The notes under the pieces were generated by a model. The model was not told the DNA's origin and did no database searches. It saw only the letters and a list, made by a program, of their open reading frames with translations. Below, piece by piece: positions 1-64,000 of a stretch of 64,000 nucleotides of DNA. Positions within the stretch are counted from its first letter, which is position 1. Each line of letters opens with the position of its first letter. A program made the position numbers and the translations under genes. Source of the DNA: a phage; sequence record OZ346158.1; one strand, given 5' to 3'.

Positions 1-32
1 AGGCTGGTGAGCTGTCAAGAGAGGCAGAAACC

Positions 33-740
33 GTGACAACAATGTCACCTACTCCTAGTGGATTTATCAAGCTTACCAACAGAGAAAGATTCAATGAGGG
101 CAGGGATGTTGAGAAAGACTCAGAGTATCGCTTAAGAGCTTCCAGCACAAAACAGTTAACATCTAAGGCTACCCGTCCTGCAATCCTTAGCGCTGTAAGC
201 GAGGTGAAAGGTGTTGAGAAAGTGAGAGTGTTCTCCAACAACACCGATAAAACTGATGCTAAAGGTATACCTCCTTACAAGTTCCAAGTGGTTGTGTTTG
301 GTGGTGCAACGGAGGACATTTGCCAGGCACTTTACCAAACTATAGCTTGTACGAACAGGACTTATGGTAATATTTTCTACGATGTCACTACATCTGACGG
401 TCAAACTGAAAGAATTTATTACTCCAAGGCAAATACCTACCGCCTAGATGTAAGAATTACCTACTCCGGTGCTGCGCTTTCTACAACCGAAAAAGATGCC
501 ATTGTAGAGGCTCTTTTGCAGGTTGTTAACGGACTGGATGTTGCAGATACGTTGTATAATATCCAATTGGTAGGTGCTGCATCTGCTGCTGTGTCAATAG
601 GTAGATTTAATAGACTGGTAATTCAAGTTAAACCAGTAGGGGCTTCTGATGAAGCTTACACTACAAACGATATTGTTGCGAACATGACCGAGGTGTTTGA
701 CCTCGACGAAAGTAATATAACTTTCCAACAAACTATTTAA
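33..740 (+). CDS. hypothetical virion structural protein (tail/baseplate module)
   Basis: 235-aa ORF, GTG start 8 nt after AGAGAGG RBS; first gene of co-oriented structural block; no recognisable motif. Confidence 0.6.
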   Translation: MTTMSPTPSGFIKLTNRERFNEGRDVEKDSEYRLRASSTKQLTSKATRPAILSAVSEVKGVEKVRVFSNNTDKTDAKGIPPYKFQVVVFGGATEDICQALYQTIACTNRTYGNIFYDVTTSDGQTERIYYSKANTYRLDVRITYSGAALSTTEKDAIVEALLQVVNGLDVADTLYNIQLVGAASAAVSIGRFNRLVIQVKPVGASDEAYTTNDIVANMTEVFDLDESNITFQQTI

Positions 741-751
741 GGCGGCGAGAT

Positions 752-1438
752 ATGGCAGAGATTAAGTCGGATGTTAACCACATCCACACTCTGCCAGATT
801 TTGTTCAGGGAGGTCTTGACTACCTACCTGGAGATTTTCTGGCTGAGAAGGTTAATTTAGTCACATTCTTAACCGTATACCTTAAAAGGTTGGAGGATGT
901 TGATAAGATGCTGGTAGGTTTGGCTGAAGGAAGATTGCTTAACAATGCCAGCGGAAGATACCTTGACGAAGTTGGTAATCAGCTTGGTATTCTTAGGAAT
1001 GGACTTTCAGATGCTGATTTTCGTGCCACACTAATTATTCAGCAGGCTGCAGCATCAAGGGGCGGGACTCGCGAAGATGTCATCTCCACCTTGCGACAAT
1101 TGTTCGGAAGAGACAATTTCGATACGTGGAAAGGAGACAACTTCAGGTTTGACATAAATATTAGAAAAACTTGCTTTGACATATTGCAGTCTATCGATCA
1201 GATCTTAGATATGCTACCATTACCTTGTCATTTGCGTCTTACAGAATCGCAAGGGCAAGCTTTTGGTTTTGAAGGGGACTCTACAGCTCTTGGCTTCGGA
1301 TCAGTGTGGGAAGAAAGCCAATTCGGAGTTGGTGGGCTGGCTACTTTGCTATATGTTCCTGACGTAAGACCTGATTGGGACACCACAACCATTTATTGTG
1401 AAAGTATTACAGTAAACGCAACTAGACAGGAGGGTTAA
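752..1438 (+). CDS. hypothetical structural-module protein
   Basis: 228-aa ORF, tightly packed after previous gene, GGCGGCGAGA RBS-like upstream; stop overlaps next start (ATGA-type coupling). Confidence 0.6.
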   Translation: MAEIKSDVNHIHTLPDFVQGGLDYLPGDFLAEKVNLVTFLTVYLKRLEDVDKMLVGLAEGRLLNNASGRYLDEVGNQLGILRNGLSDADFRATLIIQQAAASRGGTREDVISTLRQLFGRDNFDTWKGDNFRFDINIRKTCFDILQSIDQILDMLPLPCHLRLTESQGQAFGFEGDSTALGFGSVWEESQFGVGGLATLLYVPDVRPDWDTTTIYCESITVNATRQEG

Positions 1439-3510
1439 TGGCAACAGCTGTTTTTAAACCTTACCGTGATTACTCTACAATGGCTGCACAGTTTCATTAC
1501 CGCACAGTTCAGGATACTGCCGTTCCTGGTAGAGATTATGATCATGTTGAGGGCGATGTAACTATCCCAGTTGGGGCAACCAGTATTGAGATCCCAGTGG
1601 AAATTGTTGACAAATTACCCAACAGGTTGCCAAGAAGCTTCTTTATGGAGTTTTCATCAAAATCTCAAGGAGTGATGATTGGAACACAAAGGGCGAAATG
1701 TACAATAGTTTCAGATGAGAATCTTGACAGGATATCTTGGGATACTGTTGAGGAGAGAATGTTTCACCCAAGATATTGGGTTACAACCACTCAGCAGACT
1801 GAAAGTACCTGTATTGTTGCAGATAACAACTGTTGTATTAACCGTTTAGTGTCAAGAACATATGGAGGTATGGCTGGGTGCATTTGGGAAACAGTTGACA
1901 AGTATGACCATTTCGGTATTGGGTTTGATGATCACTATGAGATGAGAAACACCAAGCTTTGGTTCAGAATGTCAATAACCAACGCCAGCAACTTCTCCAC
2001 TCCTGAAAAGATGATTATGACTGTAGACCTTGTTGATGGCACAATCATCTATGTTCCTTTAGCTCAATATGCTGTCAGCATCTCAGAGGATAAAAATGTT
2101 GCAGAAATTCATATTGATTTTGAGGACTGCGTCGGGATGGACCAGAACAACAACATGATGGGTGTTGATCCTCGGCAGGTGAGAAGGATTTTAATACCAC
2201 TTATGCCTAAAGACTGGGTAAGTAATAGCACAGATCCAAGAACGGAAAATGTAGAGTGTGAGTTGCGCCTAGATCTGCTTCAGCCAGACACAGGCTGGAA
2301 AATGATGCAACTTAATAATATCCAGGTGAGAGAGCACGACGTTGGGATCTGCACCGCATATGACGATATGTGGAACGTGTCCCCTTTAAGGGTGTTGAAC
2401 AATATCAAGCGTCTGGGCTATACCGGAACCATAAACCATTATGTTGGTATGAGTCATTATTATGACTACACATGGTCAGGAACCCAATGGTCTATAAACA
2501 GAACAGGAGCGCTAAACGCTGCAGCTTATAAATGGCATGATGATTTTATGTACAATGCCAAACGACATAACTTCGACGTTATGCAATCTGTAAGTTTTGA
2601 GCTTTTCAGCGATGCCTGCCCGTTGGAATGGACCCAAAGAGACTGGAACGATAACTACGCTAAAACAGGGTATACACCTTGTAGCTACCTCCTGTCTCCA
2701 ACCATTGAAGAGGGTATGAATTTCCTTACTGCAGTATTTAAGAATTTTGCATCAGCCGCTATGAGAAACAACCTGCCAGTGATTATGCAGGTTGGTGAAC
2801 CGTGGTGGTGGTACAATACCGATACTCGTAGACCTTGTATTTATGATTACCCTACAAAGCAGGCGTTTTATGATGAGACAGGTGAGTATGCATTAGATAT
2901 TGGGACTATTGACGATCCTAAAACTGGCGGTGTTTACGACAAGTATGTAGCATTTTGTCGTGGTAAGCTTGGCGCTCGTATTGCTGCTATTTCAAAGGCA
3001 ATAAAGGCACACGCTGCATCAGCTCAGATGACAGCTCTGCTGTTTTTCCCAACCATTATGGAAACCGAGCTTACGCAAAAGCTTAACCTTGCTGACCAAT
3101 ATAAAAAGGAAGCAGGTGCTCTTGATTTCTTCTGCACCGAGTGCTACGATTGGGTGATGCAGGGAGGTATTGAAAAGGCAAAAGAGTCTGTAAACATACC
3201 TATCGTTAAGTTAGGTTGGCAACCGTCTGAAATACAATACCTTGCAGGGTTCGTTCCTAGTAAAGAGCTTGCTCCGGTATATGGTTACGACCCAACTAGG
3301 AATTACCAAGAATTTTTATGGAGATGTATTTGCGGAAACATGGCAACTATAGAGTATAGATACCCTGAGGTAAAACAGTATGTGTGGGCATACCCGCAAG
3401 TAATGTCTGACAGCATCACTGTTACCGCTAGAGATTCTACCGTGCTTCATATGGGGCAGGTTGCTCTGAAAGGGTATGTAGAAGATGTTGTCCCGCCAGA
3501 CTTCTCATAA
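1438..3510 (+). CDS. hypothetical large virion protein (690 aa)
   Basis: Long uninterrupted ORF, GGAGGG RBS, translationally coupled to upstream gene; function not recognisable. Confidence 0.65.
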   Translation: MATAVFKPYRDYSTMAAQFHYRTVQDTAVPGRDYDHVEGDVTIPVGATSIEIPVEIVDKLPNRLPRSFFMEFSSKSQGVMIGTQRAKCTIVSDENLDRISWDTVEERMFHPRYWVTTTQQTESTCIVADNNCCINRLVSRTYGGMAGCIWETVDKYDHFGIGFDDHYEMRNTKLWFRMSITNASNFSTPEKMIMTVDLVDGTIIYVPLAQYAVSISEDKNVAEIHIDFEDCVGMDQNNNMMGVDPRQVRRILIPLMPKDWVSNSTDPRTENVECELRLDLLQPDTGWKMMQLNNIQVREHDVGICTAYDDMWNVSPLRVLNNIKRLGYTGTINHYVGMSHYYDYTWSGTQWSINRTGALNAAAYKWHDDFMYNAKRHNFDVMQSVSFELFSDACPLEWTQRDWNDNYAKTGYTPCSYLLSPTIEEGMNFLTAVFKNFASAAMRNNLPVIMQVGEPWWWYNTDTRRPCIYDYPTKQAFYDETGEYALDIGTIDDPKTGGVYDKYVAFCRGKLGARIAAISKAIKAHAASAQMTALLFFPTIMETELTQKLNLADQYKKEAGALDFFCTECYDWVMQGGIEKAKESVNIPIVKLGWQPSEIQYLAGFVPSKELAPVYGYDPTRNYQEFLWRCICGNMATIEYRYPEVKQYVWAYPQVMSDSITVTARDSTVLHMGQVALKGYVEDVVPPDFS

Positions 3511-3522
3511 TCAGGAGATAAA

Positions 3523-4563
3523 ATGTCAAAACCTAGTTTTCCATTAGAGATTTGGGCAGAGGAGGATCAGGTTCTGCCTAACACCCACAGACAGAACAGG
3601 CTACGCCCGATTGATGATTTGTGGAGAAAAGGTTGGGATCTTGGTCAAAAGCCCTCATGTGAAGAACTTAACTATATTTTCAATATGCTCGGAACTTGGG
3701 CAAAATACATTGCTGACGAGCAGATCCCCGCTCAAGAAGGCCGTTATCTGGTACGTGATAATAACTTGAGTGATCTTTTGAACATTCCTGTTGCCCGTAG
3801 AAACCTTGGGATTATTACTAAGGAAGAGGCAGACGCCAGGTATGTAAAAGTTACAGGTGATACAATGACAGGCCCATTGGGTTTGCAACGTATCAACTTT
3901 AAAGCTGCAGAGACAGATAAGGCTTGGATAGAGACAACTATTGGCCCAGATAAGACAACTCTCGACTTTGGGTTAAGTGATAATACTGGTTCGTTTGATG
4001 ATGGTGGTACATCTACGGTAGATGCGTTTCGTTGGAGATTCCAGCCAACTCAGCCGGATATTAATCCAGAGTTCACTTTGATGTACCTTAACGCGATCAC
4101 GGCTAACCGTGCGCTGTTGAAAGTGGTAGGCAATGTTGAAGTTGTCGATAACATGAGGTGCAATAACCTTACTATCAGCAATACAGCAACATTCACCAAC
4201 TGTAATGTGGCTAGTCAGTTGACGGCTGGGTCAGTATATGTTAATGGTGGTGCAAGTTGTGACAGTATGGTTGTAAGAAGCCAGCACTGTGTTGTAGGTA
4301 ACAGAAATGTGGTTCGCTCTGTGAACGGAGTGACGGCTAACGGTAACGGTGATGTAACGATCACTATCCCGCAGACAGGTGTGCAAGACATCAGAATCGG
4401 TGCAAGACTTGTGGACGGCGTTTCTGAATCTCCAATCCGCAACGGCTACGTTGTCACAGGCTGGCATTTCGGTGACAAAAAAGAGATGCGTGGTTCAACC
4501 TACTGGGCAGGACCTTTACAAAAACTTGTAAATGGTCAATGGATCACTGTTAATTATGCATAG
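3523..4563 (+). CDS. tail fibre protein, paralogue A
   Basis: 346 aa; GDTMTGPLGL motif typical of phage tail fibres; homologous along its length to 5575..6621 with near-identical C-terminus YW.G..QKLVNGQWIT(V/I).YA; AGGAGA RBS. Confidence 0.7.
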   Translation: MSKPSFPLEIWAEEDQVLPNTHRQNRLRPIDDLWRKGWDLGQKPSCEELNYIFNMLGTWAKYIADEQIPAQEGRYLVRDNNLSDLLNIPVARRNLGIITKEEADARYVKVTGDTMTGPLGLQRINFKAAETDKAWIETTIGPDKTTLDFGLSDNTGSFDDGGTSTVDAFRWRFQPTQPDINPEFTLMYLNAITANRALLKVVGNVEVVDNMRCNNLTISNTATFTNCNVASQLTAGSVYVNGGASCDSMVVRSQHCVVGNRNVVRSVNGVTANGNGDVTITIPQTGVQDIRIGARLVDGVSESPIRNGYVVTGWHFGDKKEMRGSTYWAGPLQKLVNGQWITVNYA

Positions 4564-4577
4564 ATCGGAGGACTAGC

Positions 4578-5162
4578 ATGAAAATACTTCAAGAGTTTAA
4601 ACTTTACCAACCGGGATCTGGCGAATACCACGCCAACAAGGAAACCAAAGAGCTGACCCCTCAAGAGGTTGAGGACTACACCGCATACACTGGGTATTTT
4701 TTACGTAATGATGATGGCGATTGGTATGTGCAGTCAAGAACATTACGACAAGAAAATCCGGGTTGTATCTTCCTACTTGTTGACGAAAAGGGAATTCTTA
4801 AGACATCTACAGAAGAACCTGATGCCTTATGGCCTGCTCCAGGTCTTCGTGTGGTTATCGCCAAAAAAGAAGAGGTACCAGAAAACATTATGCTTCACCA
4901 CGACGCTTTGCGTTTAGTTGGTGATGAATTTGTCACAGACAATGAATTCTTTGTTCAACAGGCAGAGGGTGTCATAGAGACAGAACTTGCTTGGGCTACT
5001 GCTAGAATTGGTGCCTATCAAGACATGATTGACCTTGAATATGATCTTACTGATGACCAGAAACGTAACATCAGAGATTTGAAAATGTACAGGGTAAAAC
5101 TTCTTGAAATAGATACATCTAAAGCCCCTGACATTTTCTTCCCGGAGCGACCTACCCTCTAA
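4578..5162 (+). CDS. hypothetical protein, possible tail-fibre assembly/chaperone (by position only)
   Basis: 194-aa ORF immediately downstream of tail-fibre gene, GGAGGA RBS; function inferred only from position. Confidence 0.45.
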   Translation: MKILQEFKLYQPGSGEYHANKETKELTPQEVEDYTAYTGYFLRNDDGDWYVQSRTLRQENPGCIFLLVDEKGILKTSTEEPDALWPAPGLRVVIAKKEEVPENIMLHHDALRLVGDEFVTDNEFFVQQAEGVIETELAWATARIGAYQDMIDLEYDLTDDQKRNIRDLKMYRVKLLEIDTSKAPDIFFPERPTL

Positions 5163-5173
5163 GAGGAGGTGTT

Positions 5174-5488
5174 GTGGAGTTGGATTTGGCGGCATTGTAC
5201 GGTATCTGCATGGGTACCGTTGTCCCGATCTGTGTATGGGCTTTCAACCAGTGGCACACCAAATGGAAAGGCATTTCCAAGAGGTTGGATGAACTGGAGA
5301 AAGACCTCATCTTAGTGAAAAACAGTATGGTTACAAAAGATAAACTTGATTCCGTTATCGAGACCCGGTTAAGTAAGCTAGAGGCCGATATTAACGACCT
5401 TAAGCAGGATGTCAGGACAGATGTCTCCGGTATCCGAGCTGATGTACAAAAGATTTTGCACATGCTCGTAGAGCATAGTAAAAGGTAA
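5174..5488 (+). CDS. membrane-anchored coiled-coil protein
   Basis: 104 aa, GTG start after GAGGAGG RBS; N-terminal hydrophobic helix (ALYGICMGTVVPICVWAF) then heptad-like charged region; followed by terminator. Confidence 0.5.
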   Translation: MELDLAALYGICMGTVVPICVWAFNQWHTKWKGISKRLDELEKDLILVKNSMVTKDKLDSVIETRLSKLEADINDLKQDVRTDVSGIRADVQKILHMLVEHSKR

Positions 5489-5497
5489 ACAAAGGTT

Positions 5498-5530
5498 AGA
5501 ACGGAAAGGACTCCGTTCTTGCATTTTGTT
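5498..5530 (+). terminator. rho-independent terminator
   Basis: 8-bp stem AGAACGGA/TCCGTTCT with 6-nt loop followed by TGCATTTTGTT. Confidence 0.6.
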
Positions 5531-5574
5531 CCCTAAAGTGTTAAAATAGTCCTAAGGAATTTTCTCAGGAGAAC

Positions 5575-6621
5575 GTGATGACTAAACCAGTTATCCCTCT
5601 TGATATTTGGGCCAATCAGGATGTTGTGCTTGAAAATACGGGAGAGTTGAATAAGTCTCAACCAAAAAAAGAAGAGAGATTGAAAGGTTGGGATATGACA
5701 CAAAGAGTGGCATGTGAAGTTGTTAACTTTGAACTTCACATGCTTTCTGCGTGGTTAAAGCATTTAACAGAAGATGTTGTCCCGGGATGGGATAATAGAT
5801 TCTTAAGGGTCACTAATAATCTAGCAGACGTTCCAGACAAAGCTGCTGCACGTCAAGTTCTCAATGTATACTCGCCTGAAGAAATGGACGATCTATATAT
5901 TGACAGGTCTGGAGACATAATGACTCAGACTCAAACTTTAGGTCTTCAAAGAATCGAGTTTGCATCTGCGTCAACAGACAATGCGGCAATATATACCACC
6001 ATAACTCCAGACAAGACGACGATGGATTTCTGGATTATGGACAACATCGGTGGTGCTGACGGCACAGACCTTGATGATCCTTCTCACCAAATAGACGGGT
6101 TCCGTTGGAGATTTCAACCTTCTGGTGGGCAGCCTGTGTTTTCGGCTATGAAGCTCAATGCTATAACTGCCAACCGTGCAAGACTGGCTATCCAAGGGAA
6201 TCTTGAATGCAACGATGCAAAAAGTTCCTCTGCAAATGCCAATGCGGTCACGATACCAAGAGCCACTATTAATGGACAACAATCCTGCGGAAGCGCTCAA
6301 ATAGGTGGAAGAGTTGATTGTAACGATGAAACCGTCAGGGGCCAATACGCAACAGTTGGTGGAAGAAACGTGGTCCGCAGGGTAAATGGTAACGGCGCAG
6401 ACAGTAGTGGTAACCTTACTATTCCTATGCCTAGCAGAGGGGTTGATGATGTAAGGATAGCAAACCGTTTCAAAACCACCTACAGAGAGTCAAGAGTCTA
6501 CCCTGGGCATGTGATGTGCTCTGGTAACTACGCTTATAAACACCCTTATCAAGGTGACTACTGGACAGGTGCTATCCAAAAACTTGTAAATGGTCAATGG
6601 ATCACTATATCTTATGCTTAA
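5575..6621 (+). CDS. tail fibre protein, paralogue B
   Basis: 348 aa; SGDIMTQTQTLGL motif; homologous to 3523..4563, C-terminal ~25 aa nearly identical; AGGAGAA RBS. Confidence 0.7.
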   Translation: MMTKPVIPLDIWANQDVVLENTGELNKSQPKKEERLKGWDMTQRVACEVVNFELHMLSAWLKHLTEDVVPGWDNRFLRVTNNLADVPDKAAARQVLNVYSPEEMDDLYIDRSGDIMTQTQTLGLQRIEFASASTDNAAIYTTITPDKTTMDFWIMDNIGGADGTDLDDPSHQIDGFRWRFQPSGGQPVFSAMKLNAITANRARLAIQGNLECNDAKSSSANANAVTIPRATINGQQSCGSAQIGGRVDCNDETVRGQYATVGGRNVVRRVNGNGADSSGNLTIPMPSRGVDDVRIANRFKTTYRESRVYPGHVMCSGNYAYKHPYQGDYWTGAIQKLVNGQWITISYA

Positions 6622-6632
6622 AAAGAGGGTAA

Positions 6633-6899
6633 ATGAAACTAACTCAGTTTTTATGGGGACTGGTTGCGGCATCTGATGACCCTACGAAAGTGTCCCAAAC
6701 TAAGCTATGGTCGAACATAGGCATGGCGGTGATGACTGGGGTGTTTATTCATATGGGGTATAATGATACGCTTCCTGAATGGTATGCGTGGATATACGCG
6801 CCTTCAGTAGCTTGCCCCCAGCTTATTAGCAAATTCATCTCGCTCCGGTGGGGTTGCCAGCACCCTGACCACGTTAAAAACGAAGAGCAAAAAGCTTAA
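6633..6899 (+). CDS. hypothetical small protein
   Basis: 88-aa ORF with GAGGG RBS-like sequence directly after fibre paralogue B. Confidence 0.45.
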   Translation: MKLTQFLWGLVAASDDPTKVSQTKLWSNIGMAVMTGVFIHMGYNDTLPEWYAWIYAPSVACPQLISKFISLRWGCQHPDHVKNEEQKA

Positions 6900-6908
6900 G
6901 GAGAAATC

Positions 6909-8654
6909 ATGGCGCAAGACATGACAAGCTTTGAGCAGGCGGTAGATCAAGTAATTGTTGATTCTGAACGTTTGCACTTGGTTGTCAACGGTAACGCTGT
7001 GGATGAAGTTGTCGTAGAGGATGGGACCACCATCCCTACGGTACGAAAAGCCATGCTTGACAACCTTTATTTTAAAACGCCACCGATCCCTTGGGCGTAT
7101 GGTGCATCCACAACAGTTTTTAACCAGCTGTACGAGTTTAAAGGGGACACAGGCCCTCAGTGGTGGTACGCTCCCGCAGCATCAAAATCTAACCCGGTTA
7201 GAATGCCAGCAGATCCTTCACAATCTCCAAACTGGAGATTATATACCGACTCTGCAGTAATGGCAAAATACTACGCAAAACTTAACAGCCCGAGGTTCGA
7301 AGGTGACCCACGAGTACCTACACCTCCAATGGACGATAAGTCAGAGTCCATAGCAAACACAGAGTTTGTTGTTGACTATGTTGATAGCATATTTAAAGCC
7401 ATGGAGGGGATGAAAGTTACTGTAGGGTCTTTGGTGGTAAAAGGTCTTACAGAACTCGCTAACACTATAGTTGGTGGCACCCTTACCTTACATGGACCTG
7501 TTAATGGGGCAGATTCTACTGCACGCTTTAGGAATCTAATCCTCACGGCAAATACTTCTACACTTACTTTTGCGTGGAGCGATCCTAAGCATGCAGACTG
7601 GAGAAGTACAGAGCTGCAACCTCATGAAGTGTCCACCCACAGGGTTGTAGCTGACACTATAACTTCTGGGAAACCAGTGGCTAATAATAACGATGTGCAT
7701 TTTGATGGTCTGGGTAATAACTTTTTTGACTACGTGTACATTCGTGGTAATGCCATGAAGGCAGCAACCGAACCGACATTGCAGGTCGATGGGACCACCA
7801 GGGTTAAGAACCTTGAGGTGACAGGTACCGTTACAGGGATAACATACTCTGTCGATGGCACCATGATCTACCCTAGCTATATTGAAAGCACGGGTGATGC
7901 ATTGATAAATGGCGATTTGGAGGTTGGCGGGTCTGTAGTTATTCGAGGTACAGCCTCTATCCAAAATATAGCTCTGAATACTCTAAGAGTCAATGAGCGT
8001 GCAACTTTTGAAGGAGAAGGGCTTACAGCCAATAAAGGTACAATTACCGAGCTAACCACCACCACTTTAACTGCAACAACTGCAAACTCTGAAAACTGCA
8101 ACATTACCAGAAACTTGCAGGTAAATGGAGATGTTAGTTTAAACGCCGCAGGGACTGGCACCACCCACCTTCACAACCTTGAAATATCCGGCACAGTGAC
8201 CGGGTGGCTGCCAGACTTCTCTAATGTCAACTTTGTCTGTAATGGCATTAACTCCAGTGGTAAGATAACCACCTCTCAAGAAATTGAGGCGGGTAAAACC
8301 ATTACTGCCCCTACTTTCCACGCAGGAAAGGTAGATTTTGACTTAGAGGAGGTTGACGCGTCCAGTGGGACATGGACACCTAACGGGCAGGCCAGTATGT
8401 ATGTTGTCCACGCTAAAGGGGATTTTACAATAGGTCAGTGGCCTGGGACATCAGCGGAAGATAAACCTTATCCATTCACTGCAGTTATCTATGTCATTCA
8501 GGATGCTGTAGGTCACAACGTGACTTTGCACGATAAGTATGCTATCCTGTCGGCAACACCTGTTATTAACAACAGGGCTAACAGTGTTACCTTGCTGCAA
8601 TTAACGTATTGTGGTGTTGGTGATATTGTAGACGTAGTAATTGCACAACGTTAA
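6909..8654 (+). CDS. tail fibre / tail spike-like protein
   Basis: 581 aa, AAGGAGAAA RBS; Thr/Gly/Asn-rich repetitive beta-type composition typical of fibres; in fibre cluster. Confidence 0.6.
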   Translation: MAQDMTSFEQAVDQVIVDSERLHLVVNGNAVDEVVVEDGTTIPTVRKAMLDNLYFKTPPIPWAYGASTTVFNQLYEFKGDTGPQWWYAPAASKSNPVRMPADPSQSPNWRLYTDSAVMAKYYAKLNSPRFEGDPRVPTPPMDDKSESIANTEFVVDYVDSIFKAMEGMKVTVGSLVVKGLTELANTIVGGTLTLHGPVNGADSTARFRNLILTANTSTLTFAWSDPKHADWRSTELQPHEVSTHRVVADTITSGKPVANNNDVHFDGLGNNFFDYVYIRGNAMKAATEPTLQVDGTTRVKNLEVTGTVTGITYSVDGTMIYPSYIESTGDALINGDLEVGGSVVIRGTASIQNIALNTLRVNERATFEGEGLTANKGTITELTTTTLTATTANSENCNITRNLQVNGDVSLNAAGTGTTHLHNLEISGTVTGWLPDFSNVNFVCNGINSSGKITTSQEIEAGKTITAPTFHAGKVDFDLEEVDASSGTWTPNGQASMYVVHAKGDFTIGQWPGTSAEDKPYPFTAVIYVIQDAVGHNVTLHDKYAILSATPVINNRANSVTLLQLTYCGVGDIVDVVIAQR

Positions 8655-8661
8655 TATATCT

Positions 8662-8690
8662 AACCGCTCCTGACGGGGCGGTTTTCTTAT
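8662..8690 (+). terminator. rho-independent terminator
   Basis: Stem AACCGCTCC/GGGGCGGTT (one G-U pair) with TGAC loop followed by TTCTTAT. Confidence 0.55.
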
Positions 8691-8702
8691 CTGGAGAACA
8701 CA

Positions 8703-11700
8703 ATGCTTCCAATCCCTTTGCTAAAACTTGGTCGTCATTTCCTCGATAAGAGGGGTGGAATTAAGGAACTTGCTGTTCTGTCATACCCAATAGACAACAG
8801 TGATGGTACAAGCAACACAGTATCCTATGTAAATAGCTTGGCTATACTTTTTGATGATGGTCAGCTTAATATTACGGGCTATAACAAGTTCGGGGAGTGT
8901 CGCACTGGGGATCGTAACCCTATAAACTACCCAAGCGAAACAGCCTGGAATGTTGATCATGTGTGGAGAGCAGACCGTGCGTTTGTGATCCGGACTTTTG
9001 ATAACCAGTTTTTCTACATCGGCTGCACTGCAGGTCTTATCGGATCCACTGCGGCAGGCGGTAATGATGTTTGCGTAAACGAGTGGACACCTCTTCCGGA
9101 ACAGATTGTTAAAGGGTTGCACCTTGACACCCACCCAGAGCGCCTTATTGAGGTGATGGGTGGTATTAACAACACTGTCTGGGTTATTGCAGAGGCAGAA
9201 GGCACTGGCATACTTAAACTATATGGATCTGGTAACAACACCTACGGATCTTTGCATGTAGATAAAAATCAGCATGCAACCCCTGTAAAGATTGGTGAGA
9301 CATCGGAAAATCCGGAAACAGGTCCTTGGAAAAACCCAAGCATCAACTGCGAGGTGCATGACAACTCTGTTATTTTCGGTGGTCCTAGAGGCTTCTGGAT
9401 TGCTGGATACGACTTTCTAAGAAATAACAGTAGAAACGACCTTGTTTGGCCTCCTGTGCAGATTACTCGTAACGATTTGAGGGGCATTCCTGCAGATGAA
9501 GAGTGGAAAGGGTTTATGTGCGGTCCTAACGGGGCAATAATTGCCACACAGAGGATGCACAAACCAAATGACCAGCAGCTTGTTAACGTATTCTACGGGC
9601 AAGACGTTTGGGGAGATGACACGTGGCGTTCCTTAAATATCACCTACACCCATGAGGTGATAATGGCTCGTGGATACGGCACAAGTGGCATTTTCTTCAA
9701 TAATGGCACTAAACAGTATCGTGGATTCTCTCGCAACTTGTGTAATGATATTGGTGCACAATCTGCAAACAATAGCCCTAGGGCTAATTTTATCCACTAT
9801 CAGGCTCTTGCTACAGCTAAATATGTTGAGCAACGCCTGCCAGTTAGCTGGACAGAGAGTGTTTATTTCCAAGGCATCCACAGGGAAGGTTTCTTAGGAA
9901 CCTTTACTGTTGTTAATGGCAAACTTTGGTGGTCAGGCATCCCAAGGGGGAGTTTTGCAGGATCTAACAACCTCTTTGGCGGCAGACTTAACAGCCAAGG
10001 GTTCACAGAGATTCCGGAGAATTGGTATAAAAATGTCCCGGTAGATAGCTGGGGTATCGAAGACATCTTTGATGTCAATGGTGTGAGCAATGTTAGCAAC
10101 ATTTACATCGGAGATACTGTCAAGATGAAATTGAAACCTCAGCCGGAGGGTGCTACGTTCATTATTGACAAGATTGAGTTGGTAAATGCTGCAGGCACTG
10201 TTGTTACAGATGCAAACTATCAGTTCTCCACTAACTGGAACCATGGTGGTGCTAACGAAGTTGTGGTCACCCAGTATAACCGTAACATCAACAGACGTGG
10301 TTTGTATTCTATCAAGATCACCTACCATGACAAGCATGGCACTGGAAGAACCTATACGACAAGAACTTTGAACTGGAACACTATAGTTCCTGCGTATCCG
10401 TCCAACGGCAAGTGGCATACCGTTGGTAGAAACAAGCAGTTCCATGTTAACGATACTGTATACTTTGGGCTGAATGGGACCCAGCCTGCAGTAGAAGGGG
10501 ATACATCGTATATGGTCAGACTCCACAGAATGGATGCTGGATCAGTCACTTATGATGTGACCCAAGAGATCTACGATCAAAGACGTGCCACGTATGACAA
10601 TATTGTAAAAACACAAGCCTTGTGGGAGTTCAATCCTAATGGCAAGGGTGGTAAAATGTTGCAGGTTAATGAGCAGAACGGAACGTCGTTGACTGTTCAC
10701 GAACACCCAGACCCTTGGCCTGATCCTGGAAAACCTCACCCGGGAGCTCGTACACTGAAAATTGTCAGCCATGATGCAGGATATTTCGGAATACGCTGGG
10801 AAGCTACAGTAAGATATGTCGACGGGACAACAAACAACATAGGGATTACACTTGGCGGCACTAGTGAAGATAACTCGCTGAAAATTGCCTACACGCCCAG
10901 AGGTATCTCTATTGATAGTATGGATGTTGTTCGCAATGGCTACGGCGATGTGAATGTCAAAGTTACTCTTGGCGAACATCTTGGTGGGGAAAGGATCATC
11001 ATGTATGCCTTTGATCATGATCCACGCACCAATGGAACTTATGCAAATCAGGCATGGAGTTACCTGATAAATGCACCTGAGCCGAATACTAAAGAGTTCT
11101 ACTATGGTATGAAGCGAGATGTGTGCAAGAAAACAGGAACACATGACTGGATTGCTATCTGCGTTAAAGATGAGCGCACAGCTTGGGATGAGCCTGTTAA
11201 CAGATGGTTCATAGGTATTCCTACCAGAAGTGATAAGTATGTCGCAGAATATATTGTATGCATGGGCGGTACCAACCTAAACATGTGTTGGAACGAAGAT
11301 GTAAACAAATACTCTGATTATGACTATATGAGGGATTACTCTTGTAATTTGTGGTTTAACCAAACTACAGGTTACCCTCCAAGACAGGCGAGAGTAAACC
11401 CTGCAATCTTCACAGACACGCAGGTTTTCTTGACAAAACAGGCCAACGAGGTTCAGACCTTCAAGAATAAATACGATCCTAACAAGTGGTTCTACAACTG
11501 TTACGGCGCATTTTTCTGGGGACCTGGTGAGTTACCTGGTGGGGGATCTTGCTTGAATGAGGCAACTTACGCAAGTGACTACATCATGGGGCAGGTCAAG
11601 AAGTATAAGATAATCCCCGGTCCTGAGACTTTGGGCAATGCCGTTGACCCTTATATCATCATGACTGCACTGAGATCAAACATGGATGGGACATCCATGT

Positions 11701-14339
11701 CCATGCAAATTCCGGTAACAAACGGATACAAACGTGTTGTGATGATCATTAAGTGCGACCTGATAGGTAAACAAGTTCTTGCAGAAAACGGGACATCCAC
11801 ACATCCTTTTGAGATCGCTCTGCACTATCAGTTTGCTGACTCACCTTTTGCAGGGGATAAGAGAATATCTGATACAGACGCACAGCGTTGTAAGAAAGTA
11901 TTGTTGGGTGCAGGTTGGTGGTGGTATGAGTTTGATTTAACAGACAAATTCACCGACACGTCTAAAGTTGTAACAGGACTTCGTCTAGACCTTGGCGAGA
12001 ACATGCACAAAGCTGTTTGTGATGGCACCTATGGTGACCCTACAATATACCTAAAATATGTTTCTTTTGAGCATCCGGAAGATGTTGTCTACGGTCCAAA
12101 ACTGAGATTGTTTGGCAGCTGGATTGCAAAAGATAGGGTAGGCATGGGTAAGAAGGTAAGAGGGCTCTTGGTTGATGCAGGAACAGAAGACATGCTGGTT
12201 AATGCAGTGTGGCCTGAATTACCTGGGACTCAGTGGGACAACTCAGCCAAATCTATAAACTGGTTTAACATTCATAGGGCCATGTGGACCACTAACTGCT
12301 ACTTGTGGAGAGAGCTTAACGATCAGGCCTTTGGATTCAGCGATGGTAGAAGGATGGCGATCATTTGCTGGACAACACTGCAAAGATGTTATGACCATGA
12401 CTATGAGATTGGGGGCAGGGCATGGAAAAATATCAGGGATAGAATCATAACCAATTTTGCAGACGACAACGGTGGTGGAGCACATAACTTTGGCACAAGC
12501 CGACTCATCCATTTGAACGGATCCTCAGCCTACAAGAAAGAAGGTTACTCTGGGTCTATGATCGAGTGGGGTCTGGTGAAAGATGCTCGCGTATTGATGG
12601 GCCAGCAACTTGCTGCCGCAATAGGTCCCAGCGCAGTGCAGTCGGTTAAACCAGCGTGGTTCGATATTCCATTGTGGTCACCCGGAACACCGGGAACTGC
12701 TGCAATCAACCCTACCACTGGGGATCTAGAAATCTCCTGGGAGGACTTGAAGCAGGTCGGTGGTTGGGACAAAACAGGGTACCAGGTTCAGTGGTGGAGA
12801 GCTGATGGATCTTTAGCTGCTGATGAGTTTGTTAAGGACAATTTCTACACTATGTCCTCTGCAAAAGCACAGCAATTATTTGGTCAGGCAACTCCGTCAA
12901 CGATCACCATGTCTATGTGCTGTAAAGACAACAGGACTGGAGCTTTGGGGCCAAGGGTTGCTAAAGTTTTCTCAGGTATTAAATGGAATCTACCTGTCCA
13001 AAGTATTTCATGGAAGCAAATAGGTGATAACAAGCTGCTGGTTACCCCTGCCTGTCAGTTCAACGCAACTCTTAACGTTGATCCTGCTGTTGCGGCAAAC
13101 TCAGCTAAAGCTTCTGACTTCTCTGTGTCTAACACTGCTATGGCAGATGTGAGGAAGATTGACACGCTGAACGCCAGAATTACCTGTAAAAACACTTATG
13201 GCACATTCCAGATCATCAACAACTTCACAGATGCTGATTCTAAGGTAGTGAGGACAGCAAGCCAGACTTTGAGTTTAGGAACTCTGGCCTATGCGGCCCT
13301 GATCACTGAACAGTCGGCAACACTCCAAGGAGGTGGTGTAGGCAAGTCCATTACAACACCTGTGTGGAAGCCAAATGAGTGGGTTGTGTTTGATTTGACT
13401 GTGGACTTCTCCAGCGATAATAACTGGACATGGGTAAGGAATTGTTTGTCACAGTTGATGGGCGGTCCAAGCTCCGTTAGTGATAGTCACGACTCTACTG
13501 ACCCGAGTGTGTTCCAGGTAGGTAAAACTCACCCAGAGACTGGAGAAACGTTGCCTGACAGGAAGTATGCTTTGGTTTGCATCTCTTACGGGAAGGCAGA
13601 TGTCACCTTCTCAGGGACACACACTTATAACGGAACCTACAACTTCTCAAGGAAGTATAGTCTCAAAGCAGGGAACATTATAGACGAGGTTGGTGTGCTG
13701 TATAATCCGGGCAACGGCATAGGGATTGTTGGTGGTAAACTGCAGATGCAGGAACCTTCTATTACCCCTTCCAACGTATCCGGGATTAGAAAGACTTGGG
13801 AAAGTAGTAATACCAACATTGCAACAGTGGATGCCACCACAGGACTGGTAACATTTAAAGCTACTGGGAATGTCACCATAAAGTTTGTAGTTACAGATGA
13901 TGCAGGGCGCAAAACGTCTTCAACATCTTTTACTGTCAAACAGATGGCACCACAGTGGAGAATGTGGATAGGTACAGCAACAAACGGGGCATACCCTAAT
14001 CCGGCAGGTACTTCTGGTATGAAGACTTTCTCTACAAGCAAACCGATGGAGTACGGCAGCGGTCCTAAGGTAGGGCAGATGGTGTACTTTGGTGCGTATA
14101 TTCCTGAAATTATAGGGCTTCCGAGAAGTCAGCTTCAGTTGCTGTTTGGGGCTGGTGTTGACGATCTTGCCACTTTCGGGTATAGCGACAACATCGAGGC
14201 TGCAAGGAGTTCAGGATGGGTAGGGTTCAGAATGGAGTCTGGAAAGGAAGGCAGGATTCTAGGGACAGCCTCTATAGGTGTTATGTTCCCTGGTGACCAG
14301 CAGTATCGTCTAGAAGCCTACGCAACCTTTTCTCGTTAA
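8703..14339 (+). CDS. giant virion protein (1878 aa) with C-terminal bacterial Ig-like (Big_2-type) domain; probable host-recognition/tail protein
   Basis: 5.6-kb uninterrupted ORF; Ig-like segment ...VSGIRKTWESSNTNIATVDATTGLVTFKATGNVTIKFVVTDDAGRKTSSTSFTVKQ near C-terminus; last gene of structural block. Confidence 0.7.
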   Translation: MLPIPLLKLGRHFLDKRGGIKELAVLSYPIDNSDGTSNTVSYVNSLAILFDDGQLNITGYNKFGECRTGDRNPINYPSETAWNVDHVWRADRAFVIRTFDNQFFYIGCTAGLIGSTAAGGNDVCVNEWTPLPEQIVKGLHLDTHPERLIEVMGGINNTVWVIAEAEGTGILKLYGSGNNTYGSLHVDKNQHATPVKIGETSENPETGPWKNPSINCEVHDNSVIFGGPRGFWIAGYDFLRNNSRNDLVWPPVQITRNDLRGIPADEEWKGFMCGPNGAIIATQRMHKPNDQQLVNVFYGQDVWGDDTWRSLNITYTHEVIMARGYGTSGIFFNNGTKQYRGFSRNLCNDIGAQSANNSPRANFIHYQALATAKYVEQRLPVSWTESVYFQGIHREGFLGTFTVVNGKLWWSGIPRGSFAGSNNLFGGRLNSQGFTEIPENWYKNVPVDSWGIEDIFDVNGVSNVSNIYIGDTVKMKLKPQPEGATFIIDKIELVNAAGTVVTDANYQFSTNWNHGGANEVVVTQYNRNINRRGLYSIKITYHDKHGTGRTYTTRTLNWNTIVPAYPSNGKWHTVGRNKQFHVNDTVYFGLNGTQPAVEGDTSYMVRLHRMDAGSVTYDVTQEIYDQRRATYDNIVKTQALWEFNPNGKGGKMLQVNEQNGTSLTVHEHPDPWPDPGKPHPGARTLKIVSHDAGYFGIRWEATVRYVDGTTNNIGITLGGTSEDNSLKIAYTPRGISIDSMDVVRNGYGDVNVKVTLGEHLGGERIIMYAFDHDPRTNGTYANQAWSYLINAPEPNTKEFYYGMKRDVCKKTGTHDWIAICVKDERTAWDEPVNRWFIGIPTRSDKYVAEYIVCMGGTNLNMCWNEDVNKYSDYDYMRDYSCNLWFNQTTGYPPRQARVNPAIFTDTQVFLTKQANEVQTFKNKYDPNKWFYNCYGAFFWGPGELPGGGSCLNEATYASDYIMGQVKKYKIIPGPETLGNAVDPYIIMTALRSNMDGTSMSMQIPVTNGYKRVVMIIKCDLIGKQVLAENGTSTHPFEIALHYQFADSPFAGDKRISDTDAQRCKKVLLGAGWWWYEFDLTDKFTDTSKVVTGLRLDLGENMHKAVCDGTYGDPTIYLKYVSFEHPEDVVYGPKLRLFGSWIAKDRVGMGKKVRGLLVDAGTEDMLVNAVWPELPGTQWDNSAKSINWFNIHRAMWTTNCYLWRELNDQAFGFSDGRRMAIICWTTLQRCYDHDYEIGGRAWKNIRDRIITNFADDNGGGAHNFGTSRLIHLNGSSAYKKEGYSGSMIEWGLVKDARVLMGQQLAAAIGPSAVQSVKPAWFDIPLWSPGTPGTAAINPTTGDLEISWEDLKQVGGWDKTGYQVQWWRADGSLAADEFVKDNFYTMSSAKAQQLFGQATPSTITMSMCCKDNRTGALGPRVAKVFSGIKWNLPVQSISWKQIGDNKLLVTPACQFNATLNVDPAVAANSAKASDFSVSNTAMADVRKIDTLNARITCKNTYGTFQIINNFTDADSKVVRTASQTLSLGTLAYAALITEQSATLQGGGVGKSITTPVWKPNEWVVFDLTVDFSSDNNWTWVRNCLSQLMGGPSSVSDSHDSTDPSVFQVGKTHPETGETLPDRKYALVCISYGKADVTFSGTHTYNGTYNFSRKYSLKAGNIIDEVGVLYNPGNGIGIVGGKLQMQEPSITPSNVSGIRKTWESSNTNIATVDATTGLVTFKATGNVTIKFVVTDDAGRKTSSTSFTVKQMAPQWRMWIGTATNGAYPNPAGTSGMKTFSTSKPMEYGSGPKVGQMVYFGAYIPEIIGLPRSQLQLLFGAGVDDLATFGYSDNIEAARSSGWVGFRMESGKEGRILGTASIGVMFPGDQQYRLEAYATFSR

Positions 14340-14351
14340 CAAGGGGGTAAA

Positions 14352-14384
14352 TAAAAAGGGGCCAAACGGCCCCTTTCTTTTTAT
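14352..14384. terminator. bidirectional rho-independent terminator between convergent blocks
   Basis: AGGGGCC-AAAC-GGCCCCT hairpin flanked by A-run upstream and T-run downstream; sits between + gene ending 14339 and - gene ending 14387. Confidence 0.75.
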
Positions 14385-14386
14385 AG

Positions 14387-14587
14387 TTAGTAATACTCCC
14401 AACATGCCCCATCTTCAGACGGCTTGACGCGCTTACCTTTATGGTCAACATAGGTATAGCCACAACCTTCACAAATAACAGGTGCTGCATAGCCTTCCTT
14501 CCACTGATCCTCAGTGATCAATCCTTTCAGATCTCCGCAGTCACGACCAAACAACTCTTCAGAACAGTCTTTACAAAAATCAGCCAT
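14387..14587 (-). CDS. small zinc-ribbon-like protein
   Basis: 66 aa with two CxxC pairs (CKDC ... CEGC). Confidence 0.5.
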   Translation of the reverse strand: MADFCKDCSEELFGRDCGDLKGLITEDQWKEGYAAPVICEGCGYTYVDHKGKRVKPSEDGACWEYY

Positions 14588-14656
14588 CTCTATCAGTCTC
14601 CATATTTAACCAATCTATATTACATATTGCCGAAGAAACAGTATTTCATTTCATCA

Positions 14657-14875
14657 TCACAGATCTCCAACAACTTCCCAAATACCCCAGTGAGCATCTA
14701 TATCCTTGATAAAGTATCTTTCTCCACGGTTTGTCCACACACCTATCCCAACTTTACCATCTATCCCATTGTATACATCTGCCTCATACTCTTTGCCCGG
14801 TGTAAAGTGTACACCCATCATAAGGGCTGTTATTCCATTAGGATTTTTAAATTTAACAAATTTTACTTTGCTCAT
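14657..14875 (-). CDS. hypothetical protein
   Basis: 72-aa ORF co-oriented in - strand block. Confidence 0.45.
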   Translation of the reverse strand: MSKVKFVKFKNPNGITALMMGVHFTPGKEYEADVYNGIDGKVGIGVWTNRGERYFIKDIDAHWGIWEVVGDL

Positions 14876-14876
14876 A

Positions 14877-15206
14877 TTACTTAATCCTTGCAGTTACAGT
14901 AGCGCTATACCCCATGTAGTTATGAGACATAAAGAATGTAAGCCCTTTAAGTTCAGGATTCTTTCTAAGAAATCGTTTCAATTTTCGAATGCAATTAACA
15001 CCATGATCATAGTTTGAGAAATTAAATTTAATACCCTGCTCCATCATAGTGCACACTTCTTCATGGGTATGCCATTGTCTATCGTGGTCACAAAACCAGT
15101 AACCACTACCTTCTTTTTCTTGGATATGCAATCCCCAAAATACTTTATGCATTGGATATTTTGGTTTTCTACCATGATAATGTAGTTTAATATTCACATG
15201 TGCCAT
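14877..15206 (-). CDS. hypothetical protein (His/Cys-rich)
   Basis: Start moved to ATG at 15206 (MAHVNIKL...) because the longer ORF start at 15254 lies inside the -10 box of the upstream promoter. Confidence 0.45.
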   Translation of the reverse strand: MAHVNIKLHYHGRKPKYPMHKVFWGLHIQEKEGSGYWFCDHDRQWHTHEEVCTMMEQGIKFNFSNYDHGVNCIRKLKRFLRKNPELKGLTFFMSHNYMGYSATVTARIK

Positions 15207-15244
15207 TTTTTTTTTTGTTACTCCGTTCTGTATCTGTGATAATG

Positions 15245-15274
15245 AGAATAGCAAACTGGGGTGTGTGCTGTCAA
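15245..15274 (-). promoter_or_regulatory. sigma70-like promoter (TTGACA-18-TATTCT) on - strand
   Basis: Reverse complement reads TTGACAgcacacaccccagtttgcTATTCT just upstream of gene 14877..15206. Confidence 0.4.
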
Positions 15275-15379
15275 CAACATTTTTAAGCGTTTTGGGGAAG
15301 TTTTTTGAAAGGTGGGTGTAATCACAAGAGAGGGTGGAGTTATTGAAGGCACAGGCCTCTTTTGAGGCCTTAAAATCGA

Positions 15380-15760
15380 TTATGACACTTTGACGTAGCG
15401 CTCTGACAGAGCTGGAAAGCCAAAAGCAGTACCTATACTACCGTATGCTACCCACCATTGAAGTTCATCGTGACACCATTTTCCGATCAGGAAGGTGCTG
15501 GGGTAGCGGGTCAGTATTTTGGCATAAGCTTTAGGGTCTGCATCTTCTGGGATAATGATACTTGGAACATCTTTGTTATGGCCACAGCAGCAGTTTAGAG
15601 TTTTCAATCCTGCCGCCCATAGACTCATGATAGGCTTAGCCATGCACTTATCAAGGCACACACGTTTTTTGCCGTCACGGAGCTTTTTAGGCACATCAAC
15701 GATAACATTTTGATGCTTGGCACCTTTCACTTTCCAATTATAGGATCTACACTTGCACAT
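15380..15760 (-). CDS. hypothetical Cys-rich protein
   Basis: 126-aa ORF; several Cys clusters (CKC, CLDKC, CCCGHN) suggest metal binding. Confidence 0.5.
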   Translation of the reverse strand: MCKCRSYNWKVKGAKHQNVIVDVPKKLRDGKKRVCLDKCMAKPIMSLWAAGLKTLNCCCGHNKDVPSIIIPEDADPKAYAKILTRYPSTFLIGKWCHDELQWWVAYGSIGTAFGFPALSERYVKVS

Positions 15761-15790
15761 TTAATCAGTCTCCATCTAGAAAGCAATACT

Positions 15791-15961
15791 TTACTTAAAA
15801 TCTTTGTCACCTATTACGATTGCACGAATCCACTCATTGTGATGTTCAATGGCGGTAAGGTGTAACATAATGCAGTGATTGTCATTACCAAACACGGTGC
15901 GGTAAGCTTTAGCAGCACCATGATATAACTTCCACATCAGGTAATGATATCTTCGCCTCAT
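15791..15961 (-). CDS. hypothetical small protein (56 aa)
   Basis: ORF below the track cutoff; ATGA overlap with stop of upstream gene and GGAGAAAGAG RBS. Confidence 0.35.
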   Translation of the reverse strand: MRRRYHYLMWKLYHGAAKAYRTVFGNDNHCIMLHLTAIEHHNEWIRAIVIGDKDFK

Positions 15962-16437
15962 GGCTCTTTCTCCGGTTCAGGATCTGGGTAATCTTCAATA
16001 ATAAAGGGCCATCCGTTCCGCTTAGCCTCAGACTTGTACTCAATCTCCTTCATTGCAAACTCTAACTGATTTTTAGCCGGAATACATGCCGGAGAATCAT
16101 CAACCCAGATATCTGGGTAGATATCAAACTGCGCCAGGTAGGCTGCCTTCTGAACACCGCCAGTATAAAACACACCAACATCGAGCTCCTTGCGCCAATA
16201 CTCAATGTCCACATTGTCTTGAGTAATGAATCGGAAAGTCACAAGGTATACTGTCCACCCCTCCTTCTTCAGGTCCCTGATCAGGCGGGAGAAGATGAAA
16301 GGGCTCGCATTAAACGTTCCATCAAAGTCAATGGCAATGATGTGCGTGCCGTGGCGAGTCTCATATGGATTGCTTGTGGTAAGATTGCTGTAGTTAAAAG
16401 GGACCTCTTCCCCGCAGTAGCTGTAGTCCATATTCAC
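15958..16437 (-). CDS. HAD-superfamily phosphatase-like protein (nucleotidase/phosphatase)
   Basis: 159 aa; HAD motif I IAIDFDGTF near N-terminus and acidic motif IWVDDSP later. Confidence 0.65.
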   Translation of the reverse strand: MNMDYSYCGEEVPFNYSNLTTSNPYETRHGTHIIAIDFDGTFNASPFIFSRLIRDLKKEGWTVYLVTFRFITQDNVDIEYWRKELDVGVFYTGGVQKAAYLAQFDIYPDIWVDDSPACIPAKNQLEFAMKEIEYKSEAKRNGWPFIIEDYPDPEPEKEP

Positions 16438-16709
16438 ACCTTCTCGTTGATAAATTTACGGGCGGTTTGGTGAGTTGTTTCTGCTGTCTTCAGAATAATA
16501 TTAATTTTATCGTCAAGATCATTCATCTCAGCAGTTAATTCAGGAATCTCTCCGGCATGCATAGTGAAATCATACATAGACATGCCAAGAATCTCATTGA
16601 TTCGGCGGTTGCATTCTGCAGCACGCTGGTTCATTTTCCAAGCTAACACCAGAGCCTCTTGCGTAGCCTCCAGTGCAAAGTCTAATACGTCAGCTTCTTC
16701 TTTCGTCAT
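16434..16709 (-). CDS. hypothetical protein
   Basis: 91-aa ORF, start overlaps upstream stop. Confidence 0.45.
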   Translation of the reverse strand: MTKEEADVLDFALEATQEALVLAWKMNQRAAECNRRINEILGMSMYDFTMHAGEIPELTAEMNDLDDKINIILKTAETTHQTARKFINEKV

Positions 16710-16764
16710 CTCAGTCTCTCTTGTTGTATTGTTGGTAGGTGCATGAACACCTTATATCTCACTT

Positions 16765-17331
16765 TTATTCAAACTGCAATAGTAAGTCCACCACCGCGCT
16801 AGGTCTGTCAACAAATTCCCCAGGTCCACATGCCCACAGAGGGTATCCGTCTACATACCGCCAAATCCAACCTGCAGTGTGTAGCTCAAGCAGGGCAGTA
16901 CCGTCCTTACTGTCAACCACTCTTTCCCACAGTGTTGGGCAGCGAAGCTTGAGAATCGGATCACCTCCCTTATACCCGTCCATATAGATACCCATTGCAA
17001 AGTTCAGCATCATCTTTTTGTGCACTGATCTCTTACTGAGAGTGCTCATCACTTCCTCTTTGTGAATGTTTGTAAGCTTCTCTTTGGCTACCCGCAGATC
17101 GTTGCAACCATTGTTCAGCAGATCTTCCAGACACTTGATCCGAAGGTCGTGAATGTCTTTGTCGTGTACCGTTGGCACAGGGTCGTAGCGGTATAGCACT
17201 GTTGATACAAGGTTGCTCGGGTGTGGGTCTGACAGCAACCCATAACCCCAATACTCTTCTGTATCTGAAAGGACAAGACACCCAATGTCTCTGTCAAGCT
17301 TTCCTGTGTTGTAAGCCACATTGACCGCCAT
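16765..17331 (-). CDS. hypothetical protein
   Basis: 188-aa ORF in co-oriented block. Confidence 0.5.
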   Translation of the reverse strand: MAVNVAYNTGKLDRDIGCLVLSDTEEYWGYGLLSDPHPSNLVSTVLYRYDPVPTVHDKDIHDLRIKCLEDLLNNGCNDLRVAKEKLTNIHKEEVMSTLSKRSVHKKMMLNFAMGIYMDGYKGGDPILKLRCPTLWERVVDSKDGTALLELHTAGWIWRYVDGYPLWACGPGEFVDRPSAVVDLLLQFE

Positions 17332-17333
17332 GA

Positions 17334-17579
17334 CTATAGCTCCACTAACAAAGTGCTTTCAAAGTGCCGTTCATGCAGACCGTTGTAAGGGACCACTTCT
17401 ACAACGCCATCACGGACATATGGGGCCATCATGGTGGTATAATCTCCAAACGGGTTGGTATTGTCACTAACCACAACCACCTTCTGCCCTTCCTTGGCAG
17501 AGTGCCAAATAGATCTGCACTTCATCAGGTGTTCGAGAGCTCCAGGTAAAATTTTGTTACGTTCTTTACGGGTCTTCAT
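17334..17579 (-). CDS. hypothetical protein
   Basis: 81-aa ORF, 4-nt overlap with upstream gene. Confidence 0.45.
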   Translation of the reverse strand: MKTRKERNKILPGALEHLMKCRSIWHSAKEGQKVVVVSDNTNPFGDYTTMMAPYVRDGVVEVVPYNGLHERHFESTLLVEL

Positions 17580-18025
17580 AATAGGTATAGCTCCTTATGA
17601 AAGTAGTCTTTTAATTTCTCACTGAGAAACCTCTTGATACCTTCCTCTAAAGTGTTTTCGATGTAGTCCAGCTTAACTGCTTCGATGGACATATCATAGA
17701 TCGCCAGCTCTAAGCTGTCAAGTCCCATCATAGCATGAACCATAAGATTTTCATCTTCAGATACATTCAGGGGACTTCCTATAACATCTGTAGGGAGGAT
17801 AGTTTCCCAATTATTCTGGGTGGTAGTTCTCCCGCCATCCACTTTACGGCGTAGTTCGAAGGTGTTCTTAGTGTAGAACACTTCATAAGAAACGATACGG
17901 CTGTCGCTCTCATAATAAACGAAGTTCAGGTAGGAGCCTAGCCGCAGTCGGCAAACTTCTACCCCAAACCATTGTTTCTTATAAGAATTCAGGCTAATGC
18001 TGTCGCATTCACGTTTGCTCAACAC
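17576..18025 (-). CDS. hypothetical protein
   Basis: 149-aa ORF co-oriented. Confidence 0.5.
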   Translation of the reverse strand: MLSKRECDSISLNSYKKQWFGVEVCRLRLGSYLNFVYYESDSRIVSYEVFYTKNTFELRRKVDGGRTTTQNNWETILPTDVIGSPLNVSEDENLMVHAMMGLDSLELAIYDMSIEAVKLDYIENTLEEGIKRFLSEKLKDYFHKELYLL

Positions 18026-18041
18026 GGCTCTCTCCTTTTTG

Positions 18042-18275
18042 TTAATCTTCGTAAATCAGGATTTCTGCTTTAGGTTTTCGTGCTTTCAGGTCCAGCTCTA
18101 TCCAGTGCACCATAGCTGTTTCAAGAAAAACAGCTTGGATGCATCCGTCCTCAGCGTGCCCCACCAACATAACAAGATCTTCACCTTCGTCATCTGCATC
18201 ACGAACATACAGAATCTCTCCAGATTCAAAGTCTTTCACAACCTGATTGCTGGATAATTTACGAATTTTTGCCAT
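18042..18275 (-). CDS. hypothetical acidic protein
   Basis: 77-aa ORF. Confidence 0.45.
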   Translation of the reverse strand: MAKIRKLSSNQVVKDFESGEILYVRDADDEGEDLVMLVGHAEDGCIQAVFLETAMVHWIELDLKARKPKAEILIYED

Positions 18276-18276
18276 A

Positions 18277-18540
18277 TCAGAAACCCTCTAAAAAGCTCTT
18301 GTAGAAAATAATTTCAGTGTCCACACCTGTCACGATCTTATCGTTTCGGATCTCATCTGTGAGGTAGGTATCGAAACGTAGTACTTGTGTGGTATTGTCA
18401 CACATCCACTCAGCTGTGACCATTGCGAAAATCTTAGCATCTTCATTATCTGGTGTGAATGTTACCACCTCGCCGCACTTAAACTTTTCGATAGGTTGAG
18501 TGTTAGCTTTCGGTTCTGCGATAGTGATTTTCGTGGTCAT
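18277..18540 (-). CDS. hypothetical protein
   Basis: 87-aa ORF, tight spacing. Confidence 0.45.
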   Translation of the reverse strand: MTTKITIAEPKANTQPIEKFKCGEVVTFTPDNEDAKIFAMVTAEWMCDNTTQVLRFDTYLTDEIRNDKIVTGVDTEIIFYKSFLEGF

Positions 18541-18806
18541 TACTCTTCCTCCATAGTTTCACCAAATACTTCGATACGAGCATCGAGCTCGGTTGCTTTC
18601 AGCTCTCCAACAAAATATTTTAGTTCTTTCTCGTCCAGATCGTAAGCCCACACACAAGAAGAACATGCAGATTTCACAATCAGCAGCGTAGATACACGAC
18701 CTGACTCTGTGATCATGCTCACAATGGTTCCCACAGGGAACGTGTTGATAGCTTTTTTAACTGGGCGTTCAGCTTTAATTACTACCTCTGTTGCCATAAA
18801 TAACAT
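18540..18806 (-). CDS. hypothetical protein
   Basis: 88-aa ORF, overlaps downstream start by 1 nt. Confidence 0.45.
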   Translation of the reverse strand: MLFMATEVVIKAERPVKKAINTFPVGTIVSMITESGRVSTLLIVKSACSSCVWAYDLDEKELKYFVGELKATELDARIEVFGETMEEE

Positions 18807-18812
18807 CCTCTC

Positions 18813-20294
18813 TTACTTAGCGTACTCGATTAATTCCACAGTTTTACCAAAGCTAGGGATATAATTTTTATTATACCCTTCGGTTAGAACCCATAAAGTA
18901 TCGTACTTTTTCCACTTGTTGTCAACAGCCTTTTGTTCAAAGTTATGCTCAAAGTATAGGTCGGTCAGGACGATGACATCTTTTGCATTTGGTATGTTGG
19001 CATCCAGATACTCGAACACGCAAGCAGCTGTTGTTCCCCATGTTGAGTGGACCTCATAGTTGATCATTTCGTCTATGTTGCCGCGAGTGTATACTTTAAC
19101 CTCTCCAACCTCAGTTGACCAACAGAACATTGTAACCTTAAATTCTTTATACAGATTGCACAATCCGGTGATTTCATTGAACATTTTCTTTAAAGTTCTT
19201 TGAGAGATCGAGCCAGAAACGTCTAAAGCCACCACAATATCTATAGTGTTTTCCGGATTACGACCAGGAACAATAACGTGCTGGTTCTTGTTTATAGCTC
19301 CGACTTTTCGCATTGTGCTGGTCAAAGACCCAGATCGGCGACCAGGTTTTCTGTAGGTCAGTTCGGCCTTTCTTTTAGACAACATACGCTGCTTGATGAT
19401 GTCTATATAATTGATTACAGGCTTACCTCTATTCTTGACAAACTCACGAACCGCCTCAGGGCAACGACCTCCGGAAGCTTGCATTGCTGCCTCAAGCATG
19501 TCACCAGAGTCCTGCATGGCCTGATCTTTATCAGATTGGCTGATTACAGGTTGTGGCTGATCATACCCCATAGCCTTTCCAAGATCATCACTGGTGCCAC
19601 CGTTCCCACTCATGTGATCATCGGTTTGTCGCTTATCTCCTTGAGAGTTCTCACCTTTACCGCTCTTACTTTTACCGTTATTCTGATCTCTTTGCTTATC
19701 AAGAACTGCATAGACGTTCTCAGCAATCCATCCATGAAACTTCATGTCGCAGTAGCAGTTAGCTAAGAAGCCAAAAGGCTTGCCTTTCACGAACGTAGTG
19801 CTTTTCCCCTTCGGGAAGAAAACACAAGGAGGCTTGCTAAAGTCAACCACAAGACCTGTGTTGATAACGTGATCACAAGCAATATTGAACAGTTCCGGCT
19901 CAAAGCTTTTACCACGGACCAGGTGATCACAGATAATATGCCCCACCTCATGTGACAGAAGGAAGGCCACCTCTTTCACAGATTTTGGGGAATAGAAAAC
20001 TTCAGCCATCTCAAACTGCTCGTCAGTTAGAGAAGCCTTAAGAATAGCCTTGCGTTCATCAGCCAATCCCATAATGAACTCAGGGCTGTAATAAATGCGT
20101 TTATGGTCGGTTGCCATGGTGGAGCACCATGTGTGGTTTTCTACGAACTGCAACCCTGACAGCAGTGTGCCATAAAACGGCAGCTTTTCAAGGAGATACA
20201 TACGTGCAGCCTGCAACATTCTCAGGGCATCATCTTTCTGTGAGGCAATGATTTCTGAACTTCTGCTATCCATTAAAACTCCAGAAGGGGCCAT
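18813..20294 (-). CDS. VWA-domain protein with N-terminal putative zinc metallopeptidase motif
   Basis: 493 aa; HExxH motif LSHEVGHIICDH in N-terminal half; VWA MIDAS-like motif VVALDVSGSIS in C-terminal half. Confidence 0.75.
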   Translation of the reverse strand: MAPSGVLMDSRSSEIIASQKDDALRMLQAARMYLLEKLPFYGTLLSGLQFVENHTWCSTMATDHKRIYYSPEFIMGLADERKAILKASLTDEQFEMAEVFYSPKSVKEVAFLLSHEVGHIICDHLVRGKSFEPELFNIACDHVINTGLVVDFSKPPCVFFPKGKSTTFVKGKPFGFLANCYCDMKFHGWIAENVYAVLDKQRDQNNGKSKSGKGENSQGDKRQTDDHMSGNGGTSDDLGKAMGYDQPQPVISQSDKDQAMQDSGDMLEAAMQASGGRCPEAVREFVKNRGKPVINYIDIIKQRMLSKRKAELTYRKPGRRSGSLTSTMRKVGAINKNQHVIVPGRNPENTIDIVVALDVSGSISQRTLKKMFNEITGLCNLYKEFKVTMFCWSTEVGEVKVYTRGNIDEMINYEVHSTWGTTAACVFEYLDANIPNAKDVIVLTDLYFEHNFEQKAVDNKWKKYDTLWVLTEGYNKNYIPSFGKTVELIEYAK

Positions 20295-20306
20295 TGGCCC
20301 CTGTCA

Positions 20307-21350
20307 TTATTTAACGTGTTTGAAAATACCTGCCAACTCGGTCATTGTCATGCGGGTGGTCTTCATAAGATCTGTCATAGCTTTCTCCATAATTGGAGAT
20401 ACTACCATAAAGTTTCCTTTAGTGAAACCTTTATTCCAGTCGGTCACCAACAGTGGTTTAAGTCCAGCTCCGAGACGTTCACCAGTTAAAGCACAGCATT
20501 TGCGAATATACGAACTCTTAAATTGGCTGAACGACAGATCAACTTTCATACCTGCATCGTAGAACGTTTGACAATAGAAAGTGTAAGCCTTAGCAATCTC
20601 AACATCATCAGGCAGTGCAGGAACTTCTTCTGCAATCTCCTCTTCGACCTCCTGAGGATCTTTTTCCTCTTCAGAGTTCTGTTCTTCAATTTCTTCTGCC
20701 ACAGTCTCGTTTACGATGTCTGAAATGTGTTTGTTGGCTGCACGATCAGCCATGAAATTTTTAAAGTCCTGCATTGGTGACATATCTTCCTCCTCTTCGT
20801 CAAATAGTGCTAGTTTATCTTCTTCTGTCCCGTATTGCAAGATGAAATCTTCAAAAGTATAATCACCTTTCAATTTCTCCATACGCTCTTCGCTCAGGTG
20901 GAGCATCATCTGCTGGACAATTTTTCGATCAGTTTTGTCTTTAATCAGGATTGCAGTCTTTTTATCTACCAGACAGTCTTTCAGAGCATTGCACCTCAAC
21001 CCTACCACACAACAATTATCAATTGCGTAAGGACCTTCATCATCTATCCGCTCCAGAGATGGGTAGAAAGGATTTCCCAGTCCGTTTTCATCTGTGTGCA
21101 TGTCGAAAGGTATAAGGGTGTAGTCGCATACCCCCTCCCCTAAAAGTTTTTTACCAAATAGGAGGTATTCTTCCCATGACAGGTCGAACTCTATATCTCG
21201 TTTCCGTGCGTTATTCTGTTTGCGTCTATATTTTTTGAGCAAGCGCTCTAACTCTTCTGGTGTATAATATTTTTCAAGATTCATGAGTCGTCTCTCGTGC
21301 TCTGTAAGTGAAGAAATCGTATCAATTGTCTCAACAGATGTCAACATCAA
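20307..21350 (-). CDS. hypothetical protein with acidic central region; weak HNH/His-Me-finger-like N-terminal pattern
   Basis: 347 aa; N-terminal pattern H.D...G...PSLERID...Y..NC.VV...CN..K; long Glu-rich stretch. Confidence 0.5.
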   Translation of the reverse strand: MMLTSVETIDTISSLTEHERRLMNLEKYYTPEELERLLKKYRRKQNNARKRDIEFDLSWEEYLLFGKKLLGEGVCDYTLIPFDMHTDENGLGNPFYPSLERIDDEGPYAIDNCCVVGLRCNALKDCLVDKKTAILIKDKTDRKIVQQMMLHLSEERMEKLKGDYTFEDFILQYGTEEDKLALFDEEEEDMSPMQDFKNFMADRAANKHISDIVNETVAEEIEEQNSEEEKDPQEVEEEIAEEVPALPDDVEIAKAYTFYCQTFYDAGMKVDLSFSQFKSSYIRKCCALTGERLGAGLKPLLVTDWNKGFTKGNFMVVSPIMEKAMTDLMKTTRMTMTELAGIFKHVK

Positions 21351-21356
21351 AAACGT

Positions 21357-21391
21357 GTTGACTTTACTCTAACTCCACAATATAGTGCACC
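21357..21391 (+). promoter_or_regulatory. sigma70-like promoter (TTGACT-17-TATAGT) in divergent intergenic region
   Basis: gTTGACTttactctaactccacaaTATAGTg about 40 nt upstream of gene 21427. Confidence 0.5.
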
Positions 21392-21426
21392 CATTCGAAA
21401 GAAAACTAACATAGGAGCACTTACTT

Positions 21427-22326
21427 ATGGCAAATCTTAACAGTTTTAGTACGCGGTGGAAACAGGACATAACAACCAATCTTTCAGCTGGGGACATCCT
21501 TTCTGCAATTTACGAGGCTTTAGATGATAAAGCTACTTCAAAAGCGGTTTGTACCAACCCACTAATTCCTGTAGTGATGAAGGTTATTGAGCGTAGATTG
21601 GTATCTGGGTCTGATAAGTGGACATATTTAGATAATGAAGGACACACCTATTCCAATGGGTACGTCGATATAAAAGTAGAATACGCGGTATCATACCGCC
21701 GGAGCGGTTCTGTAACTTTCAACTTCTCTGGAGGTTTTCGATCTCTGGCTACCTCACCTTTTGTTTCCTCAGAGGAGAAGTATGAGCTGCCATTTCTTTG
21801 GATGATGGCTAACGCGACAGGAAAAACCCCCGTTAGCATCCGAGTAAAATACAACTACAACGGATCTAGTAAGATCTATGCCGAAAGTGCCTCAGCAAGT
21901 TTTTATTTTGTGATGGGGGATGGAATCCTCAAACATATAAAGATGTGCGATATGCATGATGTTATAAATGAAGTGACTGATAAGAATGTTCTAGTGAAAG
22001 ACCTCAATAATTTTTATACACCTGGAGACTATTACGTCAACCGCCCACTGTGCATCTTTAATGCCGCACACCCTTTAGGTGAGTATTTGATCGCCAATAG
22101 CGATATTGCCAATAACCGCTTCGAGGTAGCAAGAGTACAGAATGAGGTATTGACATCTTGCAAGAGCGGTGATAAGTTTACCGAAGAAGAGATGGGTGTT
22201 TTAGAAATGATGGGATATAAGTGTAGCCTTTGGGTAGATGAGGTGTTTAATGACTGCATCTATGGACAGGATATTTACCCATTAAAGAAGTATACTGATA
22301 CAAGTTTAATTTATGCGGGGATTTGA
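21427..22326 (+). CDS. hypothetical protein
   Basis: 299-aa ORF, AGGAG RBS. Confidence 0.6.
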   Translation: MANLNSFSTRWKQDITTNLSAGDILSAIYEALDDKATSKAVCTNPLIPVVMKVIERRLVSGSDKWTYLDNEGHTYSNGYVDIKVEYAVSYRRSGSVTFNFSGGFRSLATSPFVSSEEKYELPFLWMMANATGKTPVSIRVKYNYNGSSKIYAESASASFYFVMGDGILKHIKMCDMHDVINEVTDKNVLVKDLNNFYTPGDYYVNRPLCIFNAAHPLGEYLIANSDIANNRFEVARVQNEVLTSCKSGDKFTEEEMGVLEMMGYKCSLWVDEVFNDCIYGQDIYPLKKYTDTSLIYAGI

Positions 22327-22328
22327 CT

Positions 22329-22601
22329 ATGATGAAGGCATGTGGTAATGTATATTACGTCGGTGAACATGTTCAGGCAGACAGTGTGTGGAAATCTATT
22401 AAGTCCACCACTGACGATGCCTTTCTGAGTGGACTATGTTTCCCCAACCCTGGAGACATCCTCCCTCACCCTGGAGATTTTGTTGTTAACAAGATGGACG
22501 GTTATACCGTGTGCCTGATGGTTGAAAAAATCTTTTTAGACACTAGACACAATCACCGTCTTGTGTTAAAATTTCAAGAATGTAAAATGACAATTGCCTA
22601 A
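22329..22601 (+). CDS. hypothetical protein
   Basis: ATG at 22329 (MMKACGNVYY...) after GGGGA; start uncertain. Confidence 0.45.
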   Translation: MMKACGNVYYVGEHVQADSVWKSIKSTTDDAFLSGLCFPNPGDILPHPGDFVVNKMDGYTVCLMVEKIFLDTRHNHRLVLKFQECKMTIA

Positions 22602-22614
22602 GGAGGCCTTACCG

Positions 22615-22971
22615 ATGTCTAAAGTTACTTATCGTGCAGCTATTTACTGCAATGAACACCCAATCAATAATGATGGTCACTGTCTTTTTAAAGAAAATCA
22701 GTTGGGCTGTATTGTCCTCCCTGATGAAGGGAAAGGTTATCTGATTGCATTGACAGGGTTTGAGCCTGAAGCTTTGGAAGCCAATCTGGACTACCTGGTA
22801 GAAGAGGGTGCTGCAGACCTGGTTGCCAATGGCCTCCCCATAAACCTTGACGAAGTGGAGCGCTTCATGGGCAATTACCGTGTAGTGCGTGAGTTTACTA
22901 TCGAGGTTGAAACTCCAGAGTGGGGTAGCTCTGAAACTAATGTCGAAGAAAAAGAAGAGGAGGTAGAATAA
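22615..22971 (+). CDS. hypothetical acidic protein
   Basis: ATG preceded by AAGGAGG RBS. Confidence 0.55.
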   Translation: MSKVTYRAAIYCNEHPINNDGHCLFKENQLGCIVLPDEGKGYLIALTGFEPEALEANLDYLVEEGAADLVANGLPINLDEVERFMGNYRVVREFTIEVETPEWGSSETNVEEKEEEVE

Positions 22972-23228
22972 TGAAAGTTCAGATCTTGACTAATGCCGAG
23001 AAGATGTTTATTGAAGATACACCTTTTGAAGCTGGTGAGCTACAGTTCGTTTATTTTGTTGACTTAGATAAGGTGTTCCCTGCACTGAATCTGGGTCTGG
23101 ATGAAGTTCCTCATAAGGTTTTGTGCCAAGTTGTTCGTGCCTTAGCGGCAGATGGGGAGTTCCACACTTTTGAAGATATCCAGACCTACGGGTATCTTGA
23201 ACTACAACGAGAAGAAGAGGTGGACTGA
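22971..23228 (+). CDS. hypothetical acidic protein
   Basis: 85 aa, GAGGAGG RBS, ATGA overlap. Confidence 0.5.
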   Translation: MKVQILTNAEKMFIEDTPFEAGELQFVYFVDLDKVFPALNLGLDEVPHKVLCQVVRALAADGEFHTFEDIQTYGYLELQREEEVD

Positions 23229-23230
23229 TA

Positions 23231-23611
23231 ATGACCCGGTGGAAGACAACGGTTGACCTGCATGATCAGTGGTTAGGACGCATCACTGAAGACGGGAAAC
23301 TAGTAGAGTGGGACAATAAGCATGTTAGCGAGTTGGCAAGTATTGTGGCTGGCAAGTTACGCTCCAAGTTCCCTGAACAACTGGATCCTGATAATTCAAA
23401 GTTCGATCCTGAGTTGGAGGATGTTGTATACTACTTCGATACCGTGGATGACTACGATGCGTGGTTTGCAGCACGGGAGCTTTACCCCCAAGGCTCTGCT
23501 ATGCGCCAGATGGAAGAAGATTATCCTCCGTGCGAGCAATTTAATAGCGCAATGACTTGCCTCTATGATTGGGCAGATAAGAACCTTGTCTGGATTCGGA
23601 CTGCATTCTAG
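23231..23611 (+). CDS. hypothetical protein
   Basis: 126-aa ORF, GAGGTGG RBS-like. Confidence 0.5.
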   Translation: MTRWKTTVDLHDQWLGRITEDGKLVEWDNKHVSELASIVAGKLRSKFPEQLDPDNSKFDPELEDVVYYFDTVDDYDAWFAARELYPQGSAMRQMEEDYPPCEQFNSAMTCLYDWADKNLVWIRTAF

Positions 23612-23614
23612 CGG

Positions 23615-23920
23615 GTGGTGGCAAGGATGCCACTTAAAAGAGTAATAAACATGTTATACCAGAAACACGAACTTTGTGCAGAAAAAGAGTTAAATTTTGA
23701 CAAAGTTATCCACAGATATTGTTATGGGAAAACCGGAAGACAACTAAGAAGGTGCACTCCAGCATTCTTTCACCCCAGCAGGCGGCTAAGTCCTGAAGAA
23801 GCAACAGCAGAAAGGGTTGCATACAACTGGGAAGTTGTGTACGATATTGACAGATCCGATGTGACATCTGTTTTGGAAAACTTTGAAAACACTTACACAC
23901 AAGTAGAGGATTTTTACTAA
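23615..23920 (+). CDS. hypothetical protein
   Basis: 101-aa ORF; GTG start at 23615 or ATG at 23627 (start uncertain). Confidence 0.4.
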   Translation: MVARMPLKRVINMLYQKHELCAEKELNFDKVIHRYCYGKTGRQLRRCTPAFFHPSRRLSPEEATAERVAYNWEVVYDIDRSDVTSVLENFENTYTQVEDFY

Positions 23921-25104
23921 TGTCAAGAAACGTATTTGAAAGTGGTCAAATCACTGTCCGTGAGTTGCCAGCTATCATTCAGTTTGCCCAGCGTCATAAC
24001 CGATCTGTCCTGATTTTAGGACCAATGGGTGTGGGAAAGAGTCAGGTGATGAAGCAGATCGCTGATAATATGTTCGGTGAGCGAGATGACAACCTGGTTG
24101 ACGTGCGGCTGTCAGATAAAGATCCTGCCGACTTATCTGGGCTACCTATCCCTGTAGAAGCTGATGGAACTACACGTACAGTGTTTGCAATTCCAGAATT
24201 TTGGCCTGCAGATCCGAACTGGAGCGGAATTATCTTTCTGGATGAGCTTACTCATGCAGATAACTATCTGCAAAAGGTTGCAATGCAGATTATGCTCGAC
24301 CACAAGTGCGGCACCTATGCATTCCCTAAAGGCTCTGTTTTTGTGGCTGCGGGTAACCGTTCTACAGATGGTGCTGTTCTTTCGGCGCTCGAAGCTCCTC
24401 TGGCTAACCGCTTTATCATTGTAGAGGTTACAAGCAATGCAGAGGTGTTTATTGAGGACTACGCATTCCTCAACGGGGTTCACTCCTCTGTGATTGGGTA
24501 TCTGAAAAGAGTTCCATCAGCTATTGATAATTATGAGGCTATGGCTGAGATTAATTGTCCATCTTTTGCCACACCACGATCTTGGGTTGCTGCATCTGAC
24601 ATCTTGCACGATTTTGACAGCGGTATTATTTCTGACGCTATGGCCCGTGTTCTTCTGCAAGGTGCTATTGGTCACACTGCAGCGGTAGAGATCTGGACCT
24701 ACCACACCAAGAAACGCAACTTACCGGAAATCGGTCGGATTATGGCAGGGGGTTGCAAAGAATACGTAGGTCCTAAACAGCCGGACATCTTGTGGATTCT
24801 TGGATCTGAAGGTTGTATCGCTATTCGTAATATGATGGAAAATGCAAGTATCTCTGACGAAGATCTTGTTAGCTGTGTGGCAAACTTCCTCGATTTCCTT
24901 TGGGAAAATTTCAAGGACGAGAACCGAGATTTTGTATTCTCAGTCTTTATGGCGATGATGAAACCTAATGCCTTAGGAAATGCCTTGCTTATCGGTAAAG
25001 GGCGTGACAAGATTGTTGCTCAGCTGATTAAAGCATACCCAAACCTGATGAAGATTGTAAAAGAGTTTGGTGAAGAGTTTAGCGCCATTTTGGCTAAAGC
25101 TTGA
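23920..25104 (+). CDS. MoxR-like AAA+ ATPase
   Basis: 394 aa; Walker A LILGPMGVGKSQ, Walker B IIFLDELTHAD, sensor region AAGNRST and RF arginine typical of MoxR/CbbQ-type ATPases. Confidence 0.8.
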   Translation: MSRNVFESGQITVRELPAIIQFAQRHNRSVLILGPMGVGKSQVMKQIADNMFGERDDNLVDVRLSDKDPADLSGLPIPVEADGTTRTVFAIPEFWPADPNWSGIIFLDELTHADNYLQKVAMQIMLDHKCGTYAFPKGSVFVAAGNRSTDGAVLSALEAPLANRFIIVEVTSNAEVFIEDYAFLNGVHSSVIGYLKRVPSAIDNYEAMAEINCPSFATPRSWVAASDILHDFDSGIISDAMARVLLQGAIGHTAAVEIWTYHTKKRNLPEIGRIMAGGCKEYVGPKQPDILWILGSEGCIAIRNMMENASISDEDLVSCVANFLDFLWENFKDENRDFVFSVFMAMMKPNALGNALLIGKGRDKIVAQLIKAYPNLMKIVKEFGEEFSAILAKA

Positions 25105-25113
25105 GGAGGTTGT

Positions 25114-25494
25114 ATGGCTAAAGTAGGTAAGCGGGGAAACTACATGGTAGTATTGACCGAAGAGCCGGAGAAGGAGTACGAATGCAGCTCCACTTGCGTG
25201 ATCGATATCCGAGAAAAAGATGTAGATGAAATCTGGTTTGAAATACTAGACGCTTGCGACAGTAGTGATTATTTCTTCATCTATGTCAACGATAAGGCTG
25301 GGTTCTTCCATGACGACGGAGAGTTGCCGTATGAAATCTATGAACTTGTAGAGGCTTGCCATCGTGGAGATGCGGAGTTGTTTGGCCTACGGCTGAAAAG
25401 CGGTAAATTCTTCTATCAAGATGAGTGCATGAATCTTCATAACTTTGTAGAGGGAACTTGCAACGATGGAGAGATTTTGGCACACTACGATTAA
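25114..25494 (+). CDS. hypothetical acidic protein
   Basis: 126 aa, GAGGAGG RBS; followed by terminator. Confidence 0.5.
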   Translation: MAKVGKRGNYMVVLTEEPEKEYECSSTCVIDIREKDVDEIWFEILDACDSSDYFFIYVNDKAGFFHDDGELPYEIYELVEACHRGDAELFGLRLKSGKFFYQDECMNLHNFVEGTCNDGEILAHYD

Positions 25495-25503
25495 TTTCTA
25501 AGA

Positions 25504-25534
25504 CACCCCCGCTTCGGCGGGGATTTTCTATTTG
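25504..25534 (+). terminator. rho-independent terminator
   Basis: CCCCGC-TTCG-GCGGGG hairpin followed by ATTTTCTATTT. Confidence 0.7.
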
Positions 25535-25542
25535 GAGTTATT

Positions 25543-26043
25543 GTGAAAATTAAGATCTTTGCTATTATTTTGAGCGCATTTTTATCGCTGCCTGTTGTTG
25601 CAGCACCAAAACAAAAAGTATATCATACTTGCAAGCCCTCAGATACTAAGGAAAACATTCTGGCATGCAATATCTACAGGGAGGCTAGAGGGGATGGCAC
25701 GATGGGTATGCTGGCATCAGGGTTTGCCACACTAAACAGGAAATCTCACCCCAAATACCCAGACACTATAAGAAAGATTGTCTACCAACCTAACCAGTTT
25801 TCGTGGACAAACCACGGCAAAACTTTTAAGGTGACAGAAAAAGATTCATGGGATCACGCTAAAAGTCTTGCAAAGATGCTTCTAAAGGTCTATAATAACA
25901 ACCATGTTGCATACATGGCTATGGACATAACAGGTGGAGCAACACACTACCATACAACCAAAGTACGACCGAAATGGGCAAAAAAGATGCAGAGGACAGC
26001 TCAATTCGGGAGTCATATCTACTACAAGGAGCGCAATAAATGA
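25543..26043 (+). CDS. secreted cell-wall hydrolase, SleB-like; candidate endolysin
   Basis: 166 aa; N-terminal signal peptide MKIKIFAIILSAFLSLPVVAAP; CNIYREARGDG and HYHTT resemble the SleB/Hydrolase_2 family; GTG start after GGAG. Confidence 0.7.
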   Translation: MKIKIFAIILSAFLSLPVVAAPKQKVYHTCKPSDTKENILACNIYREARGDGTMGMLASGFATLNRKSHPKYPDTIRKIVYQPNQFSWTNHGKTFKVTEKDSWDHAKSLAKMLLKVYNNNHVAYMAMDITGGATHYHTTKVRPKWAKKMQRTAQFGSHIYYKERNK

Positions 26044-28022
26044 TTGTAAACAGTAATGAAACTAAAGCAGTACTAACCGGAAATATGGAGGTCACCAGGG
26101 GCTCAATTTCTCTGAACAAAGAGACTTTTGGGCTAATCATTAAAGGGATTTACGAAGATAAGGTGCTGGCAAGCTGCCGTGAACCAATCTTCAATGCTGT
26201 GGACTCCCATGTTGAGTCTGGACGGGGTGATGTACCGATCATCATTCACTCCCCTACAGACCTTGAACCATACTTCTTTGTGCAGGACGTTGGATTGGGT
26301 ATGTCAGAAGAGATGGTCCGCAACACTTTCATGAACCTCGGGGAGTCAACCAAGCGCAACAGCAACGCCCTGGTAGGTAATAAAGGTGTAGGTTCAAAGG
26401 CCCCGTTCAGCATGGTGGACACTTTCGATGTGATCAGTGTGCACAACGGTGTTGAAAGCACATATCTATTGTTCTTGGATCAGGGTATCCCAAACGTTAC
26501 CAAGATCCGCGAGCGGAAGACTGAAGAGCACAACGGGGTAAAAGTTCAGTTCCATGTTAAGAAAGAGCATGTTCTGAAATATCGCACTGCTATTGCGTCA
26601 TGCCTCCGCTATGCAAAGTTTCCGTTTACCGTTACCGACCCTATGACCAGTAAGATGCTGGAAGGTGACAAGGTTGAGGCGCAGTATCGCTACGAGAAAG
26701 ATGGTTGGAAAATGACTATCCTGAAAGGTTATACCAGCTCTGATGAGAGCCGTGTTGTGATGGGTCACCAACCTTACCGCTCCAAGTTCCTGGAGACATT
26801 GACCGATTACCCTGCAATCTGCGTGGAAATTCCTATTGGGGATTGCAATATTAACCCTGGGCGTGAATGGACCATAGAGGGACATGACGACGGTGGATTC
26901 CAGGATCGCCTGGAGGCCTTTGTCAAAGAAGGTATACGTCTTCGCGGGGCAGAAGTTGTTGCAGAACTGGAGACGGCAAAAACCTCCGCAGAAGCACGTG
27001 AAATGATGAAGAATAGTGGAGTGTTCGGACACATCTTCGGCAAAAACTTTATGTGGAACCGTTGGGAAGAAACAGGGCTTGGCGACTTAGGCGATTGTGA
27101 AATTTTCGCTGGCGGCTTAAATAAAGGCCGCATAGGCTATGCTCGTTACGGAAAGTCGGAGTTCTTACGAGGTGTATACCTTGTATTTAACGACGGAGAC
27201 GGCAAATATAACCGGAATAAGTGTAACTACTTAAGCGAGATCACCGGACGCAACGTTTTCTATTGCCGGAACACGGATCTGGTGAAAGAGTTTAAAGAGG
27301 CGGCACACCATCCGTTCTTTGCAGATACGGTCAAATTGTTATCGGAGCTTCCACGCCGACCTGCGAAGAAAGGTGAAACCAAAACTCGTTACGAGCCAGG
27401 CTACTGGGTTAAGAAGCTTAGAGAGGATGGCTACTTCCATCGTGAGCGCCTCACGAAGGCAGAGTTCAAGAAGATTAAGCATTGCATCCCTTATGAGGGG
27501 GATATCCAACGGGGAAGCTGCTGGCTGGGCCAGATGAGTAACATCTACCAGCAAAATTATGACCGTGTGCGTGCTGCACTCCAGATTCCTGAAGGTGAAG
27601 ATCTGTACCTGGTATCAGAATCTCGTCTGCTTTGGACTGATCCTGATTGCCAGTATGTTACAGAGAAGAATGTGGAACATTTGTTGAAAGAGGATGCTTG
27701 GAAATTCTTACTGACTCGCGCAGCAAATGAAACTTCATATGACAGCCTGTATAGACAATTAGGGAAAATTATCCCCATGCAGGATTTTGGAAATTATCGG
27801 CCACATTTCCACAAGTGGGAAGGTAACACCGCGTGGAAGCACAGTGAGCTAAATCATCGTGCCAAAATCTTAATCGCCAACCGAGTTAAATGCGGGAAGG
27901 CCTATATTGCAAGATTGGAAAAGAAATACCCACTTTTGAAGCATGTAGGCTTGAAATATTGGGACACCCCTGCTATGATTGAATACCGTGAGCTGATTGA
28001 TACAAAGAATAACACCAAATAA
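26040..28022 (+). CDS. GHKL-type (Bergerat-fold) ATPase domain protein, 660 aa
   Basis: N-terminal motifs in order: N-box REPIFNAVDSH, G1 FVQDVGLGMS, G2 GNKGVGSKAPF; no TOPRIM or His-kinase domain apparent. Confidence 0.6.
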   Translation: MIVNSNETKAVLTGNMEVTRGSISLNKETFGLIIKGIYEDKVLASCREPIFNAVDSHVESGRGDVPIIIHSPTDLEPYFFVQDVGLGMSEEMVRNTFMNLGESTKRNSNALVGNKGVGSKAPFSMVDTFDVISVHNGVESTYLLFLDQGIPNVTKIRERKTEEHNGVKVQFHVKKEHVLKYRTAIASCLRYAKFPFTVTDPMTSKMLEGDKVEAQYRYEKDGWKMTILKGYTSSDESRVVMGHQPYRSKFLETLTDYPAICVEIPIGDCNINPGREWTIEGHDDGGFQDRLEAFVKEGIRLRGAEVVAELETAKTSAEAREMMKNSGVFGHIFGKNFMWNRWEETGLGDLGDCEIFAGGLNKGRIGYARYGKSEFLRGVYLVFNDGDGKYNRNKCNYLSEITGRNVFYCRNTDLVKEFKEAAHHPFFADTVKLLSELPRRPAKKGETKTRYEPGYWVKKLREDGYFHRERLTKAEFKKIKHCIPYEGDIQRGSCWLGQMSNIYQQNYDRVRAALQIPEGEDLYLVSESRLLWTDPDCQYVTEKNVEHLLKEDAWKFLLTRAANETSYDSLYRQLGKIIPMQDFGNYRPHFHKWEGNTAWKHSELNHRAKILIANRVKCGKAYIARLEKKYPLLKHVGLKYWDTPAMIEYRELIDTKNNTK

Positions 28023-28032
28023 GGAGACAGTT

Positions 28033-29238
28033 ATGATTTTCATCTACGAACACTTCAAAACTCGTAAAGAAGCACGCGACCGCCGTGCAGAACTTGAGAA
28101 GAAGGGTTTCACATGTGCCATTGAGAAAGGCGACACAACCTGGACACTGGCAGTTGGTGCCCCAGAGTTGTTCGATCCTGACCGTGACAGCGTCTGCTAC
28201 ACCCGTGAGGATTTTGAAACCCGTGAAGAGGCCCGTCTATTTCGATATGGGCTGGAAGATAATGGTAAGTACGCCATGATCTTAGACTTAGGCGAAGGTT
28301 CCGTTAAACGTTGGGGCGTGGTATACCCACTGTGTGTTGTTCACGGTGTGGGGTTCACTGGGGTGGCAATCAAGTCAGAAGAACCTTTAGTAGAAGTCAA
28401 AGACCCGGTGCTGGAGGTGGTGAGCAGTGTGTCTCAGCAACAGACTCGAAGCATCGAGCCTTTAGTAGTTATTTGTGGGGAACTCCTCCAGATCACCTGC
28501 AACGAAGGCATTTTTGAAATTCGCCGCAGCGAAAGTGAGGAAGTTTACCAGAAAGTCTTCGACCATATCTCTGTTCAGGAATATGATGAGGCAATTGGTG
28601 AAATCCTTGTCTGGCTGGAACGCAAGAATGAGTTCACCACACTTGCAGACAACCTGATCATGAAAGATGGTAAGCTCTACTACTACGGTGTAGAGATGCG
28701 ATCCACCATTGCAAAGAAAATTGAGAAAGACTATGCAGACGGAACACTGGATGACCGCTATGTGAAATTCCTCGTTCGCCTGCTACGCAATCCTTCTGCA
28801 AAATCTGTAAACATGCTCTACGATTTTATGCAGGCCAACGATATCCAGATTGCAGAAGATGGTCGAATCATTTGCTACAAAGGGGTTCAGTTTAACGGCA
28901 GCAAGTGGGTGGATTGGCACAGTGGTAAAGTTCCACAATACCAGGGTGCTTTTGTATCCATGCCTCGTAACTTTGTAGAGGATGATCCTGAAGCTGCGTG
29001 CTCCTATGGCTTACACTGCGCCAGCAAGGAGTATGCAAAGAGCTACGGCACTGTAATGACTGTCATGGTTGACCCTGCAGATGTGGTTAGTGTGCCATAC
29101 CAACACAATAGCGCTAAGTGCCGTGCATGCCGCTATGAGATTGTGGTAGCTCCGGAAGCACGCAAGGACGGAGACCCGATTGAATACGTGGTTGACCGAG
29201 ACGGTAACACTATCGACATTCTTTACGAGGAGGCGTAA
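28033..29238 (+). CDS. hypothetical protein
   Basis: ATG at 28033 preceded by AAGGAGA RBS (longer ORF start at 27997 overlaps upstream gene). Confidence 0.55.
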   Translation: MIFIYEHFKTRKEARDRRAELEKKGFTCAIEKGDTTWTLAVGAPELFDPDRDSVCYTREDFETREEARLFRYGLEDNGKYAMILDLGEGSVKRWGVVYPLCVVHGVGFTGVAIKSEEPLVEVKDPVLEVVSSVSQQQTRSIEPLVVICGELLQITCNEGIFEIRRSESEEVYQKVFDHISVQEYDEAIGEILVWLERKNEFTTLADNLIMKDGKLYYYGVEMRSTIAKKIEKDYADGTLDDRYVKFLVRLLRNPSAKSVNMLYDFMQANDIQIAEDGRIICYKGVQFNGSKWVDWHSGKVPQYQGAFVSMPRNFVEDDPEAACSYGLHCASKEYAKSYGTVMTVMVDPADVVSVPYQHNSAKCRACRYEIVVAPEARKDGDPIEYVVDRDGNTIDILYEEA

Positions 29239-30608
29239 TGGAAAAAGGGCAGTATGATGTAGGCACAGATGCTGCCCTTGTTGCAATCATGAGTGGGGAG
29301 AATGTCTTCGTTTCAGGACCCGCAGGTTGTGGGAAGACGTACCTCATCAACATGATCCAGTCAATGTATGGAGACTCTTGCATAACGGTTGCCCCGACAG
29401 GGGTAGCCGCTTTAAACGTTAATGGAGCAACAGCACACCGAACCTTCGATCTTGCAGCAGGTGTGAGCATGGAGTCTGACTGGACTGCAATAAGGGCAAA
29501 AACAGCAAAGCCTTTGAAAAGCAAGGCATTTACCATCCTAATTATCGATGAAATCTCTATGATCCGTGCTGATAAGTTTATAGAGATGGATAGGAAACTC
29601 CGCTTCCTTCGAAAAAATGACAAACCTTTCGGAGGCATACAGGTCATATTGTTTGGCGATTTTTACCAGGCACCTCCTGTTGTCTCTTCTATGGAGAAGG
29701 AGGCCTACTTCAACTTCTACCACACAGACCTATGTTGCTATACCGAATCTTGGAAAGAGCTGGACCTTCACAACATAGCCCTAATAGACCAGTTCCGACA
29801 GGAGTCTATTCGATTTGCCACAATGCTCAACTGTGTTCGTGAGGGTCGTCGCATAAAAGAGGTTGTAGCAGAACTTAATGCTCGCTGTTACAAAGGCGGT
29901 GTACCAACAGACGCTCTCACAATTTGCGCCACCAACAAACAAGCAGAGGAAGTGAACAGAAGGTTCTATGATGCCATCAACGCCCCAGAGAAGGTATACA
30001 CTGGTGAAATGAAGGGTAAGTTTCCCTCCACCCTGCCAGTTGAGCAGGAGATGAAGTTGAAAATTGGCATGAAAGTTATGATAACCGCCAACGATGTTGA
30101 CCCGACGCACAAAGTACCTTATTATGTTAACGGAACACGTGCCACAATTGTTAAATTTAAGAACAAGGCGGTGGTGGTAGAGCTTGAAGATGGAACACAG
30201 GTTGACATAGAGCAGAGGTTGTGGGAAAATAACGAGTATAAGCCATCTCAGAGATACAACATTGCAGAAAGGAAGATGGAGAAGTTTATAGAGAGGGTAG
30301 TGATTGGGTCATACAGGCAACTTCCTCTGAAATCTGGGTATGCCGTAACATCTCATAAAAGTCAAGGACTTACGCTAGATTGTTACAACCTGGACCTTGG
30401 AAAGAACGGAGCTTTCTCTCCTGGGATGACGTATGTTGCTTTGAGTCGGGTTAAGACAATACAAGGAATAAACTTGTTGCGTCCACTAAGAGAAGTTGAC
30501 ATTATTGTTGACCCGCGAGTCGTAGAGTTTTACAATACAACATTCCCTGACTTAGACAAAATTGTCAGGAAAGATTTTGAAACCAGAGCCGAAGAGGGGG
30601 ACGTATGA
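29238..30608 (+). CDS. Dda/Pif1/RecD-like SF1 DNA helicase
   Basis: 456 aa; Walker A SGPAGCGKT; Walker B IIDEISM; C-terminal motif VTSHKSQGLTLD characteristic of RecD/Pif1/Dda helicases. Confidence 0.85.
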   Translation: MEKGQYDVGTDAALVAIMSGENVFVSGPAGCGKTYLINMIQSMYGDSCITVAPTGVAALNVNGATAHRTFDLAAGVSMESDWTAIRAKTAKPLKSKAFTILIIDEISMIRADKFIEMDRKLRFLRKNDKPFGGIQVILFGDFYQAPPVVSSMEKEAYFNFYHTDLCCYTESWKELDLHNIALIDQFRQESIRFATMLNCVREGRRIKEVVAELNARCYKGGVPTDALTICATNKQAEEVNRRFYDAINAPEKVYTGEMKGKFPSTLPVEQEMKLKIGMKVMITANDVDPTHKVPYYVNGTRATIVKFKNKAVVVELEDGTQVDIEQRLWENNEYKPSQRYNIAERKMEKFIERVVIGSYRQLPLKSGYAVTSHKSQGLTLDCYNLDLGKNGAFSPGMTYVALSRVKTIQGINLLRPLREVDIIVDPRVVEFYNTTFPDLDKIVRKDFETRAEEGDV

Positions 30609-30946
30609 GGTTGTGGAGAAATATAGTTAACTACGTGTGTGGCAATCCAACTCCTGAAGAGAAGGATGTTGTGATTCACGATTTTACTAAAAGATCCCGT
30701 GAAAAAGATCTACTGTTAACAAAGGTGACTGATAAAGACCCTGCAGTAGGGGACTGGGCAGGTTTTGCGTTTACATCGGACAAATACACCTTTAACAAAG
30801 GTGACTACCTTGTTGTGGATTTTAACGAAGACATTGAGGGTGCTGAACCTTACTATCAGACCCTTATTGTTGCAGGGTGTGTTGATCTCTCTGCAGGTAT
30901 GCACAGTTTGATTCTTTTTGAGCTTGACTCTGAAGACCTCCAGTAG
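30605..30946 (+). CDS. hypothetical protein
   Basis: 113 aa, 4-nt overlap coupling to helicase gene. Confidence 0.5.
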   Translation: MRLWRNIVNYVCGNPTPEEKDVVIHDFTKRSREKDLLLTKVTDKDPAVGDWAGFAFTSDKYTFNKGDYLVVDFNEDIEGAEPYYQTLIVAGCVDLSAGMHSLILFELDSEDLQ

Positions 30947-31007
30947 TAAGATGTAAGTATAAAGGGGAGGCACTCCTCCCCACAAAAACTAAGGAGAGCA
31001 CCAAACG

Positions 31008-32333
31008 ATGAGTAAAACCAAATTAGAACTTACCTGGATAGGTAAAAACGAGCGCAAAAAGTTAGAGCCGCACATTTTGTTAGAAGATTCTAGCAAGTCT
31101 TACCACAGCCAGAAAGTGACCGAAAACGATATTTTTGATAATAAACTGATTTTTGGAGATAACTTATTAGCATTGAAGGCGCTAGAGCAAGAGTACGCAG
31201 GCAAAGTGAAGTGTGTTTACATAGACCCACCATTCAATACCGGGAGGGCTTTTGAGCACTACGATGATAGCCTGGAGCATTCCATTTGGCTGGGCTTAAT
31301 GAGGGATAGGTTAGAAATAATTCGTAATCTTCTAAGTGATGATGGGGTAATATTCGTTCACTTAGATGATTGCGAAATGGCGTATTTAAAAGTTTTGATG
31401 GACGAGATTTTTGGTCGTGCAAATCAGTTAAATACCATATCGATGACCACAAATTCCCCTTCGGGATTTAAGGCAACGGGAGCCACAGTTTTCTCCACAG
31501 CAAACTTTTTGCTTGTATATGCAAAAGATCGCACCCAGAAACCGCTTAACAAAATCTATATACCTAAAGGGTATGATACCGGATATAACAAATACCTATT
31601 AAACCCGGATGATCATTATAAAAATTGGACGTGGTGCGGTATTGCCGATGCGTTTGCAAAGGCCAATGGCTATAAAGATGCAAAAGAAGCCAAGAAAAAA
31701 CTGCCTGACACATTCGATGATGAATTAGCACAATTTGCAATTGATAATGCAGAACGTGTATTTCAATCTGTTGCAATTGGTGGTGGTGCTAAAATAAAGA
31801 GAAAAGAAACTATAGAGAAGTCAAAGAAAGATAGGGATAAGGTTTATGTACATCCAAATGAGGATGTTGAAGGATTTTATATCGCAAATGGTAGGCAAAT
31901 GGTCTTTTACTCCAACAGGCTTTTGGAAATTGACGGTGATATGCAACCTGCGGAACTAATAACTGATGTTTGGACAGACATTAGTTGGAATGGAATAGCA
32001 AATGAAGGCGGCGTTAGTTTCAAAAATGGGAAAAAACCAGAAGCGCTTTTGAAGCGGATTTTCGAAATGTGTACGCGAGAAGGTGATTTGGTATTGGATT
32101 CATTCGGTGGTTCGGGAACTACTGCCGCTGTAGCTCACAAGATGAAAAGACGTTGGATCTCCATCGAGATTGGTGATCATTGCCATACCCATATTATTCC
32201 GCGCTTGGAAAAAGTGATCGATGGGGAAGATCAAGGTGGTATTTCTAAGTCTGTAAACTGGCAAGGTGGTGGTGGCTTCCGTTATTACAAACTTGCCCCG
32301 ACCTTAATTGCGAAAGATAAGTCTGATCAATAA
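31008..32333 (+). CDS. DNA N6-adenine methyltransferase (beta class)
   Basis: 441 aa; catalytic DPPF motif (CVYIDPPFNTG) upstream of SAM-binding motif DSFGGSGTT, the beta-class order; AAGGAGAG RBS. Confidence 0.8.
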   Translation: MSKTKLELTWIGKNERKKLEPHILLEDSSKSYHSQKVTENDIFDNKLIFGDNLLALKALEQEYAGKVKCVYIDPPFNTGRAFEHYDDSLEHSIWLGLMRDRLEIIRNLLSDDGVIFVHLDDCEMAYLKVLMDEIFGRANQLNTISMTTNSPSGFKATGATVFSTANFLLVYAKDRTQKPLNKIYIPKGYDTGYNKYLLNPDDHYKNWTWCGIADAFAKANGYKDAKEAKKKLPDTFDDELAQFAIDNAERVFQSVAIGGGAKIKRKETIEKSKKDRDKVYVHPNEDVEGFYIANGRQMVFYSNRLLEIDGDMQPAELITDVWTDISWNGIANEGGVSFKNGKKPEALLKRIFEMCTREGDLVLDSFGGSGTTAAVAHKMKRRWISIEIGDHCHTHIIPRLEKVIDGEDQGGISKSVNWQGGGGFRYYKLAPTLIAKDKSDQ

Positions 32334-32346
32334 AGAGTACAATCAA

Positions 32347-32652
32347 ATGATGAAACGTTATAAACCATACACTTTTGAAATCGATTTCGAACTTGACGAT
32401 ATGTTCACTGTAGAAGCTCAGGCAGTTGTCCAGTTGCCAGACCCGGAGTGCCGTGATTCTGATGTTGACTATTACGGATTTAGACAGATCACTGATGTGC
32501 ATGTTTACCACAACGGTGAAGAGGTGGACTTCCACCAACTGCCAAACGATATTCGCCACTCAATTTACAAACGTGCAGCCCGTGAACTAGAGTCCTATCT
32601 GGATGCAGCGACGACAGCAGCTGCATTTGCCGAAGAAGTGGGAGGTTTCTGA
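32347..32652 (+). CDS. hypothetical protein
   Basis: ATG at 32347 (MMKRYKPYTF...) after AAAGAG; start uncertain. Confidence 0.45.
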   Translation: MMKRYKPYTFEIDFELDDMFTVEAQAVVQLPDPECRDSDVDYYGFRQITDVHVYHNGEEVDFHQLPNDIRHSIYKRAARELESYLDAATTAAAFAEEVGGF

Positions 32653-33050
32653 TGATTACAGGTGTGAAGATTCTCCAATACCACTTAACCAAATTGGAAG
32701 ATGCTGAAAAAGAGCTTGCAGAAGTTCTGAATAGTGGATATACTTTGCTATCATGCGCCTGCTCAGACACCTACGTTGTGTGGACACTTATCCGGAAGGA
32801 AGAGCCTGCAGGGATCTTGGTGCCAAACCCTAAGATTATTAGTGAGGTGGATGACTATTCCCAGGACGGCCTGCCAGAAGGCTGGGAAGTATGGGAAGGT
32901 GGTGAAAACCCTGCACCAGGTAAGTGGGTAAAATATAAACTACGTAGTGGTGCACAGTACGCTGACTACTCTGATGACCTAGACTGGAGTCATTCTTCAC
33001 CAGGATCGTCTGCAAGTTCATATGATATCGTTGCTTTTCAGGAAGAATAA
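32652..33050 (+). CDS. hypothetical protein
   Basis: 132 aa, ATGA coupling, GGGAGG RBS. Confidence 0.5.
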   Translation: MITGVKILQYHLTKLEDAEKELAEVLNSGYTLLSCACSDTYVVWTLIRKEEPAGILVPNPKIISEVDDYSQDGLPEGWEVWEGGENPAPGKWVKYKLRSGAQYADYSDDLDWSHSSPGSSASSYDIVAFQEE

Positions 33051-33062
33051 GGAGATAGTGTT

Positions 33063-33545
33063 ATGTCAGATTTTATGTGGAAAGTAGGTTACGCAGCTCC
33101 TGAAATGTGTGAGGCTTGCTTTGTGAAAATAGGCCGCGAGGATATCGACAAAGTGATCCTTAAGTTTCGTGATGTGGCTGTGATCGGCAACCGAGTGCTT
33201 AAGCACTTAAAGAATCTGAAGCTCACCAAAAAGAAATTCTTCGGGCTTTTCGAAGAGAAAGTTGATGCTTGGACCCATTGCATTCAGGAAGCTAAATCTC
33301 ACTACAGTGCTATCGTTACCCCAGAACGGGTAGCCAAGATGGAAGGACTCATCAACAGCACAGAGTTTGAGTGTCTGAAAGCTGCACTCGATAGTTATCC
33401 GAAATGCCTCAAGCACTTGGACAAGTATGTAGAAAAGGATGGGGAAATGTATCTCACCCTGGACGCATATTATGAGATGCAAGAAATTTTAAATTTAGAT
33501 TTGACATTGGTATCCACCGAGTATACAATAGGTATCCGGGTTTAA
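33063..33545 (+). CDS. hypothetical protein
   Basis: 160 aa, AAGGAGA RBS; followed by terminator. Confidence 0.55.
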   Translation: MSDFMWKVGYAAPEMCEACFVKIGREDIDKVILKFRDVAVIGNRVLKHLKNLKLTKKKFFGLFEEKVDAWTHCIQEAKSHYSAIVTPERVAKMEGLINSTEFECLKAALDSYPKCLKHLDKYVEKDGEMYLTLDAYYEMQEILNLDLTLVSTEYTIGIRV

Positions 33546-33551
33546 CACTAG

Positions 33552-33580
33552 GCCCTGCCCGAAAGGGTGGGGCTTTTTGC
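33552..33580 (+). terminator. rho-independent terminator (sequence repeated at 45180)
   Basis: GCCCTGCCC-GAAA-GGGTGGGGC hairpin followed by TTTTTGC; same 22-nt hairpin recurs at 45180. Confidence 0.7.
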
Positions 33581-33596
33581 ATTAGGAGACAGCAAA

Positions 33597-34361
33597 TTGA
33601 AATTTATCTACAAAGAACACTACCACAAAGGTGTTGTGTGGAGCCTATTTGACGGATCTGGTGGTGCAGTCATTGACTGGGCAAAAGCTGGATATCTGTG
33701 CCTGTGCTTTAACGCAGAAGGTGCTGACCACGGCAGTTATGCAGAGGTGATCACCGATCATCCAAATATTCACTATGTAGATTATTGGATTGATCCATGG
33801 TTCCCTCAGGAAACTTTCTGCATGTACCCAGCTCCGGACTTTGTTCTTGCATTTCCTCCGTGCACCCACTTAGCGGTGTCAGGTGCTGCACACTTTAAGA
33901 AGAAGCTGGCTAAGGACCCGTTGATCCAGATTAATGCTGTAAAGGATGCTCGGGTTGCAGAAGAGTTGGGAGAGATTTACGATTGCCCGTGGCATGTAGA
34001 GAATCCTGTGGGTGTTATGTCCACACTGTGGCGCAAACCTGATTACCGTTTTCACCCTTCTGACTATGGCGGGTATTTACCGGAGGATGATGTAAACCCC
34101 TGGTTTCCTGAATTTATAGCTCCACGTGATGCCTATCCAAAAATAACTTGCGGCTGGATAGGTAATGGATTTATAATCCCGGCCACAAAACCTGTCCCGC
34201 AAATAGTTGACGCGGTTAGCGGGTATTCCATGCAACACGCCAAGCTGGGTGGAAAGAGTGCAAGAACGAAGATGATCCGAAGCCTCACACCACGTGGCTG
34301 GGCAAAAGCCGTATTCTTAGCAAACGAGCCTGTAGTAAGGAGCAGAATTAATGGGAAGTAA
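33597..34361 (+). CDS. C5-cytosine methyltransferase-like protein (short; PCT in place of PCQ)
   Basis: TTG start 6 nt after AGGAGA; motif I-like VWSLFDGSGGA, motif IV-like AFPPCTHLAVSGA, motif VI-like WHVENPVG. Confidence 0.5.
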   Translation: MKFIYKEHYHKGVVWSLFDGSGGAVIDWAKAGYLCLCFNAEGADHGSYAEVITDHPNIHYVDYWIDPWFPQETFCMYPAPDFVLAFPPCTHLAVSGAAHFKKKLAKDPLIQINAVKDARVAEELGEIYDCPWHVENPVGVMSTLWRKPDYRFHPSDYGGYLPEDDVNPWFPEFIAPRDAYPKITCGWIGNGFIIPATKPVPQIVDAVSGYSMQHAKLGGKSARTKMIRSLTPRGWAKAVFLANEPVVRSRINGK

Positions 34362-36429
34362 ATTTATGGCATCTGCATACAACCGTTTCGGTGAGCCAAA
34401 CCCGAAAGCAACTAAGTATAAAAGTGGGGGAAGTGTGAAACGAGACTATCGTGATGAAAAAGAGGTTGAAACTGTAGAGACTGTTTTAGAAAATACTAAA
34501 ATTGTCCCTGTTCCACAACAAAATATCGGTCTGATGGCTGCACAATATTTTGGTGTGCGATCAGCATTGTCTCAAGAAGACGGTGTGACAGTTACTGCAA
34601 CATATTTCCCATATTACGACCGCTACGGAAATCTGTCAGGTTTCAAAAAGCGTGACTGGACGATTCCTAAAGAGCAAAGGGGCCATTTCTCAGTTGTTGG
34701 CATAGTAAAGGCTAACTCTCAGATGTTTGGGCAAAAGCTGTGTGCATCTTCCAACAACCGTAAGCAAATTAACGTTTGTGAGGGGGAAGGTGATGTTATT
34801 GCAGCATGGCAGGCTGCATATCAGATACAAGTAAAAGGGATTCTCACCAACGCTAAAGCCCCGGCAAAGGTGAAGCAGTGGGCTAAAGAGGTCCAGGACG
34901 GGATCGATGCAGTTATCAACGGTGGTGATCTGGCAGGAAAACCCTGCCTACCTTTTGTTGGAATTAACTGTGGATGTGCAAACGCAGTAGATACTTTTGC
35001 AAACAATGAGAAGTTTATCCGTAGCTATGGAACAGTTGTGCTGGCAATGGATAACGATGCAGCTAACGAGGTAGAGAAGCAAAAACACGTCATTAAAGGT
35101 GTCGAGGCCACGCACAATATCGCAGCATTTTTGATGGCTGATAACGTTTACCACGTAGAATACCCTGGTGAAGTAAACGACCCTGACGGTGTAAAAGATA
35201 TCCGAGACATGCTGAAGGCTAAAAAGCTGGAAGATATTGTCAACATGTTCCGGCATCCTGTTAAATATGTGCCTGATGCTGTGTCGGATTTAGAAGACTT
35301 CTCTATCGAGTCTTTGCGGAAAAAGACTTCCAACGGGGTAGATATCAGCGCAGAGTTCCCAAAACTGCAAAAAATGCTAAAAGGCTTGCACAAAGGTACA
35401 CTCGTAATGCTTACAGGCCCATCAGGTGGCGGTAAAACAACCGTAGCTAAAAAACTGGAACACTGTATTGCAAGATACCTAATGGACCCGACATGCCCGA
35501 AGGCTGATGACTATGAAGAGGATGATCGTCTATGTATGATCCATCTTGAGGAGGACCCAGAGGAAGCAATTAACTCCTTGTATGCAAACCAGTTAGGGTT
35601 TGATGTTAAAGAGTTTGTTGAAGATCCTAGCCAGTTTTTAACTGATCAAGAACACGCAGAGATTCATCAGTCATGGGCAAAAGCTGGAAAAATCAAAGTG
35701 TTCAAACATTTCGGGTCTATTCCGGTGGATGAGTTGATTACCAAGCTTAAGCAAATGGTTTGCCTGTACCATTGCCGTTATATTGTGCTGGATCACCTGT
35801 CCATGGTAATTTCAGGGCTTAATGTTAAGGATGAGCGAAAAGAACTGGACATGGCTATGACCCAACTGGCTGCGTTTTGTAAGCAGTTTAATGTGTTTAT
35901 CTTGGTGATCGCTCACCTCAAACGTACAGAGATTGTGCCTCCTAAGGACAAGGATGGTAACCCGTTACCTTTCTGGTATCCTGTGCGAAAAGAGAATTTG
36001 CGAGGATCGGCGGGGCTTGAACAGTTGAGTTGGGTAGTCATAGGTGTCGAGGCCGAAGAAATGGTGGATCGTTCTCGTGGACGTGTCCGTCTGGTAGGTC
36101 TTAAAAACCGTCCAGCAAAAACTCTAGGTATTGCTGACACTTTGGTTATGGACCCGCACACAGGTAAGTTCCATGATGCCAGTAATTGGTACTGGGACAA
36201 AGAAATGCAAATGTTTACAGACGGAGAAGGTGGGGAGGTTGTTTGGAGACCTCAGGCTATGTTTGAGGATCAGGAGCATGCAGTTGTAGAAACACCTATG
36301 GGCAAGGTTGTGGCTGATAAGGTTGTAACACCCACTGTCAAGCCTATTGACACGCAGGAAGACCTCCAATACGATGATCCATCCTCTGATCCGGTCCCTG
36401 GTTTTGAGGATGATGAAACACCTTTTTAA
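34351..36429 (+). CDS. primase-helicase (T7 gp4-like)
   Basis: 692 aa; TOPRIM-like CEGEGDVIAAWQA; helicase Walker A LTGPSGGGKTT and Walker B YIVLDHLSMV, with IAHLKR downstream. Confidence 0.8.
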   Translation: MGSKFMASAYNRFGEPNPKATKYKSGGSVKRDYRDEKEVETVETVLENTKIVPVPQQNIGLMAAQYFGVRSALSQEDGVTVTATYFPYYDRYGNLSGFKKRDWTIPKEQRGHFSVVGIVKANSQMFGQKLCASSNNRKQINVCEGEGDVIAAWQAAYQIQVKGILTNAKAPAKVKQWAKEVQDGIDAVINGGDLAGKPCLPFVGINCGCANAVDTFANNEKFIRSYGTVVLAMDNDAANEVEKQKHVIKGVEATHNIAAFLMADNVYHVEYPGEVNDPDGVKDIRDMLKAKKLEDIVNMFRHPVKYVPDAVSDLEDFSIESLRKKTSNGVDISAEFPKLQKMLKGLHKGTLVMLTGPSGGGKTTVAKKLEHCIARYLMDPTCPKADDYEEDDRLCMIHLEEDPEEAINSLYANQLGFDVKEFVEDPSQFLTDQEHAEIHQSWAKAGKIKVFKHFGSIPVDELITKLKQMVCLYHCRYIVLDHLSMVISGLNVKDERKELDMAMTQLAAFCKQFNVFILVIAHLKRTEIVPPKDKDGNPLPFWYPVRKENLRGSAGLEQLSWVVIGVEAEEMVDRSRGRVRLVGLKNRPAKTLGIADTLVMDPHTGKFHDASNWYWDKEMQMFTDGEGGEVVWRPQAMFEDQEHAVVETPMGKVVADKVVTPTVKPIDTQEDLQYDDPSSDPVPGFEDDETPF

Positions 36430-36443
36430 TGTTTAACAAAGAG

Positions 36444-36475
36444 TGGGAGGGGTAGTACAACCGCCTCCCCTTTAA
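36444..36475 (+). terminator. possible rho-independent terminator
   Basis: GGGAGGGG ... CCTCCCC hairpin followed by short TTT; weak. Confidence 0.35.
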
Positions 36476-36487
36476 GGAGAACTGTAT

Positions 36488-38911
36488 ATGAGCATGTGGT
36501 CGTTCGACTTTGAGTCATCCGGTTTGCTGGAAGATCCAGATCTTTATTATCACTGCGGCCTGTTTAAAGAGCTGAATAAGAACCGTTTTATGCTGTTCCT
36601 TCCTCTAAATGACCGCACACACTACTCCGAAGAGGATATAGAGAAGGCTAAGAACTTTATTCTGGCAAAGAAAACTCTTCATAAAGATTTTGAAGTTCGC
36701 ATAGCAGATTTTTCGGAGTTGGAAGGTTGGCTTACAGGCAATTCCGACTGGTCACCAACAGCTTTGAACTGCCATAACTGCTACAGTTATGACTTTATGC
36801 TGATGGAAAGATTATCCGGTATTCATTTTGATATGTTCCGTGATCCTAAATGCATGGGGACTATCAACGACCACCAGGTTAACCTGTTTGATACGTTGGC
36901 TATGAGCCGAATCTTGTGGCCTGATCGCCCTTTACCAAAAGGTTGTCCGGACGCTGTATTCAACCCGGTTACTAAGAAAATGCAACCTGTTGGTCCTCAC
37001 GGCCTTATGGCATGGGGCTACGCCCTTGGTAACCAGAAAGTTCAAATTGATGACTGGCGCGATCTTCCGCTGTGGAAATATGTGGATCGTGTGTTCGAGG
37101 ACGTTATCATCCAGGAGTTGCTCTGGAAAGAGTTGGTAGCGGAATCAAAAGGTGTATTCTACGGCAAATCTGACATGCAGAACTTTATGTATGACCCTGC
37201 CAAAGAGAAGCCTAAAGGATTCAAGAAGATTACCTGGAAGAATGCATTACGCCGAGGCATGCTGCAGCATTTCCTGATGGAGCTGCAGGCTCGACAGGGT
37301 GTGTATTTCGACATAGATGGGGCTATTGCTTTACGTGACCGCTGCGATGCGTGGATGAAAGAGATCGCTGATCGTGTTGAACCACAACTTCCTTTAAAAG
37401 AGTTATCAATGTCTCAGCGGCCTAAGTTCCCTGAAAAGCCGTTTAACCAGGATGGGACAATCTCCAATAATGGTTGGAAATGGTTAAAAGATAAGCTTGG
37501 CTATCCTGTAGACATGAGCGCTTTAGAATTCAAAGCCCCGCCTAAGCGAGCATTTACCTCCACAGGAGATGTCAGCAAGATGGGGATAAAATGGTGCGAA
37601 GAGATGGGCTGCAAAGACCCCGACAAGATGGCTGATTTCTTGAGAGGTTATATTAAGGGCACCTCCACACCACAACCTTTACCTAAAGAGCTGATGGATC
37701 AGGCAATAAGTGATCTGCAGCAGAAGCGAATGCCTGACTGCAAGATACCTATGAAAATCAGCAATCAGGACGACATTAAGCGATACCTGATCAGTGCTGG
37801 TTGGCTTCCGACAATGTGGAGAACTAAGGATGTAACTAAGGACAGCAAGAAGAAAGCTCTACCTGATGCAGATGTTGATGCACGAGTATATGCATACATG
37901 GACGAGCTTTTAGAGTCAGAGTATTGTGACCTAATTATCAACTTCTGGAACAAAACTGATGCTAAGTTTCAGACAACAGTGCACAAGTTCCGAAGCTTTC
38001 CTAACTCCGAAAGGATTAAAAAGGAAGTGTTCGGGAAAATACGCAGAAAAGCCAGGGCACTTATTACTTCTCCGCAACTGAAAGATACGTTTGGACACCT
38101 ATGTCCGAATCTTGAAAAATTGAACGGAGAGATGGCTAAAGATATCGTCTTGTGGTTATCATTGCGAAACCGCAGATCGGTCCTTGATCCAATCAAGGAG
38201 GATAAGGTTGATACTGGTCTTCTTAATCACCCACGTTTGAAGATTGACCATAAGCTTCCTGCTAAAAGCTCTGGATTAACAAACACTTCCCGACAGAAAC
38301 ACAGTATTTGTGCAAACATGCCTAAACCATCTCCTAAAGTGGTTATGGGTAAAGAGATGCGTAGCTTGTGGGGTGTTCCTCCTGGATACTTTGAGATCGG
38401 TATTGACGGGTCCAACTTAGAGCAGCTTATCGGGGCTTGGGGTGCCTTTGAGTTCGACAACGGCTTGTACTATGATGTTGTAAGTAACGGGGACGCACAC
38501 CAAAACAATGCTGAGGCATATACAAAAGTAGCAGGCAGAGAGGTGTCTCGTAACGACGGTAAACCTATCACGTATGGGGTTATGTACGGGGCACAAAAAG
38601 ATAAAGTTGCAGATATGCTGGATATCTCCCCAGAGTTGGGGCAAAGGGTGATCGATGCACTTTGGGATGCCAACCCCGGTCTTAAGGGGCGCAAAGAGGA
38701 TCTGGAGAAATTCTGGGAAGCAACGGGTAAGAAGTTTATCTACTCTTTTGATGGTCATGCCATCTGGACCCGATCTAAACACTCTTTACTTAATGCATAC
38801 CAACAGAATGGTGGTGCATCGCTGTGTGACTTGGTTGGGATACTTATGCACCACCAAATGGTGAAGCGTGGGTGGTACGATGAAGGTGTTCGTCGTATTA
38901 TTTATTACCAT
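36488..38911 (+). CDS. DNA polymerase family A, exon 1 (3'-5' exo and most of pol domain)
   Basis: Exo I-like FDFESSG; motif A-like YFEIGIDGSNLEQLIGA; motif B-like RNDGKPITYGVMYGAQKDKVAD; reading frame ends ...IIYYH, then K and stop, i.e. just before the expected motif C HDE. Confidence 0.8.
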
Positions 38912-39753
38912 AAATAACATTGTGGCTTCGTGCAGTGATGCACGTCGAAAACCTCTTTAATTGACGGGAAGGCTAAGTTGACTTTTACACCTAAACATGG
39001 TAAAAGCTCAATATGCTAATCCGCAGCGAAGACTAAAGGGGTGTAGTTAAAATGGCTAGATCAGTTGATTATCACGGATATACCGTGTTTGATGATGGAA
39101 CAATACCTTTATCGAAACGTGATCATACAACAATGTTCTGTTTTGATAATGGTCGAGGTTACCTTTGCGTAACCATGTTCATCGAGGGGAAGCAGTGCAC
39201 AAAAGGTGTCCACCACTTGGTTGCTGAATGCTTTGTATCAAACCCTGATCCTGAAAGGCTCACATGGGTGAACCATAAGGACGGAAACAAATACAACAAT
39301 GCATACTGGAACCTTGAATGGACCACCCCTGGTGGAAATATCAAACACGCTTATGATAATGACCTCAGAGTAAGGCCAGTCGGTGAGTATAATGCCAACG
39401 CTGTACTGACCGAGGATGAGGTAACGGAGATTTGCGAACTGTTACAAAGTGGTTTACGACAATGCGAGATTAGGGATCTTGGGTATCCTTATGAGACGGT
39501 CAGAGCCATAAAGCAAAGAAGACAGTGGAAACATATCTCTAAAAACTACACCTGGTAGTAACGTTCAGAGACTATCGAAAGCATAGCGCCAACATAAATT
39601 GGTGCGAAGAAGCGAGTAGAGTAGGCCAGCAAGTGCGGTCGAAATGGGAGGTGCCTTGGTAACAAGGTAGTGAGATAGTCCGATCCATACAGGAAACTGT
39701 ATGGCTGTGCACGTAATGGTGCGGGGTAGCTTAACGACCTACCTGAACTATTG
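38912..39753 (+). ncRNA. putative group I self-splicing intron interrupting the DNA polymerase gene
   Basis: 5' exon ends in U, intron ends in G; P1 possible between exon CCAU+AA and UUGUGG at 38920..38925 (U-G wobble at splice site); P2-like hairpin CGTGCA-GTGA-TGCACG; P7-like AGACUA (39568) / UAGUC (39676); P9-like hairpin CCATACAG-GAAA-CTGTATGG; contains HNH ORF. Confidence 0.7.
39052..39558 (+). CDS. HNH homing endonuclease (intron-encoded)
   Basis: 168 aa; HNH motif HHLVAECF...VNHKDGNKYNNAYWNLEW; lies inside the putative intron. Confidence 0.8.
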   Translation: MARSVDYHGYTVFDDGTIPLSKRDHTTMFCFDNGRGYLCVTMFIEGKQCTKGVHHLVAECFVSNPDPERLTWVNHKDGNKYNNAYWNLEWTTPGGNIKHAYDNDLRVRPVGEYNANAVLTEDEVTEICELLQSGLRQCEIRDLGYPYETVRAIKQRRQWKHISKNYTW

Positions 39754-40107
39754 GATGAGTACCAACTTCAGGTCCCTGACACACCTAAGTATAAGACTGT
39801 GTACACCTTCGACACAATTGAAGAATTGGAAGCATTTAAGGCAGAGCAGGAGGCCAAACTTCATGTGTTCGACGGTCATAAGTACAAAAAGGCACGCAAG
39901 GATGAAAACGGAAACGAAGTGGTTGACAGAGACGGAAACACGGTGTACGATCCTATCCTGAACGATGACGGAAAGCTTGAACTTATCTGGAGCCCTGTGG
40001 GTGAAATGGTGGTGCATTGCTTCTGGCAAGCTTCTAAAATGATGGGCGTTCCATTCCAGATCACAGGTGAATACTTGTGCGGTCGTAACTGGGGTGATTG
40101 TCACTAA
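39754..40107 (+). CDS. DNA polymerase family A, exon 2 (motif C and C-terminus)
   Basis: Begins DEYQLQVPD, so the spliced junction reads YYH|DEYQLQV (motif C HDE); ends ...GRNWGDCH resembling Pol I-family C-termini; no convincing independent start/RBS. Confidence 0.7.
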   Translation, partial: DEYQLQVPDTPKYKTVYTFDTIEELEAFKAEQEAKLHVFDGHKYKKARKDENGNEVVDRDGNTVYDPILNDDGKLELIWSPVGEMVVHCFWQASKMMGVPFQITGEYLCGRNWGDCH

Positions 40108-40156
40108 TGTAAACTATCAGCACAGGGAGGTGCTGTTGAGCAAAGAGGAGACTTTT

Positions 40157-40441
40157 ATGGTAGTAGAGCCAACAAAAACATTTACATCCATGACCATTCC
40201 TGTTATTATGCAGGTGGAGTGTGTTCAGGTATCTCAAGTGTGGCCTGGCACCAAAATCCCAACAGGGCCTGATTTCTTTCAGGTTGGGAAAGTGTACAAT
40301 GTCTGGAAGGCACCAGATTGTTACCCTTTCATTAAAGATGACCGTGGGATGCTGTGGTATCTTGGAAATGACTTGACACTGCACCTTGGGAATGCTATTA
40401 TTGCAGTATTCAGACTTAACAAGAAGGAGACCGATCAATGA
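40157..40441 (+). CDS. hypothetical protein
   Basis: ATG 6 nt after AAGAGGAG RBS. Confidence 0.5.
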   Translation: MVVEPTKTFTSMTIPVIMQVECVQVSQVWPGTKIPTGPDFFQVGKVYNVWKAPDCYPFIKDDRGMLWYLGNDLTLHLGNAIIAVFRLNKKETDQ

Positions 40442-40665
40442 CGACTTTGGTTAAAGCTACCTTTGTAGAAGAAAAGATGACAGACCTGTCATTCTTTAAA
40501 GAAGGAAAGACCTACGAGGTTTATTACGATAAAGCTCGTGCAAACAAAATGATTAAAGACGAGGAAGGGGTTGCCTGGTATATCTCTCACCTGGCAAACG
40601 GTGAGTATCATATCTACGGAACCACTTTGCTTGCCAAGTTTGTAGTTGTTGAAGAGGACCTATGA
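40438..40665 (+). CDS. hypothetical protein
   Basis: 75 aa, ATGA coupling. Confidence 0.5.
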   Translation: MTTLVKATFVEEKMTDLSFFKEGKTYEVYYDKARANKMIKDEEGVAWYISHLANGEYHIYGTTLLAKFVVVEEDL

Positions 40666-40856
40666 AAGTAAAGTATCTTGCTGAAGGTATGAATAGGTAT
40701 TTTACCCTTGGTGAAGAATATTGGCCCTTTACAAACAACGGTGATGTCTACGTGAAAGATAATTTCGGCACGCCGTGGTTTCTGCACTCTAATGGGCTGG
40801 GATACTCCATTTACTGCGGTGCAGTGAACAACACAACTCTTGCAGAGTTCGTTTAG
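40662..40856 (+). CDS. hypothetical protein
   Basis: 64 aa, coupled; shares an aromatic/Gly pattern with neighbouring small proteins. Confidence 0.45.
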   Translation: MKVKYLAEGMNRYFTLGEEYWPFTNNGDVYVKDNFGTPWFLHSNGLGYSIYCGAVNNTTLAEFV

Positions 40857-40866
40857 AGGAGGTAGG

Positions 40867-41238
40867 ATGTTAGTAAAAGGTACCCATACAGTCAAACAAC
40901 GTATTGAAGTTGAGATTGATGATTGTGAGCTGAAGCATATTTTACGGTCATGCTCCAACGTTTTGCTCCTTAGTATTCTCCAGGAGCGAGCGGAGAACGA
41001 GTTCTTAAATGCACTGGCAGGCCGCCCTGGTGATTTCTGTGTGCGTAAGCGTGGTGACAACAAGTCATGGCTGTGGGAGATAGACGCAGAATGGGATTAC
41101 CATAAAAATGAGGGTATAGATGAACCTATTCGTGAATTGACGGACAACGAGGTTCAGATGTACAATGAAGTTTGTCAGTGGGCAAAAAGTCAACAAACTT
41201 ATCTTGATCCTTGGTGGATGATCGAAAATAGTCGTTGA
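40867..41238 (+). CDS. hypothetical protein
   Basis: ATG after GAGGAGG RBS. Confidence 0.5.
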   Translation: MLVKGTHTVKQRIEVEIDDCELKHILRSCSNVLLLSILQERAENEFLNALAGRPGDFCVRKRGDNKSWLWEIDAEWDYHKNEGIDEPIRELTDNEVQMYNEVCQWAKSQQTYLDPWWMIENSR

Positions 41239-41314
41239 CAGGAAGTAAGATTAGATATAAGATGCTTCACACAAACAGAGCGTTGATTGTTTAACACTTA
41301 AGGAGACCGCTAAG

Positions 41315-41569
41315 ATGAAAATTACTCTGAAGCCAGAATGCGTTGAAAATGACCGAGCTTTTAAAGATTGCACAATCGGTGCAATTTATGAAGCAGAGTT
41401 TTGTGAGAACCCTTTGGTAAAAGCCCTTCTGGAAGAAGGGGCCCCTTTATCACAAGAAGAGATCGATGAGCTGGAAAACTCAGCACAGTGCCTTACCTTT
41501 AAAGATGATGAAGGAGACTCTGTCTGGTGCACTGTTAATGAAGTCGTTTTTGTAAAACCTGAACATTAA
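41315..41569 (+). CDS. hypothetical acidic protein
   Basis: 84 aa, AAGGAGA RBS. Confidence 0.5.
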   Translation: MKITLKPECVENDRAFKDCTIGAIYEAEFCENPLVKALLEEGAPLSQEEIDELENSAQCLTFKDDEGDSVWCTVNEVVFVKPEH

Positions 41570-41632
41570 TACTTGACAACAGCGATAGGACCTAATACAA
41601 TGGTCCTATCAAAACGAAAGGGGACCACAACA

Positions 41633-41905
41633 ATGACCAAACAATACCAACGAATTAAAGCCAAGGTTAAGCCAGACTATCTGGAGAAGGACTCTGCTTT
41701 TCGGGACTGCACAGCTGACAAAGTTTACACAGGGGCCGTCCTGCTGAACGATGAACTTGAAGTAGATATTCTTGGTAAAGAGGCCACTATTAAGGACGAC
41801 CAAGGCGATTATGTTTGCTGCACCACACGTGAGCTAGAAATCTTAGAATACTTCGGTGAAATCTTCACCTCTCTTGATGATTACTTAGATGATGAGGAAG
41901 CGTGA
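41633..41905 (+). CDS. hypothetical protein (paralogue-like of 41315..41569)
   Basis: ATG after AAAGGGGA; shares motif K.D.AF(K/R)DCT with preceding gene; TTGACA-17-TACAAT promoter and leader hairpin upstream. Confidence 0.5.
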   Translation: MTKQYQRIKAKVKPDYLEKDSAFRDCTADKVYTGAVLLNDELEVDILGKEATIKDDQGDYVCCTTRELEILEYFGEIFTSLDDYLDDEEA

Positions 41906-42294
41906 TGAAAAATATTTGGGATATCGATATCTTTGAAGCCTCTAAGCTTGATGGTGCTGATGGAGTGATTATGGTGTCTGATGGCAAGGCAACACTAACT
42001 TCTGGGGATATCATCTATGCCTTGGACGAGCTGGCGCTTCTGAAATCTACCGGTAACACTTTAGAGGAGCGTCTTCAAGGCTTCGCCTTCAAAGAAGGCA
42101 CAAATACCGCCATGATGTGCACCACACGGACAGTTCAAGTTGGTAACGGTGTCTATATGATCATTGCTGTGTGTCCTAAATTCAGCAACGTCAACAAAGA
42201 TGATGCTGACGCTGTCAACGATGTGGTTGTTCTCTTCGTGGGTGACGCTATGGCAGATCTGATGAATGCAGGAGAAGCAGCAAATGAAGACTGA
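41902..42294 (+). CDS. hypothetical protein
   Basis: 130 aa, coupled start. Confidence 0.5.
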   Translation: MMKNIWDIDIFEASKLDGADGVIMVSDGKATLTSGDIIYALDELALLKSTGNTLEERLQGFAFKEGTNTAMMCTTRTVQVGNGVYMIIAVCPKFSNVNKDDADAVNDVVVLFVGDAMADLMNAGEAANED

Positions 42295-42586
42295 AAACAT
42301 CACCCCCGCAGGGTTCTTAAAAGTATACCGTGAACTGCTATATACTACAGAGGACAGTGTTCTAGAGTATCCAGAATATCTTTTGCTGTATAAGTATCTG
42401 CAGGAGGCTGGTGAAAATCTGCCAGTTAGTGCAGAAGGTGGTCCGAACTGGATATACAGCGCATGGAGAAAGGTTGACATTCTCCCCGACCCAGGTAAAG
42501 ATATGGTAGTTTGGCAGCTTATTAACAACATCGGGATTCCAATCTTTGATGAAGCTGTTAAAATCTATTTTGAACTTGACGATTAA
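42284..42586 (+). CDS. hypothetical protein
   Basis: ATG 6 nt after AGGAGAAG. Confidence 0.45.
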   Translation: MKTENITPAGFLKVYRELLYTTEDSVLEYPEYLLLYKYLQEAGENLPVSAEGGPNWIYSAWRKVDILPDPGKDMVVWQLINNIGIPIFDEAVKIYFELDD

Positions 42587-42603
42587 TATCAGGAGACCTT
42601 AAG

Positions 42604-42849
42604 ATGACTGAAGTAGTTGCTCGCGCAGGACAGAAAGTACGTTGTGTTGAAGTAGGTTTTGGTGGCAAAGGGTGTCAAAACTTGACTCAAGGTAAGGAAT
42701 ACGCTGTTATTTCTGGTGGTGGCGACGAAAGTATTGTGTTCGAGGGCCACATCCTGGATGCTGAAAACTTTGAAATCTTTGACGACGATGGGGATCCGAT
42801 CACCTGCCTGCTGGACGGGAATTGGGGAACTTTCGAAGTGATTGGCTAA
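42604..42849 (+). CDS. hypothetical protein
   Basis: 81 aa, AGGAGA RBS. Confidence 0.5.
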   Translation: MTEVVARAGQKVRCVEVGFGGKGCQNLTQGKEYAVISGGGDESIVFEGHILDAENFEIFDDDGDPITCLLDGNWGTFEVIG

Positions 42850-42932
42850 CAAATACCTATTGTAATTTACAGAAGGGGATGCTAAAATAGTGTCTCCTTC
42901 TATGTTGTTCAAATAAAATCGGAGATTCCATA

Positions 42933-43298
42933 ATGGAACAAATGAACGATCAAGCGTCGGTTGCGATGAACGAGCAAGAACAACCTCAAGAATTTTTCTT
43001 AGGGTTAAGTAAAGATCAAGTGTCTCTTTTGCTAGTGCTTTCTTCTTTCATGGGAAGACTTCAGGAGCTCACACAACAACCGGAGGCTGAACAATTATTT
43101 CAGGCTCTGCGTGAAGAAGAAAAATATCGTCGTTTGGACTATGCCTTAGGTTGGGTAGCTCAACAACGAGATATGCTGATGGCCCTCTCTGGGACCACAA
43201 GTTTTGCAATGGGCCTGTTGGCTCAAGTTCAGGACAAATTAATTCAAGCAGGGTTTGCACACACGGCAAACACTAACGAAGAACAAGGAGACAAATAA
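42933..43298 (+). CDS. hypothetical protein
   Basis: 121 aa, GGAGA RBS. Confidence 0.5.
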   Translation: MEQMNDQASVAMNEQEQPQEFFLGLSKDQVSLLLVLSSFMGRLQELTQQPEAEQLFQALREEEKYRRLDYALGWVAQQRDMLMALSGTTSFAMGLLAQVQDKLIQAGFAHTANTNEEQGDK

Positions 43299-44569
43299 TG
43301 AGCGTTATTCAACAATTCGCTAACCCGATGAATCCGCGTGAAACTGTTTTACTGGCTCACGGCATGATTAAACGCGTCAGCATCAAGCCTATCAAAGGTG
43401 CTGATCCTACAACAGGTATTAAAACCACTGTGTGGCAAGGTAAGAAAATTGAGTCCAGCCACACCATCTCTTTACTGATTTCTGAACTGGATTCCTCTGA
43501 TAACCTGCTTCAAGGTGGTGAAGAAGTCTGGATCAGCATGGGTGATAAACTGCTTAAACCGGGTCATCAAGACTCTGTCTCTGTTAAGATTGATGACAAG
43601 TGGGAAACCGTAACGCCAGGATGGATCGTAAATATCCCTTTGAAGGCAAACGAGCATAACGGTAAGACCTACTACAAGGGCTCACTGGCTAAGATGGTTA
43701 AGCTGGGTGCAGGGGAGGCTCCAGCAGCGACTCAGCAGCAAAAACAGCAACAAGGTGCACAATCACAAGGCCAGAAGCAGAAACCTCAGCAGAATGCCAA
43801 TCAGGACGTTTTACGCATCTATGGCGATGTGACTCAGATTGTTGGCAACGTGGTTACTGTTAATGACCACAAGATTGGCGAAGGTGCTATGGTTGTCACT
43901 GATGAGCAGCTTAAAGACCTGGTGGTAGGTGGTCGTGTTGCAGCCATTGTTGACAAAGACACCGGAAACATTATCAGTGGTTTCAAAGCCTACCCACCTA
44001 AGGCAGAGAACGGCACTCAAGGCTCTGGTGGCAAGCGTAAATCCTCTTACGACCCTATTGGTGTGGAGACGGGACATAGCATCAATGCGTTGCAAATCAT
44101 CCTGGATCGCGGGTTTAAGGTAGACGACCCACTAGGTGTGGCTAAAACACTGCACGTAGTCACCATTGAGCTTAAGAAAGAGTATGCTCAAGCCACCAAC
44201 CGAACTGAAGATGAAGTAGGTGCCAGTGTCGGTAATGCGGTGTTGAACGCTTGTCGCCGTATTGACAAGAAAACGAAAGTTGATGATTTTGCAGCGGCAA
44301 TTACTGCAGAAGCAAAAGATGTCTTGACTAATCTGGCTGAGCCGTTGTACGATTGGATCAAGAACGGTGCTGGGTCCACTGACCATCAAGAACCTCAAGC
44401 TGCCAAACAGGAAGCTGCTTCACAGCAAAATACTGTAGACGCTCCTCCTGTAAATGACGAGGAAGATGACCCAATGGATCAGAATCCAGCACAGTATGAC
44501 TTCTGTGATGACATACCTTTCGCTCCGGTGGGTTTGCAATATGGCAAAAGTAGAATCCACGCATTGTAA
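43298..44569 (+). CDS. putative ssDNA-binding protein with SSB-like acidic tail
   Basis: 423 aa; Gln-rich linker; ...YDFCDDIPF near C-terminus matches the E. coli SSB tail DFDDDIPF, but is followed by 16 extra residues; in replication block. Confidence 0.5.
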
Positions 44570-45164
44570 GAGGTGCATCAAGTGTGGAGAGGTGAAAAAC
44601 CTCTCCGAGTTCTACAAACATCCAAAGATGTCTGACGGTCATCTTAATAAGTGCAAAGAGTGTTGCAAGAAGGCCAGCAGGGAGGCTGACCAATTTTCCC
44701 ACGACTCTTCAGAAAAAGGTGTGATCCGCGTGTTGTACAAGACTCAAAAGTGCAACAGTAAGAAGAGAGGTCACCCACCTCCGACTTACACCAAAAAAGA
44801 GTTTAAGGAGTGGCTATACCTAAACGGTTACAAAGAGTTGTATGATCAATGGGTAGCCAGCGGATACGACAAAAGGAAAAAGCCTTCTTGTGACAGGATA
44901 GATGATTTCAAAGGGTACTCTTTTGATAATATCCGTTTAACGACTTGGGGAGAAAATAAAGACAAGCAGACAGAGGATATTCTGTTACATAGAAGCACCA
45001 GCGGTAGACGGTGCAAAAATGTAAGGAGGTTGGACATGAATGGTAACGTTCTTAAAGAATGGGTATCCCACAATTCTTGCCGAAGAGAAACAGGGATATG
45101 TGTTGATTACTACATTCATGAAAAAATTCCAGCTCCCGATGGATACCTCTATGAATACTTCTAA
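44541..45164 (+). CDS. zinc-finger protein, possible free-standing homing endonuclease-like
   Basis: Start at ATG 44541 overlapping end of SSB-like gene; N-terminal CKRC...[13 protein letters not shown]...CKEC zinc-finger pattern seen in phage endonuclease-type proteins. Confidence 0.45.
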
Positions 45165-45179
45165 CATCTAGTTAACATA

Positions 45180-45209
45180 GCCCTGCCCGAAAGGGTGGGG
45201 CATTTTTGT
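45180..45209 (+). terminator. rho-independent terminator (copy of 33552 hairpin)
   Basis: GCCCTGCCC-GAAA-GGGTGGGGC followed by ATTTTTG. Confidence 0.7.
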
Positions 45210-45226
45210 ATAAGGAGATCTGAAAA

Positions 45227-45643
45227 ATGACATTAGAAGATATCATTGTTAAGCCTGAGAACTATGACCAATACAACCTGTCAACTCAATCTGTAGACCT
45301 TGGATGCGCCACGGTCAGTGCGTGGCTGGTTAACGGAAAAGAGCTGGATAAATGCTTAGAAGCTCACATGTCTATTAACAAGTTTCTGGATGAAAATACT
45401 CACTGGCTTGAGGGTGCAGGCGTATATGCTTCATGGTTGGAGAGTATGGGATTCGACTACCAATCTGAAGAGGGGTGGTGGAGCTATTTAGCTATCTGCC
45501 CAGAGACGCTGCAATGCTTCATGAAATATTCTGAAGATTTAGAGTATCGCGCTGTGGTTGACAGTGCTATTGCCCGTTATAGCCGTAAACCTTTTTCCCA
45601 CGACATTAAAACTGTGGAAGAGTTTGTTGAAGTTTTCTGTTGA
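45227..45643 (+). CDS. hypothetical protein
   Basis: 138 aa, AAGGAGA RBS. Confidence 0.55.
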   Translation: MTLEDIIVKPENYDQYNLSTQSVDLGCATVSAWLVNGKELDKCLEAHMSINKFLDENTHWLEGAGVYASWLESMGFDYQSEEGWWSYLAICPETLQCFMKYSEDLEYRAVVDSAIARYSRKPFSHDIKTVEEFVEVFC

Positions 45644-45738
45644 CACAGGTTGAAAGGTGTGCAATTATAACTTCATAGACGGGAGGACGTGATGAACGAA
45701 GAAAACTGGGATGTATAACTAACAGGAGGCCACTGCCC

Positions 45739-45936
45739 ATGATTTATCGAATCCGTGTAAGAGAAGATGCACCAGGCTGTTACTTTGACTGGCGTGGGTG
45801 GTGGTTTCTCCACCCGATGGATGGACTCACAGATAGAATGCTGGATGCTGCCCTTTATACAGATACCGACATAGAATATAATCTCTATCTGAAGGACGGT
45901 ATAGATAACGGTCTATTTGAAGCAATTCCTGTGTAA
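45739..45936 (+). CDS. hypothetical protein
   Basis: 65 aa, AGGAGG RBS. Confidence 0.5.
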   Translation: MIYRIRVREDAPGCYFDWRGWWFLHPMDGLTDRMLDAALYTDTDIEYNLYLKDGIDNGLFEAIPV

Positions 45937-46004
45937 GAGACTGTGATAGCCATGTTTTATGATCTTCCTGTAGCACCACCACCTGTTGAACCCGGAGAAC
46001 TAAG

Positions 46005-46430
46005 ATGATCTATGAAATGCCAAAACTGATTCGTGATGATGCCCAAAACGCTCACACCATTATTATGGGCAAACGTATGGATATTATTTGTCATAAAGAT
46101 TTCTGGGAAGGAAGTTACTTCACAGAGTATTTTGGTAAACTGGACAATGGTCTGCTGATCCAGTTCTACACCGATGCGGAAAACAACATTCACTGGGAGT
46201 TCGAAACTGAAGATATCCATAAACTTTTCACCTTCCTCGGTATTAAGGTCGAGGCCAAGTTTGAAGAAGGTGAGTGCGACGATTGTGGATTCTATGAGGT
46301 AACAGATTTCTACCTTCCAAGTGGTAAAAATCTCTACTACGAAAGCCACTTCGGCAACTCAAATATGCCACAGGGTTGGGATGAGTTTTTGGAAATTGCA
46401 GAAGAGGAGCTGGAATACCGTGATTATTGA
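46005..46430 (+). CDS. hypothetical protein
   Basis: 141 aa, GGAGAA RBS-like. Confidence 0.5.
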   Translation: MIYEMPKLIRDDAQNAHTIIMGKRMDIICHKDFWEGSYFTEYFGKLDNGLLIQFYTDAENNIHWEFETEDIHKLFTFLGIKVEAKFEEGECDDCGFYEVTDFYLPSGKNLYYESHFGNSNMPQGWDEFLEIAEEELEYRDY

Positions 46431-46878
46431 TACTGTAAAGGGAGATCTAATCTCCATTTTCAAGAAAGGGTCAGGCCACATGATCCACGGTTGTAACTGC
46501 TTTCACACAATGGGTGCAGGTATAGCGAAAGATATTGCCCGTGAGTTCCCTCAAGCACTGGCAGCCGACAAAGAGACTGCTTATGGTAATCTAGACAAGC
46601 TGGGTATGTTTTCTTGTTGGGAGCATTTTGCCAAGGCCAGGGTCGTATATGGAATCAACCTGTATACCCAGTTCTACCCAGGGCCCAATGCTGAATACTT
46701 CTCAATCATGAAAGGTTTTGAGCGAGTCAACGAGGTATTCAAAGGTATGTCATTGCCGTTCTACATTCCTAAAATCGGATGCGGTATTGGAGGTCTAAAG
46801 TGGAAACATGTAGAAGATGTAATTAATCTTGCAACCACAGATATTGATGTGGTTGTAGTAGAGTACAAAAAGTGTTGA
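46420..46878 (+). CDS. macro-domain protein (Poa1p-like ADP-ribose-processing)
   Basis: GTG start after GAGGAG; motifs VKGDLISIF, IHGCNCFHTMGAGIAKDIAREFP and PKIGCGIGGLKW match the Macro_2/Poa1p pattern. Confidence 0.7.
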   Translation: MIIDTVKGDLISIFKKGSGHMIHGCNCFHTMGAGIAKDIAREFPQALAADKETAYGNLDKLGMFSCWEHFAKARVVYGINLYTQFYPGPNAEYFSIMKGFERVNEVFKGMSLPFYIPKIGCGIGGLKWKHVEDVINLATTDIDVVVVEYKKC

Positions 46879-47129
46879 CGACCATCTTCTGAGGTGATAT
46901 AGTTTCCACAACAACTAAGAGAGGAGAGCACTGTGGAGACTAAAATCTTAATTCTTGCTGTGGTAGATACAACCGAAGGAGCTATATTCGAATCTGCAGG
47001 AGGGTATTTCTACCTACCATACGGAAAAAGAACTTCCGAGCCAAGTAAAGATTCAATCCTCAAAGTGTTCCCGTGTGCTTTCTGGCTGGAGATTTTGGTA
47101 TAAGATTGCAGATGATTTGGGAGAGAATT

Positions 47130-47324
47130 ATGAGAAACAAGAAAGAACTTTACTCTGGTGAGTGGATCAACGATCAACAGGTGGGAGAGGTAACCTGCTT
47201 CCGATGTTTTACCAGGTACAATCTTAAAACTGCACCAAAAAGTGTTCCAAAGACTGATGGTTATTATATAAAAGAACCTCATTGCCCAAAATGTAAATGC
47301 CGATTGTACTGGAGCAATCTGTAA
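47130..47324 (+). CDS. small zinc-ribbon protein
   Basis: ATG after GGGAGAG; CFRCF ... CPKCKC cysteine pairs. Confidence 0.45.
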   Translation: MRNKKELYSGEWINDQQVGEVTCFRCFTRYNLKTAPKSVPKTDGYYIKEPHCPKCKCRLYWSNL

Positions 47325-47387
47325 GAGGTTGACATCTGAAAACTGCAGTGTATAATATACGCATAAACTAACAGAGAGCGATGTATT

Positions 47388-47579
47388 ATGGTAATTTTTA
47401 ACCGAGATGGTATCATAGTTAGACAGCACCCGTTCCTTGAATACTATCAAATTGAGCAATGGTGCTACGGGGATTGCAGTCACTCCTATGGGCAAAGTTG
47501 GGGATACCGTACAGTTTTTGAATCCACAGACCTTGACAAAGTAAGACAGAAAGTTTTAGAACTTATTAACAACAAGTGA
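47388..47579 (+). CDS. hypothetical protein
   Basis: 63-aa ORF. Confidence 0.4.
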   Translation: MVIFNRDGIIVRQHPFLEYYQIEQWCYGDCSHSYGQSWGYRTVFESTDLDKVRQKVLELINNK

Positions 47580-47586
47580 GTATGAT

Positions 47587-47919
47587 ATGGTAACATTAGA
47601 AAGACGTAAAGCTATTGCCGCCACACTGGCAGACATCTTTTGGGATTGTAATTTAAAATCTACCCGAAATTGTGGCGCATCTGTAGATGTATTATTCCCA
47701 CGGCCTACTATTGTTGCAATGGGCAACCTTCTTGATGTGGTATATGGAGCATGGGACAAGGAAGGTGGATTCTATATCTGGCAACCTGACTACGGGACTT
47801 GGAAAGAGGTTAGTGGTTCTACGGACTTCACTCCTGCAGTGGCTAAAATGGATGGCTGGAAAATCTATGTCGGTAACGACATGGAACTGAAAGGCGAAAT
47901 TGTTTACTGGTTACCTTAA
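47587..47919 (+). CDS. hypothetical protein
   Basis: 110-aa ORF. Confidence 0.45.
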   Translation: MVTLERRKAIAATLADIFWDCNLKSTRNCGASVDVLFPRPTIVAMGNLLDVVYGAWDKEGGFYIWQPDYGTWKEVSGSTDFTPAVAKMDGWKIYVGNDMELKGEIVYWLP

Positions 47920-47939
47920 GAAAGTGCAGGAGATAAAGT

Positions 47940-48185
47940 ATGAACAAAGGGTGGACATTTGTAGACGGCGTTGAAAACATGCCTCTAGGAAAGTATATTG
48001 TAGCCATGGCAGATGAGAATGGCAAGGTTGATTTCGGAGCTTGCGAGATTGTTCTTGCAGGATCTGGTGACCATGTGCACAAAACTGGGATAATTAACGG
48101 TCATTTCTACTTTGATTACAACCCTGTTGTGGCGTATATGGCTATGCCAGAGTTAGAGCTCCCAAAGGAGGGTGCAGATGTTTAA
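47940..48185 (+). CDS. hypothetical protein
   Basis: 81 aa, GGAGA RBS. Confidence 0.5.
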   Translation: MNKGWTFVDGVENMPLGKYIVAMADENGKVDFGACEIVLAGSGDHVHKTGIINGHFYFDYNPVVAYMAMPELELPKEGADV

Positions 48186-48375
48186 GCTTAAATCTGCATG
48201 GAACATCGCTGTGGGGGATGAGATCCGCATCCCAGGTGGAAAGACCATTATGAAGATATCACGTATCGAGTATGAAGGTGATCGTGTATTTCATATCTTT
48301 GCAGAAGATGGTCGAGAAATTTATATACAGGCAGGCTCTCACATCTATATCAGTAAGAAAGGGGACGACAAATGA
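48172..48375 (+). CDS. hypothetical protein
   Basis: 67 aa, AGGAGGG RBS, overlaps upstream end. Confidence 0.45.
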   Translation: MQMFKLKSAWNIAVGDEIRIPGGKTIMKISRIEYEGDRVFHIFAEDGREIYIQAGSHIYISKKGDDK

Positions 48376-48704
48376 CAGAGATCATCGTTTCAACTGCAGG
48401 GTATGTATTCCTGACAATCATTGCGTTGGCTATTCTGGTGGCGGTGTATGGATTTGTTATCCTGCCTATTCTTGAGACATTTAGCTTGTGTCGGTGTTGG
48501 AGAAAAGCTTACGGACCACAACCGTGGAAAGACTGGTTTCATTTGGTGCGTATAGCGTTCTCTTATGCCTATGATCACTCCAGCAGTGCATGCGTAACCG
48601 GGTACCATGCCTACAACTGGAACTGGGAAGGGCTTGGGAGATGGACTGTTACAAAAACTATACCCTTACGGTTGTATAAAGGAAAGAACACACTGGGAGC
48701 CTGA
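48372..48704 (+). CDS. hypothetical membrane protein
   Basis: 110 aa, N-terminal hydrophobic helix; last gene before repeat-rich non-coding region. Confidence 0.5.
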   Translation: MTEIIVSTAGYVFLTIIALAILVAVYGFVILPILETFSLCRCWRKAYGPQPWKDWFHLVRIAFSYAYDHSSSACVTGYHAYNWNWEGLGRWTVTKTIPLRLYKGKNTLGA

Positions 48705-48739
48705 TATTTTAAGTTATCAGATTGCCAGAGATCAGGAGG

Positions 48740-49200
48740 ATTTCTAAAATGGATTTCCTCCTTTTGATATTTTACCTACCAGGATATTTTAAAATCCTTA
48801 GAAAATCAGAAAATGGATCGAAAACTAAAATGGATTTTTCAGAGCAGGCACGACGAGATGAACCACTCATCCTATCGTCTGCACCATATTCCAGACCACC
48901 ATTACAGATTTCCCGCACATGCTCACATCCTTCTACTAGAACTTCCCCCACTTACCCTTGACCTTTTATAGTAATAATCCAACCACTACCTTGAAGTTGT
49001 GGCGCAGCTTTCCAAGTACTCGATCTGTTTTTCGTTTCAAAGATTTAATTTTCTGAAAATTTTTCTCGATAAATTTCTCAGTACTCGATCTGTTTTTCGT
49101 TTTCTGAATCGGATTTTCTGGAAATCGTTCCGGCTCTCGACCTGAAATTTTTGGGGACGAAATCGATTTTTCGTTTTCAGAAATGGATTTTTAAAATTTC
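48740..49200. repeat. iteron-like direct repeats in non-coding region
   Basis: AGTACTCGATCTGTTTTTCGTTT at 49015 and 49080 (65-bp spacing), related CGATTTTTCGTTTTCAG at 49163; several AAAATGGAT copies between 48745 and 49190. Confidence 0.6.
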
Positions 49201-49310
49201 TATATGGGAATATTTTAGTGGATACTATTTTATAGGAAATTGTTACGGAGGGTAATTAGCGTGCTAATTAAATTTATTAAATGCGAGGAGTTCTCATTTA
49301 GAATTTTGAA

Positions 49311-49515
49311 TGATAATCATTCTCGTTTGCAGAATAACGGGCAGGCCCGGTGATTGTCTCCCGGCCCCTACTGCCCCGGCTTGTTATTATAGTAACACAC
49401 AGGACAAAGAAAGCAAGAAGTTTTTGCATAAATTTTTAGACGATAATGATAATCGTTCTCATTTCATGCAGCGCCCATCCCCGGTGGTTGTCTCCCCCGT
49501 CACCGGTGCCTGCCG
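49311..49515. repeat. imperfect direct repeat pair (about 55 bp) containing CCGGTG(A/G)TTGTCTCCC
   Basis: ATAATCATTCTCGTTTGCAG...CCCGGTGATTGTCTCCC at 49311 and ATAATGATAATCGTTCTCATTTCATGCAG...CCGGTGGTTGTCTCCCCC at 49444. Confidence 0.6.
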
Positions 49516-49706
49516 TCCTTTCAATAGGTATATTTTGCCACCTGGCGGGGCCGCTGTCAACACTTTTCAAAAAAAAAATTCTAACCTGATGCGCTGACCG
49601 CTGCAACCTGGCAGGGCCTAACTGACCAGGTAGGAGAGAATGAAGGCTTGCAAACCTGGTGGGCCTATGCTATAGGATAGGTAACAATTGAAGAGGAGGT
49701 ACAAAA

Positions 49707-49883
49707 ATGGAAGGTAATATGATCCCCCTGGAAAATGTAGCTATTAATGACGCTGAGGCTATCGCCCTGGTTGAAAAGGCTATGGCGGGAGCGTTGGAAC
49801 ATAAAGAAGAGTACGAAAAAATGGTGGTTAACCTGGCAGGGGCGGCGGCTGGAGAATTCTACCCAAAAAATAATTTTAACTAA
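49707..49883 (+). CDS. hypothetical small protein (58 aa)
   Basis: Below track cutoff; strong RBS AAGAGGAGG 7 nt upstream of ATG. Confidence 0.5.
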   Translation: MEGNMIPLENVAINDAEAIALVEKAMAGALEHKEEYEKMVVNLAGAAAGEFYPKNNFN

Positions 49884-49968
49884 TGGTTGACAGCTCGGAC
49901 AGTTCTTGTTATTCTTATCCTCGCAAGGTGAACAACACCACACCAATTAACAGAGAGGATAAAAAATC

Positions 49969-50166
49969 ATGAACGCCTACGGAATTAAAGTACGTCGCAA
50001 CACTCGCCAGGTGGTCACCAATCAAGTGATTTGCCGGGTGGATGTAACCATCAACAACGGGCAAGGCCTTTATAAATTTCGTCGCGGTCATAGCTATACC
50101 CTGCAACAGCTTAACCGTTGCGCCCTGACAAAAGGTCAGATCAACCACTGGTTTAATAAAAAATAA
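49969..50166 (+). CDS. hypothetical basic protein
   Basis: 65 aa, RBS GAGAGGATAAAAAATCATG. Confidence 0.55.
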   Translation: MNAYGIKVRRNTRQVVTNQVICRVDVTINNGQGLYKFRRGHSYTLQQLNRCALTKGQINHWFNKK

Positions 50167-50229
50167 TGTTGACATAGGGTCTGACACAAAATACACTGAA
50201 ATCACAAAAGACACTAAGAGGATAAAATC

Positions 50230-50628
50230 ATGAAAACCACTACCTTTAATTTTGATAATGCGGACTTTTCTTTTTCTGATGTCAAGAACTGCCGCCGTGA
50301 TCGTGGATTTTACAAGGCTTATAATCTGGTGGGCCTGGACGATGACAATAATTTGCACGAAGTAGCTGAGATCCGGTATTATGCCGCCGCCAGTGGTAAC
50401 ACTCACTACTGCGTGTTTTGGATTCACGACAACAAGAACAATAAGTACGGTTATACTGGCGGCAAGGCGAGCGGTCACGGTTACGATAAAGCTAACGCAG
50501 CACTTGAGAGCGCATTAAATGCTATGGGGATCACTGCCGACGGCTGGATCTACGAAGAAGAGTTTTTGTCGGCACTTGCTGACCACCTGGGCTATAAAAA
50601 GCACATTGTGACATGCGCCCACGAATAA
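50230..50628 (+). CDS. hypothetical protein
   Basis: 132 aa, RBS AAGAGGATAAAATCATG; promoter-like TTGACA-17-TACACT at 50169. Confidence 0.55.
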   Translation: MKTTTFNFDNADFSFSDVKNCRRDRGFYKAYNLVGLDDDNNLHEVAEIRYYAAASGNTHYCVFWIHDNKNNKYGYTGGKASGHGYDKANAALESALNAMGITADGWIYEEEFLSALADHLGYKKHIVTCAHE

Positions 50629-50711
50629 AAATCATTGACACGCTGCAAAATTTAAGTAAACTAGACACAAAAGGCGGGAATGTTTCCCGCCAGCACAAAG
50701 GAAAAAAGATC

Positions 50712-51107
50712 ATGAATAAGAACGTACGCCGCATCATGAACGAACTGGCAAACGATGAAAAAATTATTGACATGCATTTAGTCAACATTTGCCGCCGTTG
50801 TGTAACATATAACAACCGCGCCGCAAAAGCGCGTGAGATGAACGCAAAAGGCACCTTAAAGCCCTTTCAGGTGGTTGTAAAATCTATAACCAGTGCAGCA
50901 GGCCAGGCGCATGACCACAACAACGGGAGCACTAATATTGATCCGTCTTACGTAATGAAACGGATCCGGACTTGCAAGAATAAAGAGCAGGTGTATAATG
51001 TCATAGACTGGTTGGATTCTATGGGCGATGTGGTTTACAATAGGTTTTCTGCAGCTATCGAGATCCAGCTTGACAGGTTGGACGGTAAAGTACTGAAAAC
51101 TTACTAA
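50712..51107 (+). CDS. hypothetical protein
   Basis: ATG after AAAGGAAAAAAG; upstream TTGACA-16-TAAACT and leader hairpin GGCGGGAA-TGTT-TCCCGCC. Confidence 0.5.
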   Translation: MNKNVRRIMNELANDEKIIDMHLVNICRRCVTYNNRAAKAREMNAKGTLKPFQVVVKSITSAAGQAHDHNNGSTNIDPSYVMKRIRTCKNKEQVYNVIDWLDSMGDVVYNRFSAAIEIQLDRLDGKVLKTY

Positions 51108-51155
51108 GATTATTTTTAGATGGCCTTGACTTCAGGGCCATCAATAAAGTAAACT
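51105..51155 (+). repeat. 51-bp intergenic element, copy 1 (hairpin ATGGCC-TTGACTTCAG-GGCCAT)
   Basis: TAAGATTATTTTTAGATGGCCTTGACTTCAGGGCCATCAATAAAGTAAACT starting at the stop codon; identical copy at 51736, diverged copy at 55475. Confidence 0.8.
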
Positions 51156-51187
51156 AATCCCAGTTAAGCGAAAAAGGAGGCTTGAAG

Positions 51188-51307
51188 ATGAGCACTACAC
51201 GCCAACACACAAAGGTAACGATTATCGTTTGCATCATTGGTTACATCCTGGCGCAAATGTTGATGGGTAGCGCCAATGATTTCGCAAAATTTTTCTTAGA
51301 CTTTTAA
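51188..51307 (+). CDS. small membrane peptide (39 aa)
   Basis: AAAAAGGAGG RBS; hydrophobic core VTIIVCIIGYILAQMLM. Confidence 0.4.
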   Translation: MSTTRQHTKVTIIVCIIGYILAQMLMGSANDFAKFFLDF

Positions 51308-51335
51308 TTGACAAGCTAACTTAAATCAGTATAAT
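51308..51335 (+). promoter_or_regulatory. sigma70-like promoter TTGACA-16-TATAAT
   Basis: Consensus -35 and -10 hexamers, then leader hairpin and RBS for gene 51388. Confidence 0.6.
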
Positions 51336-51387
51336 ACTAAGCACATAAACGGGAAAACTTCCCAGAACACCAAAAGGAGAAAACATT

Positions 51388-51738
51388 ATGAATACTTCCA
51401 TCACTATGACCGCCGAAGAAAAAGCCCTGCAGATCGCCGCTCTGAAAAAACAGATTGCAGAACTTGAAGACAAGATCGACAATTTTGAAATCGACGAAGA
51501 CAAGTACGACGATAAATATGATGAATGGTTAGACGAGATCTACGGCGAAATTATGATCGGAAACATTTCTTTTCTTCCGTCGCGTATCCTCAAGGAGCTA
51601 GATCCTATCGCTTACCGCTGCGGATTTAGCGACTACATCGACAGCCTGGATATTGAGGACGATGAAGAATACCAGGAATTACAGACAGAGTTAGAAGAAG
51701 CAAAAGAAGAGCTTGCAGAACTGGAAGAAAACGAGTAA
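51388..51738 (+). CDS. highly acidic coiled-coil protein (candidate DNA mimic)
   Basis: 116 aa dominated by D/E (e.g. DIEDDEEYQELQTELEEAKEELAELEENE); AAAAGGAGAAAA RBS; own promoter. Confidence 0.6.
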   Translation: MNTSITMTAEEKALQIAALKKQIAELEDKIDNFEIDEDKYDDKYDEWLDEIYGEIMIGNISFLPSRILKELDPIAYRCGFSDYIDSLDIEDDEEYQELQTELEEAKEELAELEENE

Positions 51739-51786
51739 GATTATTTTTAGATGGCCTTGACTTCAGGGCCATCAATAAAGTAAACT
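51736..51786 (+). repeat. 51-bp intergenic element, copy 2
   Basis: Identical to 51105..51155; begins at stop codon of 51388..51738. Confidence 0.8.
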
Positions 51787-51827
51787 TTATACTGTTAACA
51801 CTGAACTAATGCATAGGAGTTAAAACC

Positions 51828-52073
51828 ATGGCAGCACTAATCACCAAATATTATGCCCCTACCAACACCAAAAGCGCCCGTATCATGGTAAAAGGCTTCG
51901 GACGTAAAAAGGTGTACACCTGGGATTATGCCTTAGACACGGAAGACAACTACACCAACGCGATGACCGATTTTATTAATGATCTGAACACGCGGATCTT
52001 GACAAATTATAAAATTACCGATATTGCCTATATAGGGGAAGGCGGGATCTGTTTTGTCGGTATCGTCAAATAA
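51828..52073 (+). CDS. hypothetical protein
   Basis: 81 aa, RBS GGAGTTAAAACCATG. Confidence 0.5.
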   Translation: MAALITKYYAPTNTKSARIMVKGFGRKKVYTWDYALDTEDNYTNAMTDFINDLNTRILTNYKITDIAYIGEGGICFVGIVK

Positions 52074-52148
52074 GCTGTTTTTTCGGTGGTCCTGGTAGCA
52101 GGGCCATCTATAAAGATAGTTTATCAATACAATGAAAGGAGAAAGTAC

Positions 52149-52502
52149 ATGATCAGCGGGGCAAGTTTTATTATTGGCGCTATTGCTACGGCTTTAATTG
52201 TAAACAAGATCCAATCTAAAAACGAAAAAGATAGCAACGCCCTTACAGAATACCCGTTTTGGGTATTCAACGACAATGAAGACTATATTATCAAGTACAA
52301 GAATGAGAAGGGCGACCAGGTAACACCTCGACCGATCCCGGCTTACAAGATGCAAGAAACACTATACCGCCTAAAGGCTGGAGGCGCAAAAATCGTAGAC
52401 TTTTGGGGATACGATCACACAGATCAGGAAGTTATAAAGCGCCGTATCCGGGCTATTCAGGCCAATATTGAAGTTAGCAAGGGGGGAATATATGAAGATT
52501 AA
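52149..52502 (+). CDS. membrane-anchored hypothetical protein
   Basis: ATG after AAAGGAGAAAG; N-terminal hydrophobic helix. Confidence 0.5.
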   Translation: MISGASFIIGAIATALIVNKIQSKNEKDSNALTEYPFWVFNDNEDYIIKYKNEKGDQVTPRPIPAYKMQETLYRLKAGGAKIVDFWGYDHTDQEVIKRRIRAIQANIEVSKGGIYED

Positions 52503-52689
52503 TTTTGAGAAGATTGTAAAGCGATCTCATGCTTCCGAAGAGCTGCCGGAACGCCGCCAGCGCAACAATAAACTGAATAAGCCAAAAAGATTTGGGAAGA
52601 TCTGGCGGAATCATTATGATCGCAAATTACCGGGCCTGCTTTTGGAACGTGAACGACAGGCGGAACGATACCGCCACAAAGGCAAATAA
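52492..52689 (+). CDS. small basic protein
   Basis: ATG after GGGGGGAA; Arg/Lys-rich 65 aa. Confidence 0.4.
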   Translation: MKINFEKIVKRSHASEELPERRQRNNKLNKPKRFGKIWRNHYDRKLPGLLLERERQAERYRHKGK

Positions 52690-52697
52690 CAACCAAC

Positions 52698-52727
52698 GCC
52701 CCGCCATTGTGCGGGGCTTTTTATTTC
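52698..52727 (+). terminator. rho-independent terminator
   Basis: GCCCCGC-CATTGT-GCGGGGC followed by TTTTTATTT. Confidence 0.75.
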
Positions 52728-52871
52728 TATCCTACAAATAGCGCCCCTGGTTGGCCCTGTAAGCGCCAAAAAGGCCCCACCTATGCAATCGCCCCCCCTT
52801 TAACCTGAAAACATCGCTTAGGGCCGTTTTATGGCGTTAAAAATATCATTGACAGTGATTTTATTTAAAGC

Positions 52872-52899
52872 TTGACATCTTAAACAGGTTAGCTATACT
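52872..52899 (+). promoter_or_regulatory. sigma70-like promoter TTGACA-16-TATACT
   Basis: cTTGACAtcttaaacaggttagcTATACT upstream of gene 52932. Confidence 0.55.
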
Positions 52900-52931
52900 A
52901 ACCACATCAAAGAGAGAAAGGAGTAAACGCC

Positions 52932-53192
52932 ATGCGTAAATTAAAAAATTTTGATAAAGTTGATGTTGTCCTGAATAATTTTTACTACTGCAACAACAAG
53001 GCCATTTGGTGGCGTGATAGTTCCACCGATAAAGTCAAGGCGCGCTTTCTCCAGGGGCACTGGCAAGGCCGCCCAGTGATTAAAATCATGGGGCAATTGG
53101 TAGCGTTTAAAAATTGCCGCCGTGTTGATGACGTTGAAGAGATCTTGAATATTTTACGCCACAATAATTTAAAAAATAGTGTTGACAAGTAA
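52932..53192 (+). CDS. hypothetical protein
   Basis: 86 aa, AAAGGAG RBS. Confidence 0.5.
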   Translation: MRKLKNFDKVDVVLNNFYYCNNKAIWWRDSSTDKVKARFLQGHWQGRPVIKIMGQLVAFKNCRRVDDVEEILNILRHNNLKNSVDK

Positions 53193-53209
53193 ATCTCAAT
53201 AAGTATACT
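53182..53209 (+). promoter_or_regulatory. sigma70-like promoter TTGACA-16-TATACT
   Basis: gTTGACAagtaaatctcaataagTATACT, followed by leader hairpin GCGGGAA-GTTT-TCCCGC and RBS. Confidence 0.55.
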
Positions 53210-53266
53210 TAAGCACACAGGCGGGAAGTTTTCCCGCCACTAACAAAGAAAATAGGAGAAAATATC

Positions 53267-53890
53267 ATGACCACCGTTAACATTACCACAGGTTGCAATT
53301 TATCTTTCGACGTGCTGACCGACGAACAAAAAGAAAAAGCTATTGAAATGGTCCGCGAAAGAGAAGAACACAGCGGAGAGGATTTTTTCGCAGAAAGTGT
53401 AATTGAATATTATAAAGAACAAGTTTTTCCAGAGTACGGCCTTGAAGATACCGATGTACATTGGTCCGGCTTTTGGTGTCAAGGCGATGGCGCGTCAATT
53501 AATGCTGAAAATGTAGACTTAGAGAAATTCTTGCGTAAAGTCAAGGCCCTGACCAAGTTCCGATCAATTCGTCACTTGTTCGGCACAATGCACGATGGCG
53601 AACTATCAGCCAGTGTTGAACGCGACAAGTACAGCCATTACAGCCATGAAAACACTGTAAGCGGATATATTGATACTACCTGGCTAGATCTGACCGCAAA
53701 ACAAGAAAATAAAGTAGAAGATCTGGAAGAGCTGATCACCGAGACGGTACGGGAGCTATCCCGCAAGGTTTATGTAGACCTGGAGGAGGCCTATCTTGAA
53801 CAGTTTACTACCGAAAACCTGATCGGCCTTATTGAAGCCAATGATTGGCGGTTTGATGTGGATGAATATGGAGAAATGAGTTTTTCATAA
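53267..53890 (+). CDS. hypothetical acidic protein (207 aa)
   Basis: AATAGGAGAAAA RBS; acidic composition; own promoter. Confidence 0.55.
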   Translation: MTTVNITTGCNLSFDVLTDEQKEKAIEMVREREEHSGEDFFAESVIEYYKEQVFPEYGLEDTDVHWSGFWCQGDGASINAENVDLEKFLRKVKALTKFRSIRHLFGTMHDGELSASVERDKYSHYSHENTVSGYIDTTWLDLTAKQENKVEDLEELITETVRELSRKVYVDLEEAYLEQFTTENLIGLIEANDWRFDVDEYGEMSFS

Positions 53891-53898
53891 ATAAAGTG

Positions 53899-53926
53899 TT
53901 GCAATAATCTAAAAACCTGCTATATT
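53899..53926 (+). promoter_or_regulatory. sigma70-like promoter TTGCAA-16-TATATT
   Basis: gTTGCAAtaatctaaaaacctgcTATATT upstream of gene 53982. Confidence 0.5.
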
Positions 53927-53981
53927 AAAACTTAAGGGGGAGAGATGACTTGCCCCCACACAAAACAAAGAGGAAAACATC

Positions 53982-54362
53982 ATGAAAAACACTACTAAAG
54001 CTATTGACACCGTTATGTTTAACCTGGTTACATTCCGTGAAGATATGAAAGATCTTCCACGTGAAACAGTGTGCGACCATATCGAAAACTATCGCAAACT
54101 AATCAAAGAGTTGCCTTTAAAACGTGACCAGTACGCGGCTAACGCTATGCTTAACGCCATGATCAAGAAAATGATTCAGTGCGATTTGACTTTAGCTTAT
54201 GATTATGCAGGTGGTCGTTTTGCAGTATACAATCAGCCCGTGCCTGGTATGAGCACCACAGAAGAATTGCACGCGTTAAATCTAAAACAAGACGTATGGG
54301 ATAACATGCCCCGCGTGGTGGTGTGGGCAGAAAGCGGAAAGATTTACGGCGATAATTTTTAA
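53982..54362 (+). CDS. hypothetical protein
   Basis: 126 aa, AAAGAGGAAAACATCATG RBS. Confidence 0.55.
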   Translation: MKNTTKAIDTVMFNLVTFREDMKDLPRETVCDHIENYRKLIKELPLKRDQYAANAMLNAMIKKMIQCDLTLAYDYAGGRFAVYNQPVPGMSTTEELHALNLKQDVWDNMPRVVVWAESGKIYGDNF

Positions 54363-54372
54363 TCAGGTAACA

Positions 54373-54398
54373 GGCGGCATATTTGCCGCCTTATTGTT
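54373..54398 (+). terminator. rho-independent terminator
   Basis: GGCGGC-ATATTT-GCCGCC followed by TTATTGTT. Confidence 0.6.
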
Positions 54399-54426
54399 AA
54401 ACAGAACTGCAAAAGAGGTACATAGA

Positions 54427-54798
54427 ATGGAATTTATTATTTTGGCTGTAGTAGTTGCCTTGTTCAACGCCTGGATCGCTGGCAAGATAGGTAGATCCGC
54501 TTTTCTATGGTTTGTTATATCTATTTTCCTGGGAGTGGTTGCAACTATTGTATTGGTTATCCTTGCAATTGTTGACAAGGGGAATAATAGAAAGGGTAAA
54601 GTATTTTCAGACCTGTACGACGCTCAAACGTTTGTCAACGCCTATTATAGTGATCTTCCAGTCTCCCTACGTTGCAGCCTTGCACAACAGGTTTTCGATG
54701 AAGCTAAAACCAGAGATCACGCCCATGAGATTTGTTTAACTGAGGCGGATCGCCTATTTGAGAGGAATAGAAAATATGTGGACCAGCCGTTTAAATAA
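54427..54798 (+). CDS. inner-membrane protein (two predicted TM helices)
   Basis: ATG after AAAAGAGG; N-terminal hydrophobic segments IILAVVVALFNAWIAG and FLWFVISIFLGVVATIVLVILAIV. Confidence 0.55.
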   Translation: MEFIILAVVVALFNAWIAGKIGRSAFLWFVISIFLGVVATIVLVILAIVDKGNNRKGKVFSDLYDAQTFVNAYYSDLPVSLRCSLAQQVFDEAKTRDHAHEICLTEADRLFERNRKYVDQPFK

Positions 54799-54908
54799 TG
54801 CCACGTTAATTAACCCCTTTAGTGAAGATTTGAAGCCAGCCGCCTGGCGGGATGGATTCAATAACGAAAGCTTTATTTTCAGGCCTGATCTTAAGGAATT
54901 TTATAACA

Positions 54909-55136
54909 ATGGATCGAACAACGACAGAGATAATTTTTCTTGTAATGTGCGTGGTGATAATACTCCTGGGGGCCATTGCAAACCACGTCACTGCTAACAG
55001 GAGGAAAGGGGAGACGATGACACCCAAGGATAAGCCCCGTACCGATAAGGCGCGCCGTGTTATGGTATGGCTTGAGATCATCGCCCTTGAAATATTGTTA
55101 GGCGTAGGGATGTATTTTATCGCTGTAAGTAATTGA
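54909..55136 (+). CDS. possible small membrane protein (start and frame uncertain)
   Basis: ATG after AAGGA; two hydrophobic helices; competes with overlapping ORF 54776..54997. Confidence 0.3.
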   Translation: MDRTTTEIIFLVMCVVIILLGAIANHVTANRRKGETMTPKDKPRTDKARRVMVWLEIIALEILLGVGMYFIAVSN

Positions 55137-55276
55137 TAACGGCCCCGATCCCTGGGGCCTAACTTTTCAAATTTTTTTCTCCCTGAGTGTTGCAATCCGA
55201 TCCAGAATATGGATAATAACAATCAACGGGGAGACACTCCCCACCGCATAGACAAAGTTCCAAAAGGAGAAACAAA

Positions 55277-55477
55277 ATGAGCAACAATATCCGCGTTATT
55301 AACTTCAAAAAAGAAGAAAAAATTGCCGTGCTGATTGACGGTCAAGAAATCTTTAAAGGTGATTATGAAGATCATCAAACGGCGATTAGTATCACTCGCG
55401 TGATTGGTTACCATAATTTTTACCCTCAAGGCGCTGAGGCAGCAGTAAAACGAATTAAAGAGATTGTAGGCCTGTAA
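55277..55477 (+). CDS. hypothetical protein
   Basis: 66 aa, AAAAGGAGAAACAAAATG RBS. Confidence 0.5.
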   Translation: MSNNIRVINFKKEEKIAVLIDGQEIFKGDYEDHQTAISITRVIGYHNFYPQGAEAAVKRIKEIVGL

Positions 55478-55525
55478 AATTTATTTTTAGATGGCCTTGA
55501 CTCCAGGGCCATCAATAAAGTAAAT
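55475..55525 (+). repeat. 51-bp intergenic element, copy 3 (diverged)
   Basis: TAAAATTTATTTTTAGATGGCCTTGACTCCAGGGCCATCAATAAAGTAAATT. Confidence 0.75.
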
Positions 55526-55568
55526 TTAAACCCTGTTAAAATAATCAGTGCAAAAAGGAGTAATGATC

Positions 55569-55868
55569 ATGTTTATCCAGGCTAATAATCTTTATTTCTT
55601 TGATGGTCAGATCGTAGACGGCGTGGAGGTGGAAATCACCGGGTGCCCTGGCGGTCAGGTTATGACTTTTCGGAATAATGCCTTTGATGATTCTCATATC
55701 GTTATGAGAATGGAAGTTAGTAAGCTGGATGACAAGAAAACACTCATTGATTATTCCGTGAAAGATCATCCAGACTACCACATGATCTATGGTGATTTGT
55801 GCATTGTTGACCGTGACAAGGTGGGCGGCATTGTGATCGCTATTGTGAACGATGTTTTCTCAAACTAA
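55569..55868 (+). CDS. hypothetical protein
   Basis: ATG 8 nt after AAAAAGGAG. Confidence 0.5.
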   Translation: MFIQANNLYFFDGQIVDGVEVEITGCPGGQVMTFRNNAFDDSHIVMRMEVSKLDDKKTLIDYSVKDHPDYHMIYGDLCIVDRDKVGGIVIAIVNDVFSN

Positions 55869-55885
55869 TTTCAGCAGGTGATTTT

Positions 55886-56236
55886 ATGAAAGTAAAACTA
55901 TATTACCTTAATGAGCTTAACCCCCTTGCCCAGGTCCGCGCCATGGCTAATACCTTGATTTGTGAGAAATCTGTATATTGTGTTGAGCTTAACTCCATGC
56001 GTGAACGTCTCAAAGGTGGTTACTTTGACATCCATGCTGCAATCAACGGCCTGAATATGGAATTTATCCGCTTACGTAACAGCCGCCAGAATCTGGGAAG
56101 AATGGAACAAGATCCGGCCCACCTTCGTAAGCTGGTTATTGAAAATCATCTAATGTTTAATGCCGATGGTGATTATTACCATTTTCACCGTAAACGCTGG
56201 TACCGTAGCGGCAATATAGGAAAGAATGCAAAATAA
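55886..56236 (+). CDS. hypothetical protein
   Basis: 116-aa ORF, weak RBS. Confidence 0.45.
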   Translation: MKVKLYYLNELNPLAQVRAMANTLICEKSVYCVELNSMRERLKGGYFDIHAAINGLNMEFIRLRNSRQNLGRMEQDPAHLRKLVIENHLMFNADGDYYHFHRKRWYRSGNIGKNAK

Positions 56237-56270
56237 GGCCCCTGGCAGGGCCTGCAGCGATATAATCACA

Positions 56271-56305
56271 TAAAGGCTATGCGGTTGCATAGCCTTTATT
56301 ATTTT
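56271..56305 (+). terminator. rho-independent terminator
   Basis: AAAGGCTATGC-GGTT-GCATAGCCTTT followed by ATTATTTT. Confidence 0.7.
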
Positions 56306-56444
56306 GGCGTTACAGCGGCCCCCAAGGCGCTTAAAAAAATTTTTAAAGAAGTACTTGCATCAAGTCCTACAATATGGATAATAAAGGGTGTCGGGGGGGC
56401 GGTGAGGCCTCCAATCATTAACCGGATAGATAGGAGTTAAAACC

Positions 56445-56729
56445 ATGGCTATTGTTACCGTTGGCGATGTAGTAGAAATGGAAGCCAAATACTTAAAAGC
56501 TGGTATGCATATCATACGGAATGATCAAGAATTGTTATTAACCATGGTTGAATATAATCCCGGTCAGGATTATCCAAGCATTGACTACTTTTTCCAGTAT
56601 GTTGATGAAGAATTAAAAGAGGATGAGGCTTATCAGGGTGAATTTTGTAATTTCTTTTGCCCTGATGAGGTTGTAAAAGTTATCTATCAACCTGGCGTAC
56701 CTTTCCCGCTGCACGCTATCAACAAATAA
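56445..56729 (+). CDS. hypothetical protein
   Basis: 94 aa, TAGGAGTTAAAACCATG RBS. Confidence 0.5.
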   Translation: MAIVTVGDVVEMEAKYLKAGMHIIRNDQELLLTMVEYNPGQDYPSIDYFFQYVDEELKEDEAYQGEFCNFFCPDEVVKVIYQPGVPFPLHAINK

Positions 56730-56784
56730 ACCTGGCGGGGCCGAAAAGGCCCCCAATTATGAAAATAAAGAGAGGCAAATCATC

Positions 56785-57018
56785 ATGATGGAACAAATTA
56801 AACGCGCCGAGGCTATTAATGGCAACGTGATCTATTTTGTCAGCAAAAACGAAAAAGGCGTACCCTATGCGGCGGTAATAGTACAGCCTGACGGCGATTA
56901 TTGGTGTACTGTGTACGGCGCTTATTCTTTTGGGCGTCCAGTGCATGATAAAATTTTGAAAGTAGCGAACCCTACCGGGAAAAATATCACAGCAGAAAAA
57001 TTTTTTGAAAATAGTTGA
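56785..57018 (+). CDS. hypothetical protein
   Basis: 77 aa, AGAGAGG RBS. Confidence 0.5.
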   Translation: MMEQIKRAEAINGNVIYFVSKNEKGVPYAAVIVQPDGDYWCTVYGAYSFGRPVHDKILKVANPTGKNITAEKFFENS

Positions 57019-57089
57019 CATGACCATATAAGACTGTAGTATATAAATCAAAGGGGCAAGCCCCACCAACCACAAAGAGGATAAAAATC

Positions 57090-57269
57090 ATGGCTATTAT
57101 TGCAAAGACTGAGATCGTAGGCTTGGATTCTATTCTCCTCGCATATGAGGAAGCTATAGAAATGTATGTGGTTTCCTATGGTGAGTATATCCGTGAATAT
57201 AAATCTATTGATCTGGCTTTTGAATGTTATATTCGCCAGGTTAATAAAGCGTACGATGATTATCGTTAA
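57090..57269 (+). CDS. hypothetical small protein (59 aa)
   Basis: Below track cutoff; AAAGAGGATAAAAATCATG RBS; TTGACA promoter at 57015. Confidence 0.45.
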   Translation: MAIIAKTEIVGLDSILLAYEEAIEMYVVSYGEYIREYKSIDLAFECYIRQVNKAYDDYR

Positions 57270-57359
57270 AATAGTTTGAAAACAAACAACCATCTTACAA
57301 AGCATAATACATAAGGCGGTGGAATGGTCCGCCACCTGGAACAAGAAGAGGAAAACAAA

Positions 57360-57464
57360 ATGAAACAGAAATTAATTGATGCGGTGATCCTGGTTATTGC
57401 CCTGGGTATTGGCCTGATTGCAACCATGGCTAATGTGATCTTGTCTTCCAACGGTATCGGGTGA
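57360..57464 (+). CDS. possible small membrane peptide (34 aa)
   Basis: AGAAGAGGAAAACAAAATG RBS; hydrophobic core AVILVIALGIGLIATMA. Confidence 0.35.
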   Translation: MKQKLIDAVILVIALGIGLIATMANVILSSNGIG

Positions 57465-57779
57465 GGTTGGCAAATGATCACTAACAAAACAGGCAAGCGG
57501 AATTTTTACTCAACTTACAGATCGGCAAGCCTGAGATCTGGTATTGCACTAAAACACCACGTGACGAAATGAAAGACTTCACCGCCACGCTGCAACGGGT
57601 AAAGATATCCATCACGCAGAAAAAGGCCTTGATAGTGGTGGAAGGTGAGATCCCTCAAACCGTTGTTATAGTTGAGCGTACAGCATAGTTTAATTTATAC
57701 CGATACCCGAAAATTAACCAACAAAGCATAAACAGGCGGTTACCGCCGCCTTAAACGTAGCAGAAAGAGGATAGACACA

Positions 57780-58064
57780 ATGAAAAAGATGATCGCAGTG
57801 GTTGCCCTGGTTGTTGGACTTAATGCGCCTGTAATGGCTAAAGAGCTGGCAAAAGAGGTTAATCTAACGGATATTCATGCCGTCAATCGAATCGGGGTTA
57901 CTTATCGCTTATGCCTTGCCGCTAAAACTTTTAAGGACGGCACGACAGAGTACTACGGATTCGAAGGTGTCCGGTGCGGTGAACTTGCTCGCGACCTTAA
58001 GGAAGATCCAGACCTGGAGGATCTGCCCATCACCGTAAACGGGAAAACTTACGTAAACCGTTAA
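57780..58064 (+). CDS. secreted/periplasmic small protein
   Basis: 94 aa; signal peptide MKKMIAVVALVVGLNAPVMA; AGAAAGAGGATAG RBS. Confidence 0.55.
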   Translation: MKKMIAVVALVVGLNAPVMAKELAKEVNLTDIHAVNRIGVTYRLCLAAKTFKDGTTEYYGFEGVRCGELARDLKEDPDLEDLPITVNGKTYVNR

Positions 58065-58212
58065 CCATGATAAAGATAATCATCACCTTGGCATCGTGGC
58101 GGGATCGCTGGCGCTCTTTCTCCTTATGGTTAGGTATGTGCTGATCGGTATTGTCCTGGTAGTCAGTGATCTATTGGAAACGGTTGGCACCTTGTTTTAA
58201 AGAGCGGTAAAA

Positions 58213-58404
58213 ATGAATATCGAACAAGTTAGAAAGGTATTGGCGGTACTGCGTTATCATAATCATAGAAAGGTCATAGACGATCCTGATTATGTCGATT
58301 CAAGCCTGGAAGGGGATACACTACAAGCCATAAGTAACATGCAAGAATTGCTAAAGCGCATGACAGAGAAAAACCGACCGGACTACATAGGCGAAAAAAT
58401 ATAA
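58213..58404 (+). CDS. hypothetical protein
   Basis: 63-aa ORF, weak RBS. Confidence 0.4.
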   Translation: MNIEQVRKVLAVLRYHNHRKVIDDPDYVDSSLEGDTLQAISNMQELLKRMTEKNRPDYIGEKI

Positions 58405-58467
58405 TCCTTATAAACTACAAAACAGGGCTTGCAATGGTCCTGTTTTTTGTTATACTTGTTTCACGGC

Positions 58468-58505
58468 AGGCGCCTGGCGACGGGGGAGACAATCACCGGG
58501 TGTGC
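58468..58505 (-). repeat. inverted copy of the 49.35/49.48-kb CCGGTGATTGTCTCCC element
   Basis: GGGGGAGACAATCACCGGG on + strand is the reverse complement of the motif at 49346 and 49479; flanks GCCTGCCGT also shared. Confidence 0.6.
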
Positions 58506-58615
58506 CTGCTATATAAAAACTATAAAAACCGTTGACATCTGCCAGGTGGTGGGGTAGCATTTATCTCGAAGGGGGCAAAAGCGCCCACACAACAACCGGA
58601 AGAGAGGAAAACGCC

Positions 58616-58888
58616 ATGTTAAGCTGGATTAACCAAGAAGTTGAATCACGTTTCAATGCTATTTGGGATCTCATCGAAAAAGAGGACGGAACATCAAGCC
58701 CTTATCTCAATAATCTTGAATTCCATTTCGTGGAAGCGATGAACGCAGAACATGATCACGAAGGTGGTGCGGATGAATTCGCTAAAGGATATGGCTTCAA
58801 CAATGCCAACGAAATGATCGAGGCGGTTGTACTCCAGGCTGAGGAAGATTATCAATTAAAAACGCTTGAATTCTGCCGCCGTAAGTAA
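58616..58888 (+). CDS. hypothetical protein
   Basis: ATG after GAAGAGAGGAAAA; TTGACA promoter-like at 58531. Confidence 0.5.
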   Translation: MLSWINQEVESRFNAIWDLIEKEDGTSSPYLNNLEFHFVEAMNAEHDHEGGADEFAKGYGFNNANEMIEAVVLQAEEDYQLKTLEFCRRK

Positions 58889-58950
58889 TAAGATAATGAC
58901 ACGGGCCAAAAGGCCCACTAAACAAAAACCACATAAAGAGGAAAAACATC

Positions 58951-59214
58951 ATGAAACGTCTTGATCAGCTCAAATTAGTTCAATATATGGCTTATCGTGT
59001 TCTTGAAGTCCAGAAAGGTAGCAAAAAAGAGGTTTGCGAGAAAGCTTATAAGATCTTCACTCGCAAAAAAGATGATTGGATGTTACGCCAGACCAAAAAA
59101 GCCGATATCTTGGGGTACCTGGAAGAAGAGATCCGGCTTGAAGAGCAAGAAGAGATCCGCCGCAGTGAGGCAGATTATCAGGCAGCTTGGGAAAACTGGA
59201 TGAATAACAAATAA
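58951..59214 (+). CDS. hypothetical charged protein
   Basis: 87 aa, AAAGAGGAAAAACATCATG RBS. Confidence 0.5.
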   Translation: MKRLDQLKLVQYMAYRVLEVQKGSKKEVCEKAYKIFTRKKDDWMLRQTKKADILGYLEEEIRLEEQEEIRRSEADYQAAWENWMNNK

Positions 59215-59280
59215 TACAACAAGTTACATGGTCAGGGGCAATAAAGCCCCTTGATCACATAAAAATTATGCCATCCTTGG

Positions 59281-59309
59281 TTGACAGGGATCGGCAGTTT
59301 TGCTATATT
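59281..59309 (+). promoter_or_regulatory. sigma70-like promoter TTGACA-17-TATATT
   Basis: TTGACAgggatcggcagttttgcTATATT upstream of gene 59359. Confidence 0.55.
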
Positions 59310-59358
59310 CTTTTTTGAAGGGAAGTTGTAAGAAAATTAACTAAGAGGTAAAAACACC

Positions 59359-59778
59359 ATGAACATTAAATCTAATAATCCGGCATATAGCTTTGATAAC
59401 GCTTTTTGTCACGGTCCGGCGGCGAAAGGATTCGAAATCGATGGTAAACTAGTTATTGTCAATGTTGACGGGGAAGAGGTTGCAGTATATCCGGTGGCAG
59501 ACGTTAAAAGCCGTCTACAATGCCGCATCGATGTTACCGCCTACCAGCTTGATCCGGTCCGGGTAGTTGCCCTGGTCCTGGAAGAAGAAATTAAAGCAAT
59601 GCACCACAGCAACAAGTTTATTGGTGACGCTCAAGATAATATGAAGGTGTGCCGCCATAAAGTTAATGAAGTGCTTAAAGAATATGGCTTTAAAGATCTG
59701 ATGATCAAACGTGAGGAAAAATTCCGCTACCGTAACGACCTGGCAAATCGGATTTTTGAAATATACGAATCATTATAA
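59359..59778 (+). CDS. hypothetical protein
   Basis: 139 aa, CTAAGAGGTAAAAACACCATG RBS; followed by terminator. Confidence 0.55.
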   Translation: MNIKSNNPAYSFDNAFCHGPAAKGFEIDGKLVIVNVDGEEVAVYPVADVKSRLQCRIDVTAYQLDPVRVVALVLEEEIKAMHHSNKFIGDAQDNMKVCRHKVNEVLKEYGFKDLMIKREEKFRYRNDLANRIFEIYESL

Positions 59779-59796
59779 TTTCTTAACTGAATTATC

Positions 59797-59826
59797 AAGG
59801 GGCTTAAAGGCCCCTTTCTTTTTGTC
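59797..59826 (+). terminator. rho-independent terminator ending the + strand small-gene array
   Basis: AGGGGC-TTAAAG-GCCCCT followed by TTCTTTTTG. Confidence 0.75.
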
Positions 59827-60591
59827 TGCTCTTCTCCTACCATAAACGGCCCTACCTGGCAAGTGGAATAATTGACTAGCCATCAATCCCACATACTGTA
59901 CAAATATACATGGAAAATAACTATTGCATAATTTTTCATTGTGTGGTAGCAAGTCCATTTTTACCCGTTTTCTCTCCCAAAAGTGCACGTAATGCCGCTA
60001 TTGCACAAATTTTAACCTGATGCACATCTCCAATATCTTGTCAACAACTAAAAATCTTTATAAGTCATACACTTACACAGCATCGAAAGCGTGTTCTACG
60101 CGAAAAATCGAGTATAACTATAGCCGCCAGATCTCAGAATTCACGTACGCACGCCATTCTATAGCCTGCAAAGTATTTATTCCAACCACAGAATAACGGA
60201 ATAGTCAATACCTGCATAAAATAATTATTCGTGTAAACTGCATAACATAAATCAGCTCAGGTGTCAACATTTTTCGTAAACAGTCCGAAATTATCACGAT
60301 GAGTTATCATAAACAGAGAAATCTTTAGTCGTCTAATGTTTACTGTACATTACTATACTGACTGGAATCATTAGATGACTAATACAATAGAACAAATTAA
60401 TAATGTAATTATTTTACCTGTAACAATAAGGCAACTATGCAAACGAATGGCATGGCGCGACGGAGTCGCGACATAATATAAAAGCAGTAACCATCACCCC
60501 CGTGATAGTTTGTCTGCAAACTATTAATCAGATCATAGTTGCCTTGTATTTAGTTAATCATGACATAACAAGCAAGGCAACTATAGATATA
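59827..60591. other. AT-rich non-coding region with multiple hairpins/inverted repeats
   Basis: No credible ORF; hairpins ATAGTTTG-TCTG-CAAACTAT (60506), ATAGTTGCCTTG...CAAGGCAACTAT (60538/60580, third copy of AAGGCAACTAT at 60424), TAGTCGTCTAATG...CATTAGATGACTA (60326/60376). Confidence 0.5.
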
Positions 60592-60849
60592 CTAAACCAT
60601 AGCTTCAAAAGGAGTCATGAACGAATAAACGGCATCATCATCTGCTTCAGGGAATGCTCCCAAAGACTTCATATCTGAACCCTTGACAAATACAAGGTTT
60701 TGATCAAAGGCTTCTTGGGGGTCAATCCGATACATATTTCGTAGAATATCGCTTACCTCCTCATCAAGAGGTGAGTATGCTGTGCACGTTTTTCCGATCA
60801 AGCTTTGAGAATCAGGGTATCCACCTGAAGTTTTAAAATAAACAATCAT
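60592..60849 (-). CDS. hypothetical protein
   Basis: 85-aa ORF, last gene of - strand block. Confidence 0.45.
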   Translation of the reverse strand: MIVYFKTSGGYPDSQSLIGKTCTAYSPLDEEVSDILRNMYRIDPQEAFDQNLVFVKGSDMKSLGAFPEADDDAVYSFMTPFEAMV

Positions 60850-60940
60850 ATAGTATCACCTCTGGTAAGAGATTGGGATTCCTTTCCCACAAATAATTAC
60901 AAATCTTCCTTATCGAGGAAGTATGCTAATCCAAGCAGGA

Positions 60941-61210
60941 TTATTCCTCTACAATCTCATACACATCAGGAGTTACAATCAATTCTTCTCCGTTACCCGG
61001 TGCAACAAACACCACCAAACCTTCAGGTGTGTGCTTTTTAGCCATCTCGATAACATCTTCTCGCAGAGCTGGCTCCATCAGATCAAAACCTTCACCCAGG
61101 GCATCACGAACCACCTTCATATAGTCCACTGGTTGTGCTTCAACAATCATGCCTTCAACCAGTCCACAGTTTTTGTCTGCCAGCTCAGTTTTGAATAATT
61201 TAATTTTCAT
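60941..61210 (-). CDS. hypothetical acidic protein
   Basis: 89 aa, GAGGAGA RBS on - strand. Confidence 0.5.
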   Translation of the reverse strand: MKIKLFKTELADKNCGLVEGMIVEAQPVDYMKVVRDALGEGFDLMEPALREDVIEMAKKHTPEGLVVFVAPGNGEELIVTPDVYEIVEE

Positions 61211-61236
61211 TTAGAGGTCTCCTCAATTATTTGATA

Positions 61237-61338
61237 TTAATAGCCGTAACCTAACACATTAACTACAACTGCGATTGCAAACATAATTTCAAAGCATGCA
61301 ATCTCTACATTTGGGACTAATTTCTTAATCACACCCAT
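61237..61338 (-). CDS. possible small membrane peptide (33 aa)
   Basis: Below track cutoff; GAGGTG RBS-like; hydrophobic. Confidence 0.3.
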   Translation of the reverse strand: MGVIKKLVPNVEIACFEIMFAIAVVVNVLGYGY

Positions 61339-61347
61339 TGTAGCACC

Positions 61348-61665
61348 TCATTTTCCAAAGTCAATCTTTACTTTGCCTTTCCCCTTACCTTTCTTTCCAC
61401 CGCATTTAGCCAGCTGACGTGCTGCAACATCTACCATACGGTCAGTTGCCTCGTAAGCATCACTACCTTTAGCCTTGGCAATAACTTCTTTTCCAGAATT
61501 GTCAAAAATGAACGCCATAACTTCCTGGTGATCATTTTCAACTTTTACACTCACACGTGCATAGTTGGCAGAGGGGTGCAAACGCTCCAGTTTAGACATT
61601 TTGTTGGAAATGAAAGACACCATACCTTCAGTGATTTCTACGTTGCCAGTGATTTCAATTTGCAT
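61348..61665 (-). CDS. hpf: ribosome hibernation promoting factor / RaiA family (Ribosomal_S30AE) homologue
   Basis: 105 aa; N-terminus MQIEITGNVEITEGMVSFISNKMSKLERL...VKVEN aligns by eye with E. coli HPF MQLNITGNNVEITEALREFVTAKFAKLEQ...LKVEK; ARQLAK near C-terminus; own - strand promoter TTGACA-17-TATCAT (61713..61741) preceded by a terminator hairpin. Confidence 0.8.
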   Translation of the reverse strand: MQIEITGNVEITEGMVSFISNKMSKLERLHPSANYARVSVKVENDHQEVMAFIFDNSGKEVIAKAKGSDAYEATDRMVDVAARQLAKCGGKKGKGKGKVKIDFGK

Positions 61666-61712
61666 AACGTGTTCCTTTTAAAGAAGAGGGAACCAAACCC
61701 TCTTTGAAAACA

Positions 61713-61741
61713 ATGATACTAAATCTGAAGCGTTGTGTCAA
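61713..61741 (-). promoter_or_regulatory. sigma70-like promoter TTGACA-17-TATCAT driving the HPF homologue
   Basis: Reverse complement reads TTGACAcaacgcttcagatttagTATCAT about 45 nt upstream of HPF start; terminator-like hairpin AGAGGGAACCAAACCCTCT lies just upstream at 61684..61702. Confidence 0.55.
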
Positions 61742-61747
61742 CAGTTT

Positions 61748-62038
61748 TTACAGATTGTTGTCGATAGTTTTTAAAATATCCACAGCAAGATCTGCCATTT
61801 TTCGAACATACTCTGCAAACTCAACAGGATCCTTGATCAAAGAATTCACAGGGTCGTACCCTAGAGCGTTCAAAATGGCTGCAGCATCTACAACCTTCTC
61901 ATCATTTGCGAAGATCTCTCCATCAAACTTGTAGGTCCATTTTGAGTCAATCTTGGCAGGGAAGGATTGGTCAACGCTTGTTACACCATCCTTTTTAAAC
62001 GCTCCGGTGTTATCAGTGTCCAGAACTAAATCCATCAT
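61748..62038 (-). CDS. hypothetical protein
   Basis: 96-aa ORF. Confidence 0.5.
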   Translation of the reverse strand: MMDLVLDTDNTGAFKKDGVTSVDQSFPAKIDSKWTYKFDGEIFANDEKVVDAAAILNALGYDPVNSLIKDPVEFAEYVRKMADLAVDILKTIDNNL

Positions 62039-62055
62039 GTTAGTACCCCACTGTT

Positions 62056-62454
62056 TCAGTTTAGCTTTTCTTCAACAACCCCATAGCTCGGGACAGAGTC
62101 AAGAGCTTTCTGGTTTAAAAGTGGTGTAGCAGAATCTGCAAACGGTGTCCAAGTTTTTGTTCTGGCATTCCAGTAATGCTTCACTCTGGAATCTGGATGC
62201 ACTATAACAAAAACTTTTTCACTTGTCAACACATTAATTTCTTCTACACCCTTGCTGATAATTTCTCCGTCATAGCCCCCAGTCTGGTATCCTTCGTACC
62301 AGGTTCTTGCATAGGCATAGCCAGCTTGCCAGCATGCAGCCTCCTCCGAGGTGGAGACTACGTAGAAGTCTTTCTCAAATTCTGGAATACGCCCTTGCTT
62401 TATGCTCCAAGCTCCGCGAATTTTCATTGTAACTTTGAACAGTTTATTTTTCAC
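62056..62454 (-). CDS. hypothetical protein
   Basis: 132-aa ORF. Confidence 0.5.
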   Translation of the reverse strand: MKNKLFKVTMKIRGAWSIKQGRIPEFEKDFYVVSTSEEAACWQAGYAYARTWYEGYQTGGYDGEIISKGVEEINVLTSEKVFVIVHPDSRVKHYWNARTKTWTPFADSATPLLNQKALDSVPSYGVVEEKLN

Positions 62455-62466
62455 AACGGTTACCCA

Positions 62467-62721
62467 TCACAGCTCTACAATATTTGCATCTGACCCTACC
62501 CCAAAGGCATAATAGGACTCTTCCCCGAAATAATATTCAGGTGCACCAGCGGTGATCAGGTCTGCTCCTAAGATAAACACTACGTTGTGGCCTACATAAC
62601 TGTGATGTTGCCGAACAGGATCATCCCACGGCAACCCTTCAAAGTATACCGCAGGAACGACCTTTCCCTTCAGGAAGGATTGTCCCAAGTAGACGTTAGA
62701 ATCAAGAATTTTAACCTTCAT
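62467..62721 (-). CDS. hypothetical protein (tandem paralogue 1)
   Basis: 84 aa; MKVKILDSNVYLGQ...GADLITAGAPEYYFGEE similar to the adjacent gene. Confidence 0.5.
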   Translation of the reverse strand: MKVKILDSNVYLGQSFLKGKVVPAVYFEGLPWDDPVRQHHSYVGHNVVFILGADLITAGAPEYYFGEESYYAFGVGSDANIVEL

Positions 62722-62938
62722 GATTGTCCTCCACTATCTCTACATCCTCACCTAGGGCAAAGTTGTAGGTCCACTGACTGTCAAAGCATTCCTGAGATGC
62801 ACCAGCGGCAATAAGATCTGCCCCTTTTATTTTTAAAAGGTCGGGGTAATCTTCGTTAGGGACAGCAGTAAACACTTTCCCCACTAAGGGCTCCTGACCA
62901 ATATAGAAGCTCGAATCTAAAACTTTAACTTTCATCAA
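62711..62938 (-). CDS. hypothetical protein (tandem paralogue 2)
   Basis: 75 aa; MMKVKVLDSSFYIGQ...GADLIAAGASQECF similar to 62467..62721. Confidence 0.5.
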   Translation of the reverse strand: MMKVKVLDSSFYIGQEPLVGKVFTAVPNEDYPDLLKIKGADLIAAGASQECFDSQWTYNFALGEDVEIVEDNHEG

Positions 62939-63222
62939 CGGTCTCCATCAGGTGGTTGTGGGACGTAAACACTGTTACGAATATCGTCCGCAGTATAGTA
63001 ATAAGTGTCTCCAACCCTATCTCTGGCTGCAATGTACTCTGCTATACCAATAAGTGCCATTGATTTGGTGGCGTATCTTCCCCACTCGTTAGCTCCCCAG
63101 TAGAATTTAGACCAGTAAGGAATAAGACCGAACAAATATACCTTTTGACGAACTTCCCAGTAAGTGCCTTTTCCGACAAGTTTAAACTCGACTTCACTAC
63201 TGTTAATCTTTTTCATTATCAA
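62935..63222 (-). CDS. hypothetical protein
   Basis: 95-aa ORF, coupled. Confidence 0.5.
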   Translation of the reverse strand: MIMKKINSSEVEFKLVGKGTYWEVRQKVYLFGLIPYWSKFYWGANEWGRYATKSMALIGIAEYIAARDRVGDTYYYTADDIRNSVYVPQPPDGDR

Positions 63223-63515
63223 TCTCCCTCTACCGTGGTAGGATTGTCAGTAAGAAATTGAGCATTGGCTGGAGGCACGCCTGACATTTTCCACACAACC
63301 ATAAGTTTGTAACCAGGCACTCTATTAAGTGCAGATCGAGTAGAGTTTGTGCACGTATACTTTCGCTTTCCAAACCCGTTCTCCATCATAATCCAGTACC
63401 CAGTATCTTTGTCACCAGGTATCGGTAGACCACCTTCATCAACCCACTGAATGGACCACGGCACGATGGCTACAGCTTTATATTTAAACTTTTTAAACCA
63501 CTCAAAAAGTTTCAT
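63219..63515 (-). CDS. hypothetical protein
   Basis: 98-aa ORF, coupled. Confidence 0.5.
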   Translation of the reverse strand: MKLFEWFKKFKYKAVAIVPWSIQWVDEGGLPIPGDKDTGYWIMMENGFGKRKYTCTNSTRSALNRVPGYKLMVVWKMSGVPPANAQFLTDNPTTVEGD

Positions 63516-63610
63516 AATTCAGCCTCGCATAGACATAATCACTATAAACAGGCAAACAATGAATCCGAATGCCACGCCACCCATAAACGTTAATATTGAT
63601 GCAATCATAG

Positions 63611-63796
63611 TCAATCAGCCTCGCTTGGCAACTCTTCTACCTTAACATGCCGAAAAGTGTTACCGTAATGGTTGATCCATGACATCAGCTCGCTTTCTTG
63701 CTCTTCCTCTGGGATGAACTCTCGAATGCTGACAAGTTTTAAGAAAACCCAATCACAATCTGCACCCATTCTACCAGACAGGCAATAGTGCTTCAT
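63611..63796 (-). CDS. hypothetical protein
   Basis: 61-aa ORF. Confidence 0.4.
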   Translation of the reverse strand: MKHYCLSGRMGADCDWVFLKLVSIREFIPEEEQESELMSWINHYGNTFRHVKVEELPSEAD

Positions 63797-64000
63797 AAAA
63801 CCCTCCCGCCTGGTTTAGAATATTGCTTCTTCCATTGCGCCTGAGAGCAACAAAGAGGTGATCTGGCTAACATTCATCTCAGACTCTACTTCCTCCCCTT
63901 TGAAAGGTTCGCGGCAGAATAGGACTGTTTCAGGACTTTTACTTCGAACAATATAATACAAATCATTCAATGTGTTGTAGTAATAAGTGTTAAAACGTAA

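Follow-up and report, generated by a model that had tools for sequence, protein, structure and literature searches.

The two paralogous short tail fibre (STF) genes studied here, termed A and B, are found in a 64,000-nt stretch of phage DNA (OZ346158.1, hereafter called the window), and the explanation that we consider quite probably correct as a whole is that they represent a known fibre pair, anchored through the N-termini, that shares a C-terminal framework strand and undergoes recurrent gene conversion between A and B. Comparison of fibres across the family showed that the amino-acid identity of this strand can be attributed to a family-wide structural or assembly constraint, and statistical and comparative evidence showed that the identity over 30 nt of its coding sequence reflects gene conversion between the two genes.

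The window is that of an rV5-like Vequintavirus, with more than 98% identity to more than 100 Vequintavirus genomes. Both fibre genes are located on the plus strand, A at 3523..4563 (346 aa) and B at 5578..6621 (347 aa from its ATG), and they are the orthologues of rV5 gp33 and gp30, respectively, with a chaperone gene (tfa, 194 aa, 4578..5162, plus strand) orthologous to rV5 gp32; the rV5 numbering was taken via the annotation notes of PVP-SE1 and FV3. At the DNA level the window is 98–99% identical to rV5-type genomes, the gene order agrees, and the fibres correspond both in length (346 and 347 aa) and in being 42% identical to each other. The open reading frames were those given in the preliminary description, save that the start of B in annotated relatives is the ATG at 5578 and not the GTG at 5575. 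A was 100% identical to BASEL bas51_0035, annotated as ‘short tail fiber protein’, and B carries the same annotation in the BASEL phages, the locus being one of short tail fibres and a chaperone. Both proteins matched PHROG 4465 (‘tail fiber protein’) with the full profile covered (A, E=1.8e-171; B, E=1.6e-165), and a Pfam search gave no significant domain in either of them.

The gene pair with its chaperone has already been described, and there is nothing new in the genes themselves. Passages of the 2013 paper on rV5 present gp30 and gp33 as fibre proteins of 42.3% identity that possibly recognize two LPS chemotypes, and report detection of gp30, gp32 and gp33 in virions by mass spectrometry (PMC3606486, Kropinski et al.). 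The 2021 BASEL paper, in the parts considered here, describes two paralogous short tail fibres and a chaperone, related to Mu GpS/GpU, and a dependence of all tested Vequintavirus on the same LPS outer-core glucose (PMC8594841, Maffei et al.). No description of the terminal framework strand, the tip cassette or conversion between the paralogues was found in those passages of the two papers or in literature searches, and nothing pertinent turned up when the literature was searched for gene conversion or concerted evolution among paralogous tail fibres. The DNA-level detail, that is, recurrent conversion confined to the 3′ tip, appears to be the new part, and it is a modest one.

When A and B were aligned over their full length by BLASTP, 42% identity and 58% positives were found (E=6e-94), in agreement with the earlier view that they are homologous along their length. 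The divergence was uneven along the genes and a C-terminal module was present, but the genes were not ‘diverged centrally’ as had been thought, the central shaft (columns ~120–215) instead being the best-conserved long stretch with 56–64% identity; the least conserved columns were ~50–100, ~216–250 and the tip at ~300–335, with 20–32%. The C-terminal module proved to be real and above chance, with 15 of the last 19 aligned residues identical and an exact core of QKLVNGQWIT, although it was an overstatement to call the last ~25 residues almost identical, as the last 25 alignment columns were 56% identical and the consensus truly common to A and B extended only to Y-W-x-G-x-x-QKLVNGQWIT-x-x-YA. 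A GD.MTG.L motif ascribed to both proteins was intact in A (GDTMTGPL, aa 112–119, 3856..3879, plus strand, read from the translation) but degenerate in B, where GDIMTQTQTL has a 2-residue insertion and no G. In an alignment of 31 sequences G112 was invariant and D113 nearly so, and the GDTMTGPL region of A aligned with residues 150–261 of Mu gpS.

The preliminary description had offered the shared C-terminus as an anchoring module, whereas homology to the phiTE fibre places the anchor at the other end of the protein. In phmmer searches, residues 1–111 of the phiTE STF (9cuy_c) were matched with E=1.4e-19 by A and E=1.6e-8 by B, and the family profile matched the phiTE STF over residues 1–91 with E=8e-36. 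Residues 3–92 of that fibre have been modelled by cryo-EM as docked on baseplate wedge protein 1 (PMC11972413), and by this homology we infer that the N-terminal ~95 aa of A and B form the baseplate wedge anchor (in A aa ~1–95, 3523..3807, plus strand). At the opposite end, the tip of A (aa 286–343) matched Mu gpS 440–501 (phmmer, E=1.7e-6) and the family profile matched Mu gpS with E=9.3e-14; with B alone, phmmer gave no match to Mu gpS. Using AF2 monomer models of low confidence (A, pLDDT 59.8 and pTM 0.29; B, pLDDT 57.2 and pTM 0.25), which served only for this match and for no structural detail, the sole significant PDB match in Foldseek was 5yvq_A (A, E=2.8e-7; B, E=1.5e-5), the Mu fibre with its chaperone. 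Judged from these homologies, the C-terminus of A and B is the distal receptor-binding tip and not the anchor, and both fibres, which are of the Mu gpS type, would be laid out as a wedge-docking N-terminal domain of ~95 aa, a shaft and a distal receptor-binding tip formed by the last ~60 aa. The shared module would then lie at the far end of the fibre and frame the receptor-binding tip, which corrects its assignment as an anchor. By analogy with Mu GpS/GpU, the single Tfa probably aids in folding of the tip, and a role of the C-terminal module in assembly, for example as a nucleus of chaperone-assisted folding, is plausible.

The tip itself would consist of ~45 hypervariable residues held between two frames, G-V-x-D-[IV]-R to the left and P-[ILV]-Q-K-L-V-N-G-x-W to the right. 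Over the ~42 residues preceding the shared strand, A and B were only 31% identical. The tip of A (aa 287–344) was 57–62% identical to tips of PVP-SE1, Justusliebigvirus, Phapecoctavirus and Rosemountvirus, with the tblastn matches of A in Rosemountvirus and Phapecoctavirus starting at aa 287 (57–61% identity), and the tip of B was 33–38% identical to other A-type tips. From such comparisons, A is seen to carry a widespread cassette type (aa 287–332, 4381..4518, plus strand, of the ‘GVSES...GDKKEMRG’ type) and B a different one (aa 289–333, 6442..6576, plus strand, ‘...GHVMCSGNYAYKHPYQGD’), so that the virion probably displays two specificities. As far as can be told from sequence, the cassette moves between unrelated phages as well as between the two paralogues. 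Among 31 fibres, representing six or more tip types, Q333 and W340 of the right-hand frame were invariant and G338 nearly invariant, giving the consensus PIQKLVNGxW, and the same strand was recognized at the end of Mu gpS (PVQKNINGTW) and at the end of the phiTE fibre (PIQKKVNGVW). Considering this distribution, the ‘near-identical C-terminal module’ is to be regarded as the right-hand framework strand of an exchangeable tip cassette, and its amino acids are conserved family-wide instead of being specific to the pair. The limits of the cassette, at aa ~287 and ~332, are the ones to use when therapeutic phages of the rV5 kind are to be engineered for host range.

The strand is encoded by an exact 30-nt repeat, located at 4519..4548 in A (QKLVNGQWIT, aa 333–342) and at 6577..6606 in B (aa 334–343), both on the plus strand. 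None was expected in shuffles, and this core lies within a longer direct repeat, 63 nt in length and 84% identical. Within the last 25 alignment columns, identical residues shared their codon in 12 of 14 cases, against 5.4 expected from the phage's own codon usage (P=2.6e-4), whereas outside those columns it was 40 of 127, against 48 expected. Likewise, pS between A and B was 0.26 in the last strand and 0.83–0.90 in all other regions, and a Sawyer-type permutation test of the longest concordant run, treating constraint as even along the gene, gave P=0.0018. Taking the window alone, with its 30-nt tract and a strongly constrained peptide having several two-codon residues, the significance is modest, with a P of about 1e-3 to 1e-4.

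Comparison with relatives, grouped into clades W, X and Y, added to this. Clade X, in which identity to the window is 87% for A and 77% for B, showed three derived silent changes (CTG/GTC/CAG) shared by A and B, within a 29-nt exact run. In clade Y, silent co-variation was seen as CTT in both copies of L031 and CTC in both copies of L022, this type of evidence being drawn from a few metagenomic lineages. The identical A/B tracts had different end-points from lineage to lineage and measured 30 nt in clade W, 29 nt in clade X, 23 nt in L019, 30 nt in L022, 59 and 39 nt in L031 of clade Y and, in L021 of the same clade, 110 nt of 100% identity covering the tip. In 21 genomes, all exact runs of at least 20 nt were located at aa 289–342, save for one in clade X, of 20 nt, that coincides with the conserved motif FRWRFQP. 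The exact 30-mer was found on only 3 IMG/VR contigs, all of them rV5-like loci, and the scans of IMG/VR and JGI added just a few loci; in FV3, L004 and L023 the patch has changed independently at silent positions. As synonymous sites are saturated elsewhere and lineage-specific silent variants are shared between the copies, these data argue for recurrent conversion confined to the 3′ tip. Conversion has taken place repeatedly, in different lineages, and in some of them an entire tip has been copied over into the other paralogue. A single ancient conversion was rejected, since both copies show three silent differences between clades W and X.

The proposal of a duplication followed by diversification of specificity could be retained in part, since A and B are true paralogues with different tip types (31% tip identity), but it was too simple, as the tree splits A from B and the 3′ ends have been re-homogenized by conversion. 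In that tree, built from anchor plus shaft, A clustered, with 58% support, with fibres that occur as single copies in other genera, and B fell outside. For A versus B and among clades W, X and Y, pS was 0.7–0.98, so that synonymous sites were saturated and omega was not estimable; within clade W there was no sign of diversifying selection, with omega at 0.01–0.09 in every region. Recurrent conversion between A and B means that the tips evolve non-independently, and C-terminal fibre phylogenies and receptor predictions can therefore mislead. As a separate observation, inter-lineage recombination between A and B was seen in BP9.

It could be argued that purifying selection on the protein alone has kept the strand, with codon identity arising from chance and codon bias and with no conversion at all, which we regard as improbable. 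The strand is kept family-wide, many unrelated tips carry exactly QKLVNG.W, and in L019 and L032 of clade Y the same A/B peptide is encoded by different codons, which shows that selection alone can maintain the peptide. However, that explanation has to contend with the codon agreement given above (12/14 versus 5.4, P=2.6e-4), with the three silent substitutions common to both clade X paralogues, with the CTT/CTC co-variation in L031 and L022 and with the 110-nt identical tract in L021, and the silent-site co-variation largely refutes it. A perfect match over 30 nt between genes that are saturated elsewhere, together with the position of the tract 15 nt from the stop codon in both of them, could instead point to a functional nucleic-acid element kept in both genes, such as a protein or sRNA site, a translational signal or a recombination site. 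We find this scarcely credible, because 2–7 silent differences are tolerated, in either copy, in FV3, ECP32, L004 and L023, because clades W and X do not have the same sequence there, because the clade Y copies are not identical and have identical tracts elsewhere, and because the identity ends before the stop codon with differing contexts downstream (tfa in one case, the membrane protein gene in the other). The occurrence of the exact 30-mer on just 3 IMG/VR contigs speaks against it as well, and a widespread DNA element was rejected on that ground.

The 30-nt patch could also be a recombination scar, the tip of A or B having been imported from another phage by double crossover with the right junction in the strand, thus leaving the 3′ end of the recipient in place. 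Unrelated phages clearly do exchange tips, the boundaries lying at aa ~287 and ~344, the tract in L021 starts on its left side where the cassette does, and the recombination in BP9 agrees with such events. Still, a retained 3′ end would require the two genes to have been near-identical at that time, while pS elsewhere is 0.83–0.90, and lineage-specific silent variants common to both copies are left unexplained. With the 30-mer also being absent outside Vequintavirus in the IMG/VR search, this explanation has in our judgement little chance of being right.

Building on recurrent conversion, one more far-reaching reading would join the 3′ tip as a conversion hotspot with toggling of tips and retention of the strand for Tfa or a folding nucleus, and this we put forward only tentatively, as rather unlikely to hold. 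Recurrent intragenomic conversion of the co-expressed fibre genes would then be seeded by the framework strand, a lineage would toggle between two different tips (as in clades W and X and the window) and same-tip copies (as in clade Y), and the strand would be kept identical since both fibres have to be recognized by the single Tfa or by a folding nucleus common to their C-termini. If true, this would be a recombination-based counterpart of the G-segment switch of Mu. The Mu GpS/GpU pair is homologous to A and B in the tip and part of the shaft, by sequence and fold, it has a Caudo_TAP chaperone gene downstream as A does, and with S and S′ one phage also possesses two alternative fibre tips. 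In the Mu G segment, however, C-terminal halves with matching chaperones are switched by site-specific inversion and one is expressed at a time, whereas in the window both genes are complete, each with an N-terminal anchor of its own, and there is a single chaperone gene, both fibres were found in virions of rV5, and exchange between the copies takes place through homologous gene conversion without an invertase.

The phiTE (Certrevirus) STF (9cuy/9mjn) resembles A and B in its wedge-docking domain of ~95 aa and in the tip frame, ending PIQKKVNGVWVTI, but it differs in being a single-copy protein of 554 aa with a long coiled-coil and Ig-like middle and a proposed binding to flagella. For the rV5 fibre, a passage of the rV5 paper gives an HHpred similarity to 1PDI (PMC3606486). 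That similarity probably reflects generic fibre repeats, and the name ‘short tail fibre’ for A and B is a functional analogy to T4 gp12, of which no chain was found among the PDB sequence matches or the Foldseek matches of A and B at E<=10. In the T-even gp38 adhesin, conserved glycine-rich motifs frame hypervariable segments, and tail-fibre genes are exchanged in a mosaic manner. As in A and B, short framework motifs there flank hypervariable receptor-contact segments and may also give the homology for recombination that shuffles specificity, but gp38 has an unrelated fold and family, and the exchange takes place between phages and not between co-resident paralogues. The terms GRM and HVS appear in a preprint (10.64898/2026.04.02.716166).

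With regard to the surrounding genes, two small genes and a terminator lie between A and B as first noted. The former of these, tfa, directly downstream of A and the sole tfa gene of the locus, encodes a protein with a Caudo_TAP domain (PF02413, E=8.4e-12, residues 121–192; PHROG 136). When the N-domain of Tfa was compared with tip type, all were 27–45% identical, with no pattern separating A-type from other tips. The divergence of Tfa across clades was closer to that of B than to that of A, which is merely suggestive. The second small gene (5174..5488, plus strand, 104 aa, phrog_5345) is an rV5 gp31 orthologue encoding a hypothetical protein, the homologue of which is called a membrane protein in an annotation note of PVP-SE1, and across clades its divergence keeps pace with that of B and Tfa. 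It is followed by an intrinsic-terminator-like hairpin with a T-rich tail (5498..5519, plus strand), identified by terminator scan and RNA folding at -17.5 kcal/mol (z=-4.5, a stability reached by none of 200 shuffles). Upstream of B there is a late-promoter-like motif, TGTTAAAATA (5539..5548, plus strand), with one mismatch to the late motif TggTAaAAtA given for rV5 in a passage of PMC3606486; this motif was enriched in the window (19 found, 6.9 expected), and clades W, X and Y all retain TG[TC]TAAAATA upstream of B although the flanks have diverged. A 16-nt exact repeat (3480–3495/5769–5784) encodes EDVVP twice, was not kept in other lineages and was judged coincidental. Adjoining the 3′ end of B is a gene for a small membrane protein, and not a tfa gene (6633..6899, plus strand, 88 aa, phrog_1322, rV5 gp29 orthologue). 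The gene order of baseplate genes, STF, tfa, small gene, (STF-B), membrane protein gene and next fibre gene was identical in WalterGehring, rV5_ev168, FV3 and others, and in relatives with a single STF a 4-TM gene occupies the position of B.

More than 100 phage genomes in GenBank were 98–99% identical to bases 3000–9000 of the window, and by sequence the window is that of an rV5-like Vequintavirus. Two short tail fibre paralogues, here denoted A (3523–4563, 346 aa) and B (5575/5578–6621, 347 aa as counted from the ATG annotated in relatives), were 42% identical over their full lengths (E=6e-94), in agreement with the paralogy proposed in the preliminary description. The two small genes and the terminator said to separate them were also found, being a Caudo_TAP tail fibre assembly chaperone gene (Tfa, 4578–5162; PF02413, E=8.4e-12), a conserved 104-aa gene (5174–5488, phrog_5345) and a strong terminator-like hairpin (5498–5519; −17.5 kcal/mol, z=−4.5). 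Located 5' of B, together with a ribosome binding site, was the late-promoter-like TGTTAAAATA (5539–5548), with this motif kept in three diverged clades. The rV5 late-promoter-like TGGTAAAATA, allowing at most one mismatch, occurred in 19 copies over the whole window compared with 6.9 expected, a number reached in 0 of 100 shuffles; examples are found at 5539–5548, 31787–31796, 42880–42889 and 55534–55543. No chaperone gene followed downstream of B, where instead a small membrane-protein gene (6633–6899) was situated directly 3' of the fibre gene. By the gene numbers used in the PVP-SE1 and FV3 entries, the rV5 orthologues are gp33 for A, gp32 for the chaperone and gp30 for B; the rV5 study detected all three proteins in virions using mass spectrometry (PMC3606486).

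The 690-aa gene located 5' of A (1438–3510) carried Pfam NCTSP_N and TIM barrel domains (E=4e-80), which are those of N4-type non-contractile tail sheath proteins, plus Calx-beta, and it is the counterpart of the NGR/ECA-binding deacetylase fibre described in the literature for Vequintavirinae. Its 3' end (3480–3495) shares a 16-nt exact direct repeat, AGAAGATGTTGTCCCG, with the N-terminal part of B (5769–5784). Both copies encode EDVVP, and the repeat is probably coincidental, as the pair was absent as such from other lineages. It can also be noted that the name ‘Campylobacter phage’ and the host Campylobacter jejuni are given in 16 GenBank records of the MG0656xx series (21 by protein search), which are nonetheless 98–99% identical to E. 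coli rV5-like phages across the locus at 3000–9000; this host label looks doubtful, or else a result of contamination or co-isolation.

With regards to fibre architecture, the N-terminal ≈95–110 aa matched the N-terminal end of the short tail fibre of phiTE (9cuy) using either A (E=1.4e-19), B (E=1.6e-8) or the family profile (8e-36). Since residues 3–92 of the phiTE protein form a joint bound to baseplate wedge protein 1, as seen with cryo-EM (PMC11972413), the anchor of A and B is predicted to be N-terminal. The terminal ≈60 aa of A aligned with the tip of phage Mu gpS (5yvq), and with the family profile the match extended to the gpS shaft. Although the AF2 monomer models of A and B were of low confidence (pLDDT 57–60), the sole significant PDB fold match for the models of both paralogues was 5yvq_A, i.e. 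the Mu fibre–chaperone complex (E=2.8e-7 for A, 1.5e-5 for B). Sequence comparison hence showed homology to solved fibres for both anchor and tip. Studies of Mu and Pam3 indicate that the variable N-domain of Tfa binds the distal fibre tip and that its conserved C-domain drives trimerization (PMC9608196). By analogy, A and B would be trimers having their N-termini docked on the wedge, with the single Tfa assisting both and with tips that may bind LPS-core structures.

The preliminary description was thus correct in its observation of a conserved C-terminal module and partly right in its interpretation, but wrong in assigning that module an anchoring role. Of the last 19 aligned residues 15 were identical, including an exact 10-residue core, QKLVNGQWIT; the last ≈25 aa were accordingly conserved, although being 56% identical over 25 columns they were not ‘almost identical’. 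Nor were the proteins diverged centrally, as the central shaft was their best-conserved long region (56–64%), with the weakest alignment found at columns ≈50–100 and ≈216–250 and in the tip at ≈300–335. A had the proposed GD.MTG.L motif in intact form (GDTMTGPL), B a degenerate version of it (GDIMTQTQTL).

Aligning 31 family members having at least six different tip types, we found the terminal strand to follow the consensus P-I-Q-K-L-V-N-G-x-W, in which Q333 and W340 never varied and G338 hardly did, and similar ends are seen elsewhere in Mu gpS (PVQKNINGTW) and phiTE (PIQKKVNGVW). Judged from this alignment, the terminal strand constitutes a framework across the whole family. The terminal strand is preceded by ≈45 hypervariable residues, and these in turn by another conserved frame, VGGRNVVRxVNG...GVxD[IV]R, showing that the tip is organized, and behaves, as a cassette; the module shared by A and B is the right-hand frame of that cassette. 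The variable part of the A tip (from aa 287) was 57–62% identical to tips of PVP-SE1, Justusliebigvirus, Phapecoctavirus and Rosemountvirus, the last being an unrelated 52-kb phage sharing the A-type tip, and only 31% identical to the B tip. The two paralogues therefore carry different tip types here, and may well differ in specificity in this genome.

At the DNA level, A and B shared a direct repeat of 63 nt, in which a core of 30 nt (4519–4548=6577–6606) encoding the terminal strand was exact; none was expected from shuffles. Identical residues used the same codon in 12 of 14 cases inside the last 25 columns (5.4 expected from phage codon usage, P=2.6e-4), as compared with 40 of 127 outside them (48 expected), and the synonymous-site difference was 0.26 in the last strand versus 0.83–0.90 in every other region. 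A Sawyer-type longest-run permutation test flagged the same 30-nt tract (P=0.0018). Using homology searches of public assemblies, we also obtained two further, diverged two-paralogue clades, X and Y, beyond the window's own clade W. In clade X, whose A and B were 87% and 77% identical to those of the window, the two copies of the patch once more hardly differed, with an exact run of 29 nt, and three derived silent substitutions (CTT>CTG, GTA>GTC and CAA>CAG) were all present in the patch of both paralogues. In clade Y (A ≈72%, B ≈50%) the tip type was common to both paralogues and the identical tracts were genome-specific and sat further upstream, including a 110-nt tract of 100% A/B identity exactly spanning the tip in L021, 59+39 nt in L031, 30 nt in L022 and 23 nt in L019, with silent variants common to both copies being CTT in L031 and CTC in L022. 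Among 21 genomes, all exact A–B runs of at least 20 nt lay within aa 289–342, the one exception, of 20 nt, being in clade X at the conserved FRWRFQP motif; nucleotide differences elsewhere amounted to 44–52%.

Such co-variation of silent sites between paralogues, together with lineage-specific tract ends, is the pattern characteristic of recurrent gene conversion, which was shown here to be limited to the 3' tip region. A single ancient conversion event does not produce this co-variation with differing end-points, and neither selection at the protein level alone nor a conserved nucleic-acid element would yield silent sites co-varying within tracts whose ends differ between lineages. The DNA sequence of the patch is, as such, also unconstrained: FV3, ECP32 and two additional loci (L004, L023) had 2–7 silent changes in one or the other copy, B of the FV3 clade had an L-to-F replacement, and the exact 30-mer was found on only three IMG/VR contigs. 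In recurrent conversion, the conserved strand may serve as the short homology that seeds each event, with longer tracts presumably persisting only where the hybrid tip works.

In an NJ tree built with bootstrapping from anchor and shaft, the A clade (100% support) joined the fibres that other genera carry in single copy (58%), and the B clade (100%) fell outside both. The internal topology (Y,(X,W)) was the same in the A and B clades, so that B was present in the common ancestor of the three clades and co-diverged with A. A recent simple tandem duplication is unsupported; B would be a paralogue of old or foreign origin, or else a duplicate that has evolved fast. Where relatives have a single fibre (PVP-SE1, TH18 and L020), the position of B was occupied by a gene for a 157-aa membrane protein with four transmembrane segments (Pfam Phage_phiTE_239; 4497–4970 in L006, 4520–4993 in L007 and 6458–6931 in L020, a Seunavirus-like contig). 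As this gene lies exactly at the site of B (window 5575–6621), B either replaced it or was replaced by it.

Comparing window positions 4578–5488 and 5578–6621 with L016, L019 and L021, we found that B (77% identity between clades W and X, then 50% to Y), Tfa (78%, then 47%) and the 104-aa gene (83%, then 52%) diverged in parallel, and faster than A (87%, then 72%) and the flanking fibre genes, which is weakly suggestive of B co-evolving with the single chaperone. Within clade W, omega was 0.01–0.09, showing both fibre genes to be under strong purifying selection.

What is central to the interpretation in the preliminary description had already appeared in 2013 and 2021, and the ideas of paralogy and diversification are therefore not new. 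In the literature searched, no earlier description of recurrent micro gene conversion between these paralogues was retrieved, and the DNA-level finding on the shared module appears to be the new part; what the present analysis adds is the evidence for that process between A and B, together with defined boundaries of the tip cassette.

Some individual genomes may finally be mentioned. In Escherichia phage BP9 (L014, PP488543.1), gene A showed 15 differences to the window over 1041 nt and gene B 61 over 1044 nt, the latter gene being FV3-like, and this mosaic implies that Vequintavirus lineages recombined somewhere between the two fibre genes. Fibre B of pangalan (L015, 2456–3490) had a 3-aa deletion, giving 344 aa, and FFH2 (H11/H12) carried ≈335 extra bases in the stretch matching window 3000–9000, located outside 3523–6621.

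Follow-up and report, generated by a model that had tools for sequence, protein, structure and literature searches.

A 1878-residue protein with a predicted propeller and Ig-like domains at the end of the fibre block of an rV5-like phage, a possible accessory adhesin

The analysed window is a 64,000-nucleotide stretch of phage DNA (sequence record OZ346158.1), and the gene studied here occupies one intact open reading frame in it, with an ATG start and zero internal stops, which encodes a protein of 1878 aa (208.5 kDa, pI 6.5; Table 1). An earlier note on this DNA, made from the letters alone, had described a single 5.6-kb ORF at this place, and this is borne out. The chance of a frame of 1878 codons remaining open is estimated at ~1e-46 from base composition (~5.5% stop codons per random codon), and the longest ORF overlapping the gene on the opposite strand has 200 aa. 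The product is the largest protein of rV5-like phages and takes up ~4% of the genome. A Shine-Dalgarno sequence, read directly from the letters, lies 6 nt upstream of the ATG and is preceded by a terminator-like hairpin, whose site carries a terminator annotation in phage Alma; the corresponding junction of phAPEC8 has an annotated terminator as well. Since this hairpin leaves no promoter space before the ATG, the gene is probably expressed via read-through. Baseplate and fibre genes precede it on the + strand, where it ends the fibre block, following a 581-aa fibre gene. No assembly-chaperone gene is found on its 3' side; instead there is a second terminator-like hairpin, past which coding switches to the - strand and the GC skew reverses, so the ORF does close the structural block, as had been proposed.

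Table 1. Features of the gene and its flanks (positions in the window, residues of the encoded protein)
Feature	Position	Residues (aa)	Strand	Evidence or remark
Terminator-like hairpin	8662..8683		+	Scan and sequence; 9-bp stem, 6 GC pairs, T-rich tail; directly 5' of the gene
Shine-Dalgarno GGAG	8693..8696		+	Direct reading
CDS, orthologue of rV5 gp27 / CarlMeissner bas48_0041 / PHROG 15684	8703..14339	1878 aa	+	
Predicted RCC1-like 7-bladed beta-propeller	8760..10037	~20-445	+	Profile, Pfam, PDB, Foldseek; blade count by eye from sequence
About three beta-sandwich (Ig-like) domains	10050..11102	450-800	+	AlphaFold2 model; weak homologue match
Family-specific central module	11103..12689	801-1329	+	Helical parts with pLDDT 22-45
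Beta-sandwich inserted in central module	11598..12074	966-1124	+	Model, pLDDT 70-84
FN3-like beta-sandwich	12690..12977	1330-1425	+	Weak Pfam fn3, E 0.05; pLDDT 55-81
Two more beta-sandwich domains	13050..13682	1450-1660	+	Model and Foldseek
Big_2 (intimin-type) Ig-like domain	13710..13955	1670-1751	+	Pfam envelope 1682-1733; pLDDT 75-91
Terminal domain, C-terminal part of PHROG 215	13956..14336	1752-1878	+	Two alleles in Vequintavirus
Terminator-like hairpin	14355..14376		+	Scan; closes the + strand structural block

Judged by sequence, the gene is the orthologue of rV5 gp27 (1878 aa, 208,334 Da) in an rV5-like Vequintavirus. PHROG 15684 aligns with aa 1-1878 of 1878 (E = 0), and the Vequintavirus orthologues, among them FV3_00027, LL12_026, and CarlMeissner bas48_0041, share 91-99% amino acid identity across 100% of the length, with the same position and neighbours and no substantive difference. 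The full-length form (1873-1878 aa) is present in at least 108 phage records, and full-length proteins of the rV5 type occur only in Vequintavirus and close metagenomic relatives. Against six orthologues, whole-gene dN/dS is 0.05-0.11, as expected of a protein-coding gene under constraint, and such strong purifying selection along the whole length argues that the protein matters in nature. A metagenomic relative with 40% identity keeps the position at the end of the fibre block, and so do the phAPEC8-type phages, where phAPEC8_00180 (PHROG 11922, 891 aa) likewise bears a homologous propeller with Big_2 downstream. The metagenomic P0019 (588 aa) is another form of this protein, and PVP-SE1 gp40 (604 aa) probably belongs to it too, according to a structural match and the orthologue table of another paper. 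However, proteins of the phAPEC8_00180 type have 600-900 aa, with neither the ~520-aa central module nor the greater part of the Ig-like array, and by this comparison the rV5-type protein is an expansion of ~1,000-1,300 aa. The labels given to the orthologues are limited to 'Ig-like domain-containing', 'hypothetical', and 'lateral tail fiber with intimin domain'; our literature search brought up no study of function, no host-range mutation, and no cryo-EM placement for an rV5 gp27-type protein.

The predicted domain order is a propeller, about three Ig-like sandwiches, the central module, four or five more beta-sandwiches including Big_2, and a tip. The propeller region is the most conserved portion of the rV5 gp27 family. 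Residues 1-197 are 40% identical to the phAPEC8_00180-type proteins (tblastn E 8e-22), and an N-terminal profile matches these proteins at E 6e-66, covering 98% of 450 aa, with an alignment that extends to ~aa 440; phAPEC8-, 4MG-, and GAP31-like phages have this propeller too, in the gene that ends their fibre block. The phAPEC8_00180-type homologues exceed the Pfam cut-off for the RCC1 repeat (24-26 bits vs 21.7), also match the RCC1-like domain (models PF25390 / PF00415), and hit RCC1 PHROGs at E 1e-30 and the RCC1-like domains of HERC2 (E 8e-8), RPGR, and UVR8 in the PDB (range E 8e-8 to 1e-3). The window protein itself reaches sub-threshold Pfam matches, namely WD40_RLD at E 1.7e-4 (21 bits vs a cut-off of 150) and RCC1_2 at E 0.046; the transitive link to RCC1-like domains through the homologues is strong. 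Foldseek with the low-confidence model returned UVR8, HERC1/2, RCC1, and RCC2 at probability 0.9-1.0, but over ~170 columns only. Seven blade-like segments can be read by eye; hhalign detected no significant internal blade repeats in an alignment with Neff of only 1.3, and a PDB search with the N-terminal family profile gave no hit. The PHROG of this N-terminal family, 11922, is labelled as tail protein. Phi92 gp153 was also tested as a degenerate propeller and ruled out.

Downstream of the propeller, the model has moderate confidence only for aa 450-565 within the first group of sandwiches, and homologues of this region show a weak Bact_surface_Ig-like match. The C-terminal half models as a chain of beta-sandwich domains, for which Foldseek found NUP210, cadherins, S-layer and PrgB Ig arrays, Ig-decorated tail proteins, and Hoc. 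Domain-by-domain Pfam scans yielded the weak fn3 hint and no more, and aa 1450-1550 form the least conserved stretch among the family branches. The Ig-like segment of Big_2 type that had been noticed near the C-terminus is confirmed: Pfam Big_2 (PF02368) matches the whole protein at E 4e-8 and 33.5 bits against a gathering score of 22.8 (38.2 bits on a C-terminal fragment), in agreement with matches to intimin Ig domains in the PDB. PDB searches with the whole protein and the whole-family profile gave Ig matches or nothing. PF26918, listed in precomputed annotations, was discarded as an additional domain, as it is Ig_Eae on the same Ig segment as Big_2. Comparison of C-terminal variability across relatives revealed an allelic, loop-variable tip in the last 127 aa, whose alleles diverge at aa ~1752-1800 and ~1843-1878 and share a conserved core. 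Divergence rises exactly after Big_2, and the last ~180 codons alone have dN ~0.2 and dN/dS ~0.35. The terminal 127-aa domain has no match in the PDB. The last 290 aa match PHROG 215, a family placed in the category 'head and packaging'.

The central module is as conserved as the propeller (dN/dS ~0.05-0.07) and contains, in short motifs, numerous invariant Asp, Glu, His, Trp, and Cys residues; among the invariant motifs are DAGTEDMLVNAVWP, NWFNxHRAMW, CWTxLxRCY, EIGGRxW, and EGYSGSMIEWG. An HMM run exhaustively against 1.84 billion representative proteins, a profile search of the PDB, and Pfam searches with seven members at E up to 10 found no relative outside the family, and none of these sources holds a recognisable catalytic domain for aa 800-1320. 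AlphaFold2, run with 16-sequence alignments, gave a mean pLDDT of 47.7 for aa 1-800 and 53.6 for aa 781-1878; the usable parts are the Ig-like domains, the inserted sandwich, and a portion of the propeller, while the fold of the central module is unreadable. The earlier remark that large regions carry no recognisable motif is correct for direct Pfam scans, and the enzymatic domain that it allowed for may exist, although these searches gave nothing in its favour.

The protein had also been taken for a virion protein, a claim with weak evidence behind it. In the MudPIT analysis of rV5, gp27 was represented by three peptides and nine spectra (3.1% coverage), compared with 2030 spectra for the capsid protein; all three peptides were semi- or non-tryptic with low or modest scores, and two had SpR ranks of 9 and 14. 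In the rV5 proteome list, gp27 adjoins the 660-aa gp1, which is taken, by its size, to be the non-structural rIIA. The cryo-EM papers on phi92 and phiTE that were searched do not mention a homologue and are thus silent on its location. For RCC1-like virion proteins of other phages, the authors have suggested a capsid-internal role.

The gene is disrupted at differing places in ~8 isolates or assemblies, by nonsense mutations in phita32 (codon 1439) and SRR22133733 (codon 558), by frameshifts in naswa, ime, Alma, EI-SP-GF (an unverified record), and SRR27718206, and by multiple deletions in V18. A portion of the frameshifts fall within short runs of G and may reflect errors in sequencing. The fibre genes adjoining the broken alleles are intact in six of the seven cases that could be checked. 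In Alma, the neighbouring gene is short as well. The split ORFs were also considered as several separate genes, which was rejected because the sites differ, each split is a single-event mutation, and the sequence is otherwise collinear; with more than 100 genomes intact, the objection that resequencing might break the ORF into several genes fails, and the splits are independent breaks of a single gene. Such breaks at different sites suggest that the protein is dispensable.

The suggestion of a long fibre or host-adhesion protein is half sustained: the location at the end of the tail-fibre module and the adhesion-type architecture agree with adhesion, whereas a classical long fibre has weak support at best. 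No Pfam family for coiled coil, beta-helix, collar, or intramolecular chaperone was detected at lenient thresholds in the whole protein or its fragments, and the folds that can be recognised (RCC1-like propeller, Ig/cadherin-like sandwiches) are best known from single polypeptide chains. The explanation we prefer, tentatively and with slightly less than even confidence, is a low-copy, conditionally dispensable accessory adhesin at the tail periphery, present in small amounts and unneeded for plaques on laboratory hosts. One end of the protein would dock on the baseplate or fibre network, and the conserved propeller is favoured for this by analogy with lambda gpV and T5 pb10. In both of these, attachment to the virion is through a non-Ig domain, with the Ig-like domain facing outwards. 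The Ig-like chain would form a thin flexible arm, ~45-60 nm long as estimated from the domain count, and together with the variable tip it may bind surface or mucus glycans weakly and reversibly, raising the encounter rate in natural habitats. Committed recognition would rest with the deacetylase fibre (for ECA/NGR) and with the short tail fibres (for LPS core); known receptors, including those on K-12, are already explained by other fibres. Low abundance is proposed because of the terminator-like hairpin upstream and the 9 versus 2030 spectra in rV5. In phi92-like phages, the related protein of the terminal gene begins with a Big_2 pair and has no propeller, so docking may be the task of another domain. 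The central module could also carry an activity that lies outside the accessory-adhesin model.

A true lateral tail fibre, the reading behind the BASEL label 'lateral tail fiber protein with intimin domain', would be trimeric, with an N-terminal anchor and a receptor-binding C-terminal tip, and would form one of the three fibre sets of Vequintavirinae. The gene does lie in the fibre cluster directly behind other fibre genes, its conserved N-terminus and variable tip resemble those of fibres, thin 70-nm fibres are occasionally observed on rV5, and the literature leaves the assignment of genes to the three fibres unsettled, as it does for phi92 fibre II. Nevertheless, we consider this unlikely, for the identifiable parts are a propeller and Ig-like sandwiches and not fibre-type families, coiled coils, beta-helices, or chaperone domains in Pfam, no assembly-chaperone gene follows, and identity among isolates stays at 91-99% apart from the tip. 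The very low spectral counts in rV5, the ~8 independent broken alleles in viable isolates or assemblies, and the other fibres that account for the K-12 receptors likewise speak against it, and the 'lateral tail fibre' annotation is best treated as unproven. Attachment to the head or neck, as a Hoc-type decoration giving mucus adherence or particle aggregation from the capsid, is less probable still, as is a protein that is no stable virion component or acts in the infected cell. The marginal mass-spectrometry signal in rV5 would suit either version, and for the former there are the PHROG 215 match, the structural matches to a Hoc protein and a Big_2 decoration protein, and the capsid-internal role proposed elsewhere for RCC1-like virion proteins. 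However, the gene is located in the tail-fibre block, distant from the head genes, PHROG 11922 is labelled a tail protein, PHROG categories derive from annotation and not experiment, and in rV5 the head is already decorated by an abundant protein, gp61.

The central module gives rise to two further readings, both of which we regard as improbable and to the same degree. It may be a glycan-degrading or -modifying domain, of a fold absent from known sequence families, carried on the Ig-like arm, like the depolymerase fibres of neighbouring genes. Its conservation, equal to that of the propeller, its low dN/dS, and invariant Asp/Glu/His/Trp/Cys motifs point in this direction, the adjoining fibre genes bear glycan-processing domains, and helical segments with an inserted beta-sandwich, as modelled, would be compatible with a carbohydrate-active enzyme. 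Yet the searches of the 1.84 billion representatives, Pfam, and PDB returned no homologue, model confidence is too low for reading the fold, and the aromatic and acidic motifs equally fit a binding or packing role. Alternatively, the module may be an enzymatic or receptor-binding fold not seen before and the whole protein a distinct, non-fibrous class of tail appendage, anchored by its propeller or binding through it instead of having a trimeric shaft.

Several known systems resemble the protein in part. T4 Hoc, T5 pb10, the C-terminal Big_2 of lambda gpV, and other Big_2 decoration or tail-tube proteins likewise display Ig-like domains on a virion protein, and weak glycan or mucus binding is the expected role; T4 Hoc is non-essential. 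They differ in having 100-500 aa and a defined capsid- or tube-binding domain, whereas the window protein has 1878 aa with a propeller and an orphan module and is encoded in the fibre block. The side tail fibre Stf of lambda, frameshift-broken in laboratory lambda, is an accessory adhesion appendage that aids adsorption and is lost without penalty in laboratory culture, which parallels the broken alleles of gp27. However, Stf forms a trimeric fibre, has an assembly chaperone of its own, and shows no sequence kinship to the window protein. RCC1-like propellers also occur in W70_237-239 of Septuagintavirus, which were detected in virions by mass spectrometry, and in eleven proteins of the jumbo phage phAPEC6. 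These are likened to the window protein by fold and not as orthologues; their genes lie elsewhere in the genome, a role in DNA condensation has only been speculated, and none of them has been described as carrying an Ig-like array.

The rV5-like phages belong to the coliphages isolated most frequently and are included in biocontrol and therapy cocktails. Should the protein be an adhesion arm that is dispensable under some conditions, a trait of importance in the gut or on food may go missing unnoticed from stocks passaged in the laboratory. The broken alleles are both a practical warning and a source of natural null mutants, and the orphan central module offers structural work a clearly delimited target.

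The gene that ends the fibre block is a single, uninterrupted 5.6-kb open reading frame, as the earlier note had read it, and encodes a protein with a pI of 6.5 and a mass of 208.5 kDa. The chance of so long an open frame, estimated from base composition, is near 1e-46, and overlapping ORFs on the opposite strand are all of 200 aa or less. Comparison with six orthologues gave a whole-gene dN/dS of 0.05-0.11, the mark of a genuine gene on which purifying selection acts from end to end. The gene also proved to close the structural block; a terminator-like hairpin behind it is followed by small minus-strand genes and a reversal of GC skew. The proposed C-terminal Ig-like segment was likewise recovered: Pfam places a Big_2 domain at aa 1682-1733, where it passes the gathering score (E 4e-8) as no other Pfam family does, and this segment also matches intimin Ig domains in the PDB.

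Features of the gene, its product and its neighbourhood, and disrupted copies in related phages
Feature	Position	Strand	Remark or evidence
Baseplate_J fragment			upstream of gene
N4-gp65-like TIM-barrel fibre	1438-3510	+	690 aa; upstream of gene
Short tail fibre	3523-4563	+	346 aa
Caudo_TAP chaperone	4578-5162	+	between the two paralogous short tail fibres
Short tail fibre	5575-6621	+	348 aa
Fibre gene			581 aa; upstream of gene
Terminator-like hairpin	8662-8683		9-bp stem; between 581-aa fibre gene and gene
GGAG	6 nt upstream of start codon	+	sequence read
CDS	8703-14339	+	1878 codons, ATG start, uninterrupted; ORF read
Terminator-like hairpin	14355-14376		after gene; end of plus-strand structural block
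Beta-sandwich	aa 450-565		AF2
Beta-sandwich in central module	aa 966-1124		AF2
FN3-like domain	aa 1330-1425		AF2; Pfam fn3 E 0.05
Beta-sandwich	aa 1450-1580		AF2
Beta-sandwich	aa 1590-1660		AF2
Big_2 domain	aa 1670-1755		AF2
Terminal domain	aa 1770-1878		AF2, lower confidence
naswa copy	nt 2284		1-nt deletion
ime copy	nt 3155		2-nt deletion
Alma copy	nt 621		1-nt deletion
phita32 copy	codon 1439		nonsense
V18 copy (NC_041937)	301-4860		eight deletions (696, 24, 35, 158, 153, 1, 10, 3 bp); annotated as four ORFs
EI-SP-GF copy			frameshift; unverified record
SRR22133733 copy	codon 558		nonsense
SRR27718206 copy	nt 4057		1-nt insertion

The upstream 690-aa fibre carries Calx-beta, NCTSP_N and TIM-barrel_NCTSP domains (Pfam E 4e-80), resembles the N4 gp65 non-contractile sheath protein, and is the counterpart of the deacetylase fibre tied in the literature to ECA/NGR recognition in Vequintavirus. 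For the two short-tail-fibre paralogues, the rV5 paper reported 42% identity and suggested recognition of two LPS chemotypes. Farther along the window, a 493-aa ORF (18813-20294, minus strand) corresponds by position and size to the DUF2201-type 'putative metallopeptidase' of related genomes, and a 394-aa ORF (23920-25104, plus strand) to their MoxR-type ATPase; according to the annotations of those genomes, this pair belongs to the early region, beside a gene labelled as anti-sigma factor.

The gene is 97.3% nucleotide-identical to the copies of Murica, pangalan, nimi and CarlMeissner, which are rV5-like myophages of Vequintavirus. Of 121 phage records with a match to the gene, 108 cover 80% of it or more. 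Its orthologue is rV5 gp27 (1878 aa, 208,334 Da), listed as a 'conserved hypothetical protein' with Big_2. About 15 GenBank MG0656xx 'Campylobacter phage' records share 93-95% nucleotide identity with the E. coli rV5-like gene, and their C. jejuni host label looks doubtful. By tblastn, the full-length protein is confined to Vequintavirus (110 records); outside the genus only aa 1-197 are shared, at ~40% identity with phAPEC8-type phages, where the match is again the last gene of the fibre block, and ~30% with 4MG-like and GAP31-like phages. Metagenome assemblies contain relatives of 1711-1976 aa with 40-74% identity and unchanged gene order. Conservation in this family is highest at aa 1-450 (~70-80% even in distant members), intermediate at aa 800-1300, and lowest past aa 1300, falling to 12-18% at aa 1450-1550. 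The metagenomic relatives P0009 and P0014 (1711 and 1716 aa, on 130-142 kb contigs) stop near residue 1650 of the window protein and have neither Big_2 nor the terminal domain.

The conserved N-terminus is well supported as an RCC1-like propeller by transitive homology, through strong matches of its relatives rather than a direct above-threshold match; its own signals stay below threshold (WD40_RLD E 1.7e-4). A profile of aa 1-450 finds the 588-aa metagenomic relative P0019 (E 6e-66, 98% of the query) and the 503-aa P0018; both, as well as phAPEC8_00180, score above the Pfam cut-off for RCC1 repeats and match the RCC1-like domain model, and P0019 and phAPEC8_00180 match 'regulator of chromosome condensation' PHROG families (E 1e-30 to 1e-34). 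The joint profile of these three proteins matches the HERC2 RCC1-like domain over six blades (E 8e-8) and solved RPGR, UVR8, HERC1 and RCC2. Even the poor AF2 model of this region retrieved UVR8, HERC, RCC1 and RCC2 with Foldseek. Seven blade-like segments can be read by eye between aa ~45 and ~437; an internal-repeat test on the propeller gave no statistical significance. The minimal form in the family, at 588 aa, consists of the propeller and two Big_2 domains, a plan that is greatly expanded in the rV5-type protein. RCC1-like proteins have been detected by mass spectrometry in virions of W70, of another Vequintavirinae genus, and are numerous in jumbo phage phAPEC6.

Beyond the propeller, AF2 confidence was low overall (mean pLDDT 47.7 and 53.6), and every confident piece is a beta-sandwich. 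The C-terminal half retrieved with Foldseek the Ig/cadherin-like domain chains of NUP210, protocadherins, S-layer proteins and PrgB, and, among viral models, Ig-decorated tail proteins, a Hoc protein and PVP-SE1 gp40. The final 119 aa find a match (E 4e-16) in PHROG 215, 'structural protein with Ig domain', over its C-terminal part. Recombination is suggested by the mosaic make-up of the gene within Vequintavirus: in some blocks synonymous divergence is near zero, in others saturated. Amino-acid changes cluster in the final ~180 codons (dN ~0.2, dN/dS ~0.35), where two tip alleles occur, the window/FV3/LL12 type and the FFH2/WalterGehring type; the switch starts exactly past Big_2, at aa ~1752, and affects two patches, the remaining core being conserved. 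Such a switch is the kind of variation expected of a distal ligand-binding domain. In a wider search of phage records, the C-terminal 378 aa sort into two groups: ~76 records with at least 90% identity and ~38 with 60-90%.

Disruption sites differ in every broken copy among isolates and assemblies, and a separate 396-aa C-terminal ORF suggests APECc02 as a further case. In V18 the 696-bp deletion falls inside the propeller, and the copy reflects either advanced decay or poor assembly. Some indels may be sequencing errors, which is unlikely for the two nonsense substitutions; of the seven cases in which the neighbouring 581-aa gene could be checked, six retain it intact and Alma does not. More than 100 intact copies rule out several genes in place of one. 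The broken alleles indicate that the gene is dispensable for growth on laboratory hosts.

The hairpin preceding the gene leaves no room for a promoter of its own; phage Alma carries a terminator annotation at this site, as does phAPEC8 at the corresponding junction. For gp27 the rV5 virion proteome contains 3 peptides and 9 spectra (3.1% coverage), against 2030 spectra for the capsid protein; all three peptides were semi- or non-tryptic with modest scores, and gp27 adjoins in the list the 660-aa gp1, taken by its size to be the non-structural rIIA. On these data, virion association is plausible but weakly supported.

According to published work, the deacetylase fibre binds the primary receptor, the ECA/NGR polysaccharide, and the short tail fibres the terminal receptor, the LPS core, while the gene assignment of the three fibre sets was stated as unresolved. 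The literature searched yielded no assigned role for this protein. The earlier note proposed a long fibre or host-adhesion protein; we tentatively favour a low-copy, conditionally dispensable accessory adhesin at the tail periphery. Its docking end would hold out a flexible chain of Ig-like domains with the variable tip at the end, and the arm may bind glycans weakly and reversibly. By analogy with lambda gpV and T5 pb10, the conserved propeller would be the docking end. However, phi92-like phages have a related terminal-gene protein with a Big_2 pair at its start and no propeller, so the propeller is not necessarily the anchor. In the phi92 record (NC_023693), gp152 (13321-13929, two Big_2 domains) and gp153 (14096-14983, annotated 'no RBS, weak prodigal statistics') together match PHROG 32204 at positions 1-219 and 358-655 and look like one terminal gene of the fibre block split in the record; the gp153 C-terminus also matches the PHROG 'tail sheath and receptor binding protein'.

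Laboratory lambda carries a frameshift that breaks its side tail fibres, and T4 Hoc is non-essential; an accessory-adhesin arm would parallel both. Curated labels range from 'Ig-like domain-containing protein' and 'structural protein with Ig domain' to 'lateral tail fiber protein with intimin domain', and a true trimeric lateral fibre appears unlikely. A Hoc-like decoration, or a protein outside the virion altogether, is more improbable still. The central module, the most unusual part of the protein, may carry an activity outside the accessory-adhesin model. Residues ~800-1330 are conserved in every family branch (dN/dS ~0.05-0.07), and their invariant motifs abound in Asp, Glu, His, Trp and Cys; their profile recovered only its own family from all 1.84 billion representative proteins, no match was found in Pfam (seven members, E up to 10) or the PDB, and pLDDT is 22-45 in the helical stretches of the model. 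That the protein is an enzyme carrier is doubtful, and we give a similarly small chance to the reading in which this module is a novel functional fold borne by a non-fibrous appendage.

With annotations already in place and copies in more than 100 public genomes, the gene is not in itself a new find. What goes beyond the annotations is the RCC1-like propeller, with the family defined by it at the fibre-block end, the central module without a relative in the databases searched, the two-allele tip and the repeatedly found broken alleles. A new kind of system does not follow from any of them, and we rate the product as a putative, uncharacterised Ig-like-domain accessory virion protein.

Follow-up and report, generated by a model that had tools for sequence, protein, structure and literature searches.

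The window (the whole analysed stretch of 64,000 nucleotides from sequence record OZ346158.1) encodes a genuine two-gene module in which a MoxR-type AAA+ ATPase is paired with a VWA/zinc-peptidase protein; the same module is known from phage N4 as gp24/gp25. We consider it reasonably likely that the two proteins form one cognate two-component machine, encoded by an operon that was split by inversion, with targeted remodelling and cleavage as its proposed activity. The phage is a Vequintavirus (rV5-like coliphage) with a genome of 136 kb and 99.4% identity to Escherichia phage nom. Both open reading frames were confirmed, at 18813-20294 on the minus strand for the VWA/peptidase and at 23920-25104 on the plus strand for the ATPase. 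As described in a first-pass annotation made from the sequence, the genes belong to divergent units and are separated by 3.6 kb; both diverge from the 21350/21427 intergenic region (Table 1). The finding is correct and its novelty is modest, the pair being already known in other phages: rV5 gp4 has been called MoxR since 2013 (PMC3606486), the same module is N4 gp24/gp25 (PMC4193335, PMC2784036), and a 2021 study of jumbo phages reported a MoxR-vWA-metallopeptidase pair (PMC7824862).

Table 1. Coordinates of genes, motifs and putative regulatory elements of the locus
Feature	Position	Strand	Remarks
DUF2201_N (zincin-like, HExxH) + DUF2201 (VWA-like, MIDAS) gene	18813..20273	-	486 aa from likely start
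MIDAS D445	18960-18962	-	
MIDAS T421	19032-19034	-	
MIDAS D358-x-S360-x-S362	19209-19223 (element 18960..19223)	-	VWA-like domain
Basic linker motif R-K-P-G-R319-R320 (family consensus RPxRR)	19335..19352	-	between peptidase and VWA domains
Predicted zinc site H115-E116-x-x-H119-x-x-x-x-H124 (HEVGHIICDH)	19923..19952	-	N-terminal domain
GC-rich palindromic hairpin AGGGGCC-AAT-GGCCCCT	20286..20302	sequence read on -	between Srd-like and VWA genes
Srd-like 'anti-sigma factor' gene (rV5 gp11)	20307..21350	-	PHROG 3118, 4592, 1400 matches
Putative back-to-back sigma-70-like promoters	21316..21386	both	consensus scan, 10/12 matches each
Putative leftward promoter TTGACA-17-TACGAT	21344->21316	-	TG-extended
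Putative rightward promoter TTGACT-17-TATAGT	21358-21386	+	
Six ORFan genes	21427..23920	+	299, 92, 125, 85, 126, 101 aa; precede ATPase in rightward unit
MoxR-class AAA+ ATPase gene	23920..25104	+	394 aa; orthologue of rV5 gp4, N4 gp24
ATPase Walker A GPMGVGKS (34-41)	24019-24042	+	
ATPase helix-2 insert	about 24109-24219	+	
ATPase Walker B D108/E109	24241-24246	+	
ATPase sensor-1 N146/R147	24355-24360	+	
ATPase R164	24409-24411	+	
ATPase sensor-2 R220	24577-24579	+	
Intrinsic-terminator-like hairpin (CCCCGCTTCGGCGGGG + T-run)	25507..25522	+	ends rightward unit one gene past ATPase

The VWA/Peptidase Protein

The VWA/peptidase gene is the orthologue of rV5 gp12(+13) and N4 gp25. Its open frame reaches 20294 (493 aa), but the true start is probably Met8 at 20273: this ATG has a GGAG Shine-Dalgarno sequence 5 nt upstream, is the annotated start in phage nom and is where homologues also begin. 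The alternative ATG at 20294 sits inside the loop of the GC-rich hairpin, which is itself a possible attenuator or RNA-stability element. In the 493-aa product, LSHEVGHIICDH occupies residues 113-124 and VVALDVSGSIS residues 354-364. Two Pfam domains were found above their gathering thresholds and in N-to-C order (PF13203 + PF09967), placing the protein in the DUF2201 family: DUF2201_N at residues 95-321 (E = 3.4e-28, 99.5 bits versus a cut-off of 23.2) and the VWA-like DUF2201 at residues 353-488 (E = 3.6e-11, 43.7 bits versus 26.4), both scores lying far outside what chance would give. Searches with the PADLOC and NCBIfam models gave no significant match for this protein.

The combination of an HExxH with a MIDAS motif that had been read from the sequence was confirmed, and both sites, whose absence had been named beforehand as grounds for rejection, are intact. 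H115, E116, H119, H124 and D141 were invariant in 37 diverse homologues, and H119, H124 and N145 in 134 loci; D141 and N145 lie in the next helix (about 19860-19872). In the structural model, HExxH is located on helix 106-121, with H124 and D141 as conserved candidate third zinc ligands. VWA matches dominated both fold searches with this model, and the zincin domain gave only weak matches around HExxH, to M48 and minigluzincin (MJ1213). The MIDAS residues D358, S360, S362 and T421 were present in 134/134 loci and D445 in 133/134; the DxSxS...T...D motif is carried on a Rossmann-like VWA fold, as expected of a VWA domain. Between the two domains, R320 of the basic linker was found in 133 of the 134 loci and R319 in 105. 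On each side of the motif is a short strand (312-315 and 342-345), with lower pLDDT in the model.

The HExxH motif, which bears on whether the module acts by proteolysis, was retained by every one of 49 viral copies and by 71 of 84 bacterial ones. The other 13 bacterial homologues have KQxxH, RExxH or HDxxH in its place and retain the ATPase neighbour and MIDAS; therefore, proteolysis is not required for module function everywhere. The KQxxH and RExxH subclades, which also keep H119, H124, D141 and N145, would suit a protein that inserts a metal cofactor, or a chaperone that only remodels, in the manner of NorQD, CobST or MxaR. The His/Asp cluster would then hold a metal to be delivered instead of serving catalysis of proteolysis, and the client would be a phage or host metalloenzyme. 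Such a role would agree with the closest solved folds, NorQ-NorD and CbbQ, which function in metal insertion or enzyme reactivation, with ferrochelatase as a conserved neighbour in Thiohalomonas-like bacteria, and with the aerobic and anaerobic ribonucleotide reductases encoded by rV5. Nevertheless, we regard it as unlikely: the catalytic Glu is preserved in every viral copy and most bacterial ones, Pfam groups the domain with metallopeptidases in line with the weak M48 match, and no candidate client enzyme is conserved beside the pair across groups.

The MoxR-class ATPase

Three lines of evidence support the assignment of 23920-25104 to the MoxR class: transitive homology, the match of its profile to midasin and the similarity of its fold to NorQ/CbbQ. 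Across 127 homologues, Walker A, D108, E109, N146, R147, R164 and R220 varied little or not at all, with K40 essentially invariant, and the protein contains all elements of a single AAA+ module (Walker A and B, sensors 1 and 2, and an arginine finger). It matched PHROG 1297 (E = 9e-111) and, in a profile search against the PDB, the midasin AAA ring (1.9e-15). The model (pLDDT 80.7) shows a hairpin after strand 2 (residues 75-88, H2-insert) and a second one before strand 4 (129-134, pre-sensor-1). Its best Foldseek matches were NorQ, NorQ-NorD and CbbQ2, with target-normalised TM values of about 0.6. These results sustain the MoxR-type motifs proposed for this frame in the first-pass annotation. 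The profile searches it had suggested succeeded outright for the VWA protein; the ATPase remained below the Pfam threshold for AAA_5 (16.8 bits versus 22, E = 0.007) and had no match to AAA_3, so that the Pfam assignment is transitive, through homologues (31-35% identity, E about 1e-44) that carry AAA_3 (PF07726, the MoxR domain) and AAA_5 (PF07728). With the PADLOC and NCBIfam models, only P-loop-level matches were obtained, none of them significant.

Co-occurrence and Gene Order

Co-occurrence of the two families in related genomes, a failure of which had been set beforehand as a refutation, held in 159/159 testable loci, counted from either side; the ATPase thus shows the genomic association with a VWA partner that is typical of MoxR proteins. 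Among 134 loci seeded with the VWA gene, the ATPase was present in 126, seven were untestable with less than 1 kb of upstream flank, and in the sole apparent exception (L015) the ATPase is encoded at a different site of that contig (L145). Conversely, the VWA gene was nearby in 32 of 33 ATPase-seeded loci, the 33rd being that same contig. Genus counts for the two genes in GenBank phages were nearly identical. No third gene was conserved with the pair across groups. Pairwise identities of the two proteins were correlated with r of about 0.98 across viruses and 0.96 within the split clade, a correlation partly expected from shared genome phylogeny.

The location of the genes in separate transcription units 3.6 kb apart could mean that they are functionally unrelated here, the ATPase working alone or with another partner and the VWA/peptidase independently. 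One related phage in which the two genes lie at least 35 kb apart, and a separate promoter, P4, annotated just upstream of the ATPase gene in rV5 (NC_011041), would be in keeping with this. We consider it very improbable, because co-occurrence extends to the split and unlinked cases, the two proteins have diverged equally and in close correlation within the split clade, neither partner has lost a catalytic or MIDAS residue, and no second VWA gene was seen near the ATPase.

In bacteria, N4-like phages, uncultured large phages and CR8/CB7-like relatives, both genes are on one strand and the ATPase gene immediately precedes the VWA gene. N4-like loci contained both genes in 17/17 cases, 16 with adjacent genes and one with a separation of 1.5 kb. 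The CR8/CB7-like phages show this adjacency at 34-36% identity, whereas the opposite-strand layout, with gaps of 2-5.1 kb, is found only in the clade with at least 39% identity (rV5-like, Seunavirus-like and allied phages). This confinement argues for a lineage-specific inversion around the back-to-back sigma-70 promoter pair, and on the evidence of gene order the divergent layout is best described as derived, having arisen by inversion from an ATPase->VWA operon with adjacent genes. The arrangement is thus unusual, as had been remarked, in comparison with other lineages, but it is the rule within the rV5/Seunavirus-like group.

Transcription Units and Neighbouring Genes

The Srd-like gene is the first of the leftward unit, immediately 5' of the VWA gene; translation probably begins at an internal start, the product annotated in rV5 having 311 aa. 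It adjoins the VWA gene in all 21 divergent-layout loci and is missing from the other groups. The -35 boxes of the two putative promoters share one palindrome (21340-21362), and the rV5 paper supports both the Srd-like assignment and the promoter reading (PMC3606486), the latter being supported by the NC_011041 annotation as well. The six ORFans of the rightward unit gave no Pfam matches and only PHROG matches of unknown function; they are kept in close relatives only and are outside the conserved module.

These surroundings bear on a further explanation, namely that the MoxR-vWA pair aids head or tail assembly as a chaperone while the metallopeptidase trims structural proteins. Such a virion-assembly role was proposed for group 2.2 jumbo phages, with p618/p892 of Acidianus two-tailed virus (ATV) as the analogous case (Iyer et al. 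2021, PMC7824862); p618, a MoxR protein, binds tail proteins as well as the VWA protein p892 (PMC4124505), and Hsp20 adjoins the pair in cyanophage S-TIM5. In the context of the window this role is not favoured, and we judge it improbable. The pair is surrounded by small ORFan, Srd-like and rIIA/rIIB genes and lies behind putative sigma-70-type promoters, outside the structural block; N4 gp24/gp25 are middle transcripts (PMC4193335); and the pair recurs beside nucleotide-metabolism genes (PMC2784036), its neighbours including 5'-3' exonuclease, ThyA/ThyX, MazG and Hsp20. Close bacterial homologues occur in chromosomal, non-prophage contexts (thioredoxin, ferrochelatase, Lon), neither rV5 gp4 nor gp12 is marked as an MS-detected virion protein in Table S3 or named in the proteomics section (PMC3606486), and the ATV pair lacks a peptidase domain. 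The early/middle region, the nucleotide-metabolism/replication neighbours and the non-prophage bacterial homologues point to an intracellular target during infection, not to virion maturation.

Relationship to Known Systems

A close counterpart is N4 gp24/gp25 (Schitoviridae core genes), which has the same domain pair with the ATPase upstream of the VWA gene. In tblastn, the window proteins matched N4-like genes annotated 'gp24-like' and 'N4 gp25-like' at 20-27% identity (E 1e-10 to 1e-20); homology of both proteins together with conserved linkage places the pair in this module, although the N4-like genes are adjacent on one strand and those of the window divergent and 3.6 kb apart. The group 2.2 jumbo phages possess the same MoxR-vWA pair with an N-terminal metallopeptidase (Iyer et al. 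2021, PMC7824862). RaK2-, GAP32- and PA5oct-like jumbo phages showed 23-30% identity with both window proteins; here, by contrast, the layout is split and the 136-kb phage is not a jumbo phage. A bacterial operon of AAA_5 (MoxR-like) and DUF2201_N/DUF2201 genes (Sulfurivermis fontis, Thioalkalivibrio, Thiobacillus) is 20-31% identical to both proteins and has the same motifs, with the ATPase immediately upstream. It differs in its chromosomal, housekeeping-like context (thioredoxin, Hsp15, ferrochelatase) and in the loss of HExxH in some lineages. The DUF2201 family comprises 33,529 cluster representatives at E<=1e-3.

NorQ-NorD, CbbQ-CbbO, RavA-ViaA and midasin provided the best structural matches of the ATPase model and also occurred among the VWA matches, and they share with the window pair a helix-2-insert AAA+ ring and a MIDAS-bearing VWA adaptor. 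Sequence identity to these characterised systems is only 15-22%. Their VWA partners have no zincin domain and act on known clients (cNOR, Rubisco, fumarate reductase/Nuo and pre-60S). With about 135 aa, the VWA-like domain of DUF2201 is minimal. ATV p618 (MoxR)/p892 (VWA) is a viral pair with demonstrated interaction and ATPase stimulation, but it belongs to an archaeal virus, consists of virion components and has no detectable sequence link to the window pair.

Proposed Mechanism

A literature search returned no published interaction, ATPase, protease or expression data on the pair for any phage. Our preferred reading, a cognate machine encoded by a split operon, starts from what is directly seen for the pair: the domains are identified, the motifs are intact, co-occurrence is strict, adjacency is ancestral and sequences resembling promoters are present. 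From there, with NorQ-NorD, CbbQ-CbbO and midasin as models, we infer physical interaction, finger-in-pore docking, proteolysis, timing and target. The inversion in the rV5/Seunavirus-like lineage would have broken the ancestral ATPase->VWA operon and left each gene in one arm of a divergent unit with a back-to-back sigma-70-type promoter pair, so that the two proteins probably continue to be produced jointly in early infection. The ATPase would form a hexameric ring on which the VWA domain of the partner docks. A finger-in-pore mechanism seen in NorQD has been proposed as general for MoxR/VWA systems (PMC13036017), and by this analogy the RPxRR linker is a candidate finger, a conserved basic hairpin that possibly enters the pore, where the acidic helix-2 insert would form the lining. 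An acidic residue of the target protein would be gripped by the MIDAS site, ATP-driven movement would remodel the target, and the fused zincin domain would then cleave it.

More tentatively, and with rather less confidence than the cognate pairing, the module may represent a new functional type of protease, driven by ATP and targeted through MIDAS, that would recognise and cleave a specific host or phage protein in early/middle infection. Its purpose may then be takeover, anti-defence or replication control, with the RPxRR finger coupling the MoxR ring to the zincin. If true, this would provide a function for two of the 14 N4-like core genes and for a bacterial family whose cluster representatives number more than 30,000.

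Variation among rV5-like Proteins

In the rV5 reference record, a 1-nt insertion truncates the VWA domain after residue 423; if this insertion is real, laboratory growth may not require the VWA gene. The rV5-like proteins also differ from their N4-like counterparts by insertions specific to the clade, one of about 40 aa ahead of HExxH and one of about 20 aa within the linker.

Identification of the ATPase and the VWA protein

Both open reading frames that the first-pass annotation had paired were confirmed (see the table), one encoding the ATPase and the other a protein with a VWA-like domain, termed VWA protein here. The 6.3-kb region comprising them was 99.4% identical to that of Escherichia phage nom and 96-98% identical to that of ~120 further rV5-like phages (Vequintavirus). 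In nom, the pair is annotated as "metallopeptidase" and "ATPase (MoxR ATPase)." Translation of the VWA gene likely starts at M8 (20273) rather than at 20294, because GGAG is located 5 nt upstream of the former and the shorter form is found in nom and in the 486-aa cluster P0001. A hairpin ahead of this start may act as an attenuator or RNA-stability element.

Features of the region in the window
Feature	Position	Strand	Remarks
VWA gene	18813-20294	-	rV5 gp12(+13), N4 gp25
Hairpin	20286-20302		GC-rich, 7-bp palindrome; between Srd-like gene stop (20307) and likely VWA gene start (20273); loop holds in-frame upstream ATG 20294
Srd-like gene	20307-21350	-	
Palindrome GTCAACA...TGTTGAC	21340-21362	both	contains -35 hexamers of both divergent promoters
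rV5 gp10 counterpart	21427-22326		
101-aa ORF	23615-23920		one-base overlap with ATPase start
ATPase gene	23920-25104	+	rV5 gp4, N4 gp24
Three genes 3' of ATPase unit	25543-29238		SleB-type cell-wall hydrolase, rIIA-like, rIIB-like

The ATPase possesses the full set of AAA+ motifs. Scored alone, it matched AAA_5 with E=0.007, which is under the Pfam thresholds, and a single-sequence search of the PDB yielded P-loop matches only. PHROG 1297 ("ATPase") was matched at 9e-111. Homologues number in the thousands, and where identity is 31-35% (E ~1e-44) they contain Pfam AAA_5 together with AAA_3, the MoxR domain. With a profile built from 25 homologues, the midasin/Rea1 AAA ring was matched at 1.9e-15, better than Clp and p97. 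In the AlphaFold model (pLDDT 80.7), strand 2 is followed by an inserted hairpin (helix-2 insert), and a pre-sensor-1 hairpin is also present; the model's top fold matches in the PDB were NorQ, NorQ-NorD complexes, and CbbQ2, all of them MoxR-class, with target-normalised TM ~0.6. Because the Pfam domains of the homologues, the midasin match, and the model agree, the ATPase is accepted as belonging to the MoxR class although the Pfam threshold was not reached, and its earlier designation as MoxR-type is thus supported.

The VWA protein matched DUF2201_N at E=3.4e-28 ("putative metallopeptidase domain") and DUF2201 at E=3.6e-11 ("VWA-like domain"), both well over the Pfam threshold. In its model (pLDDT 84), the N-terminal domain is helical, with HExxH located on helix 106-121, and the C-terminal alpha/beta domain is minimal. 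In 37 homologues with a mean identity of 28%, H115, E116, H119, H124, A139, and D141 were invariant in the N-terminal part, as was the MIDAS set D358, S360, G361, S362, G420, T421, and D445. A single-sequence PDB search found no match. The family profile matched the minigluzincin MJ1213, BepA, HtpX, and Pfam M48, each of them weakly; therefore, the prediction of the N-terminal domain as a zincin is based mainly on Pfam and the HExxH motif.

Subfamily alignments were used to gather a VWA-anchored set of 134 loci, of which 80 come from bacterial genomes, 31 from window-related viral contigs, 16 from N4-like viral contigs, and a few from elsewhere. The MIDAS residues were kept in 133-134 of the 134 loci and HExxH in 49 of 49 viral copies, so that both sites first noticed in the window sequence proved to be intact.

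In the reference genome of rV5 (L168, NC_011041, 5257-6718, corresponding to window 18813-20273), a 1-nt insertion (CAGCTG-T-CTTGCG) follows codon 423 outside any homopolymer. Two genes result, gp12 (441 aa) and gp13 (81 aa), with loss of the last MIDAS Asp. Either the insertion stems from faulty sequencing or the truncation is genuine, which would suggest that the phage can do without the module in the laboratory.

Co-occurrence of the two genes

An ATPase homologue was present in 126 of the 134 VWA-anchored loci. In seven of the remaining eight, the contig end leaves <1 kb of upstream flank. The eighth (L015) was ruled out as a genome without the ATPase, which is encoded elsewhere on the same 136-kb contig (L145). 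On this Vequintavirinae-like contig (IMGVR_UViG_3300045988_163358), the VWA gene at ~103.4-104.9 kb and the ATPase gene at ~4.2-5.4 kb lie on the same strand, 98 kb apart, or ~36 kb should the genome be circularly permuted (at least 35 kb). This was the sole fully unlinked pair among the loci examined. Conversely, 32 of 33 ATPase-anchored loci had a VWA gene within reach, the 33rd being the same contig. The two proteins are nearly equal in number in GenBank phages of each genus: Escherichia (212 vs 214), Pseudomonas (104 vs 108), Pectobacterium (26 vs 26), Cronobacter (17 vs 17), and Achromobacter (17 vs 17). Pairwise identities of the ATPase and the VWA protein were correlated with r=0.98 among viruses and r=0.96 inside the clade with opposite-strand layout described below, values to which shared phylogeny contributes.

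Hence the two families were found together in related genomes; their separate occurrence would have spoken against the pairing originally put forward. As both genes are kept despite an inversion and a separation of at least 35 kb, there is strong comparative evidence that the ATPase and the VWA protein work together. Persistence of the pair through complete unlinking is a new observation. No third conserved partner or client common to all groups was found among the neighbour genes of the window; the Srd-like gene is linked only in the opposite-strand clade.

The module is already recognised in N4-like and jumbo phages, and the 2013 annotation of rV5 lists gp4 as "MoxR - ATPase" and gp12 as "DUF2201_N" (PMC3606486). 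New here is that the rV5-like genes are explicitly tied to it. At E<=1e-3, the DUF2201 family comprises 33,529 cluster representatives, and the pair is one of few modules common to N4-like phages (core), rV5-like phages, several jumbo-phage groups, uncultured marine phages, and many bacteria.

Gene arrangement and divergent transcription

In bacteria, N4-like phages, large uncultured marine phages, and cyanophage S-TIM5, the ATPase gene is located directly 5' of the VWA gene on one strand. Gaps in bacteria were mostly 0-300 nt and ~1.9 kb in three loci; one N4-like locus had a 1.5-kb gap. The same order, with gaps of <=536 nt, was seen in CR8/PBES02/CB7-like relatives, whose proteins are 34-36% identical to those of the window, and certain other viral contigs carry 1-2 kb of inserted genes between the pair. 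The diverging layout on opposite strands with a gap of 2.0-5.1 kb was observed only in a clade at least 39% identical to the window, consisting of rV5-like phages, Seunavirus, and Klebsiella/Raoultella/Erwinia phages. Because opposite strands are confined to this clade and the one-strand order prevails elsewhere, the split layout is most parsimoniously read as the result of one inversion with a breakpoint between the two genes. The reading as a clade-specific inversion is also new.

A Srd-like "anti-sigma" gene lies directly 5' of the VWA gene in 21 of 21 split loci. At the divergence point of the window, two back-to-back sigma-70-like promoters were found, each with a 10/12 match, and a palindrome spans their -35 hexamers. 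Binding of one protein to this palindrome, or an effect of the Srd-like product on sigma-70, could govern the two arms together. Between rV5 genes 10 and 11, Kropinski et al. described bidirectional promoters, and they reported the transcription units 10-1-238-164 and 11-26 (PMC3606486). The rV5 record annotates promoter P11 between genes 10 and 11 as well as P4 just 5' of the ATPase gene. A terminator-like hairpin follows one gene 3' of the ATPase gene.

Possible role of the pair

No experimental study of the pair from any phage was found in the literature, and no functional study was found for DUF2201, COG3864, or rV5 together with MoxR. N4 gp24 (AAA) and gp25 (vWFA) are two of the 14 core genes of N4-like phages and belong to the middle expression class (PMC4193335, PMC2784036). 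By analogy with ATV p618/p892, Iyer et al. proposed a function in virion assembly and proteolytic processing (PMC7824862, PMC4124505). The context argues against a dedicated role in virion maturation. The pair sits behind sigma-70-type promoters, surrounded by ORFans of early type and by Srd-like and rIIA/rIIB genes; it repeatedly adjoins genes for 5'-3' exonuclease, thymidylate synthase, MazG, and dCMP deaminase; and middle-class expression of the N4 genes points the same way. Furthermore, the bacterial homologues are chromosomal, beside thioredoxin, Hsp15, ferrochelatase, and Lon. No MS evidence is marked for gp4 or gp12 in Table S3 of the rV5 study, and its proteomics section does not list them with the detected virion proteins (PMC3606486). 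A known defence or anti-defence system was rejected, as PADLOC and NCBIfam gave no meaningful matches.

In 13 of 84 bacterial homologues, KQxxH, RExxH, or HDxxH replaces HExxH, while H119, H124, D141, N145, the MIDAS, and the ATPase neighbour are retained (L101-L108, L111, L113, L115, L095, and L096). AKQALH occurs in a subclade of gammaproteobacterial small-genome MAGs, and AREALH and HDxxH occur twice each. Judged by these motifs, such loci apparently encode peptidase-dead forms of the module. Thus, the module does not need proteolysis everywhere, and action as a chaperone or in metal insertion is a live rival to peptidase activity.

In NorQ-NorD, a finger from the VWA domain is inserted into the pore that the helix-2 inserts form, and rotation driven by ATP remodels a linker and the client; the authors of that study suggested that AAA+/VWA pairs generally work in this way (PMC13036017). 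NorQ-NorD is the best mechanistic template for the pair. A basic motif, RPxRR, is nearly invariant in the DUF2201 family (R320 in 133 of 134 loci) and was placed in a two-stranded, lower-confidence element of the model immediately before the VWA domain. The acidic D71 in the helix-2 insert of the ATPase is invariant. We infer that the RPxRR element is a candidate finger of the VWA protein, a hypothesis likewise new here. rV5-like coliphages infect E. coli K-12 (BASEL collection, phage nom) and could be tractable for finding the substrate.

In Sulfurivermis/Thiohalomonas-like bacteria (L002, L003), thioredoxin and Hsp15 genes lie 5' of the pair, and a conserved 370-aa protein without Pfam match followed by ferrochelatase is encoded 3'. 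These operon neighbours may hint at a bacterial client.

Annotation of the pair and its neighbours

The name "HNH endonuclease" is attached both to PHROG 1314, which is the DUF2201 metallopeptidase/VWA family, and to PHROG 3118, which is the Srd-like one; it has spread to many records of phages in RefSeq, rV5 gp11 and gp12 among them. No feature of the VWA protein favours an HNH nuclease; for the DUF2201 family, the name is a widespread mis-annotation. Single records call the VWA protein "DNA repair ATPase" or "virion RNA polymerase."

The 101-aa ORF ahead of the ATPase gene is named "ATPase / MoxR ATPase" in nom, rV5 (gp5), and PHROG 13164. It has neither an AAA motif nor a Pfam match, is kept only in close relatives, and was rejected as a module component; its name looks like a carry-over from the adjoining ATPase gene. 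The counterpart of rV5 gp10 ("putative alpha 1-3 fucosyltransferase") showed no Pfam match and matched only PHROG 12338, of unknown function. According to the rV5 note, the name derives from similarity to the C terminus of a bovine fucosyltransferase, and the annotation seems unsupported.

Downstream of the ATPase unit, the SleB-type hydrolase (Hydrolase_2, E=2e-19) has an N-terminal hydrophobic segment, and the rIIA-like gene encodes HATPase_c_3. Of 17 N4-like loci, 5 also have rIIA-like genes near the pair. Finally, 16 GenBank "Campylobacter phage" records (MG0656xx, host C. jejuni) shared 96-98% identity with rV5-like phages of E. coli across the region, which looks like a doubtful host assignment or mixed phage stocks.
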